From Bacteroidota bacterium (lineage in GTDB: Bacteria > Bacteroidota > Ignavibacteria > UBA10030 > SZUA-254), in contig JBIOHP010000004.1 of assembly GCA_044449065.1 (NCBI GenBank), positions 141,884 through 205,883 on the forward strand: DNA of 64,000 nucleotides, in the 5' to 3' direction. Shown piece by piece: positions 1 to 64,000 of the stretch. Below the pieces are notes generated by a model. That model made no database searches. It saw only the letters and a program-made list of their open reading frames with translations, and was not told where the DNA came from. Position 1 is the first letter of the stretch. Every line of letters begins with the position of its first letter. The position numbers and the translations under genes are program-made.

Positions 1-723
1 ACCGACCACCACGACGCCTACAAAAGCATCACGGAGTCGTTCATCCATGCCGGCGGGGTGAATAAAGTACAGGTCGATTTAAAATGGATCCGCGCGGAAG
101 ATATCGAGCACGACGGCGCCGAGCCGCACCTGCGGGACATCTCCGGACTTCTGGTTGCGCCGGGTTTCGGCGAGCGGGGAATTGAGGGAAAAGTTCTTGC
201 CATACAATATGTCCGCGAACGCAATATCCCGTTCTTCGGCATCTGCCTGGGGTTGCAATGCGCGGTAATAGAATTCGCGCGCAACGTCTGCGGACTGAGC
301 CGCGCTAACAGCACCGAGTTTGTGAAAGACTGCGACCAGAATGTGATCGATATGATGTTAGAGCAAAAAAATGTCACCGCGTACGGCGGCACAATGCGGC
401 TTGGTTCCTATCCCTGCAAAATCATGAAGGGCACTAAAACCCAGAAAGCATATAAAAAAGAGCTGATCCACGAGCGCCACCGGCACCGGTATGAAGTAAA
501 CAATGCCTTTAAAGATGTACTGCAGGAAAACGGACTTACGATCAGCGGAATATGCCCAACCAATAATTTAGTCGAGATCATAGAACTTCCGACACACCCG
601 TGGTTTATTGCCGGACAGTTCCATCCTGAATTGCGCTCACGCGCAACAAACGCTCATCCCCTGTTCAGGGAGTTTGTGAAAGCTTCTGTGGATTACAGCA
701 GGAGCAAAACGCTGGAAGATTAG
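1..723 (+). CDS. pyrG: CTP synthase, C-terminal glutamine amidotransferase domain (5'-truncated by window edge)
   Basis: Frame 1 is open from base 1 (TDHHDAYKSITESFIHAG); motifs GFGERG, GICLGLQ (catalytic Cys), ERHRHRYE, QFHPE. Confidence 0.97.
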   Translation, partial: TDHHDAYKSITESFIHAGGVNKVQVDLKWIRAEDIEHDGAEPHLRDISGLLVAPGFGERGIEGKVLAIQYVRERNIPFFGICLGLQCAVIEFARNVCGLSRANSTEFVKDCDQNVIDMMLEQKNVTAYGGTMRLGSYPCKIMKGTKTQKAYKKELIHERHRHRYEVNNAFKDVLQENGLTISGICPTNNLVEIIELPTHPWFIAGQFHPELRSRATNAHPLFREFVKASVDYSRSKTLED

Positions 724-729
724 TGCGAG

Positions 730-1431
730 CTACTTCCCCACTAAAATTCTCTCGGCGAGGACGAAGGGAAGACCGATCTTGCGGATTTTTTCGGAGGCAG
801 TTTTAACATCGTAGGTCGCGCGGATATTTTCGTAGCGGTATGTCTCCGTATCGTACAAGCCGAAACTGAGCCGCGGGTCTTTATCCCGCGGTTGTCCCAC
901 GCTTCCCACATTGATGATATACCGCTTGCCGGGAAGAACTTCCTTCGTCCAGATATCTTCGCAATAGACCATCGGCTCGTGGCTGTGCCCGATAAAACAA
1001 ATCCGTTCGGAAAAAAATTCGAAATTTTTGTTCGCATTGCTGGCGGAGAGGATATAATGCCACTCATGCGGCTCAAACGGCGATGAGTGAACAAAATACA
1101 AATCCTCAATTGCGTAATCGTACGGCAGCGATTTGATGAACCTTTTGTTCTCGTCTGTTAATTGGCTTGCCGTCCACTCGGCGGCAGCACGGGCATTAGG
1201 ATTAAATGTTTGAGCAATATCCGGATTGATGATCGCTTCATCGTGATTTCCCAGGAGGATGTGCGGTGTGGTTTTCCGGACAAGGTCAACGCATTCGTTC
1301 GGGTTGGCTCCGTACCCGACCGTATCGCCAAGGCAAACAACTTCATCGACCTTTTTTTCGACAATGATGCTGAGCGCCTGTTGGAGAGCTTCAAGGTTTG
1401 AATGGATATCGGAGAGTATAGCAATGCGCAT
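730..1431 (-). CDS. Calcineurin-like metallophosphoesterase (YfcE/MJ0936-like)
   Basis: Motifs SDIHSN, LGDTVGYG, GNHD, HSS, GHSH, NVGSVGQPRD. Confidence 0.9.
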   Translation of the reverse strand: MRIAILSDIHSNLEALQQALSIIVEKKVDEVVCLGDTVGYGANPNECVDLVRKTTPHILLGNHDEAIINPDIAQTFNPNARAAAEWTASQLTDENKRFIKSLPYDYAIEDLYFVHSSPFEPHEWHYILSASNANKNFEFFSERICFIGHSHEPMVYCEDIWTKEVLPGKRYIINVGSVGQPRDKDPRLSFGLYDTETYRYENIRATYDVKTASEKIRKIGLPFVLAERILVGK

Positions 1432-1458
1432 ATTTTTAATATAGAGAAAAACTTTTCA

Positions 1459-2748
1459 TTATGTTTTTTGCTGCTTCTTTTTCGCCGCGGGGAATAATAT
1501 ATTATTCAAGATCAAGCGGTACCCCGGCGAATTTTTGTGGAGGCGCAGATCGGTCGGCGGATCGCCCACAGCGTGCTGGTAATCTTCCGGATCGTGGCCC
1601 CCGTAATATGTAAACGTGCCCCTGCCGTAATTCCCGTGAAGATATTTCACCTGGTCGGTGCCTTCTTTTTCGGCAAGAATGATCACATTTTTCTTAATGA
1701 GGTTTTTTTTAAACCCGGTCGTTTGTCCGATAAAACCCTTGATGATATTGGCATGATCCTGGGTCAACATGGTGGGGACGGGATCGTACTTCGCGGAAAA
1801 TTCAAACAGCGTAAAATAATCCGTCTCGCGGTTGATCAAATCGACTTTGTCGCTGGGCGGCTCGTCGATATCGGAATACTCGTAGCGCAGGGGATTCATC
1901 TCCAGCGTGAAATTCTCAAACGCGAGGCATTTTGAGAAATCAAGTTTTTTTTGCGCCTGCGGATCGGGCGGGTCGCCGTCGTACATCACGTCGCAGATAT
2001 CGGTATTTTCGGCAGCGAGTGCGATGTCGTAGGTATCGGTAGCGGAACACATCGAAAACACGAAGCCGCCGGAACCGATGTAATCCTTGATTTTCCTCGC
2101 CACCGCTTTCTTCAGCTCCGAAACTTTTTTATATCCTAATCTCTTCGCTTCCTTTTCGTACAATGCCTGCTGTTCAATGTACCACGGCGCCGAAGCGAAC
2201 GATGCGTAAAATTTCCCGTATTGACCGGTGAAATCTTCATGGTGAAGATGCAGCCAATCGTACTGGGCGAGCTTGCCGTTCAGCACTTCTTCATCCCAGA
2301 CTTTATCATAAGGAATTTCGGCATATTCCATTGCGAGCGTGACGGCGTCGTCCCAAGGGAGAAAATTTTTAGGAACATAGACGGCGATCTTTGGCGCTTT
2401 TTCCAGCCGGACAACATCCATATTGGTATTTTCCGCCTGCACATCGGCATAAATCTGAGCGGCTTGGGAACCCGGTTCTTCTTCAAACATGACGCCCCGA
2501 ATCCTGCATTCGGATGAAACAATATCCAACCCATCGATCATAAACGATCCGCCGCGGTAATTCAGAAGCCAATCGACGTCGATATTCTTGGTCAGCGCCC
2601 AGTAAGCGATGCCGTACGCTTTCAGGTGATCGGTTTGTTTCAGATCCATTGGAATGAGAATTTTGCCCGCATAGACGCCCGAACATGCCATCAGAGAAAT
2701 TAAAACTAAAACTGCTATTGTTCGCATCGTTACCATCGCTTTCGTCAT
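1459..2748 (-). CDS. Conserved exported Bacteroidota protein of unknown function (family often labelled 'asparagine synthetase B')
   Basis: Signal peptide; ILIPMD..QTDHLKAYGIAYW, DWLLNYRGGSF, LHLHHEDFTGQYGKFY, GGHDPEDYQH, SPGYRLILNNILFPAAKKK recognised from memory of this family; no AsnB catalytic motifs. Confidence 0.7.
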   Translation of the reverse strand: MTKAMVTMRTIAVLVLISLMACSGVYAGKILIPMDLKQTDHLKAYGIAYWALTKNIDVDWLLNYRGGSFMIDGLDIVSSECRIRGVMFEEEPGSQAAQIYADVQAENTNMDVVRLEKAPKIAVYVPKNFLPWDDAVTLAMEYAEIPYDKVWDEEVLNGKLAQYDWLHLHHEDFTGQYGKFYASFASAPWYIEQQALYEKEAKRLGYKKVSELKKAVARKIKDYIGSGGFVFSMCSATDTYDIALAAENTDICDVMYDGDPPDPQAQKKLDFSKCLAFENFTLEMNPLRYEYSDIDEPPSDKVDLINRETDYFTLFEFSAKYDPVPTMLTQDHANIIKGFIGQTTGFKKNLIKKNVIILAEKEGTDQVKYLHGNYGRGTFTYYGGHDPEDYQHAVGDPPTDLRLHKNSPGYRLILNNILFPAAKKKQQKT

Positions 2749-4679
2749 AAAGAATCACCGCGCAACTCGCGAATTTGTTTTCGCGCTTCGCTGATATAAA
2801 TAGAATTTGGAAATCGCTGCAAGAGCGCTTCGTATGCTGCAATCGCTTTCGCTTTATCGTTCAACCCCGCGGCATAAATACGGGCTTCTTTCATGATCGC
2901 TTTATCAAGAACGATACTCTCGGGATAATTTTTTATGAGCGTATCGTAATTCGCGACTGCCTCGGGGTACCGTTTCATGATGGTGAGCAGGTCGCCCATA
3001 TTCATCAATGCTTCATCGACAACGCCGGCGGTGGGATAATTTTTCTTCACCAGCTCGTATTGCGCCAGCGCTTCCGCATATTTTCGCTGATGCTGCTGGA
3101 GGTCGGCTTTGGAATACTCTTTCAGCGCCGCTGAATCTGCTTTCAAATTTTCCTGGAGAAACAGAAGAATCTCTATCGCGTCGTTGGTAATATCGGCAGA
3201 TGCGTTTTTCGTTAAATCCTGAAATTTCAGGATAGCTTCGGAAAATTTGCCGTTGAAATACAACAATTCCGCGAGATTATATGACGCTTTATCCTGCAAA
3301 TCCCTCGTTACGGTGCGGAATTCAAGCACCGATCCGTACGCTCCTTTCGCCTTATCGAGATCGCCCATCGTTAGATAGACGTCGCCCGAAAGAAGCTGTG
3401 CATCCATTACGACAGGAATGAACCCGGCGTATTTCGTTCGGATGTTCTCCAGGGCTGAATGCGCCTCATTGAGATTATCGAACCGGTTATACATCATCCG
3501 CGCAATCTGCAAGAGCGAACGGGCTGCAATTTCGGTTCCGGGATAATCGGCGACAATTTTTTTATACTCCGCAACAGCGCCCGTAAAACCAGGCTGCGCC
3601 TCGTTCGCGGGTTTGCTGTTCTCGTAAAAAGGATTTTGATCGCCAAAAAGGTTCAGCGTGTCACGCGTTGCGCCGGATTCTTCAAGAGCCCGCGCGTACC
3701 CGAATTTCACCTGCGGCATCATATTGAACTTGGGGTATGTTGTAATAACATACTGGAACGCTCGCGCCGCGGTCGCGTAGGCGCGTTCCTTCAATGCCCG
3801 CTCGCCGAAATTTTCCATTTCGAGCCCGGCCGCTTTCATTTTATCGTCGATCTGCTTAAACACGTCGAACGACGTATCGAAATTCTTCCCTTCCATGTAG
3901 AGCCAGCCGAGAAGACTCAGCACGAGGATGTTATCGGGTTCAAGTTTGGAGCGTTCTTCCACAACTTTGGTTGCCGCTGCGAGACCATCTGGCCTGCCGG
4001 TATAATAGGAAATGCGCGATTGAACATAACTCATTTGCATGACGTCATTTTTCAGCAGGTTCAAATACTCGCGCGTCGCTTCGGTGTAATTCAGCACCAT
4101 CGTATAGAGATAGGCAAGATCGCTCGTAAATAAATCGCCGTTGCCGATTGCCGTTCTGCCGCGCAGGTACATTTTGATCGCCTTATCGAACAACCTGCTT
4201 TCCAACATCGCGCTGCAAACCACGCGATACGTCGCCTCGCTCTTCGGTGAGCTTGCGATTGCCCGCTCCCAGAGTTCATCCGCTTTCGTTTCGTTGGAAT
4301 TAAGATTATACACCCTTCCTAATTGGGAAAGAAGCGTGATATCATCCGGTTGGAGGGCGAGCCGTCTATTGATAAGCGTGATAGCGTCGTCGTACCGCTT
4401 CAGTTGCAAATACATTCTCCGCAGCGCATCGAAGACAATATAATTTGTAGAATCTGCAGCGTACATGGTTTCATAAAATTTTGTTGCGGCTTCGTAATCC
4501 CCGCTCCGTTCGTAGCTCTGGGCAAGCCGGTATTTAATATCCGTATCCTGCCCTTGAGCCCTGCAGTAAAAATTTCCGGCGAAGAGGAAGATCGGCAAAA
4601 GAATGGCTATTTTCAATATTTTGGGCATATAGTATAGATACAACAAATAAACACTATCCACAAGTTCGTTTTTGGTCAA
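2745..4679 (-). CDS. Exported tetratricopeptide-repeat protein (true start probably about 4627, MPKILK)
   Basis: Signal peptide followed by many TPR-like helical repeats; stop overlaps the next gene's start (ATGA at 2745-2748). Confidence 0.85.
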   Translation of the reverse strand: MTKNELVDSVYLLYLYYMPKILKIAILLPIFLFAGNFYCRAQGQDTDIKYRLAQSYERSGDYEAATKFYETMYAADSTNYIVFDALRRMYLQLKRYDDAITLINRRLALQPDDITLLSQLGRVYNLNSNETKADELWERAIASSPKSEATYRVVCSAMLESRLFDKAIKMYLRGRTAIGNGDLFTSDLAYLYTMVLNYTEATREYLNLLKNDVMQMSYVQSRISYYTGRPDGLAAATKVVEERSKLEPDNILVLSLLGWLYMEGKNFDTSFDVFKQIDDKMKAAGLEMENFGERALKERAYATAARAFQYVITTYPKFNMMPQVKFGYARALEESGATRDTLNLFGDQNPFYENSKPANEAQPGFTGAVAEYKKIVADYPGTEIAARSLLQIARMMYNRFDNLNEAHSALENIRTKYAGFIPVVMDAQLLSGDVYLTMGDLDKAKGAYGSVLEFRTVTRDLQDKASYNLAELLYFNGKFSEAILKFQDLTKNASADITNDAIEILLFLQENLKADSAALKEYSKADLQQHQRKYAEALAQYELVKKNYPTAGVVDEALMNMGDLLTIMKRYPEAVANYDTLIKNYPESIVLDKAIMKEARIYAAGLNDKAKAIAAYEALLQRFPNSIYISEARKQIRELRGDSL

Positions 4680-4751
4680 TATTTAATGTAAGAAGCCCTG
4701 AGGAAAAAAGCGATTAAAAAGACGAATTATGAGGATGAATACATGGTATGG

Positions 4752-5043
4752 GTAGGCACAGGCTTTAGCCTGCGAGATTAGCAGGGATTCGCAACCTGAA
4801 GGTTACGGCTGGGGGGTCTCAATGGCTTGGGTTCTCCTTCAGATCGCGGACAGGATGTGTAAAAGGCACCACGATCCTGCCTACTCCTGACCCGCCATGT
4901 GGCGGGGTCTTGATGTTTTTTATCGAGGGGACGGGCGCATAGCGATACGATGCCTCCGGCATCGTAAAATTTCTAATCTAATCATCTATAAATGTTTTAT
5001 CCCTTCCGGATAAATACGGTGGTTAGAGATGCCAAAGGCATCT
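4752..5043. repeat. Cluster of short REP-like palindromes
   Basis: GTAGGCACAGGC-TTTA-GCCTGCG (4752-4774) with an inverted partner at 4790-4810; hairpins at 4889-4909, 4946-4966 and 5027-5043. Confidence 0.7.
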
Positions 5044-5066
5044 AAGGTTTCTAGAACAGTACAGAT

Positions 5067-7712
5067 CTATCGTTTCTTCAATGCATGGGAAAGATAGAGA
5101 ACACCTGTGCGCGAAACTTTTACCCAGTATGCTCTGCCCGGCTCGATGAATGGCGACGGGGCATATCCGCCGCCGTCATAAATGAAATATCCCGCCTGCA
5201 CAATTCCGGAAGGGGAGCTGGTAATCAACGCCGCATCGATCGTATCGGTCATGGAGCCGATCATGTTCCATCCCTTCACAACGGCAAAAGTATCCGATTT
5301 TATTGCCAGGCCTGTCACCGGTATCGTGGCGGTATCGGAAAATTTTACCCAGCACCCCGCACCGTTATAGATGGAATCGGTTCGCGCGTAACCCGAATCA
5401 TAAATAAACGCCTTGGAAATCGCGCCGGGAAATACCGAAGCCAAACTGTGGTCATATTTTTTCACGGAAAGCGAAACCATGTTCCATTTTTTCTGCACCG
5501 ATAACGGAAGAGTGACCGGTGGAATAGGAGCAACATTAAGATTATCGATATACCAACCGTCCGCCGTTATGCCGGAGCCGGTCATCAGCCGGAACCGGAA
5601 CGCGACAGTATCCCCGGCATAGGCGGAGAGATCCAATCGTTCCTGCACCCAATCGGCCGGGTCGGCTGTTCCATCCTGCCACTGCGGCTGGGCATTCCAG
5701 TTGTATGCCTTGAGGGTGGTAAACGACTTGCGGTGATTCGTGCTGATTTCAACGATGCAATAATTTCCGGGCCGCACGATGGCAATGTCGTTGAACCGCA
5801 TTTCATAATCGGGGTTGAGGAGAATTGCCGGCGTCATAAAATACGTATTCGATGATGGCGCATAATTTCCATGCGGCGAATCGGTAATGCAGGATAACCC
5901 GCTATCGGCAATGCTTGAAGTGGTATCCCATGTTCCCGTTCGATACACGGGACCGGCGCCGTTCTCAAAATCATAATGCAAACCTTTTATCAAACCGGCG
6001 CATCCCAGGATAGAATCCGAAGGGGCGCTGAACTGCGCAGGCGCATCGCCATTTTTTGTGAAGAGCCGGTAATAATGATACCCCTGGGTGGAATCGAAGT
6101 ATGAACGGAATTGACCGGTATCGGGAGACGATTGAGCAATGCTATCCAGTACGATCCCCTCGCGATAAATATAGATGAACGCCATGTCGTTTAACGGAGT
6201 GTTATCGGTTTGTCTTGACGGATTTTTCCACCAGAGTGTAATGCCCGCAACTGAATCCGTTTCCGCAATTGATGTTGGCGGATTCGGGACGCCGCTGCCT
6301 CCGGCATACGCGCTTGCGGAATTCAGACTGCTGGAATCTGTTGATGTTATTGCGCGAAAATAATACGTGTATTTCTGATGGAGCGTGAGATTGGAATCCA
6401 CATACGCTTGTTCCCCGGAATCTACGTCGGCAAGGAACGCCGCGTCGCGGTAAATTCTGATTTTGAAATTGGTCAGGCGCGATCCGCCCACGGTCGAATC
6501 AGGGTCGATCCATGACAGCATTATTTTTGCAGGCGTCAGGTAATCGCTGTAGGCGCTCAATGCCTTTGGAACCCGTGGCGCGCCTTTATGCAGCGTGAAG
6601 GCGATATTCATCAGCGCTCCCCCACCTCCGTACGCTCCCATATCGTTGCGCAATGTTCCCATCGAAGGAAACAACGCATAACCGGGATTCGCGGGGTCTT
6701 CAACATCATTATAGAGCGGATTCGGATCGCCGGCGTCTTTGCATGGCGATCCCGCATAAAAGTAGTAACTCGTATCGGTAAAAAGGGGATCCGCGTTTAT
6801 ATCTCCTGCGCCGATATATCCCCCTTGCACGTCGCAATAACTCACGGCTGCCCCGCCGGCAGAGATGCTGATCTGCGGGCTTGTGGAAGCCGTGTTTCCC
6901 CAGATGATATTATTCCGGAGCGTCATGGAGGTGGAACCGATGCTCACGCCGCCGCCATCAAGCGCGGATGAATTTTCAGCGATGGTGTTGTTCTCGACAA
7001 TTTTCGGGGCAGGACCGTTTGCATACGACCAGACGCCGCTGCCGCCGTAATCCTGTCCTCCGGTGTTCTTCACGATGACATTATTTTTGATGATCGCGCC
7101 CGTATAGTTCAACACAACGCCGCCGCCATAGCGTCCATCGTTTTGCATGATGATGTTGTTGAGAATGCGGGGATTCCCGTCGCTGCATCGTATGCCTCCG
7201 CCGCCGGCGCTGGAGACTCCCGCTCTATTATTCGCCGTGTTATTGATGATGAGATTGTTGCGAATCGTGGGGGAGGTGTAATCGGTTAATATTCCTCCCC
7301 CTTCCCTATAGTAAATAAAATTATGATGATCCTGCCATAGAGTGCCGGTTCCGCCCGTAAGAGTGAATCCTTCCAGAACGCTCGTTGAATCTTCGCCGGT
7401 AATAAATAACACAACGCTTGCTCTGTTTGCGTTCGCAGGCGCACTGCCATCGATGATGGTTTTTACAATGTACGCTGGGTTCGGATCGAGCAGGTAATTG
7501 CTCGCCACGATAATTTTCTTGCCGAGAAAATTAATATTTTCCACATACCTCCCCGTGTCGACGAGAACGGTATCCCCATCGACGGTAAAATTTATTGCGG
7601 TTTGAATTGATGGTGTTTGCGAGGGAACCCTGATAATTGTACCATACATACATAGGGGAAAGAATGTCAGGAAGAACAATACAACCACTAAATTTTTTGG
7701 CACGGTAATCAC
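5067..7712 (-). CDS. Large secreted multidomain protein (right-handed beta-helix, two FN3-like repeats, jelly-roll domain, C-terminal GWN-motif repeats)
   Basis: GTG start and signal peptide; GGGI/NNLIINN beta-helix repeats; two LSWIDP/LWWKNP..NDG-type FN3-like units; ADGWYIDNL; KKWNMVSL and KGWNMIG repeats. Confidence 0.8.
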   Translation of the reverse strand: MITVPKNLVVVLFFLTFFPLCMYGTIIRVPSQTPSIQTAINFTVDGDTVLVDTGRYVENINFLGKKIIVASNYLLDPNPAYIVKTIIDGSAPANANRASVVLFITGEDSTSVLEGFTLTGGTGTLWQDHHNFIYYREGGGILTDYTSPTIRNNLIINNTANNRAGVSSAGGGGIRCSDGNPRILNNIIMQNDGRYGGGVVLNYTGAIIKNNVIVKNTGGQDYGGSGVWSYANGPAPKIVENNTIAENSSALDGGGVSIGSTSMTLRNNIIWGNTASTSPQISISAGGAAVSYCDVQGGYIGAGDINADPLFTDTSYYFYAGSPCKDAGDPNPLYNDVEDPANPGYALFPSMGTLRNDMGAYGGGGALMNIAFTLHKGAPRVPKALSAYSDYLTPAKIMLSWIDPDSTVGGSRLTNFKIRIYRDAAFLADVDSGEQAYVDSNLTLHQKYTYYFRAITSTDSSSLNSASAYAGGSGVPNPPTSIAETDSVAGITLWWKNPSRQTDNTPLNDMAFIYIYREGIVLDSIAQSSPDTGQFRSYFDSTQGYHYYRLFTKNGDAPAQFSAPSDSILGCAGLIKGLHYDFENGAGPVYRTGTWDTTSSIADSGLSCITDSPHGNYAPSSNTYFMTPAILLNPDYEMRFNDIAIVRPGNYCIVEISTNHRKSFTTLKAYNWNAQPQWQDGTADPADWVQERLDLSAYAGDTVAFRFRLMTGSGITADGWYIDNLNVAPIPPVTLPLSVQKKWNMVSLSVKKYDHSLASVFPGAISKAFIYDSGYARTDSIYNGAGCWVKFSDTATIPVTGLAIKSDTFAVVKGWNMIGSMTDTIDAALITSSPSGIVQAGYFIYDGGGYAPSPFIEPGRAYWVKVSRTGVLYLSHALKKR

Positions 7713-7729
7713 CTTGTTAGGATATTGAG

Positions 7730-7813
7730 ATAGTATGTTTGAGGAAAAAATATGTAAAAAAAGGCCGCATTACAAGGATTTTGCGACCAGCACTATGCAG
7801 GATGCGACGAACA
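7730..7813 (-). promoter_or_regulatory. Sigma70 promoter plus upstream LytTR-type direct repeat for the 881-aa secreted protein gene
   Basis: On the minus strand TTTACA (7758-7753), 17 bp, TACTAT (7735-7730); direct repeat tgcgaccagca (7782-7792) / tgcgacgaaca (7803-7813) with a 21-bp period. Confidence 0.6.
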
Positions 7814-7860
7814 GAGTCCTGATGACGATGAAAAATCGGGTTTAGAGAAGAAAAGGAGAG

Positions 7861-8625
7861 CTACTTATTCAGGATTGATAACACTTTCTCGCGGTAGGTT
7901 CTTCCCATCGTGAGTTTTACCCCGTTGTGAAGGACGACGGCATAATCGCCGCGATATAACGGTTGAAGTTCTTTTATCCGGTCGATGTTCACAATCGTGG
8001 ATCGGTGAATGCGTATGAAGGTTGCCGGATCGAGACTGTGGTCCATGTCGTTCATCGTTTGGCGGATGAGATATTTTTCACCGCGGGTATGAACCCACAC
8101 ATAATCGCCAGCCGCCTGCACCCAATCGATTTCCTTCATTTCGACGAAAAAAATTCTTTTCGCCGTTTTGATGAGAAGACGGCGCGCGGGTTCTTCCCTC
8201 GATTTTAGCGACATGATAAGATCGTAGAATTTTTCATTAATCTCCGACGTCGCATGGAGCCGGAGATTATTCCGCGCACGCTCGATGGCGTTTTTGAATC
8301 GTTCGGGGTCGATGGGTTTGAGGAGATAATCGAGAGCGTGAACATTGAACGCTTCGACTGCGTATTCATTGAACGCGGTTATGAAAATGATCGCGGGATT
8401 GTGATCGAGGGGCAATTCCTGGAGAATTTCAAATCCATCCATTTCCGGCAGTTCGATATCGAGAAAAATAAGATCGGGAAAATGTTTTTTAACCAATTCG
8501 ATCGCCGTAAATCCATCGCCGCTTTCGCCGATGAGTTGGATGTCTTTCTCGCGCAGCAAAAGTTGTTTAATTCCTTCGCGCGCCAGCGGCTCGTCATCAA
8601 CTATTAATGCTTTAATCTTTGGCAT
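7861..8625 (-). CDS. LytTR-family response regulator
   Basis: REC domain (VDDE, FLDIE, TA, YLLKP) plus LytTR domain (FIRIHRSTIVN, GRTY). Confidence 0.95.
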   Translation of the reverse strand: MPKIKALIVDDEPLAREGIKQLLLREKDIQLIGESGDGFTAIELVKKHFPDLIFLDIELPEMDGFEILQELPLDHNPAIIFITAFNEYAVEAFNVHALDYLLKPIDPERFKNAIERARNNLRLHATSEINEKFYDLIMSLKSREEPARRLLIKTAKRIFFVEMKEIDWVQAAGDYVWVHTRGEKYLIRQTMNDMDHSLDPATFIRIHRSTIVNIDRIKELQPLYRGDYAVVLHNGVKLTMGRTYREKVLSILNK

Positions 8626-8638
8626 AATCGTTCAAGGT

Positions 8639-9733
8639 TTATTTCGCGATCCGGTATGCCGTCGTGTGATACGGTATAGCAAGAGCTGTAAGAAAACCGC
8701 CCTCCGGAAGATCATGTGCTTCAAACTGTTGCTGCGCTCCGTAATATTGTTCAAGCCGCGAGCGAACATTGGTAAATCCGATTCCTTCGGTGATGTTGGC
8801 GCCCTTAGTTCCAGGACCGTTATCCTGAACGCGGAGACGAATGTAACCGTTTTGACGCTCGGCTGTTATTTCAATTGTTGTTGTTTCTCGCTGTTTTGCG
8901 GCGCCATGCCGCATCGCATTTTCCACCAGCGGCTGCAGAATCATTGTCGGTACAAATGCATTGAGTGAAGATTCGTCGATATTGAGTTTCATCTGAAGCC
9001 GGTCTTCAAAGCGGATCTTTTCAATCTGGAGATACAGGTCAAGAAAATCCATTTCCTCCGCAAGGGTCACTTCTTCCTTCTGCTCGCGATCAAGCGTCAT
9101 GCGCAGGAATTCGCTTAACCGCACAATCATCTGCCTTGCGCTTTCGGGATTTTTCTCGATAAGCACCGAGATGGCATTCAGCGTATTAAACAGGAAGTGC
9201 GGTTTGATTTGCATTTTTAATGCCTGAAGCTGCGCCTGGATCAACTGAGTTTCTAACTTCGCGCTCCGGAGCGAATGCTCGCGCGATTGGCGGTAATAGG
9301 AGAGGGAAAAATCCAGGAGGATCACAGACCAGTACACCATCGCGCCATAATCGATGTACGAAAACAGCACCTGAAAAATATTTTGAAAAGAAAAAGGATT
9401 TTGAGTCGTGGCTTCCAGCGACATGGAAATCAAATGGAAGCTGAATTTATGGAACACCGCCACGATGATACTCATTGCGAGATGGAACAATCCGTGCTTG
9501 ACCCATATTTTTGGACCGAAGGAAAAATGCCGCCCGAGATAAAGAATTCCGGGCGTGAGCAGCGCCCACAGATAGGCATAGATCAATTCCCGTTCAAGCG
9601 CCAGCCAGAACGAAACCGTGTGACCTTCGCGGGCAAGAAGCACATACGACTGGATACCCATCAGCCAGCCGAAGATACTCCATCCCACAAAAATAACAAG
9701 CCATTTTCGTTTTAAGAGATCAGGTATCGGCAT
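8639..9733 (-). CDS. LytS/YehU-family membrane sensor histidine kinase
   Basis: Four N-terminal TM helices; LKMQIKPHFLFNTLN, LQPLVENAMRHG, VQDNGPG, GIGFTNVRSRL. Confidence 0.95.
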   Translation of the reverse strand: MPIPDLLKRKWLVIFVGWSIFGWLMGIQSYVLLAREGHTVSFWLALERELIYAYLWALLTPGILYLGRHFSFGPKIWVKHGLFHLAMSIIVAVFHKFSFHLISMSLEATTQNPFSFQNIFQVLFSYIDYGAMVYWSVILLDFSLSYYRQSREHSLRSAKLETQLIQAQLQALKMQIKPHFLFNTLNAISVLIEKNPESARQMIVRLSEFLRMTLDREQKEEVTLAEEMDFLDLYLQIEKIRFEDRLQMKLNIDESSLNAFVPTMILQPLVENAMRHGAAKQRETTTIEITAERQNGYIRLRVQDNGPGTKGANITEGIGFTNVRSRLEQYYGAQQQFEAHDLPEGGFLTALAIPYHTTAYRIAK

Positions 9734-10067
9734 CGGTTTTAACTTTTTTTGCTTGGGTGTTTTATGCGCTTGTCAGAATACATCTTGGATCGAACCTACA
9801 AAACATACAAAATAATTTTTTAAAAACATATTTCGGTCCGGTTCTGGTGACATGCGCCACATTCTCATAGTATACCGCTCCCGGATTGACAACAGAGCAT
9901 TATTTCTTTATTTTTATGAGGTGCGGTCGGTTCGCTTGCAGAATATCCACACCGATAACTATAACAGTTTCAAGCGATTATGCTCATAAATGCAACCCTA
10001 AAACAAATCGTCATTCTAATAAAATCACTCAATCGGCGAGCTTCGTCAGCAGCCGCGAGATGACAAG

Positions 10068-10799
10068 GTGAGAATGTTCTCTTCTTCCGAACCCATATCG
10101 CAGCGCCGAATACCGTATGCAAGCCAATCATGGGTTTGGCTCATCACGTTTTTGGCGGCTATTTATTTATATGGGTGCATCAGTATACGGGAAACACTTG
10201 ACATGGTACAGATATTAAAAAAACCAACCGCAAGCTGGACAGTTACCGAATGTAACGCCATTCTCATCGATTGCATGAGCAATACTGCAAGGAACCCGAT
10301 GATTTCAGATGTACAAGTGTTCGCGCTACCAACCTACCCCAAAGTCCTTCTCGCATATAATATGAGGAAGATGCGCACGCTCCACTGGACCCAGCAGGAA
10401 TTTAACGAGAGCGTGGACCGGCAAGCGCGCAATTGCCTTCATATGACGTATGAGGGTTCAAGAAATATTTTTCTGGATGAGAGCGGCAATACGTACCGGG
10501 GTCCCGATCAGATCGTTTCGCTAATGATTCTTATATCGATTGAAAATATCGGAGGGATGAGGCCCGATATCTCTAATCTGGAAGACCGGATTTATCTGCG
10601 GAATGAACGGGGCGAGGTGGTTTATCCGGATGAGGTCAGGGGAAGGCGTAATCGATCACTCCTACTCCGGGAAAACCTGCAGGCAGTGTTTAAATTCAAT
10701 CGCGCGCGCGTTCATTTTCTCGGGGAATCAAGGGAGATCGAGCTGGTGATTTCTGGTTTTAACGAAGAGATACACCTCCCGCTTACAACGCCGGATTAA
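10068..10799 (+). CDS. Hypothetical protein, possible lipoprotein
   Basis: 243-aa ORF with a hydrophobic stretch ending LYGC; no family recognised. Confidence 0.55.
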   Translation: MRMFSSSEPISQRRIPYASQSWVWLITFLAAIYLYGCISIRETLDMVQILKKPTASWTVTECNAILIDCMSNTARNPMISDVQVFALPTYPKVLLAYNMRKMRTLHWTQQEFNESVDRQARNCLHMTYEGSRNIFLDESGNTYRGPDQIVSLMILISIENIGGMRPDISNLEDRIYLRNERGEVVYPDEVRGRRNRSLLLRENLQAVFKFNRARVHFLGESREIELVISGFNEEIHLPLTTPD

Positions 10800-10992
10800 A
10801 TTTTTGAGACAATCAAAGATGTAGATTTCCATGGTCTTGAAAGTTCGAAAATCTTCAAAATTGTCGCTGAATTAGTATATTGTAATTAAGAATGGAATAT
10901 ATACCTAAATTCATCAAAAATTGCACCCTCGTATTGTGTAATTTATTTATAAAACCCATTATACCTTCAACAAAATAGAAAGACTTATATCA

Positions 10993-11559
10993 ATGAAACG
11001 TATCATCATGTGTATATTGGTTTGCGCGGTATGGTTCTGGGGATGTTCATCATCCGGCTCTTCGACGACATCGGGAAGTTCGAACATCGCTAACACAGCT
11101 AAAGCCACCGACACTACTGCAGCAACTCCCACAACCCCGTCAACAACAAATCCACCGAAGGACACAATAATAAAGGAAGCAAGCATGAATTATCCCGGCG
11201 ATTCAACCCAGGCGCAACCAACATCAACTAATTCCGGTTTAGAATATATCGATATCATCGCCGGCGCCGGTGCGTCTCCCCTGAAAGGGCAGAAAGTTAC
11301 GGTCCATTACACCGGTTATCTCACAGACGGAAAAAAATTCGATAGTTCGGTTGACCGGGCACAGCCATTTTCATTTACCATCGGCGTTGGTCAGGTCATC
11401 CGCGGATGGGATGAGGGAGTGCTAACCATGAAGATAGGCGGCAAGCGCAAACTCATTATTCCACCGGAACTCGGCTATGGTGAAGAGGGCGCCGGCAATG
11501 GATTAATTCCCGCTAATGCGACATTAATATTTGACGTTCAGTTACTCGACATTAAATAA
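10993..11559 (+). CDS. FKBP-type peptidyl-prolyl isomerase, lipoprotein
   Basis: Lipobox FWGC, S/T/P-rich linker, VHYTGYLTDGKKFDSS, VIRGWDEG, PPELGYG. Confidence 0.95.
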   Translation: MKRIIMCILVCAVWFWGCSSSGSSTTSGSSNIANTAKATDTTAATPTTPSTTNPPKDTIIKEASMNYPGDSTQAQPTSTNSGLEYIDIIAGAGASPLKGQKVTVHYTGYLTDGKKFDSSVDRAQPFSFTIGVGQVIRGWDEGVLTMKIGGKRKLIIPPELGYGEEGAGNGLIPANATLIFDVQLLDIK

Positions 11560-11585
11560 TGATTCTGTTGTAGTTCATAACTATC

Positions 11586-11714
11586 GGGGTCGTCCAAAAA
11601 GTTCGGAAGTGTAGAGTCCGATCCCCTGATCGGACTAAATATCCTCCGATCACATCGGATTTTAAAATGTCCATTCGGGGAATGGACTCTACACAGTTCT
11701 TTTTAAACGGTCCC
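11586..11714. repeat. MITE-like element enclosing an inverted REP doublet
   Basis: Imperfect 16-bp terminal inverted repeats (ggggtcgtccaaaaag / ctttttaaacggtccc); inner GTAG-AGTCCGATC-CCCT-GATCGGACT and the inverted GTAG-AGTCCATTC-CCC-GAATGGAC. Confidence 0.7.
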
Positions 11715-11731
11715 ATTACATAAGGAACCTC

Positions 11732-14398
11732 ATGAAAACATCTCTGCGATTTGTACTGATTGCTGTTTTTCTTTTCACAGTGTTCTTACTTCCATCCTTC
11801 GGTCAAACGAAAAATTCCGGAACACGATATAAAAATCCCAAACTTCCAATAGAGCAGCGGGTGAAAGACCTTCTCTCGCGGATGACGGTGGAGGAGAAAA
11901 TCGCCCAATTGCAATGCGAGATCACCGACCCTGAAGGGAAACACATCATCGGCAAAAACGGTATCGGAGGTTTAGGGACATTTACCCGCCGCTTATCGCC
12001 GGGGCAAGCGGCTGCGAAGGCAAACCGCGTGCAGCAGCTCGAACTTGACAGCTCCCGGCTGGGAATCCCGATCATCATCCACGATGAAGCGCTCCATGGT
12101 TTGGTGGGCACCGGTGCGACAAGCTTTCCGCAGGCAATCGGTCTTGCAAGCACATGGGATCCCGATCTGATGGAAAAAATATCCGGGATTATTGCCGAAG
12201 AAACCCGCAGCAGAGGTATCAGGCAGGTGCTCTCTCCCGTTGTCAATGTAGTGCGCGACGTACGCTGGGGAAGAGTTGAAGAAACATACGGAGAAGATCC
12301 GTATCTCTCCGCCCGGATGGGCGTGGCGTTTTGCAAGCCGCTTGAGCAAGCCGGTATCGTTACCACTCCGAAACATTTCGTTGATAATGTCGGCGAAGGC
12401 GGCAGAGATAGTTATCCGATTTTGGAATCCGAACGAAAGCTTCGCGAGGTGGATTTTGTTCCTTTCAAGGCGTGTTTCCAGGAAGCGAATGCGACATCGG
12501 TCATGGCGTCTTATAATAGCTACGATGGATTGCCGTGTTCGTCAAATCCCTGGCTCTTAACCGATGTCTTACGGAATGAATGGGGCTTTAAGGGATACGT
12601 CGTTTCGGACTATGGATCGGTCGGGGGAATCATGGACATGCATCATACCGCCGGAACACAAAAAGCGACGGCGCAGCAGGCGCTCGACGCCGGACTTGAC
12701 GTCGAATTGCCCGGCGTGTATATTTACGGAAAACCATTGCTGGAAGCGGTCAATAAAGGATTGATTAAACCTCAAATTCTTGATAATGCAGTCCGCAGGG
12801 TGTTGGCTGTAAAATTCCGTCTCGGTCTTTTTGACAACCCATTTGTCGATACATTGGCAGCTGATAAGGCGAATGATAATCTTGAACATAGACATATTGC
12901 ATTACAAGCCGCCCGTGAAGCGATGACGCTTTTGAAAAATGATAACGCCACGCTGCCTCTTAACAAAGGGATAAAATCTATTGCGGTTATCGGACCGAAC
13001 GCCGACGCGATCCGCCTCGGCGGTTATAGCGGGACAGGAATGAAGGTCGTCACCGTATTGGATGGCGTCAGGAATAAAGTTGCCGCTGCTTGCACGTTGA
13101 AATATGCAAAAGGATGCGACCTTAGCGCGCTGGCGCTTCCTGTGATTCCATCGAAATATCTTATTTGCCCCGATCCCACATTAGGGTTATCCGGTCTGAA
13201 AGGCGAATATTTCAACAACGCCACGCTTTCAGGAACTCCGGTTTTGGTTCGCCTCGATCCGACGATTAATTTTGATTGGGGGAACGGCTCGCCCGATGCT
13301 AAAGTTCACTCCGATTCATTTTCTATCCGTTGGACCGGCAAACTTGTTCCTGCGCAATCAGGAAGATATCGATTGAGCATATCGAGCGACGACGGAGTTC
13401 GTCTTACCATCGGGGGAAAATTAGTTGTCGATAGCTGGTTCGACCGCGGGGAAACTGCGGATTATGTTACGATTGATTTCGAAGCCGGAAAACAATATGA
13501 CGTCAAAATTGAATATTACGAAAATATGGGCGACGCAGCCGCCAAATTCGGATGGGATTTTCAAGAGGGCGTCGACCATGATTTCCTGGATGCAGTGACC
13601 GCCGCGAAAAATTCGGATGCGGCGATTTTTGTAGCAGGTATTCTTGAAGGCGAGGGAAGAGACCGCGCAGATCTCGATCTCAGCGAAACACAGGAAAAAC
13701 TTATCAGAGCAATTGCGAAGGTGAATTCGCATACCGTCGTTGTCTTGATGACCGGCAGCGCGGTCACCATGAATAACTGGATCGATGGAGTTCCGGCAAT
13801 CCTTCAATCGTGGTATGCGGGCGAAGAAGGCGGAAAAGCAATTGCCGACGTTTTATTTGGCGATTATACTCCGGGAGGAAAAATTCCGATCACATTTCCG
13901 ATCACCGTGGGGCAGGAACCGCTGTATTACAGCCATAAACCGACAGGCAGAGGCGACGATTATGTCACAACTTCCGGCAAGCCGTTATTTCCCTTCGGAT
14001 TCGGTTTGAGCTACACAACCTTTGAGTATTCCAATTTGAATATCACTCCCGCTCAAATTTCGCCTTCCGAAGCAGTGACAATTACCGTTGATGTAAAAAA
14101 CACCGGAAAAGTGCACGGCGATGAAATCGTTCAGCTTTATACTCATACGCCTGTTGCAAGTGTAACGCGTCCCTTGAAAGAGTTGAAAGGATTTAAACGC
14201 GTGGGGCTCGATCCCGGAGAAAAAAAATCGGTGTCGTTTACACTTGATCGTCAATCCCTGGAATTTCTCAACCAGGCGATGAAGCCGGTTGTGGAGCCGG
14301 GAACAGTAGAAGTGATGATCGGGACGTCTTCGGCGGATATTAAACAACGCGGCTCATTCACTATTGCCGCTGAACCAAACGGAAAAAGACGTAGGTAA
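11732..14398 (+). CDS. GH3 beta-glucosidase/xylosidase with PA14 insertion and C-terminal Fn3-like domain
   Basis: DEALHG, RWGRVEETYGEDP, KHF, VSDY nucleophile motif, GLKGEYFNN/SDDGVRL PA14, PLFPFGFGLSYTTFEY. Confidence 0.95.
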   Translation: MKTSLRFVLIAVFLFTVFLLPSFGQTKNSGTRYKNPKLPIEQRVKDLLSRMTVEEKIAQLQCEITDPEGKHIIGKNGIGGLGTFTRRLSPGQAAAKANRVQQLELDSSRLGIPIIIHDEALHGLVGTGATSFPQAIGLASTWDPDLMEKISGIIAEETRSRGIRQVLSPVVNVVRDVRWGRVEETYGEDPYLSARMGVAFCKPLEQAGIVTTPKHFVDNVGEGGRDSYPILESERKLREVDFVPFKACFQEANATSVMASYNSYDGLPCSSNPWLLTDVLRNEWGFKGYVVSDYGSVGGIMDMHHTAGTQKATAQQALDAGLDVELPGVYIYGKPLLEAVNKGLIKPQILDNAVRRVLAVKFRLGLFDNPFVDTLAADKANDNLEHRHIALQAAREAMTLLKNDNATLPLNKGIKSIAVIGPNADAIRLGGYSGTGMKVVTVLDGVRNKVAAACTLKYAKGCDLSALALPVIPSKYLICPDPTLGLSGLKGEYFNNATLSGTPVLVRLDPTINFDWGNGSPDAKVHSDSFSIRWTGKLVPAQSGRYRLSISSDDGVRLTIGGKLVVDSWFDRGETADYVTIDFEAGKQYDVKIEYYENMGDAAAKFGWDFQEGVDHDFLDAVTAAKNSDAAIFVAGILEGEGRDRADLDLSETQEKLIRAIAKVNSHTVVVLMTGSAVTMNNWIDGVPAILQSWYAGEEGGKAIADVLFGDYTPGGKIPITFPITVGQEPLYYSHKPTGRGDDYVTTSGKPLFPFGFGLSYTTFEYSNLNITPAQISPSEAVTITVDVKNTGKVHGDEIVQLYTHTPVASVTRPLKELKGFKRVGLDPGEKKSVSFTLDRQSLEFLNQAMKPVVEPGTVEVMIGTSSADIKQRGSFTIAAEPNGKRRR

Positions 14399-14462
14399 AT
14401 AAATCATTCGACTTATTATTGTTATTAACCTCAATTCGAATTAGTTCCGGATACCGGAGACC

Positions 14463-15704
14463 ATGAACATCTACGCCGTTATAATCCTTTCAACGCTCGT
14501 CATAAGCAACCTCCTCGATCTTATCGCGAACTTCTTAAATCTCAGCACCGTAAACGATCCGCTGCCGGAGGAATTTGCCGGTATCTTTGATGAAAAATCT
14601 TATCGTAAGTCGCAGGAATACACAAGAACCACGAGCGTCTTTGGAATGGTAACATCAGAATTTGATTTGGCAGTCACGTTGCTATTTTGGTTTCTCGGCG
14701 GATTCAATTATCTCGACACAATTGTTCGTGGTTGGAATCTGAACATGATTCTTATCGGTGTTTTGTATATCGGGATCCTTGTTCTTTTCCGATCGCTGCT
14801 TTCGTTGCCGTTCTCTCTCTACTCAACGTTCGTAATCGAGGAGCGGTTCGGTTTTAATAAGACCACCGTAAAGACATTCATTACCGATCTTTTAAAAGGA
14901 CTTTTCTTGTCCATTGTTCTGGGAGGTCCCATTCTTGCAGGCGTAATCGCCATTTTCATGTATGCAGGAAACCTCGCATGGTTGTACTGCTGGATTGTTG
15001 TATCTGTTATCTCGCTGTTTATTCAATTCATAGCGCCGACCTGGATCATGCCGTTATTTAATAAGTTCACTCCGTTGGTGGAGGGCGAATTGCTCGATGC
15101 CATCCTCTCGTATGCTCAATCGGTGAGTTTTCCATTGAAAGGAATTTTCGTCATGGATGGTTCAAAGCGATCAAGCAAAACGAACGCTTTTTTCACCGGT
15201 TTTGGAAAAAACAAACGGATTGCGCTCTTCGATACGCTCATCGGTAATCATACGACCGACGAGTTAGTTGCGGTGCTTGCCCATGAAATCGGACATTATA
15301 AAAAGAAGCATATCATGCAATCTATTATAATGAGTATTGCGCATCTCGGCTTTATGTTTTACCTGCTCTCGATCTTTGTGAGTCACGAGGGGCTTTTCCA
15401 TGCGTTTTATATGTCCTCCATGTCCATTTACGCCGGGCTGCTTTTTTTCGGAATGTTGTATTCGCCCGTGGAGGAAATATTATCCATTGTTCTCCAGATG
15501 ATTTCACGGAAGCATGAATTTGAAGCGGATCGTTATGCCGTCGAAACGACAAGATCGCAACAATGGATGATCGCAGCATTGAAAAAACTTTCACGTGAAA
15601 ACCTATCGCACCTGACGCCTCATCGTTTCTACGTTCTGTTGAATTATTCGCATCCGCCGGTTTTGGAAAGAATCCGCGCGATTAAAAATATCGATATATT
15701 GTGA
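14463..15704 (+). CDS. M48 family (Ste24-like) membrane zinc metalloprotease
   Basis: Multiple TM helices, DGSKRSSKTNAFFTG, HEIGH, EFEADRYA, YSHPP. Confidence 0.95.
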   Translation: MNIYAVIILSTLVISNLLDLIANFLNLSTVNDPLPEEFAGIFDEKSYRKSQEYTRTTSVFGMVTSEFDLAVTLLFWFLGGFNYLDTIVRGWNLNMILIGVLYIGILVLFRSLLSLPFSLYSTFVIEERFGFNKTTVKTFITDLLKGLFLSIVLGGPILAGVIAIFMYAGNLAWLYCWIVVSVISLFIQFIAPTWIMPLFNKFTPLVEGELLDAILSYAQSVSFPLKGIFVMDGSKRSSKTNAFFTGFGKNKRIALFDTLIGNHTTDELVAVLAHEIGHYKKKHIMQSIIMSIAHLGFMFYLLSIFVSHEGLFHAFYMSSMSIYAGLLFFGMLYSPVEEILSIVLQMISRKHEFEADRYAVETTRSQQWMIAALKKLSRENLSHLTPHRFYVLLNYSHPPVLERIRAIKNIDIL

Positions 15705-15813
15705 AAGGTCATCGCGATCCCGACCGAAGTCGGGAGTAGCGATCTCCTTATATCGATGCAAATTGCAGAACTTTGAATATAATTTAAGCGATGAATCAGA
15801 CTTTTCACACGCT
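15700..15813 (-). mobile_element. MITE-like element, copy 1
   Basis: Reverse complement matches the copies at 28045 and 60872 (TGTGAAAA-N14-TTAAA.TATATTCAAA..TTGCATCGATATAAGGAGAT.GC-hairpin-CGC.ATGAC-TTTCACA). Confidence 0.75.
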
Positions 15814-15847
15814 CTCAATCCCCCTCTCGTAATTTTCGGCCGTTCAC

Positions 15848-16915
15848 ATGACCGATAACGCTGCATCCGGTATGCAGGAACGGGAGCCGTCCCCGCGCAT
15901 TATTCACACCGCCGCCCCGGTCCGCATCTGTGATATCGGTGGGTGGACGGATACATGGTTTGCAAAATATGGTTCTGTCGTAAATATTGCCGTAACTCCG
16001 CGCGTTGAAGTTCTATTGAGCGTGTATCCCCGCCACCGTCAGAAATATCATATCAAGATCCATTCTAACTTTTTAGGCGATCTGTATCTTCCCGGTAAGA
16101 CAGATAAGCCGGACGAACGATTTCACATGGTAAGAATAATACTTACCCATGCTGTCATTCCCCATACCGTTGCGATGGACGTGCAGATACAATCTCATGC
16201 GCCGCCCGGAAGCGCTGTTGGGACTTCGGCGGCGGTGGCGGTTGCCCTTATCGGCGCTCTGGAACAATTCCATTCACGCTCGATAAACCCACAATCGATT
16301 GCATACAAAGCCCACGAAACGGAAACCGTATTGTTGAAGGGACAAAGCGGAATCCAGGACCAGCTTTGCTGCGCTTATGGAGGGATCAATTTTATTGAAA
16401 TAACAGAATACTCGCGCGCTATTGTTCATCCGCTGAAAATATCGCCGGGGATTTTTTCAGAACTCGAAGAGCGGCTTGCGCTCATTTGTCTCGGCACTGC
16501 GCACAATTCATCGTCTATTCACGAGAAAGTTATCGCGGATGTGGAATCGAGAGGACCGGAATACGAACCATTGAGGCAGCTTCGCTTGGCGGCAATTGAC
16601 GCACGGGATGCGCTGCTCACCGGCGATCTACAAAAATTCGGCTATGCAATGCGGCGAAATACTGAAGCGCAATCGCAGCTTCATCCCGATCTTGTTTCAA
16701 AGGAAGCGTTGAAGATTATCTCCATCGCACAAAAATATGACTCCCCGGGATGGAAAGTTAATGGCGCGGGAGGTGAAGGCGGTTCACTCACATTGCTTGC
16801 CCCTGATTCTGCGAATAAAAATTTAACGATGCTCCATGAAATACAATCCGATCTTCCAAATTCAAAATATATTCCGGTAATAATAGATAGGGAAGGATTA
16901 AGGGTGCGGGAATAA
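15848..16915 (+). CDS. GHMP kinase family sugar-phosphate kinase (HddA/heptose-7-phosphate kinase-like)
   Basis: APVRICDIGGWTD, PPGSAVGTSAA P-loop, GIQDQ..CAYGG, KVNGAGGEGG. Confidence 0.85.
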   Translation: MTDNAASGMQEREPSPRIIHTAAPVRICDIGGWTDTWFAKYGSVVNIAVTPRVEVLLSVYPRHRQKYHIKIHSNFLGDLYLPGKTDKPDERFHMVRIILTHAVIPHTVAMDVQIQSHAPPGSAVGTSAAVAVALIGALEQFHSRSINPQSIAYKAHETETVLLKGQSGIQDQLCCAYGGINFIEITEYSRAIVHPLKISPGIFSELEERLALICLGTAHNSSSIHEKVIADVESRGPEYEPLRQLRLAAIDARDALLTGDLQKFGYAMRRNTEAQSQLHPDLVSKEALKIISIAQKYDSPGWKVNGAGGEGGSLTLLAPDSANKNLTMLHEIQSDLPNSKYIPVIIDREGLRVRE

Positions 16916-16986
16916 GTGCCGGCTCGTTACCCCTTCTGCGAAAAAAGCCATGGTAGACGTACCATCCAGTGATAAGATAAATTTTC

Positions 16987-17499
16987 TCATTTCACCCTTT
17001 CGAAGTTAAACACCTTCGGATGTCCCATCACGCCGTCTTTACTGAATGTCCATTCCTCGGTAAAATGATCGGCGTCTTTAAACGTTAGGACGAGCTTTTT
17101 CATATATCCGTCTTTAGGACCGGCAAGATTGGTGGCGTCGACAAACGTGAAGGCAAGCTTGTTCGGGTCTTTCATGGCGCCGTCTGCTTTCATGCGCGGC
17201 TGGTTGCCGGCTGAACAATAGTGCGTCATCATAAGATTTTTCCCGTTCATATGGTACATGGTAATCATGGTGGCTGAGTCCTGGGCGACGTTCAGCATTT
17301 CCATTACTGCGCTGCCCGAAGATACGACCTGGTAGTTGATGCTGACTTTACCGCTGTCATCGGTCGTTCCGTTCCAAGTTCCTGCCATGGATTTCATCTT
17401 TTCAAACGCGGGGGATATTGATGCTGGCTCATCCATCCCGCCTGCGAAAAGCGTTCCGGCCCAAAAGGTTAGGATGATTGTGAAGATGAGGGTTCTCAT
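16987..17499 (-). CDS. Conserved exported hypothetical protein (beta-barrel-like)
   Basis: Signal peptide; FEKMKSMAGTW, LMMTHYCSAGNQPRMK motif. Confidence 0.7.
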   Translation of the reverse strand: MRTLIFTIILTFWAGTLFAGGMDEPASISPAFEKMKSMAGTWNGTTDDSGKVSINYQVVSSGSAVMEMLNVAQDSATMITMYHMNGKNLMMTHYCSAGNQPRMKADGAMKDPNKLAFTFVDATNLAGPKDGYMKKLVLTFKDADHFTEEWTFSKDGVMGHPKVFNFERVK

Positions 17500-17672
17500 T
17501 GGATTTTTCCTTTCAATGTCTGGTTAGATGATTTTTAGAATATAATAGATGCATTGGTGATTATCAAAAATGGCTGTGCTATCTTTAGTCGATTTGAAGG
17601 GGGTATTAACAATATCGTTATCAAATGGCAAAATCCTGTGGGTGGTTAAAACTCCCCAAAATGTACATTTTC

Positions 17673-17701
17673 TTGACTCTCTACTCTTTTTTCTCTATAT
17701 T
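17673..17701 (+). promoter_or_regulatory. Sigma70 promoter of the yceD-rpmF-fab operon
   Basis: TTGACT (17673-17678), 17 bp, TATATT (17696-17701). Confidence 0.7.
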
Positions 17702-17766
17702 CATATAGTTTTTTCAAGAAAATGCTTGGAATCCAGCGGTATTGACCATTGGAACGGAAAGCTTTT

Positions 17767-18282
17767 ATGAGAAATGATCACGAAGAAATAAAAATACGCA
17801 TTTCAGGGCTTTCTAATGGTGTTCACGAGTATCACTTCGATGCTCTGCCTGCGGATTTGGGGTTGGAGGAAGCTTTTCAAACACCCGTTTCTCTTGATGT
17901 AGAACTTGAGAAAAGCAGCCGGCAACTTTATCTTAAATCGAAGATTATTGCCGATGGAATTTTTATTTGCGACCGGTGCCTGGGGGAGTTTAAACAGACA
18001 CTCTCCAATCAGATGAACACGGTATTTGTATACAACGAATCTGATTCTAAGGATGATGACGGGGATGAGATACGGGTCATCACCCCTGAAACGATGAGCA
18101 TCGATATTACCGATGATGTGCGGCAGGCGATTATTCTCGCGGTGCCGTTGAAGATGTTATGCAGCGAAGACTGCAAAGGATTGTGTCCGCACTGCGGAGT
18201 GAACCGGAATATCCGGTCGTGTAAATGCCGCGAGATCAAAGAAATTGATCCCCGGTGGGAAAAGTTGAAAAAAATATTATAA
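17767..18282 (+). CDS. yceD: DUF177/YceD large ribosomal subunit accumulation protein
   Basis: CDRCL, LAVPLKMLCSEDCKGLCPHCG, DPRWEKLK; directly upstream of rpmF. Confidence 0.92.
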   Translation: MRNDHEEIKIRISGLSNGVHEYHFDALPADLGLEEAFQTPVSLDVELEKSSRQLYLKSKIIADGIFICDRCLGEFKQTLSNQMNTVFVYNESDSKDDDGDEIRVITPETMSIDITDDVRQAIILAVPLKMLCSEDCKGLCPHCGVNRNIRSCKCREIKEIDPRWEKLKKIL

Positions 18283-18306
18283 GAATTAACGAAGGATAAA
18301 TCACCA

Positions 18307-18486
18307 ATGCCAAATCCAAAACGACGGCACTCGAAGTCACGCGGCGCGAAGAGACGCACACACTATAAAGCTGTTGAACCCTCAGTCGCCGAATGCCCAA
18401 ACTGTCACGAGCGGAAGCTCCTCCACCGCGCTTGCCCCAACTGCGGGTTTTACCACGGGCGCTCCGTTATTATCCCTAAAGAATAG
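18307..18486 (+). CDS. rpmF: 50S ribosomal protein L32 (59 aa, below the ORF-track cutoff)
   Basis: Translated by hand: MPNPKRRHSKSRGAKRRTHYKAVEPSVAECPNCHERKLLHRACPNCGFYHGRSVIIPKE; Zn-ribbon type. Confidence 0.97.
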   Translation: MPNPKRRHSKSRGAKRRTHYKAVEPSVAECPNCHERKLLHRACPNCGFYHGRSVIIPKE

Positions 18487-18581
18487 CACGCTTTTATTAC
18501 ACGGGTGATCGGAAATATACAGCGCCGATGTTGCAATGATGCTGCTCGTGTTGTCTGAGTACCTGAATTCATTCCAGTAAC

Positions 18582-19604
18582 GTGTCGGAACCTGAACGCT
18601 CAAAGATCCGCATTGCAGTGGATGGAATGGGCGGTGATTATGCCCCAAACAATATTGTTGCCGGAGCGCTTGATGCGCTACGGGAGACGAATAACCGGTT
18701 TGAGGTCATCCTGGTGGGTCCCGAACAGGTTTTAAAAGAATCCTTAGCGAACCGAACAAGCAGCGGTTTGCATTACACGATTGTGAACGCAACGGAGATT
18801 ATCGATATGCACGATAGTCCCACCGATGCCCTCCGGAAAAAAAGAGATTCATCCATTACAGTGGGGATCACGCTGCAAAATCAAGGAAAAGCCGATGCAT
18901 TCATCAGCGCTGGAAATACGGGGGCGGTAATGTCGGCGTCGACTTTGATACTCGGCAGGGTAGCCGGTGTCGGTCGGCCCACGATTGGCGCATTTTTACC
19001 CGCAGAAAAAGGCGTTTGTTTGTTGGTGGACGCCGGCGCGAATGTCGATTGCAAGCCACAGCACCTTCTGGAATTTGGAATCATGGGGAGCATCTATTGT
19101 CAGGAAATGTTAGGAGTTGAACGACCCACGGTTGGTCTGCTCAATGTCGGGGAAGAAGATACCAAGGGGAACGAAATAGTTAAGGAAGCGTTCAAGCTTC
19201 TAAAAGAAAGCAAGCTGAATTTTATCGGCAATGTTGAAGGGAAAGATATTCTCCAGGGGAAAGCCCTGGTCGTCGTCGCAGATGGATTTGTTGGAAATAT
19301 TCTCTTAAAATTCGGGGAAAGCATTCCCCGTTTTCTTAAAAGCTCGATCCTTCAGTATGCGGCAAAGAATAGTTTCAGGAAACTTACAGCGCTTGCCATG
19401 CGTAGCTCAATGCGCCAGGTATTTAAGAGCATGGATTACGAAGAACATGGCGGAATACCGGTGTTGGGCGTAAAAGGTATTTCAATTGTCGGACACGGAA
19501 AATCAACCCCGAAAGCAATTAAAAACATGATTTTAAAAGCAGAAGAAATGGTGAAGAAAAATATTAATCAACGTATTCAAGAATCGCTCGGTAAGGCGTC
19601 ATGA
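18582..19604 (+). CDS. plsX: Phosphate acyltransferase
   Basis: IAVDGMGGDYAP, SAGNTGA, LVDAGANVD, GLLNVGEE, DGFVGNILLK, GHGKS. Confidence 0.97.
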   Translation: MSEPERSKIRIAVDGMGGDYAPNNIVAGALDALRETNNRFEVILVGPEQVLKESLANRTSSGLHYTIVNATEIIDMHDSPTDALRKKRDSSITVGITLQNQGKADAFISAGNTGAVMSASTLILGRVAGVGRPTIGAFLPAEKGVCLLVDAGANVDCKPQHLLEFGIMGSIYCQEMLGVERPTVGLLNVGEEDTKGNEIVKEAFKLLKESKLNFIGNVEGKDILQGKALVVVADGFVGNILLKFGESIPRFLKSSILQYAAKNSFRKLTALAMRSSMRQVFKSMDYEEHGGIPVLGVKGISIVGHGKSTPKAIKNMILKAEEMVKKNINQRIQESLGKAS

Positions 19605-20635
19605 GCGGCAGCAGTAATAAAATTACCGCAGCGATCACAGCGGTTGGGCATTATTTTCCAGAGAGAGTGTTTTCAAATTTTGATTTTGAAAAAATGATGG
19701 ATACGACCGACGAATGGATTCGAACACGCACAGGAATCATCGAACGGCGCATTCTCGAGAACGGGGCAACCTCCGATCTCTGTGTGCCTGCGATCCAGAT
19801 GGCTCTCCGGAACCGGGGAATTGCGGCAGATGATATCGAAGTGATCATTGTATGTTCCGTCACGCCGGATATGATGTTTCCCTCGACCGCATGCGTGATC
19901 CAGGAGAAGATTGGCGCAAAAAAAGCGTGGGGGTTTGACCTTTCGGCTGCATGTTCGGGATTTCTTTTCGGGTTGACCGTTGGAGCAAAATTAGTGGAAT
20001 CGGGCGCACATAAAAAAGTGATCGTTGTCGGCGCTGATAAGATGAGCAGCATTCTCGATTATACCGATAGGAATACCTGTATCCTGTTTGGCGATGGAGC
20101 AGGCGCAGTGCTTCTGGAACCCAGCGATGATCCCGGTATCGGCGTGCTCGACCATGTTTTATATTGCGATGGCAGTGGCGGAAAATATCTCAACATGAAA
20201 GGAGGCGGCAGTTTGAATCCTCCGACTCATGAGACCGTTGACGCGAAAATGCATTCTGTTTATCAGGATGGCAAAGCCGTTTTTAAAGTTGCGGTAATCG
20301 GCATGGCTGACGCTTCTGCTGAAATTATGACGAGGAACAATCTTGAAGCAAGCGACATCGCCTATCTTGTCCCTCACCAGGCAAATCTCAGAATCATCGA
20401 CGCCTGCCGCGAACGCATGGGACTGGATCCATCGAAAGTGATGATTAACATCGACCGTTATGGCAATACCACCGCTGCCACAATACCTTCCTGTTTATCG
20501 GAATGGTATCAATGCGGAAAAATAAAACGCGGGGATAACCTGGTGCTCTCCAGCTTCGGCGCTGGATATACATGGGGCGCGATTCTTGTGAAGTGGGCTA
20601 TTACTAATCCCAATCCCCAACAGGGCAAGTGCTAA
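19601..20635 (+). CDS. fabH: 3-oxoacyl-ACP synthase III
   Basis: DLSAACSGF, LFGDGAGA, PHQANLRII, GNTTAATIP, FGAGYTWG. Confidence 0.97.
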   Translation: MSGSSNKITAAITAVGHYFPERVFSNFDFEKMMDTTDEWIRTRTGIIERRILENGATSDLCVPAIQMALRNRGIAADDIEVIIVCSVTPDMMFPSTACVIQEKIGAKKAWGFDLSAACSGFLFGLTVGAKLVESGAHKKVIVVGADKMSSILDYTDRNTCILFGDGAGAVLLEPSDDPGIGVLDHVLYCDGSGGKYLNMKGGGSLNPPTHETVDAKMHSVYQDGKAVFKVAVIGMADASAEIMTRNNLEASDIAYLVPHQANLRIIDACRERMGLDPSKVMINIDRYGNTTAATIPSCLSEWYQCGKIKRGDNLVLSSFGAGYTWGAILVKWAITNPNPQQGKC

Positions 20636-21558
20636 CGATGTCCCGCACAGCATATATTTTCCCGGGTCAGGGTTCCCAGTATGTGGGAATGGGTAAAGAT
20701 CTTTATGAACAAAACTCTGAAGCCCGTTCACTCTTCAAACGAGCAGATGACATCCTTGGTTTTTCACTGAGTAAAATATGTTTCGAAGGTCCGGAAAAGG
20801 AACTTAAACAGACAAAAAATACCCAGCCGGCGATCTTCCTCCACAGCATCATCCTAACCAGGATTATGGAACCGGAGGAAGTTGATATGGCTGCGGGACA
20901 CTCGCTCGGCGAGTATTCCGCGCTGGTCTTTGCTGGAGCAATGAGCTTTGAAGATGGGTTAACGATTGTACGGCTCCGCGGCGAATTGATGCAAGAGGCG
21001 GGTGAAAAACAACCCGGCACAATGGCGGCAGTCGTTGGAATTGAAAAAGCGCAGCTCGAAGACATCTGCCGTGAAGCTTCCGCTGCAGGGATCGTTCAAT
21101 GCGCGAATTATAACTCGCCAGGGCAGATCGTCATTAGCGGTTCGGTTTCCGGAGTGCGTAAAGCGATGGAAATTGCCAAAGCACTGGGCGCGAAACTCGT
21201 GAAAGAACTCATAGTTAGCGGCGCTTTTCACTCTCCGCTAATGCGGAGCGCTAAAGAAAATTTGCAAAAGGCGCTCCAAAGCGTTACTATCAACGATGCG
21301 AAGATTCCGGTTTATGCCAACGTGACGGCAAAACCGGCATCCAGCGCAAGCGATATAAGGCAGCTCCTTGTTGAGCAGATCGATCATCCGGTTCGCTGGG
21401 AAGAAACGATTGAAGCCATGGGGGGCGCCGGCGCGACAAGATTTATAGAGATCGGACCCGGGAAAGTTCTCCAAGGACTGAATAAACGAATCAATGCGAC
21501 TCTTGAAACGAGCGGTATAGACAAAATAAACGACGTTGTGAAATTAATTACAGGATAA
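20629..21558 (+). CDS. fabD: Malonyl-CoA:ACP transacylase
   Basis: FPGQGSQ, GHSLGEY, SGAFHSPLM, GPGKVLQGL. Confidence 0.97.
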   Translation: MLTMSRTAYIFPGQGSQYVGMGKDLYEQNSEARSLFKRADDILGFSLSKICFEGPEKELKQTKNTQPAIFLHSIILTRIMEPEEVDMAAGHSLGEYSALVFAGAMSFEDGLTIVRLRGELMQEAGEKQPGTMAAVVGIEKAQLEDICREASAAGIVQCANYNSPGQIVISGSVSGVRKAMEIAKALGAKLVKELIVSGAFHSPLMRSAKENLQKALQSVTINDAKIPVYANVTAKPASSASDIRQLLVEQIDHPVRWEETIEAMGGAGATRFIEIGPGKVLQGLNKRINATLETSGIDKINDVVKLITG

Positions 21559-21566
21559 GATAACCG

Positions 21567-22310
21567 ATGGGCAATCTCGATAAAAAAATTGCGTTAGTAA
21601 CTGGCGGATCAAGGGGAATTGGAAAAGCTATCGCAGTCAGCTTAGCTGAAGCGGGAGCTTCTGTCATGATCTTAGACGTGTTGCCGATGGAAGAGATTAA
21701 CAAAACTGTGGACGAACTGCGGAAATTAGGCGTTTCATCCGCTGCCTATCAGGCAGACGCCCGCTCCTTTGAACAAGCGGCGAAGACCATCGATGAGATT
21801 GTTAAAGAGTATCAACGAATAGATATCCTAGTGAACAATGCCGGGATTACGCGCGACAACTTGCTGCTCAGGATGAGCGAAGAGGATTGGAATGCTGTCC
21901 TCGATATCAATTTGAAGAGCGTCTTTAATTTCACTAAAGCCGCAAGCAAGCACATGATGAGTCAGCGGTCGGGTAAAATAATCAGCATTGCGTCCGTGGT
22001 GGGTATCATGGGTAATGCGGGACAGGCAAATTACTCCGCTTCGAAAGCGGGTATTATCGGATTCACAAAATCGATTGCTAAAGAACTCGGATCCCGTAAC
22101 ATCCAGGTCAATGCCGTCGCGCCCGGATTTATTGAAACTCCCATGACGGCAAAATTAAACGAAGAGCAGCGGAAAAAACTTGCAGATACAATTCCACTGA
22201 AACGCATCGGTAAACCGGAAGATGTCGCAGCCGCGGTTCGTTTCCTTGCTTCCCCCGAAGCGGATTATATCTCCGGTCAGGTGCTCTGCGTCGATGGCGG
22301 TATGTTATAA
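21567..22310 (+). CDS. fabG: 3-oxoacyl-ACP reductase
   Basis: TGGSRGIG, NNAGITRD, GNAGQANYSASKAG, VDGGM. Confidence 0.97.
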   Translation: MGNLDKKIALVTGGSRGIGKAIAVSLAEAGASVMILDVLPMEEINKTVDELRKLGVSSAAYQADARSFEQAAKTIDEIVKEYQRIDILVNNAGITRDNLLLRMSEEDWNAVLDINLKSVFNFTKAASKHMMSQRSGKIISIASVVGIMGNAGQANYSASKAGIIGFTKSIAKELGSRNIQVNAVAPGFIETPMTAKLNEEQRKKLADTIPLKRIGKPEDVAAAVRFLASPEADYISGQVLCVDGGML

Positions 22311-22385
22311 TTATTTAGTAAATCTATAGCTCAACGGTTATTACAGCGAAAGAATTCATTTATCATTAATTAAAGGAACAACAGT

Positions 22386-22628
22386 ATGGCAGACGTAGAT
22401 TCAAAAGTAAAAGAAATCATTATGAATAAGCTTGGCGTTGAAGCTTCCCAGGTCACTCCTGAAGCGTCATTTACCAACGACCTCGGCGCGGATTCTCTGG
22501 ATACCGTCGAATTAGTGATGGAGTTCGAGAAAGCGTTTAATCTGCAAATCCCCGACGAAGACGCTGAAAAAATTTCAACCGTCGGCGACGCAATTACCTA
22601 TATCTCCGGCAAAGCAAAGCAGTTTTAA
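22386..22628 (+). CDS. acpP: Acyl carrier protein
   Basis: [17 protein letters not shown]. Confidence 0.98.
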
Positions 22629-22691
22629 CCGGAATCGATTGCATGCCAGCGGTGAACATTCACCGGCGGCAGAGCATTTTTTGGAGAAACC

Positions 22692-23957
22692 ATGAGTACA
22701 TCAAAACAACGTGAACGACGCGTCGTGGTCACCGGTATGGGCGCAGTAACTCCCATCGGCATCGGACTGGATGAATTTTGGAAGAACGCTCTCGCCGGAA
22801 AAAGCGGGGTCGGGAAGATTACATCCTTCGATGTAACTCAATATGATACCAAAATTGCCGCCGAAGTAAAGGGATTTAATCCTCTCGATTATCTTGAGAA
22901 AAAAGAAGTGAACAGGATGGATCCTTTCACGCATTACGCGCTTGCCGCCGCCAAGATGGCTGTCAATCATTCCGCGCTGGATCTTGAAAAAGAAAACCGC
23001 GATCGTATCGGGGTTGTCTTTGGATCCGGAATCGGTGGAATGTGGACATGGCATAAACAAATGCAGACTATGTATGAAACAGGCGGACCCACGCGCATCA
23101 GCCCGTTTTTCGTGCCGATGATGATCGCCGATATAGCCGCAGGGTATATTTCCATGCGGTATAAGGCGCGCGGACCGAATTACGCGACAACTTCGGCGTG
23201 CGCAACTTCCTCTCACGCTATTGCCGACGCGCTTATGCTGATTCAGCGGGGAGACGCCGATGTGATGTTCACCGGCGGCTCGGAAGCGTCCATTTGTCCC
23301 ATGGGGGTTGGTGGTTTTAACGCCATGAAAGCCCTCTCCACCCGCAACGATGAACCGGAGAAGGCGAGCAGGCCCTTCGATCTTAATCGCGATGGTTTCG
23401 TCATGGGCGAAGGCGGAGGCGTGCTTGTGCTCGAGGAACTGCAGCACGCGCTCAACCGCGGCGCTCAAATTTACGCCGAATTGGGCGGCATAGGATTAAC
23501 TGCGGATGCATACCACATCACCGCTCCTGCGCCCGGCGGGGAAGGCGCTATCAGATCGATGCGACTTTGTATGCAGGATGCTAATGTTGCTCCGACCGAG
23601 GTGGATTATATTAACGCTCACGGCACATCAACGCAATACAATGATAAATCTGAAACAGAAGCGATCAAATCGGTCTTTGGGGAATATGCCTATAAGCTTC
23701 ATATCAGCTCGACAAAATCGATGACCGGTCATCTCCTCGGCGCTGCCGGCGCGGTAGAAGCGATCATCGCCATTCTCGCAACCTACCACGACGAGATGCC
23801 TCCAACCATCAATTATGAAACACCTGATCCGGATTGCGATTTGAATTACATCCCTCTCAAATCGATTAAAAAACGGGTTAATTTTGCAATTAGCAACACG
23901 TTCGGTTTTGGCGGACACAACGCTTCACTTCTCTTTAAAAAATTTCCAAATAATTAA
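22692..23957 (+). CDS. fabF: 3-oxoacyl-ACP synthase II
   Basis: RRVVVTGMG, TSACATS, NAHGTST, KSMTGHLLGAAG, NTFGFGGHN. Confidence 0.97.
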   Translation: MSTSKQRERRVVVTGMGAVTPIGIGLDEFWKNALAGKSGVGKITSFDVTQYDTKIAAEVKGFNPLDYLEKKEVNRMDPFTHYALAAAKMAVNHSALDLEKENRDRIGVVFGSGIGGMWTWHKQMQTMYETGGPTRISPFFVPMMIADIAAGYISMRYKARGPNYATTSACATSSHAIADALMLIQRGDADVMFTGGSEASICPMGVGGFNAMKALSTRNDEPEKASRPFDLNRDGFVMGEGGGVLVLEELQHALNRGAQIYAELGGIGLTADAYHITAPAPGGEGAIRSMRLCMQDANVAPTEVDYINAHGTSTQYNDKSETEAIKSVFGEYAYKLHISSTKSMTGHLLGAAGAVEAIIAILATYHDEMPPTINYETPDPDCDLNYIPLKSIKKRVNFAISNTFGFGGHNASLLFKKFPNN

Positions 23958-23969
23958 ACGATTTAGGTT

Positions 23970-24737
23970 ATGAATCTTTTTCGCCGTCTTGTTGATTTCA
24001 TCAGCAAGGGTGGATCGGGGGGGCGCACAGACGCCGTCTCCGAAGTTGATTTTGAACAACTCGGAAAAGCGTTGCAGTATCAAATCAAAAACACCGGGAT
24101 ATTTTCAGAGGCGCTTTCCCACCGTTCATACCTGCAGGAACAGGGTCCCGGTAATTCGATTTCGTACGAGCGCCTGGAATTCCTGGGGGACTCGATTCTC
24201 AATTTCATCGTCGCGGAACACCTGTTTCATCAGCATACGAGCGCGGAAGAAGGCGATCTGACAAAAATCCGCTCTCGCCTGGTAAACAGAAAATCCCTCA
24301 ATGTGTATTCCAAACAAACTCATCTTGAAAAATATATCTTGATGAGCGACAACGTATCGCGGCTCGGCGAACGGGGGACGGAGAAAATTTTAGCCGATGC
24401 ATTCGAAGCGGTCATCGCGGCAGTGTATCTTGACGGCGGGTTTGAAGAAGCCCGCCGGCTCGTGGAACGGGAAATGCAAACTGCGATCAACAGTGGAGCA
24501 ATTAAAATGGAGGATGAGAATTTCAAAAGCCAGCTTCTCGAATATTCCCAGGGAGTAGGGTTCGGCGTTCCGCGGTATGTTACGGTGCACGAAGAAGGTC
24601 CCGATCATGACCGCACCTTCACCATCGAAGTGTATCTCGAATATAAGCCGTACGGCGTGGGGATGGGAAAAAATAAAAAAGACGCGGAACAGGCAGCCGC
24701 CGAAGAAGCGCTGCAAAAAATACAGGCAATAGGATAA
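23970..24737 (+). CDS. rnc: Ribonuclease III
   Basis: ERLEFLGDSIL, ADAFEAVIAAVYLD, C-terminal dsRBD. Confidence 0.97.
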   Translation: MNLFRRLVDFISKGGSGGRTDAVSEVDFEQLGKALQYQIKNTGIFSEALSHRSYLQEQGPGNSISYERLEFLGDSILNFIVAEHLFHQHTSAEEGDLTKIRSRLVNRKSLNVYSKQTHLEKYILMSDNVSRLGERGTEKILADAFEAVIAAVYLDGGFEEARRLVEREMQTAINSGAIKMEDENFKSQLLEYSQGVGFGVPRYVTVHEEGPDHDRTFTIEVYLEYKPYGVGMGKNKKDAEQAAAEEALQKIQAIG

Positions 24738-24776
24738 TTTGAATATTCGTATATTGATGATACAAAAACACTAAAC

Positions 24777-26177
24777 ATGATGATATTGGGTTTGTACGGT
24801 ATACGTATCCCGGAGCGTACGCTTCGGGATACTTTTTTTAGTCGCGCTCTGCGTCTTTTATATCTGCTTGGATTATTCTTCCTGCCGATGCAATACGCGT
24901 TTAGCCAGGATTCATCCGCAGTTCATCGTGATACGCTTTCGGGATTCGATGCTCCCTTAACCCTCGATTCCGTGATCATTTCCGGCAACGAACATACCAA
25001 AGATATGGTCATACTCAGGGAAATGTCGCTCAAACCCGGTATGCAAATGACTCCCGAATACCTCCAATACGATCAGGCGAGAATTTACAGCGTCGGTTTG
25101 TTCACGCAGGTTGAAATGCGCGTGAACCCCACCACACCGGGAAAAGGAAATCTCGAAGTGCATGTCCGCGAGCGATGGTATATTATTCCGTTTCCGGTGT
25201 TCGGGATTAAAGAGGGCGATTGGCACAAGGCATTTTACGGCGCGGGTCTGCTCCATAATAATTTCCGCGGGAGAGACGAAAAACTCTATGTTATCGGCGC
25301 GGTGGGGTACGATCCGTGGGGATCGATCTCATACCGTAATCCATTCCTCGACGATCTTGGCTCATACAATTATGATGGACGACTCGGTTATAGCCGGATC
25401 AGCAATAAAAGCCAGCAGTTTGCGGCATATCCAAACTTTGATGAAAACCATTTTGCGTTTTCGAACACTGTGGGAAAACGGTTCAACAATTATAACATAG
25501 CGTCGCTTTCTGCGGAATATGACGTGGTGGGGATGTCCGAGAGCGTTCCAAATGCGACTATCTCCAGCAGCGGCACCGACAGGTTTTTTGTCTTTGGCGC
25601 CGGCTATACATTCGACACCCGCGACCTGGCGGAATTTCCCGGAAGCGGCGTATTCACGAGAACTTCCATCACGAAATATGGATTACCCGGGAAGGAACTC
25701 GATAACGTCCGCTACGCATTGGATATCAGGGGCTTTGTTCCTCTCACTGAGGGATTCGTTTCCGCCTCCCGCTTCTATACAAACGTGATGGCTGGCAGCA
25801 GGTCTCCAAGTTACAATCATGTGTATTTCGGTTATGAGTACCGTATCCGCGGTCATTATGGTCAGACAACCGAAGGCGAAAACATCATGGGGACGTCAAC
25901 CGAAGTGCGATATGCGCTTTTTGCGCCCAGATATTACAAGGTGGATTTTTTACCCGAACAATTCGGCGTCTGGCGTTTTGCAATCGCACTTGCCCTGTTT
26001 GCAGACGCCGGCGAAGCATGGTTCCGAGGACAACCGCTTGCGATCAACTCTTTCGAGGGCGGATACGGCGCGGGAATCGATTTTCTCCTGCCATATAGTC
26101 TTGTGGTGCGGACGGAGTATGCCATCAATGAAGTGCACCGCGGACAGTTTATTGTCGATCTTGGCGCAGCGTTTTGA
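24777..26177 (+). CDS. BamA/TamA (Omp85)-family outer membrane protein with a single POTRA domain
   Basis: ISGNEHTKDMVILREM POTRA, NNFRGRDE, beta-barrel with RIRGH (RGY-like lid motif), terminal Phe. Confidence 0.8.
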   Translation: MMILGLYGIRIPERTLRDTFFSRALRLLYLLGLFFLPMQYAFSQDSSAVHRDTLSGFDAPLTLDSVIISGNEHTKDMVILREMSLKPGMQMTPEYLQYDQARIYSVGLFTQVEMRVNPTTPGKGNLEVHVRERWYIIPFPVFGIKEGDWHKAFYGAGLLHNNFRGRDEKLYVIGAVGYDPWGSISYRNPFLDDLGSYNYDGRLGYSRISNKSQQFAAYPNFDENHFAFSNTVGKRFNNYNIASLSAEYDVVGMSESVPNATISSSGTDRFFVFGAGYTFDTRDLAEFPGSGVFTRTSITKYGLPGKELDNVRYALDIRGFVPLTEGFVSASRFYTNVMAGSRSPSYNHVYFGYEYRIRGHYGQTTEGENIMGTSTEVRYALFAPRYYKVDFLPEQFGVWRFAIALALFADAGEAWFRGQPLAINSFEGGYGAGIDFLLPYSLVVRTEYAINEVHRGQFIVDLGAAF

Positions 26178-26218
26178 TGAACTACACTGTTTTAAATAAT
26201 CATCTCCAGGAATAACGT

Positions 26219-26941
26219 TTGATCAGCACGGTAGATTATTTTTATTGTCCCCCCGAACATATTTCCGGCGATACGTTTACTATCGGGGATGACGAGTTCA
26301 AACACCTCGTTCATGTGATGCGCAAGAAAGCGGGCGACGCCATCCGCATTGTCGATGGAAAGGGATGCGCGTACGACGCAGTTCTGGAGGATCTGAAAAA
26401 GAAAACCGCCTCCGGCAGAATTACCGCCGTGTACCGCGATCATAACGAGCCACCCCTTCGTATCACCGTCGCCGCGGGAGTGTTAAAAAATCCATCGCGG
26501 TTCGATTTCCTTGTAGAGAAAGCGACCGAGCTTGGCGTGACAAAAATCCTTCCCATGACGACCCGCCGCGTCATCACCGGTCACGCAAAAACGGATCGAT
26601 GGCAAAAATTAGCGCTTGCGGCGATGAAACAATCGTGCCGTTCGTTCCTGCCGGAAGTTACGCCGCTCACGCGGCTCAACGATATCATGAAATCGGATGA
26701 AAAATTCGATCTAAAAATAATAGCCCACGAACATGCCGGCGAAACGGGCAGCATAAAACATCTTCAACCCGGCACTGCCGAAAATATTCTCCTGCTCATA
26801 GGTCCGGAGGGCGGATTCACCGACGAAGAAGTTGATTCCTGCATCGCCGCCGGATATAAACCCTTATACATGGGGGCGCGCCGCCTGAGAACGGAAACCG
26901 CAGCAATTACCGCTTTGGCGCTGTTGATGAATCTTTCATAA
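26219..26941 (+). CDS. rsmE: 16S rRNA m3U1498 methyltransferase
   Basis: HLVHVMR, LVEKATELGV, IGPEGGF, RLRTETA. Confidence 0.95.
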   Translation: MISTVDYFYCPPEHISGDTFTIGDDEFKHLVHVMRKKAGDAIRIVDGKGCAYDAVLEDLKKKTASGRITAVYRDHNEPPLRITVAAGVLKNPSRFDFLVEKATELGVTKILPMTTRRVITGHAKTDRWQKLALAAMKQSCRSFLPEVTPLTRLNDIMKSDEKFDLKIIAHEHAGETGSIKHLQPGTAENILLLIGPEGGFTDEEVDSCIAAGYKPLYMGARRLRTETAAITALALLMNLS

Positions 26942-27084
26942 CTCTGCGCACGGGTCGTTTAGTTTCTCAGGTTTTATTCCCTGAGTATGAGAAGCTGTAA
27001 AAAGTCGCGTAGGGACGTGATGTCTATCGCTGGCGACCAAGCTGATTACAGTAGAGCCCCAGCGGGGTGGGATGTTGTCCTGGC

Positions 27085-28005
27085 GTTGAACGCGATTTAT
27101 TTCGTTCAGTAGTTAATCTCTATTCAGCTAATGGAAATAATCCGGTTATTAAATCCGAATGAGATAAATCTCATTCAATAATAAACATTTCTAAAATAAA
27201 ATTTCAATATATTGAATTACGTAATATCCCGGTTTCTTAATTTCAACCACAAGGGTTTCTCCATTGTCTTCCGACGAAAAACTCTCGCGCCTCAATCGCA
27301 CCATCATCAACTGCCGTCTTTGCTCCCGGTTAGTTGAATGGCGCGAGGAAATAGCCCGCATCAAGGTCGCGCGATTCCGCGATGAGGCATATTGGGGAAA
27401 ACCGGTGCCGGGCTTCGGTGATTCGTCTGCCCGTGTATTAATTGTCGGGTTGGCGCCTGCCGCTCATGGGGCAAACCGCACAGGCAGAATGTTTACCGGC
27501 GACCGGAGCGGCGAGTGGATGTACCGCGCGCTGCATAAATCCGGTTTCAGCTCGCAGCCGGTTTCTCTCTGCCGCGATGATGAATTGCATCTGAACAATT
27601 GTTATATTACAGCATCCGTACGATGCGCTCCTCCGGCAAATAAACCGCTGCCCGATGAACTTCACAATTGCAGACCGTATTTCCTCAAGGAATTACAGTA
27701 CTTAAAAAATATCAGCGTTATCGTCGGGTTGGGGAAAATTGCCTGCGATACTATTTTCGCCGCGTATAAACAATCGGGGATGACGGAGTTACAGCGGCAG
27801 GTTAAATTTGGACATGGCGTCGAAACGAGATTGAACGAGCGGCAACTATTGATCGCATCGTATCATCCCAGCCAGCAAAATACATTCACCGGTAAATTGA
27901 CCGAACCGATGTTTGACGCAATTTTTTGCCGTGCACGGGAAGTTGTTGAAGTGAATTGACAATGAAATATTGTTTTTAGGGTTGAACGAAATTTATTTCG
28001 TTCAA
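27085..28005. repeat. Three copies of a 20-25 bp palindrome (27085-27108, 27157-27176, 27981-28005) flanking the UDG gene
   Basis: gttgaacgcgatttatttcgttca; gaatgagataaatctcattc; gttgaacgaaatttatttcgttcaa. Confidence 0.65.
27264..27959 (+). CDS. Uracil-DNA glycosylase, family 5 (UdgB-like, Fe-S)
   Basis: CRLCSRL, GLAPAAHGANRTGRMFTGD, VRCAPPANKP, SYHPSQQNTFTGKLT. Confidence 0.92.
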   Translation: MSSDEKLSRLNRTIINCRLCSRLVEWREEIARIKVARFRDEAYWGKPVPGFGDSSARVLIVGLAPAAHGANRTGRMFTGDRSGEWMYRALHKSGFSSQPVSLCRDDELHLNNCYITASVRCAPPANKPLPDELHNCRPYFLKELQYLKNISVIVGLGKIACDTIFAAYKQSGMTELQRQVKFGHGVETRLNERQLLIASYHPSQQNTFTGKLTEPMFDAIFCRAREVVEVN

Positions 28006-28044
28006 GAAAAGAAATATAAACAATAAGCAAGAACGAGAAAAATA

Positions 28045-28166
28045 GACTCTCTGAAAACTTCGCTTCGGGCTTTAAACTATATTCAAATTTTTGCAATTGG
28101 CATCGATATAAGGAGATTGCTACTCCCGACTGCGGTCGGGATCGCAATGACGGTACTCACAAGCTC
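28045..28166 (+). mobile_element. MITE-like element, copy 2 (degenerate right end)
   Basis: gactctctgaaaac..ttaaactatattcaaa..catcgatataaggagattgc-tcccgactgcggtcggga-tcgcaatgac; matches copies 1 and 3. Confidence 0.75.
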
Positions 28167-28221
28167 GCAATCTCGTTAAACACAAGTGTATTTAAGCACA
28201 AGAATTACATGAAAATAATAT

Positions 28222-28986
28222 ATGAATGAATTTAAAAATAAAGTCATGATCGTAACCGGCGCGTCGAGCGGTATCGGCAAAGCGACGGCGCTGCTCGCTG
28301 CAAAACGCGGCGCAAACGTCGTTATCGTGGCGCGAAGGGAAAAAGAATTGCGCAACGTTGCGGGATACATCTCGCCCAATAATGTCGAAATTGTCCCCGC
28401 AGACGTCACCCAGGAACCCGACCGCCAGAATATCGTCAACAGCGCCATTGACCGGTTCGGGGGGATAGATATTCTCATCAACGCGGCGGGCATTATCGGC
28501 AACGGCACTCTCGAAAATACTTCGCTGGAACAATGGGATTACATGATGGACGTCAACCTGCGTTCGTTGTTCCGTTTGACGCAGCTCTGCCTCCCGCGGA
28601 TCATCGAACGAAAAGGAAATATCGTCAATGTTTCGAGCGTGACGGGTGTACGTTCGTTCCCGAACGTGATGGCGTATTGCGTGAGCAAAGCGGGAGTTGA
28701 CCAGCTTACCCATTGCGCCGCGCTTGAGCTGGGACCCAAAGGGGTGCGCGTGAACGCAATCGATCCCGGCGTCATCCGCACAAACCTCCACCGCACCAGC
28801 GGGATGGCGGAAGATCAGTATCAGAAATTTCTTGAACACAGCAAAACCACGCACCCGCTCGGCAGGGTCGGCGATCCCGAAGATGCCGCGGAGCTGATCC
28901 TGTTTCTCGCTTCCGACGCCGCGGGATGGATCACCGGCGGCAGTTTCAGCATCGATGGTGGCAGGGCGCAAACCTGCGCAAGATAA
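28222..28986 (+). CDS. Short-chain dehydrogenase/reductase
   Basis: TGASSGIG, INAAG, YCVSK (YxxxK), IDGG. Confidence 0.93.
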   Translation: MNEFKNKVMIVTGASSGIGKATALLAAKRGANVVIVARREKELRNVAGYISPNNVEIVPADVTQEPDRQNIVNSAIDRFGGIDILINAAGIIGNGTLENTSLEQWDYMMDVNLRSLFRLTQLCLPRIIERKGNIVNVSSVTGVRSFPNVMAYCVSKAGVDQLTHCAALELGPKGVRVNAIDPGVIRTNLHRTSGMAEDQYQKFLEHSKTTHPLGRVGDPEDAAELILFLASDAAGWITGGSFSIDGGRAQTCAR

Positions 28987-29003
28987 AAAAGTATAATAAC
29001 AAC

Positions 29004-30239
29004 ATGAGAAAGAATACATTTATGAAAACCTCTAAAAAATCCGGCAAAAAATCTTCCCTGTCGCTCGCGACAAGAGCGATTCACGGAAATAATCTGCAGG
29101 CGTTCCGGGGTCCCGTAACATATCCGATCTACCAGACCACAACGTACCGCTTCGAAAACTCCAACGACGCGGTCCGGTATTCGAAAGGGGATGAATCGGT
29201 TTATGTCTATACGCGGTATCACAACCCCACGGTGAAGGAAGCGGAAGACCGTCTTGCCCTGATGGAAGGCGGCGAAGTCGCGGGGTTGTTTTCCTCCGGC
29301 ATGGCTGCAATTTCTTCCACTATCATGGCATTATGCGGAAGCGGCGACGAGATTGTGAGCACGCCCGCCCTGTACGGCGGTACGTACCGTTTCTTCCGGG
29401 ATACCCTGCCGCAATTCGGCGTGAACACGAAATATGTCGATCAGGACGCGCTGGAGGAATTGCTTTATCTTATAACGCCGAAAACAAAAGTGGTGTACCT
29501 GGAATCGCCCACCAATCCCACGCTCAGGATTGTCGATATCGCCAAATTGGTGAAACTCACAAGGAACGCCGAGAAGGAGTTCGGGACAAAAATTACCATC
29601 GTTATTGATAACACGTTCGCGACCATCCTCAATCAAAAACCGTTCGAGTACGGAGTTGATCTTATCGTGGAAAGCACGACCAAATATTTGGGCGGGCATA
29701 CCGATCTGATGGGCGGAGTCGTGATCGGTCCGAAGAGCATACTGCAAAAAATCAAGGGAATTGCGAAGCATCTCGGCGGGTGCGCCGATCCGTTTGCGGC
29801 GTTCCTCCTGCTGAGGAGCTTAAAAACCTTTGAGATGCGGATGACCCGCCACAATGAAAATGCCCTGGCGCTCGCGAAAACCCTGGAAAAACATCCCAAA
29901 GTCGTGCAGGTGCTCTACCCGGGATTGCCCTCGTTCCGGCAGCACAAGCTGGCGAAAAAACAGATGAGCGGATTCGGCGGGATGGTGACTATCGAGGTGA
30001 AGGGCGGCGTGAAAGCCGCTATGAAAGTGGCGGATAGTCTGCGCGTTGCGGTCAATGCGATGTCGCTTGGCGGCGTGGAAACGCTGGTAAGCATTCCGGT
30101 TTATTCCTCCCATGTGAACATGGGCGCGGACGAATTGCAGCGCCACGGCGTCTCGCCCGGGATGATCCGTATTTCCGTCGGATTGGAAGCGGTCGAAGAT
30201 CTTATCAACGATTTTAAGCAGGCGCTGAGGAAGATATAA
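29004..30239 (+). CDS. PLP-dependent trans-sulfuration enzyme (methionine gamma-lyase / cystathionine gamma-synthase family); start 29004 or 29022
   Basis: YTRYHNPT, FSSGMAAI, ESPTNP, DNTFAT, STTKYLGGHTD, SLGGVETL, RISVGLE. Confidence 0.92.
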   Translation: MRKNTFMKTSKKSGKKSSLSLATRAIHGNNLQAFRGPVTYPIYQTTTYRFENSNDAVRYSKGDESVYVYTRYHNPTVKEAEDRLALMEGGEVAGLFSSGMAAISSTIMALCGSGDEIVSTPALYGGTYRFFRDTLPQFGVNTKYVDQDALEELLYLITPKTKVVYLESPTNPTLRIVDIAKLVKLTRNAEKEFGTKITIVIDNTFATILNQKPFEYGVDLIVESTTKYLGGHTDLMGGVVIGPKSILQKIKGIAKHLGGCADPFAAFLLLRSLKTFEMRMTRHNENALALAKTLEKHPKVVQVLYPGLPSFRQHKLAKKQMSGFGGMVTIEVKGGVKAAMKVADSLRVAVNAMSLGGVETLVSIPVYSSHVNMGADELQRHGVSPGMIRISVGLEAVEDLINDFKQALRKI

Positions 30240-30299
30240 ATTCAAATGCTGAGGTATTAGAAAAATTGAATATTTTAAATTATCTGGATGGTAACCTCT

Positions 30300-30336
30300 A
30301 AAAAAAAACCTGAAACAACATGTCTCAGGTTTTTTT
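30300..30336. terminator. Bidirectional intrinsic terminator between convergent genes
   Basis: A9-CCTGA-loop-TCAGG-T7. Confidence 0.8.
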
Positions 30337-30358
30337 GTTTTACCGTCTCCAGTCGAGT

Positions 30359-30676
30359 TCACCCTTCCACTTTATAAATTTCCCGGTGGCCCGAATCGAC
30401 AAACTTATGATATTCGGCAAATGATTTCGCGAATTTCGCGTCCGCCATCGATTTGTTGATCATCTCCTGATATTTTTCGAGATTATCGGTCTCCACTTCC
30501 ATCACGGCTGTCCAGTACCGTTCGCCGCTTACATCGGTCATGATGCGGACTTCGCCTTTGTACCCGACTTTTTTCATCTGGGTATTCGCCTCTTTAAATC
30601 GCTGCACAAGATCTTTCACCATGCCGGGCTTGCAGTGCATCACGTCTCGGATGATATACATAAAAACTCCTTTCAC
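30359..30676 (-). CDS. Small NIPSNAP/dimeric alpha-beta barrel-like protein
   Basis: YIIRDVMHCKPG, RIMTDVSGERYWT, GHREIYKVE; SD AAGGAG just upstream of the second Met. Confidence 0.6.
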   Translation of the reverse strand: MKGVFMYIIRDVMHCKPGMVKDLVQRFKEANTQMKKVGYKGEVRIMTDVSGERYWTAVMEVETDNLEKYQEMINKSMADAKFAKSFAEYHKFVDSGHREIYKVEG

Positions 30677-30864
30677 TCATGTTATAAAAATTGTTGAGGG
30701 TTATTCCTGATGTATGAATAACGAGGCAATGGTAATACGAGTTCCCGATAATGAACGTGCTGATAAACGCCATATCTTCTTTAGATACAACGGCTTTCAG
30801 GCAATAAATGATTGGATGCTAATACGGCTGTTCCGGCGTCTGGTACGTCCGGCTGGAGAGGGGA

Positions 30865-31812
30865 TCAAAAGATTTTTTTCAACAGCGCAGGATCGATATT
30901 CCCCCCGCTGATGACCGCGCAGATTTTTTTGCCCCGTATGCCCATGGCATTTTTCATGGCAGCGGCGGGTGCGACGGCGCCGGTCGGCTCCACGATAATT
31001 TTCATCCGCTCGATAAAATATTTCATCATCGGATAGAGATCGTCGTCACTGACGGTAATAACGTCGTCGACATATTTTTGGATGATGCCGAAATTCATCG
31101 CGCCAACGGCGTTCGTCCGCATCCCATCGGCAATGGTATTAACTGAAGCGAGCGATATAATCTTTCCTGCGCGGATGGATCGCCAGCAATCGTTAGCCCC
31201 TTCCGTTTCCACACCGATCACCTTCACGGCAGGAAAAAGATTTTTTGCCGCAATCGCGCAGCCGGCGATCAATCCGCCGCCGCCAATTGGCACGAACAGG
31301 TAATCGAGGTCTTGCATCTCCTTGAAAATTTCAAGAACGACTGTTCCCTGACCGCAGATAATTTTTTCATCGTGAAATGGGTGGATGAGGGTATAACCGT
31401 GCGCGGAAATAAGTTCGTTTGTCTTACGTTCCCTGTCGTTAATGGTTGTACCGCAAAATACAACTTCCGCGCCATACTCTTTTGTCGCTTCGATTTTACT
31501 TGAGACGGAATTTTGCGGCATAACAATGACTGCTTTGATGCCGAAAAGTTTGGCGGCGAGTGCAACTCCCTGTGCGTGGTTTCCCGATGAGTGAGCGATC
31601 ACTCCTCGTTTTCGCTGGTCTTCAGTTAATGATGCAATTTTGTTGTAGGCGCCGCGGAATTTAAACGCGCCAACCCGCTGGAAGTTTTCCGCTTTAAAAT
31701 AGATTTCATTCGCCGAGGTACCATTCAACGTTCGTGATGAAAGCAGGGGAGTTTTATGCACAACAGGTTTGAGTATGCGGTACGCATCCTCGATGTCGCT
31801 GAAGGTAATCAT
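30865..31812 (-). CDS. PLP-dependent threonine/serine dehydratase / serine racemase family
   Basis: ENFQRVGAFKFRGA, SSGNHAQG, PIGGGGLIAG, VEPTGA, SGGN. Confidence 0.93.
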   Translation of the reverse strand: MITFSDIEDAYRILKPVVHKTPLLSSRTLNGTSANEIYFKAENFQRVGAFKFRGAYNKIASLTEDQRKRGVIAHSSGNHAQGVALAAKLFGIKAVIVMPQNSVSSKIEATKEYGAEVVFCGTTINDRERKTNELISAHGYTLIHPFHDEKIICGQGTVVLEIFKEMQDLDYLFVPIGGGGLIAGCAIAAKNLFPAVKVIGVETEGANDCWRSIRAGKIISLASVNTIADGMRTNAVGAMNFGIIQKYVDDVITVSDDDLYPMMKYFIERMKIIVEPTGAVAPAAAMKNAMGIRGKKICAVISGGNIDPALLKKIF

Positions 31813-32837
31813 ATCGTGAGAACAATTTTTCCAATATTCAAACGCTGCTCCATGCGCCGATGAGCGTCAGCGGCTTTGGCTAGCGGAAATTCGGAGCCGA
31901 TCACGGGTTTTAGGATCCCAAGATCATAATAATAAAGCGTTTTCACGAGTTCTTCTTTCGTTCCCATAAACGAACCGTACAGCGTAAGCTGTTTGGAGAA
32001 AAGATACCGGAGATCCGTCGTTGCCAGATAATTTGTTGTGGAACCGCATGTTACCAGCCGTCCCCCTTTTTTCATAATCTTAATGCTCTTTTCGAAAATT
32101 TCTCCGCCGGTATGTTCGAAAACCACATCGACGCCTTGCTTATCCGTCATCCGGCGCGCTTCCTCGATAAAGTTTTTCTCCCGGTAGTTGATCACTTCAT
32201 CCGCACCGAGCTTTTTTGCGAGGGATAATTTCTCATCGGAACCGGCGGTCGTGATGACGCGTCCTTTGAAGAGTTTGACTATCTGGATTGCCGCAGTGCC
32301 GACGCCGCTTCCTCCCCCATGCACGAGCACTGTCTCTCCTTCTTTAATTTTTGCGAGGGCGATAAGCATATGCCAAGCGGTAAGAAACACCAGTGGGAAC
32401 GCCGCACCTTCCTGGAACGACATTTTTTCGGGCATTGGGAGTATATTGCGAAATGGAAGTTTTACATACTCCGCATACGTGCCATCTTCCAGAGTTCCGA
32501 GCACGTGGTAACGCGCGCACATGTTTTCCCTCCCGCCAAGGCAGAATGAACAATTTCCGCAGCCGATACCGGGAGAAATCAGCACCCGGTCGCCTTTTTT
32601 AAAGGACGTACCCGACGATCCTATTTCTTCAATGACGCCGGCGCCATCGGAACCGGGAACATGAGGCAGAGGGATATTCTTCTCTCTCTCGCCGCTCCTG
32701 ATAAAAACGTCGAGATGATTTAACGCCGCCGCTTTCATCCGGATGAGAACTTCCCCGCCGGTAAGAACAGGTTTTTCGATTTTTTCGTATTTCAAAACAT
32801 CTGCATTGCCGAAAGCATGGAATCGAATTGCGTTCAT
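31809..32837 (-). CDS. Zinc-binding medium-chain dehydrogenase/reductase
   Basis: ALNHLD, structural Zn site CGNCSFC..ENMC, TAWHML, HGGGSGVG. Confidence 0.9.
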   Translation of the reverse strand: MNAIRFHAFGNADVLKYEKIEKPVLTGGEVLIRMKAAALNHLDVFIRSGEREKNIPLPHVPGSDGAGVIEEIGSSGTSFKKGDRVLISPGIGCGNCSFCLGGRENMCARYHVLGTLEDGTYAEYVKLPFRNILPMPEKMSFQEGAAFPLVFLTAWHMLIALAKIKEGETVLVHGGGSGVGTAAIQIVKLFKGRVITTAGSDEKLSLAKKLGADEVINYREKNFIEEARRMTDKQGVDVVFEHTGGEIFEKSIKIMKKGGRLVTCGSTTNYLATTDLRYLFSKQLTLYGSFMGTKEELVKTLYYYDLGILKPVIGSEFPLAKAADAHRRMEQRLNIGKIVLTI

Positions 32838-32843
32838 TCTTTG

Positions 32844-34439
32844 TTATCGCCCCGCCCTGGGAGCCGCTGCTTTCACAGCTTCAGACGCCTGGTCGGCATA
32901 TTGCTCAAAGTTTTTATGAAATCGACCCGCAAGGTCATTTGCCTTTTCGTCGTACGCGTGTTTATCACTCCACGTATCGCGCGGGCTGAGCACTTCTTTT
33001 GGAACGCTATCGACGCATTGCGGGATTTGCAATCCGAAAATCGGATCGGTTGTGGTTGGGACATTTGAGACCGAACCATTGAGGATGGCGGCGATCATTG
33101 CACGGGTGTGACCGATTTTCATCCTGCTGCCCGTTCCAAATGCTCCCCCGGTCCAGCCGGTGTTCACCAACCAGCAGGCGGCTTTATGCCTTGAAATTTT
33201 TTCACGCAGCATTTCTGCATACACCGTGGGATGATGCACCATGAACGGCGCTCCGAAACAGGTGCTGAACGTTGCCTGCGGCTCGCTGCCAACCCCTTTT
33301 TCGGTCCCTGCTACTTTCGCCGTATATCCCGAAATGAAATGATACATCGCCTGGTCGGGAGTAAGTTTTGAGATTGGCGGCAGCACGCCGAATGCATCTG
33401 CGGTGAGCATGATAATATTATTCGGATGACCTCCCATACCTGATGGTTCCGCATGTTCGATAAAACTGAGCGGGTAAGCTGCGCGCGTGTTCTCCGTGAA
33501 CGATGCGTCGTCAAGATCGAGATGGCGGGTGTTGTAATTTATTTTCACATTTTCCAGCACAGTACCGAAGCGTTTCGTCGTTTGATAGATTTCCGGTTCC
33601 GCTTCAGGCGATAACCGGATCACTTTTGCGTAACAGCCCCCTTCGAAGTTAAAGACGCCATGGTCGCTCCAACCGTGTTCATCATCGCCGATAAGTCTTC
33701 TTGATGGATCGGCGGAGAGCGTTGTTTTCCCCGTGCCTGAAAGACCGAAAAATACAGCCGCGTCCCCGTTTGCGCCGATGTTCGCAGAACAATGCATGGG
33801 GAAAACCTGTTTGAGCGGGAGGAGATAATTCATGATGGTGAACACCGATTTTTTGATTTCGCCCGCGTAACTTGTTCCGCCGATGAGGACTATCCGTTTG
33901 GAAAAATCTATGATGATGCAAATCTCGGAGTTTGTGCCGTCGATCTCCGGAATCGCGTGAAAGCTCGGCGCGTCGAAAATGGTGAATTCGGGTTTGTGAT
34001 TTTTCAACTCGTTGCGGTCGGTTTTGATAAAAAGATTGCGGGAGAACAAATTATGCCAGGCGGTTTGCGTGATGACGCGGAGGGCGAGCCGGTAGCGCGG
34101 ATCGGCGCCGGCGTAACAATCCTGGATAAACAGTTCTCGCGTCTGCCAGAACGAGAGCATGCGATTATAGAGGTTTTTGAATTTATCGGGGTCGATCGGG
34201 CGGTTCACTTTACCCCACCAGACTTTTCCCTCGCTTGACGGTTCTTTGACGATAAATTTATCGTTTGGCGATCTGCCGGTATGATGACCTGTGCGGGCGA
34301 CTAACGGACCCCGATGCGAGAGCACCGCCTCGCGGCGTTTGACCGCTTCCTCCACCAGCCCCGGCGTGGCAAGATTCCAGTATTCGGGTCCGTTGTTCTC
34401 CAATCCATACATTTCCAAACCGTATTTTGACCGATCCAT
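32844..34439 (-). CDS. pckA: Phosphoenolpyruvate carboxykinase (ATP)
   Basis: [47 protein letters not shown]. Confidence 0.98.
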
Positions 34440-34597
34440 GAGCTCGCTAACTCCTTTGTAATGCTTGTTTTATGTATTATCGTAATAAAAAGTTGAAAAT
34501 AAAATAAGAAAAATTGTATGTGGAACAAAATAAGACAAATTTATATTATTTGGGATGCCGCCTCATAGCCTATCAAATTAACATCGATAATTTGATG

Positions 34598-34632
34598 AAG
34601 AAACGATCAGGCTCTTTCTCGAGAACCTGATC
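34598..34632 (-). terminator. Probable intrinsic terminator downstream of the 927-aa secreted protein gene
   Basis: GATCAGG/CCTGATC stem followed by GTTTCTT on the minus strand. Confidence 0.5.
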
Positions 34633-34717
34633 AGTTCATCGTTTTCTTATAGTTCTATCAGATTGAATCTGCGTGTGAAGCAGTCAAAGAATACCGGTGC
34701 GTTACTAAATACGCAGG

Positions 34718-37501
34718 TCACTTCATAAAAATCATTTTCTTTACATCTGTGTAGGATCCCGCGTTGAGCCGGTAGATATAGACGCCGCTCGGGATATTTG
34801 CCATTTCGAATTTTACGCTCTTGCTGCCGGGTTCCTGCTGGGCGTCGACAAGCCTGGAAATCTCCTGGCCCAGCATATTATACACCGTGAGTGTGACATG
34901 CGTAGCGCTGGGAAGCTGGTAGCGGATAATCGTTCCGGGATTGAACGGATTGGGATAATTCTGCAACAGGGCAAATTGTTTCGGGAGTTCTTTGCCCGGG
35001 AGAACGCCTAATGTCGTTCCGTTGATGGTGAATTGCCGGGGATTGGCGGTGGTGAACAGATAACTGCCGGTGATCTTCATATCTAACGCCGTTCCTGTGA
35101 GGTTATCTGTTAATTGCAATTGGATGCTATCCGGAACTGTTGCTTTAAGTTTATTTAGATCCCACGATAAGGTAATATCCGAGTTTTCCGAAGGTGCAAC
35201 GGTAAATATCCATGAAAATGTCTTCGGTGATTTTATATCCGTGTCAAATTTTGCACCGAGGATCGGCGCCCAATCAGGGTGATTGAAATATTCCTGAATA
35301 TATTTCCCCCCGGGGGGAGCAGGTGGTTTCGGTTGATCATAACGCACGTCGAACCCGTCGGTTGCGTCGGATTTAACACCGAAATATAACGATTGATCGG
35401 CGCATGTTGACGTCGATGCTATGATATTGACCTGCCAATCGGTTGGGGAGCTCGGGGAGATCTGCGGTTTCGGGAGCGGAACAATATTGCCGGGAGGAGG
35501 ACTGACAACGAGACTGACGCCGGATTGCAGTGTGCCGAGCCAGTATCCGCCCCAGGGGTATACTGTATCGACGGATTGGTAATTCTGCGATACCGGATCA
35601 TATTTTTGAATTCCCGTTGTTATCCATCCGTTGGCGATCGCCGTATCGTACGGGACGGTTAATCCCGCCCTCCGAAAGCGAAGATAACTTTTTGACACCG
35701 GAACAACAAGGGGATCGGAGATGATGCCGAATCCAACCGGCAGCGCAATAACGTTTGAATCGGTAATTGCTAATCCTTTCACATCGACCATAAAATTGTG
35801 CAGCAATCCCAGCCAGTATCCATGACCCTGCGATACCGAATCCGGGATGTTGTAACCGTTTGCCGGCGAATAATCATAGACGTAATATGCTTCGTGGATA
35901 TTATCGCCGAATGTTCCCGCGAGCGTGGGATTTGATGGTTTTAATGCAGTGCCGAGGAGATTCCAACCGGCGCTAAAGTTGTTTGCGATACTATCACCAA
36001 CCAGGGTGAAAGTATGAGCGCTGACAGCGCTGGCGCTATTGCCCATCGAATCGAATGCTGTAACTCTGATGCTGCCGCTGCTACGGAGATACGCTGCGGG
36101 CGTTAGCCAGGTGTAAGACGTATTCAATCCGTGCAGGGTGGTCAGCGGTTGATAGCTATGCCCGGTATCCAGAGAGGTATACACTATAATAGAATCGATG
36201 CCTGTGCGATCGGTGTTACTCCAGTTGAGGTTGTAAGAGCTATTCGCGCGGATGATCTCGCCGCCATTAGGTTTCAGAACAGTGACCACAGGCGGCGTGC
36301 TATCGCCAACCATTATATCGAAATGCCGAACTCCACCGGCGCCTGAATTGTAACTGTAGGTCATACCGGCGCTTTTAAGATTTTTTCGCGTTCCGGCAGT
36401 GAGATCTTTAAGCAATACTCCAAACCTGCCCGGTATCCTGCCGTCGGATGTAAAATTAATCGTAATCAATGAATCGGCAAGGTCAGTGTTGACGTCGAAC
36501 TGCCAGTGAATCACGGTATCGCCTATGGCGTGTTCAGCGCGGATATCATCGGCAAAGTTATTGCCGATCGGCTGGTTCCATTCCGGGTGCGGGAAATAGA
36601 GCTGGATGAAATTTCCCGGCGGCTGGGGAGCTTCGGGCAGATCGTACGAGGGATCGAAGCCGTCATTTGCCGATTTCGCGACGCCAAGAAAATTATTGTT
36701 GGCGGTCGTCGAACTTGTGAACGCGGTCAGTTTCAATTTCCATGTCGTCGTGGTATCGGTTGTGACGCCTGCTTTATACAGCGCCTGGATTTCTGTATCG
36801 ACGAGCGCGCGGTTATAAAGCCGGATATCGTCAAGAGCGCCGTACATCTGTTCCGCTCCAACGACTTTATTCCAGCCGATATTGACCGGAACGGTATTGG
36901 TGGATCTAGGAATGGTTATTGCCAGCGCGCTATCAAGAACGCCGTTTAAATAAATCAAACTGGTGTCATTTCTTACTATTACCAGAATATGTTCCCATGC
37001 ATTTTGATGAATGGTATCGCCGGAAAAATGATAAAAGGTTTGTCCGAGACTGTCTTTCAATCCGAAAACAACTTTTTTATATTCGGTTCCTGATACACCC
37101 GCAACATAGGAAATCCCTACGCTCCACGGATAAATACTACCGATCGATTCGTCGCGTTTGGCAATTATCGTGTGATAATTGTTTGAGGGAGCAATCGATT
37201 TAACCCATGTCGAAATGGTGAGATCGTTTGTCAGGTTCAGACTCACATTATGGGGGACCTGAATATAATTACCGACGCCATCGAAAGAGTATGCCCGGTT
37301 CGCGTTACCGAACCGGTCGAAGGTGAGCGTTGCGCCAAACACGGCGCCGTTATTGCTATTGCCGCTTGAATCGGATGCATTACCGGTGAACGGATAGGAT
37401 GCGACCAAGCCCGAATCTAATTTTACCTGTGAACTCGCCGTTGTTATCCCGGCAACGATCAGGCATAGCAACAACAGGATTGTACTGTAAAAATTTTTCA
37501 T
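34718..37501 (-). CDS. Secreted protein with LamG-like domain, Ig-like domain and T9SS type-A C-terminal sorting domain
   Basis: Signal peptide; LVASYPFTGNASD..GALDDIRLYNRAL (LamG); PNGGE; FALLQNYPNPFNP..SGVYIYRL..KKMIFMK (CTD). Confidence 0.88.
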   Translation of the reverse strand: MKNFYSTILLLLCLIVAGITTASSQVKLDSGLVASYPFTGNASDSSGNSNNGAVFGATLTFDRFGNANRAYSFDGVGNYIQVPHNVSLNLTNDLTISTWVKSIAPSNNYHTIIAKRDESIGSIYPWSVGISYVAGVSGTEYKKVVFGLKDSLGQTFYHFSGDTIHQNAWEHILVIVRNDTSLIYLNGVLDSALAITIPRSTNTVPVNIGWNKVVGAEQMYGALDDIRLYNRALVDTEIQALYKAGVTTDTTTTWKLKLTAFTSSTTANNNFLGVAKSANDGFDPSYDLPEAPQPPGNFIQLYFPHPEWNQPIGNNFADDIRAEHAIGDTVIHWQFDVNTDLADSLITINFTSDGRIPGRFGVLLKDLTAGTRKNLKSAGMTYSYNSGAGGVRHFDIMVGDSTPPVVTVLKPNGGEIIRANSSYNLNWSNTDRTGIDSIIVYTSLDTGHSYQPLTTLHGLNTSYTWLTPAAYLRSSGSIRVTAFDSMGNSASAVSAHTFTLVGDSIANNFSAGWNLLGTALKPSNPTLAGTFGDNIHEAYYVYDYSPANGYNIPDSVSQGHGYWLGLLHNFMVDVKGLAITDSNVIALPVGFGIISDPLVVPVSKSYLRFRRAGLTVPYDTAIANGWITTGIQKYDPVSQNYQSVDTVYPWGGYWLGTLQSGVSLVVSPPPGNIVPLPKPQISPSSPTDWQVNIIASTSTCADQSLYFGVKSDATDGFDVRYDQPKPPAPPGGKYIQEYFNHPDWAPILGAKFDTDIKSPKTFSWIFTVAPSENSDITLSWDLNKLKATVPDSIQLQLTDNLTGTALDMKITGSYLFTTANPRQFTINGTTLGVLPGKELPKQFALLQNYPNPFNPGTIIRYQLPSATHVTLTVYNMLGQEISRLVDAQQEPGSKSVKFEMANIPSGVYIYRLNAGSYTDVKKMIFMK

Positions 37502-38006
37502 AGAATACTCCCCGTATCATGAAAGTGAATGAGTTGAAGAATTAAATTTTGAATTGCCGAAACTAACATCTGTAGTATTACCAAGGAGAAGTAGTAATAA
37601 TATACAATATTTTAAACAATAACGATTTCAACAATAGTGCCCCGGATGAGGTGAACCGGCGTTAAGTATAAGTAAACAAATTCGATAGATGTAATCCGTG
37701 ATTCAGATCACAGGTTTAGATATTGATAATGGCATGAAATCCATACATTTATTTAAAATAATCATCAATCAATGTCGCATTAGAAAAATTTAAAAGATAT
37801 TATTCGTGAAATGTCAATTCTCTCAATTTTAGCACTTGTTTTTTATGATCTTAGCTATATAATATAGACTCTTTCCATACCTGAACTATCCATCATATTA
37901 TCAACAGGTTTGGCTAAGGTTAAGAATGAATAAGATAATTTCACCATTTTATTGTTAAAAAAATAAACTCGAGTCATAAATTCCAACTACGAGGCACGCG
38001 ACTAAT

Positions 38007-38049
38007 TTGCTTTTCGTTACGCCAAAACATATATTTAGGTATGCCTAAA
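38007..38049 (+). promoter_or_regulatory. Sigma70 promoter overlapped by a DtxR/MntR-type operator
   Basis: TTGCTT (38007-38012), 17 bp, TATATT (38030-38035); palindrome TTTAGG-TATG-CCTAAA (38034-38049). Confidence 0.8.
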
Positions 38050-38061
38050 CTTATTAAATAA

Positions 38062-38724
38062 ATGATGCAAACTCAATCTGAAGAAGATTACATAAAAGGC
38101 ATTTATTTTCTCCAAAAGGAGAATGAAAGCGTAGCAACTTCTGTTCTGGCGAAACATCTCGGTATTGGGGATGGATCGGTGACCGATATGATGAAGAAAC
38201 TTTCACAGAAACGGTTTATCAATTATGAGCGATACCAGGGAGTAACGCTTACTACTGCTGGAAGACGGCTTGCCTTAAAGCTGGTTCGCAGACACCGCTT
38301 GTGGGAAATGTTTCTCGTGCAATTTCTCGGCTACACCTGGGATGAAATCCACAATGAAGCGGAAATCCTCGAACATGTAACGTCGGACGATCTCGAATCG
38401 CGAATCGATCAGGCGCTTGGCTACCCCAAAGTCGATCCGCATGGCGATCCCATCCCCACGCCGGACGGCGATCTTGTCGAGCTCAGGTACAAAAATTTAT
38501 CCGAATGCACCGAAGGAGAAAGGGGAGTCGTCCTCCGTGTGAAAGATGGAAACCCGGAGATATTGAAGTATATGACGAAACTCGGACTCGGTCTTAACAA
38601 GAGAGTTGAAATAATTCAAAAAATTCAATTTGACGGGTCGGTGATTGTTAAGATCGACGGGAAAGAAGTGCCGTTGAGCGAGAAACTGGCGCAGTCGATT
38701 TTTGTGCAGACGGTGGAAGCGTGA
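38062..38724 (+). CDS. mntR: DtxR/MntR-family metal-dependent repressor with FeoA domain
   Basis: EDYIKGIY, RRHRLWEMFL, EAEILEH, DPHGDPIP. Confidence 0.92.
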   Translation: MMQTQSEEDYIKGIYFLQKENESVATSVLAKHLGIGDGSVTDMMKKLSQKRFINYERYQGVTLTTAGRRLALKLVRRHRLWEMFLVQFLGYTWDEIHNEAEILEHVTSDDLESRIDQALGYPKVDPHGDPIPTPDGDLVELRYKNLSECTEGERGVVLRVKDGNPEILKYMTKLGLGLNKRVEIIQKIQFDGSVIVKIDGKEVPLSEKLAQSIFVQTVEA

Positions 38725-40148
38725 AAGATGAGCCGCCCGATTCCTTGATCCCGAATGATATACATAAATCGGCGTCGATAGACACGCACGCGAACCACCT
38801 ATCATTGGAAGGAGTTCACAGCACCGTTGCGGTTCCGCATCGGGCAGGATTCTGGCTGAACTGGAAAGCATTTGTAGGGCCTGCGCTTCTTGTCAGCGTC
38901 GGCTATATGGACCCCGGCAATTGGGGAACCGATTTGCAAGGAGGAGCGCAGTTCAAGTACGCGTTGCTCTGGGTGGTGGGTCTTGCAAGCTTGATGGCGA
39001 TCTTCATGCAGGTTATCGCCGCCCGTCTTGGCGTGGTGACCGGCAAGGATCTTGCCCAGTGTTGCCGCGATTGGTACCCGGGCTGGACCCGATGGCCTAA
39101 CTGGCTGTTTTCCGAGATTGCGATCGGAGCTTGCGATCTGGCGGAGGTTCTCGGCAGCGCCGTCGCCCTTAACCTGATGTTTCACATTCCTATTCTGTGG
39201 GCGGTGATCATCACCGGCGTCGACGTGCTGCTCCTTCTCGCATTACAGCGGTTCGGAATACGCACCATCGAAGCCGTTGTCTTCCTCCTCATCACAACCA
39301 TCGGCGTATGTTACTTCATCGAGATTTTTATCCTGCCGCAAACCCAGCCGAACTTTCTTGAGATGGGAAGCGCGCTTATATCGCCAAGTCTTGGGCGCGC
39401 GGGAATGATTTATATCGCGATTGGCATCATCGGCGCCACAGTAATGCCCCATAATCTCTATTTGCATTCGGCGCTTGTGCAGAGCCGCAAATTTCAAAAG
39501 GACGAAGCTTCGATGCGCCGTGCAGTGCAATTCAATACCATCGACTCGGTGGTCGCATTGAGCATCGCCTTCTTCGTGAATGCCGCTATTCTCGTGCTGG
39601 CAGCGTTGGTGTTCTACGGCAAGAACAGTGTTACGGCTGCAGGCGGACATGTTGTCGTACTTGGCGCGGAGAGCGATTGGATCCGGGTCGCTTACCTGAC
39701 GCTTGCGCCGCTCCTGGGGACAACAGCCGCCAGCACACTGTTTGCAGTGGCGCTCCTCGCGAGCGGACAAAGCAGCACTATTACCGGAACGCTTGCGGGG
39801 CAGGTTGTGATGGAAGGTTTCATGCATTGGCGGATTAAACCCTGGGTGCGGCGGCTTATTACGCGGACTCTCGCAATTTTACCCGCGGTTTTCATTATTG
39901 GCTTGAGAGGCGATAGCAGTGTTACCGATCTCCTCACGCTCAGTCAAGTCATACTGGCATTGCAGCTACCCTTCTCAATGTATCCCCTGCTCCATTTTAC
40001 CAGCTCGCGCAAACGGATGGGGAAATGGAAAAACGGATTATTTCTCATAGCGGCGGGCTGGGGGAGCGCTCTTCTCATTACCGCAATGGATATTTTCGGT
40101 TTACCGGACTCTCTGAAAGCCGCATGGCATGTCATCACCGGCGGATGA
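38721..40148 (+). CDS. mntH: Nramp-family Mn2+/H+ symporter
   Basis: VGYMDPGNW, GATVMPHNLYLHS, SSTITGTLAGQVVMEGF. Confidence 0.96.
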   Translation: MKDEPPDSLIPNDIHKSASIDTHANHLSLEGVHSTVAVPHRAGFWLNWKAFVGPALLVSVGYMDPGNWGTDLQGGAQFKYALLWVVGLASLMAIFMQVIAARLGVVTGKDLAQCCRDWYPGWTRWPNWLFSEIAIGACDLAEVLGSAVALNLMFHIPILWAVIITGVDVLLLLALQRFGIRTIEAVVFLLITTIGVCYFIEIFILPQTQPNFLEMGSALISPSLGRAGMIYIAIGIIGATVMPHNLYLHSALVQSRKFQKDEASMRRAVQFNTIDSVVALSIAFFVNAAILVLAALVFYGKNSVTAAGGHVVVLGAESDWIRVAYLTLAPLLGTTAASTLFAVALLASGQSSTITGTLAGQVVMEGFMHWRIKPWVRRLITRTLAILPAVFIIGLRGDSSVTDLLTLSQVILALQLPFSMYPLLHFTSSRKRMGKWKNGLFLIAAGWGSALLITAMDIFGLPDSLKAAWHVITGG

Positions 40149-40175
40149 GGTTCATAACGACAAGGAAGAAAGACT

Positions 40176-40601
40176 ATGTATCGAACCATTCTTGTAACAT
40201 TAGACGGCACCCAAACAGATAGGGTGATCGTGGACCATATCAAGCAAGTTGCCCGGTTTGCGCAGGGCCGTGTGGTTCTGCTGCATGTCGCCGATGGCTG
40301 GGCAGCCCGTAAATTCGGTTCTGAGGCAGTCAGCCCCGAAATCACTGAAGACAAAGATTATCTCGAAAAAATTCGAACGGAGTTTCTGGAATGCGGCATA
40401 CAGGCAGAAGCTGAGCTTGCCTTTGGCGAACCCGCCGAGGAAATAGTGAAATGGGTTCAGAAAAATGGCTGCGACCTCATTGCAATGACCACCCACGGCC
40501 ATCGCTTTCTCGCAGATCTGTTTCTAGGAACGACGGTGACAAAAGTGCGGCATAGCGTCAATGTTCCGGTGCTTCTTCTGAAAGCCGGATTGCGCCGCTG
40601 A
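40176..40601 (+). CDS. Universal stress protein
   Basis: ILVTLDG, DLIAMTTHGH, FLGTTVTKV..VPVLLLK. Confidence 0.9.
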   Translation: MYRTILVTLDGTQTDRVIVDHIKQVARFAQGRVVLLHVADGWAARKFGSEAVSPEITEDKDYLEKIRTEFLECGIQAEAELAFGEPAEEIVKWVQKNGCDLIAMTTHGHRFLADLFLGTTVTKVRHSVNVPVLLLKAGLRR

Positions 40602-40819
40602 GTGAAACGTCAAATATGAAGTGGGGGGAGCAAGTAAGAAGTTGTGACTGCTTGTCCCGTTATCGCTGACTCGATGAATTTTTTTCGTAGCTTCGATCTC
40701 CAAAGAGTGCCACTAATTATCGATCCCGGTGCTTGTAGTACAAGGAGGATGCGCCTCCAGACCCTTGTACTCATCAAACTTTCTTGGTCTGTAAATTTGT
40801 TACGCCAAAAATTCAACCC

Positions 40820-43258
40820 ATGAATATTATGAAATGTATTCTTATTGTACTCTTTGCAGCAATATCCTGGTTGCCAGTTATGGGCGACAGGGTTTGTGCC
40901 CAGGACGTGACCGCTGACGGCGGGCAGCGCATCCAGGTAAGAATTACAGTACTCGATGCTGATGAGAAGATTCCCATTGAGCTTGCGCATATAGTCCTGA
41001 GACGCATGGGAAAACTTGTAGCGGAAGGCGTAACGAATCCCGCCGGACAACTCATTCTTCATGATGTGCAAGTCGGCTCCTATACGGTTAGTGCTTGGTT
41101 CATTGATTACAAAACGTACGCAAATTCCATCCTGATAGATCCAGCGCACACAATATATTCGATTAATCTTCATCCGCAGAACAGTCAGATGCAGGAAGTT
41201 GAAGTGGTTAGCGGGCGAGAACTCGGCGTATCGAATATTGATACAAAGACCGGCAATCAGAACTTTGAGTCAGAAACGTACCATGTTCCGCCGAGCGCTC
41301 AAATGACGACCTTAATTCAACAAAACATGATGGGAGCGGCTCGGGCTCCAACTGGTGAAGTACACATACGGGGTCAACATGGGGAATTCACCTATTACGT
41401 CGATGGTATTCCCGTCCCTCTTGGCGTCTTTGGGGGACTCAATGAGGTTGTCGATCCTAAAGTAATTGACCGTGCCACGTTTATAACCGGCGGTTTCCCG
41501 GCAGAATACGGCGGACAAATGTCAGCCGTGATCGACCTCAATAATCGTGTTCCAACAGGATCTATCCATCTGGATGCTTCAACGTATGTGGGAAGTTATC
41601 TGGTTTTCAATGGGGCGAAGCTATTTTCCCCTGGGCTTGATGTTGCTTCCGGTCCTTCAAGTTCCGTAGTTGGTGATACCCTCGGTGGACGCCTCGGTCC
41701 TTTCCGGGCGTTGAATTCAAACGGTCAGGCATTGTCGGTTAGCGATCACGTCGGCAAACTTGGCTTTTTCCTCTCAGGATCCCGGCAAGAAACAGACCAT
41801 CGCATAGATACGCCAGTTCCGAACCTCTTCCACGATCATGGATTCGACTATTTCTGGTTCGGCAAGTTTGATTACATTTTGAGCGACGTTGATTACCTTA
41901 CTGCGAATTTAAATTTCGGCAGAACCTATACTCAAGTTCCATATGATCCCAAAGTTCAGGTCGCTTCCGATATTCAAAATACGAACAACGCATTTCAGTC
42001 GATTTCATATTTTCGCGTATTGGGTTCTTCCGGTGATAATGAATCTAATCTGTTTGTTGGCGCGTACACGCGTGAGGGAGGATTAGAGTACGCACCGGGG
42101 GAGATTGATCCGCCAAATTTCCGGTTCGCAGCTGATACGCTGCACAGCTATCGGCTTTTTGAAGATAGAACTTTCACAACGGCCGGCGTCCGTTCTGTTT
42201 ATGACAACAGGATTGCTCATGGCGTCAAATACAAGATCGGATTCAACTATTCGAATACAGAGGGAAGAGAAGATTTCACAACGCGTGATTTATTAAATAA
42301 TGGAGGACCAGAAATTGTAACAGATTTCGTCGGTTCAGATTTCGGCGTATTTGCGCAAACAGAGTGGCAACCGCTTGATTTTACCTCACTGATAGGCGGT
42401 ATTCGCTATGATCAACACATTGCTCCCGATGTCGCGTTACAACGGCAAGTCAGTCCTAGAATTCGATGGAATTTTTTTATCGATGAGAACAGCTCGGTCT
42501 ACCTTTACTTTGGACGACTCTTCATGCCGACAAATACTGAAGCACTGAGATCAATAGCAAGCAACTTCAGTACCGGGGTAACACCAACAGTGCCTGAACG
42601 GGATAATTTTTACGAGGCAGTCTATTCACGCAGCTTCCCCTTCGGAGTCCGAATGAAACTGGCGGCTTTTCACAAAGTTGCTAACCCCTTCACAGACGAC
42701 GCCACTCTGGGATCAAGCGCAATTAAAACACCCTTCAATATTGCAATGGTTAAAACGACGGGCATAGAACTGGCGTTTTCCTATAGTGATCCCGCTACAC
42801 CTTTTTCAGGTCACTTGAACTCGTCCATTATTCATGCTATCGGATCGGGAGCATTGACAGGCGGGTTCCTGGCGCCGAGCGATGATGGACTTGCCACAGA
42901 TTTGGATCATGATCAAAGGGCGTCAATTGTTGCTGATATTAATTATCAACCGCAGAATTGGTTTATGAATATTGAAGCAGATTATGGGTCGGGTCTCTCA
43001 AATGGGTACCCGGGAAACGTTCTCGAATACAAAACAGGATTATTCGATTTTAATCAAGCAGCACATACTACGCCATATTGGATACTGAATTTCAGCGCTG
43101 GTCATACATTTCGCTACGAAGGAGGCGTTTCGTTCGAACCGTCGTTTTATGTTACGAATCTGTTAGACCACGCACATTTAATTAAAGGTGCTTACACCAC
43201 CGGGGCAAGCTGGGAAGAGAGACGGAATGTGGTTTTTAAGCTCTCCTTCCACATTTAA
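40820..43258 (+). CDS. TonB-dependent outer membrane receptor (start 40820 or 40829)
   Basis: Signal peptide, carboxypeptidase-regulatory-like N-domain, plug (HIRGQHG..YYVDGIPV, GGFPAEYGG), beta-barrel with NLLD..YTTGA terminus. Confidence 0.88.
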   Translation: MNIMKCILIVLFAAISWLPVMGDRVCAQDVTADGGQRIQVRITVLDADEKIPIELAHIVLRRMGKLVAEGVTNPAGQLILHDVQVGSYTVSAWFIDYKTYANSILIDPAHTIYSINLHPQNSQMQEVEVVSGRELGVSNIDTKTGNQNFESETYHVPPSAQMTTLIQQNMMGAARAPTGEVHIRGQHGEFTYYVDGIPVPLGVFGGLNEVVDPKVIDRATFITGGFPAEYGGQMSAVIDLNNRVPTGSIHLDASTYVGSYLVFNGAKLFSPGLDVASGPSSSVVGDTLGGRLGPFRALNSNGQALSVSDHVGKLGFFLSGSRQETDHRIDTPVPNLFHDHGFDYFWFGKFDYILSDVDYLTANLNFGRTYTQVPYDPKVQVASDIQNTNNAFQSISYFRVLGSSGDNESNLFVGAYTREGGLEYAPGEIDPPNFRFAADTLHSYRLFEDRTFTTAGVRSVYDNRIAHGVKYKIGFNYSNTEGREDFTTRDLLNNGGPEIVTDFVGSDFGVFAQTEWQPLDFTSLIGGIRYDQHIAPDVALQRQVSPRIRWNFFIDENSSVYLYFGRLFMPTNTEALRSIASNFSTGVTPTVPERDNFYEAVYSRSFPFGVRMKLAAFHKVANPFTDDATLGSSAIKTPFNIAMVKTTGIELAFSYSDPATPFSGHLNSSIIHAIGSGALTGGFLAPSDDGLATDLDHDQRASIVADINYQPQNWFMNIEADYGSGLSNGYPGNVLEYKTGLFDFNQAAHTTPYWILNFSAGHTFRYEGGVSFEPSFYVTNLLDHAHLIKGAYTTGASWEERRNVVFKLSFHI

Positions 43259-43449
43259 CATTTGTTGGCTTGACGATATTCTCTTGTGGACTTTCATATC
43301 TGCAGTACGTCACACGCTGGAGATACCGGTGCTTGTGGTGCAGTAAACTTTCCGTTCGTCGTCCAAAGAACTTCGGAAGTACAGCGTCCGACCCGACTGA
43401 CGGTTTTGACTGGTTACCTGATGGGCATATATACCATTAGCATCTATCT

Positions 43450-43473
43450 CGCCGGTCGGTGACCGGCTACTAC
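43450..43473 (-). repeat. GTAG-footed REP-like hairpin
   Basis: cgccggtcggtgaccggctactac, identical to 47053-47076. Confidence 0.8.
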
Positions 43474-43485
43474 GGTTATAATCAA

Positions 43486-45066
43486 TTAATTAGAAGAATC
43501 CATTTCCTTTCCCTCGCTTAGGGATTTTTCATATTCCTGCTTATAGCGTTTTATCCCGGAGAAAATCGCCTCGGCAATTTTGTCCTGACCCTTCCCGCTC
43601 TTGAGCATTTTTTCATCATGCCGGTTGGAGAGGTATGCCGTTTCCACCAATACATTCGGCATCGAAGCGCCGACAAGAACATAAAATCCCGCCTGCTTCA
43701 CGCCGTTGTTTTGCAGATCGAGTCGTTTGCTCATTTCCTTCTGGCAGATATCGGCAAACTTCTCGCTGTATTTCACATAGGCGCTCTGCGCCATCGTCAG
43801 AAGGATGAAATGTTCTTCCGTGAGCTCCTGGTACCGTTTCTCGTAATCTTTTTCGAGCTTAACGACGGCATTTTCCCGTTCGGCAATGCGCAAGGCGTTC
43901 TCGGTTTTACCCGGTCTGAGAAGATAGATTTCAAATCCGTGCGCGGGATTTGGTTTGTGCGGCATGGAATTGCAATGAATGCTGATAAATAATTTACCCC
44001 CGGCGGCGTTCGCTATTTGCCCGCGTTTGTAGAGTTCAATAAATTCATCGTTCTTTCTTGTGTACACAACTTTAACATCGGAAAGATTTTTTTCAATGAG
44101 TCTGCCAAGTTTTAACGCGATGGGAAGTGTCACATCTTTTTCCCGTACTCTTGTGACGCCGATTGCGCCGGGATCATCGCCCCCATGTCCCGCGTCGATG
44201 ACGATGCAATCCAACTTCCACCTGCTCCGTTCGCGGTCAAGTGTTTCGGTGAGGTTACCCTTTTTCTCCGGCTTAGATGGTTCAGGCGGCGCCGGATGGA
44301 TTGCGAGAAGAAGATCGTTGCTGCCATCGACCGGCACTAACTCGGCACTTGAGATTTTACCGTGAATTTTAAACGTGAATTGCGTCGATGCAGGCGAGGG
44401 AAAAAGAAGTATCTCTCTGATCGCTCCGGAGGGTTTCACCTTCGAGATTGCGTCCTTATCAACACGGGCGTCTTCAACTGTAACGTAGAGCCAGGTATCT
44501 TCGCCTGATTCTTTGGAAAAACTTTCGGAATTTCTAAGCGGTTTCTCCGAGATAAACCGCACAACAGTGCCATTCTCTTTTTCTTCGATGTTCATTCCGG
44601 TAATATCGAACGGCGAATGTTTGTCATGCCCCTCGATTGTGATCTGCCATTTCCCGGGTTCGAATTTTATCTCGTCGCTGACAAGATTATTGAAGAGAGG
44701 AATGAACGATTCCACGGGAACAAAAAATGATTTTGCCGCGAACAACACCGGCACAGGCATCTGGATGATATGGGTTGCGCTATCGGCGTCGACAAGGACG
44801 ATGAACGGATTATTTGCGGATACCTGCAGAGTTAATTTTTTACCCTCGAACGTGAGTTTTTTATATTTCGCATCAAGCGTGGAATGAATCCGGAAGACTT
44901 CCAATAAATCGGTTAACGACGCGTATATCGTGCCGTTTTTTTCGAACGCGCCAATGGTGGTGTTCCGTGAATGATCTGCTGAAAAATTCACATGGATTGT
45001 ATTTTGCCCAGCGCCGATGAAGAGCGCGATCAGCAATACGTAAGCAGATATCCGGAGAATGCGCAT
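43486..45066 (-). CDS. N-acetylmuramoyl-L-alanine amidase (Amidase_3) with N-terminal accessory domains
   Basis: IVIDAGHGGDDPG, FISIHCNS, PNVLVETAYLSN; start at MRILR (45066), 5 bp after the yajQ stop. Confidence 0.93.
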   Translation of the reverse strand: MRILRISAYVLLIALFIGAGQNTIHVNFSADHSRNTTIGAFEKNGTIYASLTDLLEVFRIHSTLDAKYKKLTFEGKKLTLQVSANNPFIVLVDADSATHIIQMPVPVLFAAKSFFVPVESFIPLFNNLVSDEIKFEPGKWQITIEGHDKHSPFDITGMNIEEKENGTVVRFISEKPLRNSESFSKESGEDTWLYVTVEDARVDKDAISKVKPSGAIREILLFPSPASTQFTFKIHGKISSAELVPVDGSNDLLLAIHPAPPEPSKPEKKGNLTETLDRERSRWKLDCIVIDAGHGGDDPGAIGVTRVREKDVTLPIALKLGRLIEKNLSDVKVVYTRKNDEFIELYKRGQIANAAGGKLFISIHCNSMPHKPNPAHGFEIYLLRPGKTENALRIAERENAVVKLEKDYEKRYQELTEEHFILLTMAQSAYVKYSEKFADICQKEMSKRLDLQNNGVKQAGFYVLVGASMPNVLVETAYLSNRHDEKMLKSGKGQDKIAEAIFSGIKRYKQEYEKSLSEGKEMDSSN

Positions 45067-45070
45067 CGAT

Positions 45071-45568
45071 TTACCGGTAATTGACGAATTGCGTTGCGAA
45101 GGCAAGATCGGCGTTTCGCACAAGGTTCATCACGGTCTGGAGATCATCTTTGCTTTTCCCGCTGACGCGCACCTGGTCTTCCATAATCGACGCTTGCACT
45201 CTCAGCTTAGTGTCTTTGATCATTTTCACGATAAGTTTGGCGTTATCTTTCTCGATTCCGTTTTGCAGCTTAATCGCCTGACGCACCGTGCCGCCTGCCG
45301 CCGGTTCAATTTTTCCATAGGAAAGCGCTTTCAGCGGAACGCTCCGCTTGATTAATTTATTCTGGAGGATATCGACGACGGATTTCAATTTAAATTCATC
45401 ATCGGAAATCAGAACGATCTCCAGCTCTTTCTGGTTCAGGTCAATGGAAGTTTTCGAGCCCTTGAAATCGTACCGTTGAATGATTTCCTTGCGCGCCTGG
45501 TTCAGCGCGTTATCGACTTCCTGCATATCGACTTTTGAGACAATATCGAATGAAAATGTGTCAGCCAT
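45071..45568 (-). CDS. yajQ: YajQ-family nucleotide/c-di-GMP-binding protein
   Basis: [43 protein letters not shown]. Confidence 0.96.
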
Positions 45569-45576
45569 GATGTTCC

Positions 45577-45723
45577 TTAAAATTTTCCTTTGAATAACGC
45601 TTTGATGAAGATGGTAAGAAGCTTCAACCGGGGAAAGCTTGTCACCGCATCGAACCGTGTGTGAATCTCACGCTGTGTTTCGGGGTCTTTCGATATGATG
45701 ACCACTGCCAACGGGTGTTTCAT
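45577..45723 (-). CDS. Uncalled 48-aa small protein
   Basis: SD GAAGGAGA shortly before ATG; [48 protein letters not shown]; its stop overlaps the yajQ SD. Confidence 0.6.
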
Positions 45724-45771
45724 GGTGTCTCCTTCAATTCAATGATGAACGGGTCTGGAATATCGGCGTCT

Positions 45772-46917
45772 TCATTCTGTGACCGATTCGCGGAAAATGA
45801 TATTGCGCGTTTTGAGTTGCGCGATGAACGGTTCCAGCGGCACGCATTCTTCCGGCGGATGCACGCCGCGCGCCGTGATTGTTCCATTGACGATCATTTG
45901 CGCAATGATCGAGGTTGGAAACGAGGTTGTTCGCGCCATGGACGTCATCTTTGATACAGTATCATAATAATCTACCATTTCATACGCAAGTCTCTGCCGC
46001 TTGTTGCCGCGGACGCCCTTCACTTCGATCCTCGTCAAAACAACGTCGGGTTGGCCGGAGGGAAGTTTTTTCATGAGCAGAGTTTCAAAAAATTCACGTG
46101 TCGTCATAAGGGTATTCCCGACCGCAACCGGTTCCGAACCTGCGAAACCGAGGTCAAGCAGCAATTTAAATTTCTCGCAGTGTCCCGGATACCGGATCGT
46201 TTTATAATCGAGCGTTTTCACTTTTCCCTTAAAAATACGCGTAAGGGTGGAAATTCCGCCCGATGTATTGAATGCTTCTAATTTTTCGAATGGCTGGGGG
46301 AAGCTCAATTGCTCAAGATCGATCATCGATTCGACTTTCTGCAACGATCCGTTCCGGATTATCTCCGCAGGTTCAAGATACTCGTTGATGAGCCCTTCTG
46401 GCGAGAACACGAGCTGATAGTTAAGCGGGGGCACAGGATGCTGCGGCAACCCGCCAACGCGGATGTGAATTTCGTCGACTTTTTGAAAATGCCCCGCGGC
46501 TCCGGCTGCGATTGCGCATGCCATGCCCGGAGCCAAGCCGCAATTCGGGATGATGCAGACCCTGGCTGTTTTTGCTTGAGCGTCGAGGGTAAGCTGTTTA
46601 TCAACTACGTCCATGTTTCCACCGAGATCGCAAAAATGAATCCCGCTTTCAATCGCCGCTTTAGCGAGCAAAAAATTGTGGGTGTACGATGTCGCGCCAA
46701 CCGCGACATCGACTTTTTTCATAGCTGCGATCACTTCGTCGTAATACCCGGTATCGAGTTTCATTGCTTCAACTGCGCCGCCGATCGCTTTTGCTTTTTC
46801 GTTCGCTTTCTGCCCATCGATATCCGCGAGGTATATTTTTTGAACGCCAGGTGAGCGGGCAAAATCGTAGGCAAGCGCGCTGCCCATCATCCCCGCTCCA
46901 ATTACTAATGCTTTCAT
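45772..46917 (-). CDS. Saccharopine dehydrogenase / lysine 6-dehydrogenase family
   Basis: GAGMMG, DLGGN, PNCGLAPG, GGLPQHP.PPLNY, GLINEY, YKTIRYPGH. Confidence 0.9.
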   Translation of the reverse strand: MKALVIGAGMMGSALAYDFARSPGVQKIYLADIDGQKANEKAKAIGGAVEAMKLDTGYYDEVIAAMKKVDVAVGATSYTHNFLLAKAAIESGIHFCDLGGNMDVVDKQLTLDAQAKTARVCIIPNCGLAPGMACAIAAGAAGHFQKVDEIHIRVGGLPQHPVPPLNYQLVFSPEGLINEYLEPAEIIRNGSLQKVESMIDLEQLSFPQPFEKLEAFNTSGGISTLTRIFKGKVKTLDYKTIRYPGHCEKFKLLLDLGFAGSEPVAVGNTLMTTREFFETLLMKKLPSGQPDVVLTRIEVKGVRGNKRQRLAYEMVDYYDTVSKMTSMARTTSFPTSIIAQMIVNGTITARGVHPPEECVPLEPFIAQLKTRNIIFRESVTE

Positions 46918-47009
46918 GATTGTTTAAATTTTTTGATAGTTAATTTTCATTGATGATTTATGCTATTCTGATTCTCAAGATCCCGGATTGTTTGAATAAC
47001 TCACTTAGC

Positions 47010-47076
47010 GTAGTAGCCGATCACCAGATCGGCGCGTCAAATATTATTATTTCGCCGGTCGGTGACCGGCTACTAC
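47010..47076. repeat. Inverted REP doublet (REPIN-like)
   Basis: gtagtagccgatcaccagatcggcg (47010-47034) and cgccggtcggtgaccggctactac (47053-47076). Confidence 0.8.
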
Positions 47077-47122
47077 ATTAAAAAATGTTTATATGTTGTG
47101 ATCGTTAATTTGGATAATTGAT

Positions 47123-47761
47123 TTATTTCAAAATCTCCCCCGTTTCCATGCTCCAGAATAACAGGTCGAACTCGTCCATCGGAATCCCCGCCTCGCGTGA
47201 AAAGGATTGAAATTTTTTCTCTATCTGACCGTAAAGTTTGGGAGTAAGTGTTTTAGGAAGAGCGCGCAATACGCCGATCTTCAAAAGATTTTTGAGTATG
47301 TGACGATCAAGTATTGCCAGGTCTTTATACCCGATATTCCTGAGAAAATGTGACGCTTCTTTCCAGCCCATTCCTTTCACGTTCTCCACCAGCCATTTAC
47401 GTATTTCAGTCCCGGCGCCGCCATTTGTTGCTTTTGCGAGAATTATAGGAAAATTCTCTTTCGCATGGAGCAAATGTTTGGCTTTTGTTTTGTGAAACCT
47501 GATATAAAATTCTTTTTGGTGGAGCAGTTCTTCGGGATCGATCGGCGCGTTGATAAAATTACGTGCGCGGAGGAGCGAAACCGCTTTTGCCGCATTGACC
47601 GCGCTCGATTGGGGCGTAAGAAGGCAGTAGCAAAACTCGTAAAAATATTCTTCAGGGGGTACCCGTGCAAACTCATCTAACCGTTGGAGGATAGCGCCGC
47701 GTTTATCCCGATGAAGTGAGATTAACTCATCCAGTGTAGTTTTTTTTGAAGCACTCTTCAT
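47123..47761 (-). CDS. ogg: 8-oxoguanine DNA glycosylase/AP lyase, OGG2 (archaeal/Thermotoga) type
   Basis: CLLTPQS, YIRFH, HhH VKGMGWKEASHFLRNIG, AILDRHIL, conserved C-terminal W.METGEILK. Confidence 0.9.
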   Translation of the reverse strand: MKSASKKTTLDELISLHRDKRGAILQRLDEFARVPPEEYFYEFCYCLLTPQSSAVNAAKAVSLLRARNFINAPIDPEELLHQKEFYIRFHKTKAKHLLHAKENFPIILAKATNGGAGTEIRKWLVENVKGMGWKEASHFLRNIGYKDLAILDRHILKNLLKIGVLRALPKTLTPKLYGQIEKKFQSFSREAGIPMDEFDLLFWSMETGEILK

Positions 47762-48687
47762 TCGAGCGGCAGCATCACTCTCGTTTTCCGCCCTTTTCCT
47801 CTCCTGATCAAAAGACCATCATTTGCCAACCGTGATACGAGGTCGAGCAGCCAGGGAAGTTCCCGCGGATGAAAATCTTTTTTAATTCTTTTACCAAGCC
47901 GCAGCATCCCGATCGATTTTTTACCATTTAAATTTCTTAGCGCCTCCACGATCCTGCCGCGCCAGAACCGGCGCGGAATACCCGCATAAACAGGTTCGCG
48001 AATTGTTTTATTGGGTTTTAGATTTCTGAGCGTTTCTCTCCGTAAAACTTTTTTCGATCCGCATAATTGTTTAACAGAGCACTTGCGGCACAGGGGGTTA
48101 TGCGCTGTGCAGATGGTCGCTCCTAAATCCATGAGCGACTGATTCCATGTGTAAGCATCGGACGTCAATATTTCTTCCGCGATTTTGTGGATTTTTTTAT
48201 CGTCTAAAAGTTCAGCGTGATGTTTCATTTTTCCGTAGATGCGCGAGAGCACCCGCTTGATATTTACATCCACGACGGGCACGCTTTGTTTGAACGCGAA
48301 ACACGCAATCGCATGCGAGGTATACTCGCCGACGCCGGGAAGAGTTTTGAGCACGGCGATATCGTCGGGGATTACTCCATTATATTGCCGGACAATTATC
48401 CGGGCGATTTCACGCAACCGGACAGCGCGGTTGTTATAGCCCATGCCTTTCCATGCCCGAAGGACATCCCCCTTCGGCGCGGAAGCTAACGCATGGATAT
48501 CGGGAAATTTTTGTAAAAATTGAGGGAGCAACACTTTCACGCGGCTCACCTGTGTTTGCTGGAGCATGATTTCTGAGACAAGGATTTCATACGGGTCGGT
48601 TGTCGTGCGCCATTGCAGGTCGCGCTTCCGTCTTTTATACCAATGCAAAATCCGTGTGCGTATATCCCTGGTGAACTGTAAATTCAT
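47758..48687 (-). CDS. mutY: A/G-specific adenine glycosylase, short form without a NUDIX-like C-terminal domain
   Basis: VSEIMLQQT, WKGMGYNNRA, LPGVGEYT, VDVNIKRV, 4Fe-4S motif CTAHNPLCRKCSVKQLC; ATG at 48687 overlaps the mutT stop. Confidence 0.92.
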   Translation of the reverse strand: MNLQFTRDIRTRILHWYKRRKRDLQWRTTTDPYEILVSEIMLQQTQVSRVKVLLPQFLQKFPDIHALASAPKGDVLRAWKGMGYNNRAVRLREIARIIVRQYNGVIPDDIAVLKTLPGVGEYTSHAIACFAFKQSVPVVDVNIKRVLSRIYGKMKHHAELLDDKKIHKIAEEILTSDAYTWNQSLMDLGATICTAHNPLCRKCSVKQLCGSKKVLRRETLRNLKPNKTIREPVYAGIPRRFWRGRIVEALRNLNGKKSIGMLRLGKRIKKDFHPRELPWLLDLVSRLANDGLLIRRGKGRKTRVMLPLE

Positions 48688-49073
48688 TTTTCCTCCATTA
48701 GCATAGAGATAACGTGGCGGTTGCCTTCGAGGATATCGTACGAGACCAGTGATTCGATGGGCGCCCACTCGCATTGTTCAAATACCCGGTTCCTGATATT
48801 GCCAGCGTATGATTCAACTTTATAATAGAATACATCGTAGATGCCGCTGTCGGGATATTCGTACTGCCGGCGATGGTACAGGGGACCGATAGTCGCGGCG
48901 ATACCGAGTTCTTCCTCAAGCTCGCGGCGGAGGCATTCTTCCAGCGGTTCGCCGTTTTCCACCTTGCCGCCCGGAAATTCCCACTTCAATCCGTACCGCA
49001 TTGTTTTTTTCCGCTGGCAAAGGAGCGCTTTGCCGTCCTTCACGATAATACCGACTGCAACTTTAATCATCAC
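48684..49073 (-). CDS. mutT: NUDIX hydrolase, 8-oxo-dGTP diphosphatase
   Basis: WEFPGGKVENGEPLEECLRRELEEELGI; first gene of the operon with mutY and ogg. Confidence 0.85.
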   Translation of the reverse strand: MMIKVAVGIIVKDGKALLCQRKKTMRYGLKWEFPGGKVENGEPLEECLRRELEEELGIAATIGPLYHRRQYEYPDSGIYDVFYYKVESYAGNIRNRVFEQCEWAPIESLVSYDILEGNRHVISMLMEEK

Positions 49074-49180
49074 AATAAGATACGGAAAGACGGAGGGAAA
49101 AACAATGGAGGGAAAATTAACTACCGTTCATTTTATTCAGTTTGAGGTTAAATTATCCTGATATCTAAAAACAAAAATAA

Positions 49181-49966
49181 TTAATGATCCCATGACCTTC
49201 GTTCAATTTCCTCTTCGCGATGTTTGATACAGGATAAACAAAGTCTAATTGAGGCATCTAATCCCTTAGCATTGCCGATGTAGATTTCATCGCTATCACT
49301 AATATAGTAAGTCCCTTTGCAATACTCGCATTCCACAACTTCTTCCTTATGACCACAAACGTAGCAAGTACATTCATCATCTTGGATTACAAAAGCTTCC
49401 CACCCACAAGCATGACATATCCAGACATATTTTTGGTCTATATTGTTTTGTTCCATCAGCAATTGAGCTCGATTGAAAATTTCATTTCCATATTGATTAA
49501 TTGAAATAGCTTCTTCCCATAGATCATTGGGTATGTAATAATGAAGATCCTGTTCGAAGTGATTTTGATGAAAGTCAGAAAGGAACCCTAACAGAATAGC
49601 AAAAACTGGTTTAAATATTTGAACGGAAACATCGATTTCAAAATGGACAATGATATTTCTCCACTCAGAAGCCTTTTCAATCGCATTTAAATCTTCTTTT
49701 TTAAACTCAACCTTCGCAATTTGTTGAAGTCTTGAAACAGTTTGCATTAACGTGGTGGTTTTCTTTGGGTTATCAATTTCTTTATAAATAAGGATTGGAT
49801 GTTCACGACGAAGTCGTTCTTTCAAAATTAACTCAATTGCCTGGACGAGAAATAAGATAGCGAAATGCCACTGTGTCGGATCCTTTTCGGCAAGAATTGC
49901 TTTAGAAAGTGCTTCCTTTGTAAAGCTATGACTGTTATCGAAAAGGTTGAGTTTCAATTGAGACAT
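49181..49966 (-). CDS. HEPN-domain protein with C-terminal double zinc ribbon
   Basis: AIELILKE helix, RNIIVH (Rx4H), four CxxC pairs (CHAC, CYVC, CEYC, CLSC); AT-rich. Confidence 0.7.
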   Translation of the reverse strand: MSQLKLNLFDNSHSFTKEALSKAILAEKDPTQWHFAILFLVQAIELILKERLRREHPILIYKEIDNPKKTTTLMQTVSRLQQIAKVEFKKEDLNAIEKASEWRNIIVHFEIDVSVQIFKPVFAILLGFLSDFHQNHFEQDLHYYIPNDLWEEAISINQYGNEIFNRAQLLMEQNNIDQKYVWICHACGWEAFVIQDDECTCYVCGHKEEVVECEYCKGTYYISDSDEIYIGNAKGLDASIRLCLSCIKHREEEIERRSWDH

Positions 49967-50310
49967 TATTTATTGATCTTATTTATATTATATTGATGAT
50001 GTATAATACTCTGAGTAATTTGTTCAGGTTCTCTTGATGTAACATTAAAACCATCTAAATCATACAAACCAATTTAAGTAAAATAATAAATTCATGAGTT
50101 AGTTCAAATTAGAAGACAATTCGAGGAGTTTGATTCATCCAGCCACTATCGGGTTTATTCAATAAAAATACGTGCCCTTAGAGGTTCGAATTATATTATC
50201 AGTGATGGATAGTCCATAACACTAAGCAAAAACTGTATAGCTTTTTTGATCCCTTCTCAGTACATTAACACACTGAAAATTCTTTAAAGATCGAGATTTA
50301 TGGAGATAAA

Positions 50311-51522
50311 ATGATTGGTTACATTTTTCTATCCGACAACAAGACAGAAAACGAATGCCTCCATCGTCTTTTATTTGGTACAGATCCTAAGTCATTTTCC
50401 AAATCGCCATTTCAAGAGATTAGACCTGGGGATTATCTTTTTCTTTTCAACTATGACCAGTATACAATTCGTGGTCCTTTTCGCGCTCTGACTATATGTT
50501 CAAAAGATATCGAAAAAGATGCATATAAGGATTCGCATAGCCATGGTTTCCCTTATCAAATAAGAGTTTCAGATAGTTCGATTGATCACCCAATATCTGG
50601 GGATCAATTACCCAAATCGTTAAAATTTTCGAATGGTTTTCCCCCATTTAAGATCAGTGATTCAATTTGTAATGACTTAATTGCTGCGTTAGCTAAAACA
50701 AGTAATAAAGAATTTGATATAAATTCATTATCGACATGTGCTACTTCTTCACATTATATATTCATGTGTGATGGAACAACGGGGGGACGTGTGTTTCACG
50801 AAAATCTATTCGGTGCTACGGCAGAAAAATTCAGACCGATTGTGAGTAAAATTCAAGAGGGAGATATTCTTTTCCTCTGGGTCATTGAAGAACAAAAACT
50901 CTATGGTGTGTGGAAGGCTAAATCCCGCGGACAATATAATCCAACTGCTTTTCCAGAGGCAGCAGGACGTTTTCCAGCCGTTGTTTACGCTACAAGATAT
51001 TTACAAGTTGAACCTGGATTGGAGGAAAGCATATTAAGATCCATTGTTCCATACGACAGTAAGTTTCCTCCATTATCAATTACATACGAAGAGGGCAACC
51101 AATTATTGGTGGCATTCGAAGATCTATGTTCGGGTCGCTCCACCATTCGTGAAACAAAATCTATTCAAATTGGTAAAATCCGGACTGAAGATGGTCATTG
51201 GGTTCAATCACAAGCCGAAGCTCGCATTGATGACTGGTTATTTAATCATAATTTAACCCATGCATATGAATATCGTATTCAATCGGGATATAAATTCAAA
51301 AAGAGCGATTTCTATCTTCCCACGTATCAATTATATATCGAGTTTTGGGGATTAATGGGAAATCTTGAGTATGAAAAATCTCGCGAGGAAAAGTTGCAAT
51401 TTTATAAGCAAAATAAGCTTAAACTTGTTGAGTTGTTTCCGCGGGACATTGAGATGCTTTCCGAAGTAATCGAACCAAAATTGGCAGCCTGGGGTGTTAA
51501 AGTAATTCCCGAGAAAAAATAA
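50311..51522 (+). CDS. Tandem DCD (PUA-like) domains fused to a PD-(D/E)XK/Vsr-like nuclease
   Basis: Two repeats of YIF..T..LFG..I..G..LFL..G...A..FP; C-terminal DGHWVQSQAE..YE..SDFYLP..YIEFWG..K...Y; SD GGAG. Confidence 0.75.
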   Translation: MIGYIFLSDNKTENECLHRLLFGTDPKSFSKSPFQEIRPGDYLFLFNYDQYTIRGPFRALTICSKDIEKDAYKDSHSHGFPYQIRVSDSSIDHPISGDQLPKSLKFSNGFPPFKISDSICNDLIAALAKTSNKEFDINSLSTCATSSHYIFMCDGTTGGRVFHENLFGATAEKFRPIVSKIQEGDILFLWVIEEQKLYGVWKAKSRGQYNPTAFPEAAGRFPAVVYATRYLQVEPGLEESILRSIVPYDSKFPPLSITYEEGNQLLVAFEDLCSGRSTIRETKSIQIGKIRTEDGHWVQSQAEARIDDWLFNHNLTHAYEYRIQSGYKFKKSDFYLPTYQLYIEFWGLMGNLEYEKSREEKLQFYKQNKLKLVELFPRDIEMLSEVIEPKLAAWGVKVIPEKK

Positions 51523-51685
51523 TATTATCAATATGTCTGTCAAGGTATGATATGCTTTTGATGTAGTATCAAAAGTTTGAATCTCATTTTTTATTGGACG
51601 ATTGAATTGGAAAAATTTCCTATAGCTTTTTTCCCCCCTTCTGCGTAAATTGTTTCACTGAAATTTCTCTATTATAATTATTTTT

Positions 51686-52546
51686 ATGGCTCACGCAAAC
51701 AATCCCAACGCTGATGCAATATTAGATAAAGAATATAAATGCCTGAATGCCGGGTTCGTCCGCCTTGTCGATTATATGGGCGGGGATGAATCCATCGTGC
51801 AGGCAGCTCGCGTTTCCTACGGAAAAGGAACGAAAACCGTGAATGAAGACCGTGGGTTGATTCGCTACCTCATGCGCCATCTTCACACGACGCCGTTTGA
51901 AATGGTGGAATTGAAATTTCACTGCAAGCTCCCCATTTTTGTGGCGCGACAGTGGATCCGCCATCGCACAGCCAATGTGAACGAGTATTCCGGCAGGTAT
52001 TCGGTGATGAAAGATGAATTTTACGTCCCCGAACATGAGGCCATTCATTTCCAGAGCATGCGGAACAAGCAGGGACGCTCGGAGGATGAAGTTCCGGCGG
52101 ATCAGCGGCAGCGCGTTCTCGATATTTTGCTCGGCGATCAGCGGCAAACGTATTCGCATTATGAAGAGATGCTGAACGGGGATATCTCTCGCGAGCTTGC
52201 CCGCGTCAATCTTCCTCTTGCGCTTTACACAGAATGGTACTGGAAGATCGATCTGCACAATCTGTTCCATTTTCTCCGCCTCAGGATCGATCCGCACGCG
52301 CAGTATGAAATCCGCGTGTACGGGGAAGCGATGGCGGAAATCACAAAAACGGTCGCCCCCATAGCATGGGAAGCGTTTGAAGATTATATTTTAAAATCGG
52401 AAAAATTTTCCCGTCTCGAAATGAAGATCATCACGGAATGTATCAACCGGGTGGAATTTACAAAAGAAACTTTATCGGCGAAAGGTTTAACCGGCAGAGA
52501 GGCGGATGAATTCTTAGAAAAACTAGCTAAACTGAAAAAAGAGTAA
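51686..52546 (+). CDS. thyX: Flavin-dependent thymidylate synthase
   Basis: AARVSY, HTTPFE, RQWIRHRTANVNEYSGRY, AQYEIR. Confidence 0.97.
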   Translation: MAHANNPNADAILDKEYKCLNAGFVRLVDYMGGDESIVQAARVSYGKGTKTVNEDRGLIRYLMRHLHTTPFEMVELKFHCKLPIFVARQWIRHRTANVNEYSGRYSVMKDEFYVPEHEAIHFQSMRNKQGRSEDEVPADQRQRVLDILLGDQRQTYSHYEEMLNGDISRELARVNLPLALYTEWYWKIDLHNLFHFLRLRIDPHAQYEIRVYGEAMAEITKTVAPIAWEAFEDYILKSEKFSRLEMKIITECINRVEFTKETLSAKGLTGREADEFLEKLAKLKKE

Positions 52547-52549
52547 CGT

Positions 52550-52990
52550 TTAATACTCTATTTTTCTCGACTGGATAATCTTTCCTCTTCGTTTTTTAGT
52601 TTCAAGGCGTCTCTCTTTCGATGCTGCGCCGGCTTTGGTCGGGATGCGTTTCTTGACCGGCTGCAGCGCTCTTTGAAGCAGCTCGACTAATTTTTTTACC
52701 GCGTCTTCCCTGTTATCCCACTGGCTCCGTGATTTTTGGGAAATGATGCTGACGGCGCCGGATGAATCGATCCGTGAGGAAAGTCTCCTCATTATCATCG
52801 CACGTTCTTCGTGGGTGAACGCTTTGGATTTTTTTATATTAAAGCGCAGCTCGACTTTTGTTTCCACCTTATTGACGTTTTGTCCCCCTTTACCGCCGCT
52901 CCGCGCAAAGCTAAATTCTAATTCCGTAACCGGAATTGCAGCAGAATCGCTTAAAAAAATCTTGCTGTTTGTATAGATCGTCGTTTTCAT
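52550..52990 (-). CDS. arfB: Alternative ribosome rescue factor B (peptidyl-tRNA hydrolase)
   Basis: ARSGGKGGQNVNKVETKV, RSQWDNR, basic C-terminal tail. Confidence 0.93.
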   Translation of the reverse strand: MKTTIYTNSKIFLSDSAAIPVTELEFSFARSGGKGGQNVNKVETKVELRFNIKKSKAFTHEERAMIMRRLSSRIDSSGAVSIISQKSRSQWDNREDAVKKLVELLQRALQPVKKRIPTKAGAASKERRLETKKRRGKIIQSRKIEY

Positions 52991-53116
52991 ATATGTATTC
53001 CTTGTGTCGTTATACCTTCAACATACAAAATAGGTATGATTTCAACAATACGACTTTTTTACGTATCTTCATTATTGAAAATTTAAATTCATCGCTATAG
53101 AGGAGAACTCAAAACC

Positions 53117-54007
53117 ATGGTAGATGCGAACTTTCTCTCCAAAATATCAATATTTTCATCGCTCGGAGAGCCCGACCTCCAAAAATTGACGACGCTCTGG
53201 AAGCCGGTTGCCCGAAGTCAGGGACAATTGCTTTTTAAAAAAGGCGATCCGGGCGATGCGATGTACATCATCCGTGATGGCGAAATTGCGATCACCATAT
53301 GGAATGAAGATAATCAGGAGACCGTACTCTCCATCCTTAAAGAAGGCAATTTCCTGGGCGAGCTTGCGCTCCTGGACGGATCGTTCCGCAGCGCGTCGGC
53401 GAAAGCGTTGAAAGATACCCGCCTCCTCGAAATGAAGCGGGATGATTTTATGAACTTCCTTCGCTCGCGTCCGGAAGTCTCCATTACCATGATGAGCGTC
53501 ATGGCGGCGCGCCTGAGAGCTACGAATGAAATGATGGAACGCACCTCCACAAAAAACGTGAACCAGGAATTACAGCATCATCTCAGCATCAGCGATAAAG
53601 TTGCATCGGGAATTTCAAAGGTCATCGGAAGCTGGGAATTTTTATTCGTCTTTATCGTCCTTTATGTCGGTTGGATTTTTTTGAATGTCGCGCGGATGAT
53701 GGGGTACGCGCTTGACCCGTATCCGTTCAACTTCCTCAATTTTATGCTTGCAAGTGTCACCGCCATTCAAGCCCCTATCATCCTCATGACCCAGAACCGC
53801 CAATCGGAAACGGAACATGTGCGGTCGGAGCTCGATTACCAGACGAATGTAAAAGCCGAGCTCCAGATTCAAAGTCTCCATGTGAAATTGGATGAATTGC
53901 GGGCTTCCGAAATTCAGGAATTTGCGGTGCGTCAGAAAGAAATTAACACGCAGCTTATCGAGTTGCGCAAACAACTCGATGGGATTTCTCTGAGAATGAA
54001 AATTTAA
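53117..54007 (+). CDS. Cyclic-nucleotide-binding domain fused to DUF1003 membrane domain
   Basis: LGELALLDG..RSASA; two TM helices, DPYPFNFLNFML..QAPIILMTQNRQ. Confidence 0.88.
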   Translation: MVDANFLSKISIFSSLGEPDLQKLTTLWKPVARSQGQLLFKKGDPGDAMYIIRDGEIAITIWNEDNQETVLSILKEGNFLGELALLDGSFRSASAKALKDTRLLEMKRDDFMNFLRSRPEVSITMMSVMAARLRATNEMMERTSTKNVNQELQHHLSISDKVASGISKVIGSWEFLFVFIVLYVGWIFLNVARMMGYALDPYPFNFLNFMLASVTAIQAPIILMTQNRQSETEHVRSELDYQTNVKAELQIQSLHVKLDELRASEIQEFAVRQKEINTQLIELRKQLDGISLRMKI

Positions 54008-54068
54008 TAACGTAATCCGGCGATAAGTAATCCCATTCGCTGCAAACTCTGAAATTTGTTTATCCAGG

Positions 54069-57000
54069 ATGTTGGTAAAAAGCAAGAAAAGCATCATCTC
54101 CTCCCAACCCTTCTCATCGCTGATCGCGGTACTCCCAAACCTGAGATCAGGCGAACCGGTAATCATGGAACACCTCGCCGGTTCGCTGCTTGCGTTTATC
54201 GCCGCCGGAATATCTGAGCAGGAATCAAAACAGGTTCTTGTTATTGCAGCCGATGAAGATCGCGCGGAACAACTCCGGGACGATTGCGCTCTTTTAACTG
54301 GGGATGGGAGAACGCTGTTATTCGGAGCGCGCCCCATGCACTATACGCAGGCGCTGGATATGAGCGCAACCATCGCGCAGATTGAAACGCTCAAAGCCCT
54401 CACATCCTCGTCCGGAAATCTCATTATCGCTTCGGCGGATTCCATTGTTGAAAAGCTTCGGGCCCGCGAGGCATTCATCTCGACCGTTCTTGAACTTCAC
54501 GCGGGCGAAGAGATTAATTTCCAGGAATTGATCGAGCGCCTCGAAAATCTCGGCTTTGTGCGAAAAGATTTTATTGAAGGATATGGCGATTTTGCCGTTC
54601 GCGGGGGGATTTTAGACGTTTTTCCGTATATCGGAGAAAATCCGATTCGGTGCGAATTCTGGGGAAACATGGTGGAGTCTATCCGTGAATTCGACGTCCT
54701 CTCCCAGCGTTCAATTCGAAAATTACAATCCGCAAGCATTGTTCCCGATCCCGAAGCGTCCGTAAAATCGAATACGTTACCGGGGGAGGTGGACGATCGT
54801 GCAACCCGCGCATCCATGACAGCATCCATGTTCGATTATTTGAGCAACGATGTGATGATTATTCTTGAAGACCCGGTGTTGATCGAGCGTGAATATAAAG
54901 AGTTGATTGACGAAGGGAAACAAAATTTATTCGAGTGGGATTACATCGAAAAGAAAATTTTTTCCCATCCATGCCTTATCAGCGCCTCATTCGTCAGGCG
55001 GACACAGCCGGAAGAAAGTTTGGAAGAACATGAGGTATTGGATTCTCTGTATCATAATCAGGTGAGAATCGATTTTTCTTCTATTCCTTCTCCGGTATTC
55101 GGCGGGAGCGTCAGGATGCTCATTGAAAAAATATCGGAGTTAACCGCCCAGGGCTTCACCAGTTATCTTACCTGTGATACTTCCGTTGAAGCGAAGAGGT
55201 TGAAGGAATTAATAGATGAAGTGATAAATGAAGGCAATGGGAATGCCGGCGTTCTTAACGAATCTCTCGATCAAGTGCGCGGCACAACAAGACCTGTATT
55301 CGAGGTACTCTCCGAAACCGTTCACTCGGGATTTATCTATCCGCCTGCAAAAATTGCCGTATTCACCGAACACGAAATATTCGGCAGGTTGAAGCGAAGA
55401 GGGAGCGGCAAGCGAAGACGTTTTAAGGGAATATCGCAAAAAGAACTTGGGCAGCTAAAAATCGGGGACTACATTGTTCATGTCGATCACGGCATCGGCA
55501 CATTTGACGGCTTGCGGAAAATTAAAGTGGGGAATGTTGAGCAGGAGGTCATGAAAGTGTTGTTCCTGGAAAACGACGTTCTCTACGTGAATCTCAACGC
55601 CGTGAACCGCGTGCAGAAATATTCATCGCAAGAAGGTCATGCTCCGAAACTCTCCAAGCTCGGCACGCCGGAATGGGAGCGGCTAAAATCGAAGGCGAAA
55701 AAACGCATCAAGGATATTGCCCGCGATCTCATAAAACTGTACGCGCGGCGGAAAAAAGAGGAAGGATTTGCCTTCTCGCCCGATACGCACTGGCAGAGGG
55801 AGCTGGAGGCGTCGTTTATGTACGAAGATACGCCCGATCAAATCCAAACGACGATCGATGTGAAGAACGATATGGAAGCGCTCGCCCCCATGGACCGGCT
55901 TATCTGCGGCGACGTCGGATTCGGGAAAACGGAAATAGCCGTACGCGCCGCGTTCAAATCGGTGAACGACAGCAAGCAGGTTGCCATCCTTGTGCCCACA
56001 ACAATTCTTGCCCTCCAGCATTACAATACGTTCAAAGATCGTATCTCCAGATTTTCAGTAAAAGTGGAAAATATAACGCGTTTTCGGTCTAAAAAGGAAC
56101 AAAATGAAATATTGGAGGGATTGAAAACCGGCAGCGTCGATATACTGATCGGGACGCACCGGCTGCTTTCCAAAGACGTTGTCTTCAAAGATCTCGGCCT
56201 GTTGGTCATCGACGAGGAACACCGTTTCGGCGTAACCGCGAAAGAAAAACTGCGGCAGTTGAAAGCCACGGTCGATACGCTGACGCTCACCGCCACGCCG
56301 ATTCCACGGACATTGCATTTCTCGCTCATCGGGGCGCGCGATCTGTCGCTCATCAACACGCCCCCGCGCAACCGGATGCCGGTGTTGACGGAGATCGTTC
56401 CGGCAAACGGCGGTGGACGGGATACCCAGTGGCGGATCGTCCGCGAGGCGATCATTCACGAGCTTCACCGCGATGGGCAAATCTATGTAGTCCACGACCG
56501 TGTGAATAACATCGAGGAGATAGCGGATAAAGTCCGCGCTCTTGTCCCGGAGGCGAAAGTCCATATCGCGCATGGCCAGATGGAAGGGCATCAACTCGAA
56601 AAAACGATGCTCGATTTTCTTGAGAAAAAATACAATGTTCTCGTTTGCACAAAAATTATCGAATCGGGATTGGATATTCCGAGCGTGAACACGATCGTTA
56701 TCAACCGCGCCGATAGGTTCGGTCTGGCGGAGCTCTACCAGCTTCGCGGACGTGTCGGTAGATCGAACCAGCAGGCGTACGCGTATCTGTTGACGCCTCC
56801 GCTCAGCGTTGTGCCAAAGCAAAGTCTCCGCCGGCTTCAGGCGATTGAAGAATTTGTCGAGCTTGGCTCCGGTTTTAACCTTGCGATGCGCGATCTCGAA
56901 TTGCGCGGGACGGGGAATTTATTAGGCGCCGAACAATCGGGATTTATTTTAGAGATGGGATTTGAAATGTACGAGCGCATCGTGCGGGAATCCGTCGAGG

Positions 57001-57632
57001 AACTGAAGCTGGAAGAGTTCAGCGATATTTTCAAAAAGAAGAAAACGCCGCGAAAAGCGGAAAAAACACGAGCCGGAATTTCTCCGGAATCCCGGGATGC
57101 CGTTCCTGCTCAGTTGCCAGAACCCGTTGCCTCGCAGGAAGTTATCGTCGATGCCGATGTCGAAGCGTTTCTGCCTGAATTCTATGTTGAATCACAGACC
57201 GAGCGGCTGGATTTTTACCGGAGATTATACCGCCTCGTCGATAGGAACATGATCAATGATATGCGCGCCGAGCTTGAGGATCGCTTCGGCGAATACCCGG
57301 AAGAAGTCGAACACCTCTTTTATATCGTCGAGTTGAAGCTCCTTGCGGGCGAGATCGGTTTTACGAAAGTGGAGCTGCGTCCCGGCGTGCTCGCGCTGAC
57401 ATTGCCGGAAGAATCACGGATAAGTTTTTACGGCGCCGATGACGATCCGACCTCCCCGTTCCAAAAATTGATGGTGAAGATCGCCGAAGGCAAAGGCAAA
57501 ACATTGCGGCTCCAGCCCGAAGGAAAAACGGTTAAGCTTATGGTTGCAATGTCTTCCGCACAGAAACCGGGCGTACAATTAGCCGAAGCGATTCAAAAAT
57601 TGATGGAGGTGAAGGGGTGGGTGAGAACGTGA
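54069..57632 (+). CDS. mfd: Transcription-repair coupling factor
   Basis: FAVRGGILDVF, VHVDHGIG, GDVGFGKT, DEEH, TATPIPR, QLRGRVGR, TRCF domain. Confidence 0.98.
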   Translation: MLVKSKKSIISSQPFSSLIAVLPNLRSGEPVIMEHLAGSLLAFIAAGISEQESKQVLVIAADEDRAEQLRDDCALLTGDGRTLLFGARPMHYTQALDMSATIAQIETLKALTSSSGNLIIASADSIVEKLRAREAFISTVLELHAGEEINFQELIERLENLGFVRKDFIEGYGDFAVRGGILDVFPYIGENPIRCEFWGNMVESIREFDVLSQRSIRKLQSASIVPDPEASVKSNTLPGEVDDRATRASMTASMFDYLSNDVMIILEDPVLIEREYKELIDEGKQNLFEWDYIEKKIFSHPCLISASFVRRTQPEESLEEHEVLDSLYHNQVRIDFSSIPSPVFGGSVRMLIEKISELTAQGFTSYLTCDTSVEAKRLKELIDEVINEGNGNAGVLNESLDQVRGTTRPVFEVLSETVHSGFIYPPAKIAVFTEHEIFGRLKRRGSGKRRRFKGISQKELGQLKIGDYIVHVDHGIGTFDGLRKIKVGNVEQEVMKVLFLENDVLYVNLNAVNRVQKYSSQEGHAPKLSKLGTPEWERLKSKAKKRIKDIARDLIKLYARRKKEEGFAFSPDTHWQRELEASFMYEDTPDQIQTTIDVKNDMEALAPMDRLICGDVGFGKTEIAVRAAFKSVNDSKQVAILVPTTILALQHYNTFKDRISRFSVKVENITRFRSKKEQNEILEGLKTGSVDILIGTHRLLSKDVVFKDLGLLVIDEEHRFGVTAKEKLRQLKATVDTLTLTATPIPRTLHFSLIGARDLSLINTPPRNRMPVLTEIVPANGGGRDTQWRIVREAIIHELHRDGQIYVVHDRVNNIEEIADKVRALVPEAKVHIAHGQMEGHQLEKTMLDFLEKKYNVLVCTKIIESGLDIPSVNTIVINRADRFGLAELYQLRGRVGRSNQQAYAYLLTPPLSVVPKQSLRRLQAIEEFVELGSGFNLAMRDLELRGTGNLLGAEQSGFILEMGFEMYERIVRESVEELKLEEFSDIFKKKKTPRKAEKTRAGISPESRDAVPAQLPEPVASQEVIVDADVEAFLPEFYVESQTERLDFYRRLYRLVDRNMINDMRAELEDRFGEYPEEVEHLFYIVELKLLAGEIGFTKVELRPGVLALTLPEESRISFYGADDDPTSPFQKLMVKIAEGKGKTLRLQPEGKTVKLMVAMSSAQKPGVQLAEAIQKLMEVKGWVRT

Positions 57633-58013
57633 ACCCTCACCTGATTTAAGATTTTGCATTTGACATGCTGCATTTATACCCTCTCCCGGCTCGGGAGAGG
57701 GCGAAACGACTGCTTATTTCACGATAGCAGAAAAAAGGGTGAGGGTTGAAATGGAAAAGGCAAAGCAAACGACAAACGATCGTAGTGAGGTTCGGCGAAC
57801 CCTAAAGGATAGATTAACCGAAGCAATTCAAAAATTGACGGAGGTGAAGGGATAGGTGAGAACGACCCTCACCTGATCTGTGAGTTTGCGTTTAACATAT
57901 TGCATGTCAACCCTCTCCCGGCCCTTCGACTTCGCTCAGGACAGGCTCGGGAGAGGGCGAAACGGTTGCTTACTTCACGATAGCAGAAAAAAGGGTGAGG
58001 GTCAATGTGGAAA
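57579..58013 (+). repeat. Diverged tandem duplication (~180 bp) of the mfd 3' end and downstream hairpin; 24-bp insertion in copy 2
   Basis: 57579-57757 aligns with 57814-58013; ccttcgacttcgctcaggacaggc inserted at 57923-57946. Confidence 0.85.
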
Positions 58014-58117
58014 CGGTAATAATATCTTTCAATTAAAAAGTAATAAAATAGATTTTTTAAATAAAGCTCATTATTATAAACCGTCGTAATTTTAATCAGA
58101 AATAACAAGGAGATATT

Positions 58118-58582
58118 ATGAAAAAGAAGTCCAAAATTAATTCGGTCGATCGAAGACTTATCGGTCGTACCGCCGAAAATTTATTCCTAAGCATTCTTAG
58201 TCAAAAAGGAATAACTGCTGCTGCATTCGATACTGAAGGAATTGACTGTATTGTATTTGACCTAAAGAAAGATTTCTTCCAGAAAGGTACGTCACCTTTC
58301 TATGTGCAAATTAGATGCCGTAATTCAGTAAAACAGAGTTGGAATTCTACTGGAATTGGTTATTCATCCATAAAAAAAATACGTAAGATTGCCAAGGGAT
58401 TAAAAATTAATTCAAAGTCAGTTTATTATGTCGTTGGATTTTCTAATTCAAATGATATAAGAACAATCAAGTATTTTGCGTATCCGATTAAAGACATCCA
58501 CTTAAAACGAAAAGGTCAGTTCAGGGTTTATATGAAAAAATGTGAAGAGGATGTAAAAATGGGGATATGTTATCCATTATAA
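58118..58582 (+). CDS. PD-(D/E)XK restriction-endonuclease-fold protein (DUF4365-like)
   Basis: GRTAE..L..KG, EGIDCIV, YVQIR; SD AAGGAG; AT-rich. Confidence 0.55.
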   Translation: MKKKSKINSVDRRLIGRTAENLFLSILSQKGITAAAFDTEGIDCIVFDLKKDFFQKGTSPFYVQIRCRNSVKQSWNSTGIGYSSIKKIRKIAKGLKINSKSVYYVVGFSNSNDIRTIKYFAYPIKDIHLKRKGQFRVYMKKCEEDVKMGICYPL

Positions 58583-58787
58583 ATTATTTTTGTTTTCAAT
58601 AATTATCAACAGGAACTAAAATTCCTCAAACTGTTCTGTACATCTATTGACAGTTCATGCATAAATTCCAAGAATAAATTCAGTGCTCTCAATTATAATC
58701 ATTTTAATCAGTAGTTCGGACAGCATTCCTTAAGACTATGCCGGTTCTACGATATCTTATTAAACTCCATCAGAACGAATCGCCGTT

Positions 58788-58810
58788 GTAGTGCCGGACG
58801 GAGTCCGGCA
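58788..58810 (+). repeat. GTAG-footed REP-like hairpin
   Basis: GTAG-TGCCGGAC-GGA-GTCCGGCA. Confidence 0.65.
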
Positions 58811-58997
58811 TATTTGTGAGAAAGGCAGGTGGGTCGTTCTACTATCTAACCGTTTGAATTATAATGACTTATGGGAATTTAGAGGGTGTGATTTGCATGT
58901 CATCAATATCTTATATATAATTAAATACTAATTTATGTAAAATTAGTATTTGGAAATATGCCACTGTTTAATCAAGAAATTCAACAAAACAACTCGC

Positions 58998-60335
58998 ATG
59001 ACTTTGATTGAAACACCTCCCGAATGGGGTTATATATCGTCAACAAGACAGGAAGAATTTAACGGGGGACTCAACACTCCCGAAGTTCAGTCATTTATAC
59101 GCAAAGCGAACGAAGAGTATCTGCACTGGGAGAAACTCAAGTATCTTCCGATGCCGGAGGGTATCGATCCGGAGCTGGCTTGGAGTTTTGTGAAGCTGTC
59201 TCGTTTTATGCAAGCAAAACCCACCGAAATAAAAACGCCTAATGGAAACAGATTCAAATATTGGCTGCCGGATAGTATTTTAAGAGAACTTCATTTTATC
59301 GATCAGACCGCAGCGGGACAAATTTTGGTAGAAGATCCGGCGTCGGTCGGCAGCGAGAAGGATCGATACGTCATAAATGCATTGATGGAAGAAGCAATTG
59401 CCTCAAGTATTCTTGAAGGCGCGGCGACCACGCACAAAAGAGCGAAGGAGATGCTTCGGGACGGGAGGAAGCCGGTTACGCGCGGTGAAATGATGATCCA
59501 GAACAATTATTTAACAATGAAAGAAATTAAAAACCGTCTCCGCTCAGAACTCTCCATCGAATTATTATGCGAATTTCAAGCGTCCATTACAAAGAATACG
59601 CTTGATGATCCGACTGGGAGCGGCAGATTGCGAAGAGAAGATGAAGACGTTCGCGTTTACGATCAGACGGATGGCGCCGTTCTCTATACGCCTCCTCCTG
59701 CAGAGGAGCTGAGGACCCGTCTTAAAAAGTTGTGCGAGTTCGCAAACACCTCTTCGGAGGATTCCTTTGTTCATCCTGTTATTAAAGCAATCATCCTCCA
59801 TTTCTGGTTGGCATACGAACATCCATTCGTAGACGGCAACGGAAGGACTGCCCGGACGCTGCTTCACTGGTATTTGGTTAAGAATAAATACCGGCTCATC
59901 GAGTATCTTCCGATATCCAGAATCATCTTGCGCGCGCCTTCAAAATATAAGATGGCATTTCTCTATTCGGAGCACGATGATGAAGACCTTACCTATTTCA
60001 TCCATTTTAATATTCATGCGCTTCGTCTCGCGCTCGACGATCTCAAAAAATACGTCGCAGAGAAGCAAAAAGAAATAGCGGAAGCGAGAACAATCGTAAA
60101 ACGCCTGCCGGGATTAAATTACCGACAGCAGGAACTTATTCATCATGCCCTTCATCATCCGGACGCAATATATTCTATCGTCCGCCATAAGATACTTCAC
60201 CGGGTAGTCTATCAGACTGCGCGAACGGATCTCCGGCAATTAGTCGCTAAAAAATTGTTGAGAATGGGAAAATCCGGGAGAATTTTATTATTCTATCCCG
60301 TTGCAGATTTAGCAAAAAAAATGAAAACGGGTTAA
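58998..60335 (+). CDS. Fic-family protein with internal inhibitory motif and C-terminal wHTH
   Basis: HPFVDGNGRTAR catalytic motif; SSILEG fits (S/T)xxxE(G/N); YQTARTDL..LV HTH. Confidence 0.92.
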   Translation: MTLIETPPEWGYISSTRQEEFNGGLNTPEVQSFIRKANEEYLHWEKLKYLPMPEGIDPELAWSFVKLSRFMQAKPTEIKTPNGNRFKYWLPDSILRELHFIDQTAAGQILVEDPASVGSEKDRYVINALMEEAIASSILEGAATTHKRAKEMLRDGRKPVTRGEMMIQNNYLTMKEIKNRLRSELSIELLCEFQASITKNTLDDPTGSGRLRREDEDVRVYDQTDGAVLYTPPPAEELRTRLKKLCEFANTSSEDSFVHPVIKAIILHFWLAYEHPFVDGNGRTARTLLHWYLVKNKYRLIEYLPISRIILRAPSKYKMAFLYSEHDDEDLTYFIHFNIHALRLALDDLKKYVAEKQKEIAEARTIVKRLPGLNYRQQELIHHALHHPDAIYSIVRHKILHRVVYQTARTDLRQLVAKKLLRMGKSGRILLFYPVADLAKKMKTG

Positions 60336-60347
60336 TAGCAACACCTT

Positions 60348-60369
60348 GGGGAGTAATTTCTTACTCCCC
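60348..60369. terminator. Hairpin between convergent fic and yjbQ genes
   Basis: GGGGAGTAA-TTTC-TTACTCCCC; no clear U-tract. Confidence 0.4.
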
Positions 60370-60780
60370 CATCACCGTCACAACAACCTCCCGTGTTCTT
60401 GCCCGGTTATCGAAATCGATCAGGATAATCTGCTGCCACGTGCCAAGAAGGAGTTTTTTCCCTGAAAATGGAATGGATAACGAGGGTCCGAGTAGCGCGG
60501 CGCGAACATGAGAAAATCCATTCCCGTCGCCCCAGCGTAAATTATGTTTGTACGTGGTATCCTGCGGAGCTAATTTTTCGATTGCGCGGCTCAAATCTTC
60601 AACCGCGCCGGGCTCGTATTCGATTGTGGTTATCCCTGCCGTCGATCCGGGAACAAAAGCAGTGACAATCCCATTGGCGATTTTTGAGCTTTCAAGAAAT
60701 TCTTGTACCTTATCGGTGATATTGTGGGTATCGTTAAACCCGCGTGTCTTGATTTGAAATGTGTTAGATTGTACTGGCAT
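60361..60780 (-). CDS. yjbQ: YjbQ/UPF0047 family protein
   Basis: GSTAGITTIE, HVRAALLG, LGTWQQI..DFD. Confidence 0.93.
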   Translation of the reverse strand: MPVQSNTFQIKTRGFNDTHNITDKVQEFLESSKIANGIVTAFVPGSTAGITTIEYEPGAVEDLSRAIEKLAPQDTTYKHNLRWGDGNGFSHVRAALLGPSLSIPFSGKKLLLGTWQQIILIDFDNRARTREVVVTVMGE

Positions 60781-60871
60781 AAATGGTTGGAAATATTAGT
60801 TTTTGAATTTTTTGGTTTGTCTAAAAAGTAATAATCGTAGTATGCCGTGCAGTGGTGAACGAGACTAAATG

Positions 60872-61012
60872 GCTGTGTGAAAACTCCGGTTCGTGATTTA
60901 AACTATATTCAAACTTTGTAATTTGCATCGATATAAGGAGATCGCGACGTCCGCCTCCCGCCAAAAAAACGGCGGGTAAAGCGGGCGGACTCGCGATGAC
61001 GTTTCACACAGC
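60872..61012 (+). mobile_element. MITE-like element, copy 3 (most intact)
   Basis: Perfect 11-bp TIRs GCTGTGTGAAA / TTTCACACAGC; same body as copies 1 and 2 but a different hairpin core. Confidence 0.8.
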
Positions 61013-61102
61013 ATCTGAATCTCGTTCAACTTGTTACTTTTTAGATATCCATTACTAAAATAAATTTACGTTATCGGATCATAAAAGACAACATCGAAGA
61101 AA

Positions 61103-61759
61103 ATGAAAATTCTTGCACTCACCGATATTCACGGCGCGTATCACATCGCTGAAAAAATTCTTCTTCATGAAAAACCCGATCTCCTTATCCTCGGCGGCGA
61201 TCTCACAAACGCCGGTACGCTGAAAGATGTTCAGGGAGCTGTTAAAGAATTACACAACCATTGCAAAAAAATTTTCTGCGTAGCCGGAAATATGGATCTC
61301 CCGCATCACGATGATTGGTATACGTCCGAGGGAATTTCGTTGAATGGGACAGGCATGATAATCGATGATGTCGGTTTTTTTGGCGTGTCCGCTGCGCCGG
61401 TATCGCCCCTTCGCACTCCCTACGAAATCACCGAAGAGGAAATTCTTCGCCGCATCGAAACGGGGTACCGCATGATTCAATCATGCGGGAGAATAATTCT
61501 CGTCTCACATCCTCCTCCGTATGGCACAAAAGTTGACATCGTTCATGCGGGATATCACGTGGGCAGCACTGCTGTGAGGGAATTTATCGAGGAGAAAAAA
61601 CCCGATCTCGTAATTTGCGGACATATTCATGAAGGAAGAGGTTATGATACAATTGAAAAAACTAAAATTGTGAATTGCGGATACGGTCACAACGGCTATT
61701 ACGCGCTCATCGATATCGGCAAGGATATACAGGTTAATATTAGACAATTTCCTCTATAA
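61103..61759 (+). CDS. Icc-related metallophosphoesterase
   Basis: TDIHG, GGDLT, AGNMD, SHPPP, GHIHE. Confidence 0.9.
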   Translation: MKILALTDIHGAYHIAEKILLHEKPDLLILGGDLTNAGTLKDVQGAVKELHNHCKKIFCVAGNMDLPHHDDWYTSEGISLNGTGMIIDDVGFFGVSAAPVSPLRTPYEITEEEILRRIETGYRMIQSCGRIILVSHPPPYGTKVDIVHAGYHVGSTAVREFIEEKKPDLVICGHIHEGRGYDTIEKTKIVNCGYGHNGYYALIDIGKDIQVNIRQFPL

Positions 61760-62047
61760 AGGCATTATCGTTATTTCTTAATCTCAGGGGAGGATAAACG
61801 GGGAGTATTTTACTCCAACCCTTTATATTTCAATCACATAAATCACCTTTCCAAAAAAATATTTTTTTAATCCTCAAAATTTCGGGATAAATCCCCACTC
61901 CCCCCAAAAAACCATTAAATCAATCTGATTTAGCCGCTTATTTGGGCTATTATTAATGATTAGAAGTGACGCAAATCATTAAAAATACATCATTTTTCAA
62001 GTTTTGCTTGACTTTTTTTCAAATTTGTATAAATTAATAGATATAAA

Positions 62048-62062
62048 GTGGGGAAAAGTGGG
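62048..62062 (+). promoter_or_regulatory. MraZ-binding direct repeats
   Basis: GTGGG-N5-GTGGG upstream of mraZ; TTGACT at 62008. Confidence 0.7.
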
Positions 62063-62127
62063 TAATTTTTAAACCGAGAAATCTTCGTTTCGAACGGTTT
62101 TTCTTCTAATTAGTATATAAAAATTTA

Positions 62128-62574
62128 ATGTCGTCCTTTAAAGGATCATACAGCTATTCTGTCGATTCCAAGGGCAGAGTAAATCTGCCTCTGAAACTGA
62201 GGAAATATGTTTCTCCGGATGCGAATGATACGTTCATTATCACGCGCGGTTTTGAGAAATGTTTATTCGTTTATCCGAGCGATGAATGGAGCCGGCTCGA
62301 GCAAAATCTCCGCACGCTCTCAACCTATAATGCAGACGATCGATTGTTTCTCCGGTTGCTTCATGAATGGGCGTATGAGAGCCAGCTTGACGCGCAAGCA
62401 AGAATTGTAATACCGCCGGAGCTTCGTGCCTACTCCGGTATTGGCGGCGAAGTGCGTGTTGTAGGCGTACTCGAGAAGATCGAATTGTGGAATCCGAAAA
62501 CGTATGAGGATTATAAAGCCGCGCAATCAGTAACCTATGAAGACATCGCTTCGAAGGTCATGAAACCCAAATGA
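62128..62574 (+). CDS. mraZ: Division/cell wall cluster transcriptional repressor
   Basis: DSKGRV..P, DAQARIVIP, VGVLEKIELW. Confidence 0.96.
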   Translation: MSSFKGSYSYSVDSKGRVNLPLKLRKYVSPDANDTFIITRGFEKCLFVYPSDEWSRLEQNLRTLSTYNADDRLFLRLLHEWAYESQLDAQARIVIPPELRAYSGIGGEVRVVGVLEKIELWNPKTYEDYKAAQSVTYEDIASKVMKPK

Positions 62575-62594
62575 TTCACCGATTTTTACAATAG

Positions 62595-63524
62595 ATGCAG
62601 CATGAGTTTCATACGCCGGTTCTCATGGATGATGTTCTTAAGTATCTCCCGGATTTCAACGAGGGCGTGTTTGTCGATGGGACTGCCGGCGGCGGCGGAC
62701 ACGCAGAAAAAATTTTAAGCCGCCTCGGCCCGGCATGTCGGCTCGTATGTTTCGATATGGATGATGAAGCGCTTACATACGCCCGCGCGCGATTACAGGA
62801 ATATGGCGACAGAGTTTTATTCATCAACGATAATTTCAAAAATTTACACAAGCGATTGCATGAGATCGGTGTCAGCAGTATGAACGGGTTGTTATTGGAT
62901 CTTGGCGTATCCTCGCACCAGATCGATAACGCCGACCGGGGTTTCAGTTTTCAATCGACGGAACGAATCGATATGAGAATGAACCGCCGGCAAACACTCG
63001 ATGGCTGGACGGTGATAAATTCCTATCCCCCCGAACAAATGTTCGAGATTATCCGTGAGTATGGCGAGGAACGGTTTGCTTCAAGGATCGTGAGGAATAT
63101 TATAAAAGCCCGGAGCCAGAATGCTATGACAACCGGAATTGATCTCGTCGCTGCGGTCAGGTCTGCGGTGGGAGGCAAAATCCTCCAAAAATCGCTCGCA
63201 AGGGTGTTTCAGGCGATTCGGATCGAAGTAAATAACGAGCTCGTAAATTTGCAGCAGGTCCTCGATCAGAGTATGGAATTGCTGGTTCAGGGAGGGCGGA
63301 TCATGGTCATCTCCTATCATTCATTGGAAGACCGGATCGTGAAACATTGGATCAAAAAAGGAGCCGAGAAGTTCATCAGGTCGGGTAATAAATTAGCGCC
63401 GGATGTTCCCGTTCAACCGCGTCTTCTGGAACTCACGCGGAAGCCCATTATTCCCGGCGAGCTGGAAGTACAATTAAATCCACGCGCGCGGAGCGCGAAG
63501 CTTCGCATCGCAGAAAGAATCTAA
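62595..63524 (+). CDS. rsmH: 16S rRNA m4C1402 methyltransferase
   Basis: HTPVL, DGTAGGGGH, DLGVSSHQ, FQAIRIEVN, SYHSLEDR, NPRARSAKLR. Confidence 0.97.
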   Translation: MQHEFHTPVLMDDVLKYLPDFNEGVFVDGTAGGGGHAEKILSRLGPACRLVCFDMDDEALTYARARLQEYGDRVLFINDNFKNLHKRLHEIGVSSMNGLLLDLGVSSHQIDNADRGFSFQSTERIDMRMNRRQTLDGWTVINSYPPEQMFEIIREYGEERFASRIVRNIIKARSQNAMTTGIDLVAAVRSAVGGKILQKSLARVFQAIRIEVNNELVNLQQVLDQSMELLVQGGRIMVISYHSLEDRIVKHWIKKGAEKFIRSGNKLAPDVPVQPRLLELTRKPIIPGELEVQLNPRARSAKLRIAERI

Positions 63525-63525
63525 C

Positions 63526-63960
63526 ATGGCAAGAATATCATCAACCCCCGTCGCATATCCGGTTCCTCCCGAATTGGATGATCATCGTATGGTGTACAAT
63601 GGAGATGAAACACCCCCGCCGGTAAATGAACCGCTGCGCCGGAACCGCCCGGTACGCCGAAAACAGCGCTCCCCGTTCCGGCCTATGTTCGTGCTGATGA
63701 TGATTTCGATTTTTATTGTCTTTTATATATGGAATAAAATTGCGGTAAACCGTCTTGCCACGGAGGTGAACGACCTGGAAAATCAATATCGAAAACTTGT
63801 GAACAGCAACGGTCTGCTGCAGGCGGAGATTACGCAAAAATCGAACCGGAACCGTATAGAAAAAATTGCCGGCGAACAGTTGAAAATGATTTATCCCAAA
63901 GAACAATCGTTATGGTTTGAAATCGATCAACCGCGCGTGAAGCAATCGCAGACAAATTGA
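63526..63960 (+). CDS. ftsL: Cell division protein FtsL-like
   Basis: One TM helix, coiled coil, RIEKIA..QLKM; position after rsmH. Confidence 0.8.
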   Translation: MARISSTPVAYPVPPELDDHRMVYNGDETPPPVNEPLRRNRPVRRKQRSPFRPMFVLMMISIFIVFYIWNKIAVNRLATEVNDLENQYRKLVNSNGLLQAEITQKSNRNRIEKIAGEQLKMIYPKEQSLWFEIDQPRVKQSQTN

Positions 63961-63961
63961 A

Positions 63962-64000
63962 ATGCAGAATATCCCCGAACAAAATACTAAGCAGCCGAAA
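63962..64000 (+). CDS. Start of next dcw gene, probably ftsI (3'-truncated)
   Basis: ATG 1 bp after the ftsL stop, open to the window end; identity from synteny only. Confidence 0.45.
   Translation, partial: MQNIPEQNTKQPK

Follow-up and report, generated by a model that had tools for sequence, protein, structure and literature searches.

This locus raises the question of whether a gene recorded publicly as "hypothetical" encodes a self-contained toxic ribonuclease and, if so, what that ribonuclease acts against. The gene lies at 49181..49966 on the minus strand of the window (the whole stretch of Ignavibacteria DNA that was analyzed, 64,000 nucleotides) and encodes 261 amino acids plus a stop codon; based on the ORF list, homologue clusters, and an AlphaFold2 (AF2) model, the product comprises a HEPN domain, a linker helix, and a predicted two-zinc module. 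A sequence-only reading had proposed a stand-alone toxic HEPN RNase with zinc ribbons that sense a trigger. Based on the fold, the active-site conservation, the family relation, the stand-alone status, and the mobile, defense-like behavior of the gene, we consider it likely (probability of roughly 0.75) that this is a single-protein DUF3644-type HEPN RNase immune effector directed against phages or plasmids.

The start codon is the ATG at 49966 on the minus strand, the position at which the homologues also begin. The motifs named at the outset, AIELILKE, RNIIVH (an Rx4H motif), and four CxxC pairs, can all be read from the DNA, and all lie on the minus strand. AIELILKE (residues 43 to 50; direct reading of the DNA at 49817-49840) includes the Ex3K motif E45...K49 of HEPN helix 2 (49820..49834), which sequence and conservation identify as the source of the auxiliary acidic residue of the HEPN active site. 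RNIIVH (residues 103 to 108; 49643..49660) forms an R-N-x3-H catalytic motif at the C-terminal end of HEPN helix 3, as assigned from sequence, conservation, and the AF2 model. The CxxC pairs are C184/C187 (49406..49417; 100% conserved), C201/C204 (49355..49366; 99 to 100% conserved), C213/C216 (49319..49330; 98 to 99% conserved), and C243/C246, which sits at the start of the C-terminal helix (49229..49240; 89 to 93% conserved). The protein has nine cysteines in its 261 residues, all within the final 78. An additional cysteine near the second pair, at residue 199, is not conserved.

The AF2 model, computed with the family alignment as input, is confident for the whole protein (mean pLDDT, 92.3; pTM, 0.84). 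Residues 1 to 140 (49547..49966, minus strand) form the HEPN domain, an assignment drawn from AF2, Foldseek, and the Pfam and PADLOC models for DUF3644. In the model, four core helices (residues 8 to 26, 32 to 55, 90 to 108, and 115 to 137) are accompanied by an insert of a beta-hairpin and a helix between helices 2 and 3 (residues 57 to 82); Ex3K sits within the helix at 32 to 55, and the helix at 90 to 108 ends at H108. The HEPN superfamily has been defined by an acidic residue in helix 2, typically within Ex3[KR], by Rx4-6H ending helix 3 with a polar N, D, or H after the arginine, and by inserts between helices 2 and 3 (Anantharaman et al. 2013, PMC3710099). All of these features occur here: a helical core with a helix 2-3 insert, RNxxxH ending helix 3, and Ex3K in helix 2.

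Comparison of the model with the PDB by Foldseek likewise supported the HEPN fold proposed from the letters, as the best matches were HEPN proteins. The leading match was AF_0298 (2hsb; probability, 1.00; TM score on the target, 0.72), and further top matches were Csm6' (8pe3), the toxin SO_3166 (5yep), 7bxo, and TT1696 (1ufb); the fold matches also include the HEPN toxin 7ae8. The E values of these HEPN matches were modest (0.03 to 1), and the list of matches was consistent. At the sequence level, querying the PDB with the protein, its family profile, or a C-terminal profile yielded no HEPN match, only generic cysteine-motif matches (rubrerythrin, PHD, C2H2, and FYVE; E ≥ 3.6e-4). What supports the HEPN assignment is therefore the fold, together with the motifs and the Pfam and PADLOC profiles. 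Pfam DUF3644 (PF12358) aligned to residues 37 to 142 with 27.1 bits against a gathering cutoff of 27.6, and a precomputed PF12358.14 match is listed for the same protein; other family members scored 17 to 23 bits for DUF3644, and most members escape detection by Pfam. A search of NCBIfam yielded nothing meaningful for the protein.

The family is large. When 5.8 billion proteins were searched with a word index, 105 clusters of homologues emerged, about 260 amino acids in length (nearly all 250 to 290 amino acids, at 35 to 59% identity); they come from Ignavibacteria, Cocleimonas, Colwellia, Pseudoalteromonas, Vibrio, and many metagenomes, and in all 105 clusters the homologues were annotated as "hypothetical" or with spurious zinc-protein names. 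A profile search of 1.84 billion representatives returned 2,497 clusters at E ≤ 1e-3, including 242 at E ≤ 1e-30. No match to the protein was found in PHROGs or, by tblastn, among 50,697 phage records.

Conservation was measured across 206 family members of 225 to 330 amino acids. The Rx4H motif on which the RNase claim depended is retained among these homologues (R103 in 100% and H108 in 99.5%), and because it is near-invariant, it is more than a chance occurrence in a protein of this size. N104 is kept in 90% of the members, most of the remainder having D or H; E45 is kept in 98% and K49 in 99%. The first six motif cysteines are each kept in at least 98%, and the seventh and eighth are kept in 89 to 93%. 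In an alignment of 29 members, E45, K49, E50, R103, H108, and seven of the eight motif cysteines were invariant, with C246 kept in at least 90%.

Comparison with the PADLOC models places the protein near known and candidate defense families. The best match, found also in all 29 relatives compared, was to PDC-S64 (E = 2.1e-20; 71 bits), with residues 4 to 246 aligned to model positions 2 to 267 of 339; this match was judged on E value and coverage, not on PADLOC's own calling thresholds. The DUF3644 model matched at E = 3.9e-7 (model positions 27 to 112 of 149; 26 of the 29 relatives), and HEC-08 matched at E = 1.9e-7 with 28.5 bits (model positions 19 to 257 of 358; 21 of the 29 relatives, the best of which reached 7.8e-13). 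Because the PDC-S64 score is moderate and the last roughly 70 positions of that model are unmatched, the protein is, as judged from the profile alignment, a shorter and divergent subgroup of the PDC-S64 type. Its sequence similarity to HEC-08 indicates remote homology rather than membership in that family. PDC-S64 is itself a candidate family, and the match to the model of the validated HEC-08 is weak.

PDC-S64 is a single-gene candidate, one of 145 from a guilt-by-embedding screen, and was nominated through its embedding in BREX, DISARM, or type I restriction-modification (R-M) systems (Payne et al., bioRxiv 10.1101/2024.01.29.577857). As in PDC-S64, a single gene here encodes a HEPN head and a cysteine-rich tail. 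Unlike the nominating cases, the gene lies between mutT and thyX, outside BREX, DISARM, or type I R-M systems; embedding was a discovery criterion and is not a requirement for members. HEC-08 (Hma-embedded candidate 08), from the same study, is a DUF3644 HEPN protein with C-terminal zinc fingers that lowers coliphage plaquing in Escherichia coli and loses defense when H128 of its Rx4-6H motif is mutated; its authors found no solved-structure neighbor for its C-terminal part (bioRxiv 10.1101/2024.01.29.577857). The zinc module described here likewise lacks a close solved-structure neighbor. The two differ in length (358 model positions versus 261 residues), and the defense phenotype and its dependence on the histidine are established for HEC-08 only.

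The same general arrangement recurs in other described proteins. The EC042_2821/DUF3644 HEPN family has a conserved Rx4-6H motif, is fused to wHTH, REase, and zinc-ribbon domains, and occurs in R-M operons (Anantharaman et al. 2013, PMC3710099), whereas the protein studied here has no wHTH or REase domain and its gene is outside any R-M operon. DS-38 and PD-T7-4 are validated single-protein anti-phage defenses that, like this protein, combine HEPN with a zinc finger (DefensePredictor, 10.1101/2025.01.08.631726); DS-38 was compared by description only. According to the authors of that study, the zinc domains of DS-38 and PD-T7-4 differ from each other (10.1101/2025.01.08.631726), and zinc modules in this class are therefore not homologous throughout. 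Membership in PD-T7-4 was rejected, as its PADLOC model gave no match at E ≤ 1 to the protein and none among the 29 relatives.

The choice between phages and plasmids as the target is informed by Ishtar, a monogenic system with an N-terminal HEPN domain (DUF3644 or DUF4145) and an uncharacterized C-terminal domain, which causes loss of plasmid RP4 (bioRxiv 10.64898/2026.07.06.735840). The Ishtar C-terminal domain comprises beta-sheets and three helices, and the distribution of the system is patchy and associated with defense genes (bioRxiv 10.64898/2026.07.06.735840). By description only, the protein here is similar in being monogenic, in joining an N-terminal HEPN domain to a beta-rich C-terminal domain, and in its patchy distribution, so that it could be an anti-plasmid effector of the Ishtar kind rather than an anti-phage one. 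In Ishtar, however, the target is a plasmid and not a phage, the paper describes no cysteine motifs and uses the word "zinc" 0 times (bioRxiv 10.64898/2026.07.06.735840), and the family models that match our protein all come from catalogues of phage defense. We consider an effector specific to plasmids unlikely.

The architecture is thus already catalogued, in DUF3644/EC042_2821 HEPN proteins with a zinc ribbon, PDC-S64, HEC-08, DS-38, and PD-T7-4, and knowledge of this kind of system is unchanged by the finding. For a group as widespread as this one (about 2,500 clusters at 50% identity), the label "HEPN RNase with a two-zinc module, PDC-S64-like" is an improvement in annotation. The locus also adds to the one-protein HEPN immune effectors an Ignavibacteria-type example with a clean empty-site comparison.

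That comparison comes from the genomic setting. The gene shares a low-GC stretch at 49074..51685, delimited by GC and by empty sites, with a divergent gene on the plus strand (50311-51522) for a 403-amino-acid protein with two DCD domains and a PD-(D/E)xK tail. The GC of the insertion is 0.32 to 0.38, compared with 0.45 to 0.52 in the flanks, which are a NUDIX (MutT-like) gene at the end of a mutT-mutY-ogg run on one side and thyX on the other. Three relatives of the same family have mutT and thyX side by side and divergent, with 117 to 179 bp between them; the corresponding distance here is 2,612 bp. The HEPN gene was missing from all 40 examined relatives of the same family or order and turned up in 6 of the 301 genomes searched from the phylum (about 2%; E ≤ 1e-10). 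We conclude that the gene is horizontally acquired. It is the sole intact family locus in its own genome. A second, very weak PDC-S64 match on contig C6 (E = 0.0013) contains three stop codons.

This setting, together with the conserved active site, bears on whether the protein could instead be a catalytically inert or housekeeping HEPN, such as an RNA- or nucleotide-binding regulator with no role in conflict. Some HEPN families are non-catalytic binding domains (PMC3710099), and many homologue loci have housekeeping neighbors only. Against such a role stand an almost invariant catalytic set (R, N/D/H, H, and Ex3K), absence from all of the close relatives and sparse presence in the phylum sample, a GC content foreign to the flanks, and sites that are empty in relatives. 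An inert or housekeeping protein is, in our judgment, extremely improbable.

The shared islet also invites the suggestion that the HEPN protein and the DCD-DCD-PD-(D/E)xK nuclease together make up a two-gene system. The two genes are the sole occupants of the low-GC insertion, diverge from a common intergenic region of 344 bp, and both match PADLOC candidate families: the HEPN protein matches PDC-S64, and the PD-(D/E)xK tail of the DCD protein is like PDC-S69 and HEAT_CxxC_PD-DEXK. Yet no DCD-nuclease homologue was found near a family member in any of the 31 other loci, PDC-S64 and PDC-S69 are both single-gene candidates, and a 51-nt direct repeat brackets the DCD gene only, which suggests that this gene arrived by a separate insertion event. 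A two-gene system, which we consider very unlikely, was rejected given the lack of co-occurrence at other loci. Across 32 loci we found no shared neighbor family except for synteny between close relatives; the gene is therefore stand-alone, as had been claimed, and unlinked to the DCD nuclease elsewhere.

The neighbors seen at individual loci agree with an immune effector that moves among genomes. Beside family members, two Marinomonas genomes carry PDC-S46 and Pseudoalteromonas carries PD-T4-7; a Myxococcota genome has a type IIG R-M enzyme there, and a Desulfobacteraceae genome has an HD-CE/GHKL protein. The closest homologue adjoins an AAA and Endonuclease_NS pair beside an IS3-family transposase. 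Conjugative plasmids of E. coli and Serratia bear distant relatives (26% identity; PDC-S64 scores of 84 to 92 bits), on both plasmids in a module that includes a resolvase and a DUF6530 gene; on the Serratia plasmid, a Tn3-family transposase lies alongside. Insertion at this site, patchy presence, and defense-type neighbors in several loci are in keeping with the defense role first proposed.

Mobility of this kind would also fit a protein that stabilizes mobile DNA without conferring immunity: a selfish toxin, an addiction module, or a toxin whose antitoxin (such as a small RNA or an auto-inhibitory tail) is unrecognized. HEPN domains are common toxins of toxin-antitoxin systems (PMC3710099), SO_3166 and 7ae8 are among the fold matches, and the plasmid-borne relatives lie beside Tn3-type transposition genes. 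HEPN-MNT systems (SO_3166/SO_3165, PDB 5yep) share the HEPN fold and the Rx4H RNase site with our protein, which differs in having a linker helix and a zinc module and in lacking an MNT or other conserved partner. The earlier statement that no MNT gene is adjacent was correct, as the neighbors are the NUDIX gene and the DCD-DCD-nuclease gene, and HEPN-MNT membership was rejected on this ground. More broadly, the 32 loci contain no MNT or other conserved neighboring ORF, and the 344-bp upstream gap contains no small ORF, tandem-repeat RNA, or Rfam match. Scans of 48500-52000 for Rfam families, tandem repeats, and terminators were all negative; they pointed to no RNA antitoxin and allowed no promoter to be placed. 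In addition, the gene here is chromosomal, within a 2.6-kb islet that has no mobility gene, and HEC-08, the architecturally closest tested protein, defends against phages. We regard a selfish toxin as quite unlikely and favor an immune effector.

As an immune effector, the protein would act through residues 1 to 140, which are predicted to be a metal-independent HEPN endoribonuclease with an active site formed by R103, N104, and H108 at the end of helix 3, together with E45 and K49 of helix 2. By analogy with other HEPN RNases, two protomers would pair their Rx4H motifs and so complete the active site. A long linker helix (residues 147 to 173; 49448..49528, minus strand), which joins the HEPN domain to the C-terminal part in the AF2 model, would bear the eight-cysteine, putative two-zinc module. 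Because the module contains a variable loop and is swapped for another domain in a sister clade, we infer that it is the recognition or control element, which may bind a protein or nucleic acid from the invader, or the RNA target itself. Such binding would set when or on what the RNase acts, and RNA cleavage would then stop the propagation of phages and possibly of plasmids. This compact member of 261 amino acids, with its confident model, is a handy subject for two questions: what keeps a single HEPN protein silent before infection, and what the zinc module recognizes.

The C-terminal part had been described as a double zinc ribbon. The eight-cysteine module with its four CxxC pairs is present (residues 181 to 261; 49184..49426, minus strand; presumably binding two zinc ions, as assigned from the conserved cysteines and a model of the domain), whereas "ribbon" is only one description of it, the best of its weak fold matches being to FYVE-type fingers and eS26. 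In the whole-protein AF2 model, the cysteine module is beta-rich and precedes a C-terminal helix at residues 244 to 260; residues 172 to 261 folded alone gave a pLDDT of 92.6. The best fold matches in the PDB were the FYVE-type fingers of Vps27p, rabphilin-3A, RUFY, endofin, and EEA1 and the ribosomal protein eS26, all of them weak (E ≥ 0.02; TM score, 0.34 to 0.56), and none is a close solved neighbor. In profile searches against the PDB, the end of the linker helix and cysteine pairs 1 and 2 aligned weakly with the helix-plus-rubredoxin tail of rubrerythrin (E = 0.003), and pairs 2 to 4 aligned weakly with PHD and FYVE fingers. Sequence comparison hints that zinc ligation may be sequential, with pairs 1 and 2 forming one site and pairs 3 and 4 the other.

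The spacing between the cysteine pairs (13, 8, and 26 residues) and the C-terminal helix resemble those typical of FYVE fingers, which combine eight cysteines in four CxxC pairs with a basic, phosphoinositide-binding RRHHCR motif. A FYVE assignment was nevertheless rejected, as no such basic motif precedes cysteine pair 2 and all scores were below threshold; Pfam FYVE appeared, also below threshold, in one relative only.

Between cysteine pairs 3 and 4 lies a beta-hairpin loop (residues 217 to 242; 49241..49318, minus strand) that, based on column entropy, is the most variable part of the family (mean, 3.28, versus 1.4 to 2.2 in the HEPN core helices). Its length is mostly 17 to 41 residues across members. 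In a sister clade, the HEPN head is kept (residues 1 to 160 of our protein) and is followed by a different Cys/His domain, CHDC...H...C...C...CPRC...CxC. More speculatively, the module of eight cysteines, carried by a helix that resembles a lever, may be an invader-recognition domain of a kind not described before, in which the hairpin at 217 to 242 would bind one particular protein or nucleic acid of a phage or plasmid and thereby license HEPN dimerization. The different domain of the sister clade would then mean that zinc sensors are exchanged as cassettes. The subfamily would, in that case, differ from HEC-08 in its trigger specificity and perhaps in how it is activated. We offer this proposal tentatively and consider it doubtful, if worth entertaining. 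A word-based search with the C-terminal region alone returned two proteins.

The HEPN-zinc gene (49181-49966, minus strand) and its divergent neighbor (50311-51522, plus strand) occupy a low-GC stretch between mutT and thyX. In three relatives from the same family (loci L042, L043, and L040), mutT and thyX are themselves divergent neighbors separated by only 117 to 179 bp, providing a clean empty-site comparison for window positions 49074-51685. A conserved stretch adjoining mutT, AAGATACGGAAAG...GGAAAAACAA, is still present at 49076-49106.

The product of the neighboring gene combines two DCD (PF10539) domains with a nuclease at its C terminus, the latter matching the PADLOC family models PDC-S69 (E value of 2e-29) and HEAT_CxxC_PD-DEXK. 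This gene is flanked on both sides by a 51-nt direct repeat (50236-50286 and 51621-51671), the copies of which are identical at 39 of 51 positions, versus 34 in the best of 60 Markov shuffles. Each copy lies immediately 5' of a start codon, one that of the DCD gene and the other that of thyX. Because the CAGTACATT motif found upstream of thyX in the relatives is kept in the copy preceding the DCD gene, insertion of this gene seems to have duplicated the native thyX leader, which in turn suggests that the single mutT/thyX gap received two separate insertions. Across the neighborhoods of 32 loci, no other HEPN family member was found to adjoin a homologue of the DCD gene.

The HEPN head of the protein also occurs with a different tail. 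Nine proteins of a sister clade (P0181, P0184, P0188, P0198, P0212, P0221, P0232, P0235, and P0241) share the head, corresponding to residues 1 to 160 of the query, and have at the C terminus a different Cys/His domain (signature, CHDCG..G.LH...CD.E.CPRC..Q...C.C), which was not recognized in a Pfam search.

Distant HEPN-zinc relatives (26% identity; 84 to 92 bits against PDC-S64, the PADLOC model that best matches the HEPN-zinc protein) were located on two conjugative plasmids, Escherichia coli pEc631_2 (NZ_CP040265.1) and Serratia pJSRIV004_1 (NZ_CP074141.1). Both plasmids carry a conserved module consisting of a resolvase, DUF6530, a hypothetical gene, and the HEPN-zinc gene; a Tn3-family transposase adjoins the module in the Serratia plasmid, and an AIPR-family gene lies near it in the E. 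coli plasmid. Among viral predicted structures in BFVD, the only match to the full-length HEPN-zinc model was A0A8S5V3T9 (Siphoviridae sp. cttKr9, 302 aa; E value of 7.8e-4 over 232 aligned columns). Based on this structural match, at least one phage or prophage carries a similar HEPN-zinc architecture.

On one metagenome contig (L005, 4612-7759), a family member and an unknown 114-aa ORF separate the DUF58 gene of a MoxR/DUF58/BatA-type operon from its MoxR-type AAA gene. In L052 (5535-9147), an AAA-ATPase and Endonuclease_NS gene pair follows the closest homologue (59% identity), and genes for an IS3-family transposase and a large TPR protein precede it, a neighborhood that looks like a small defense or mobile cluster.
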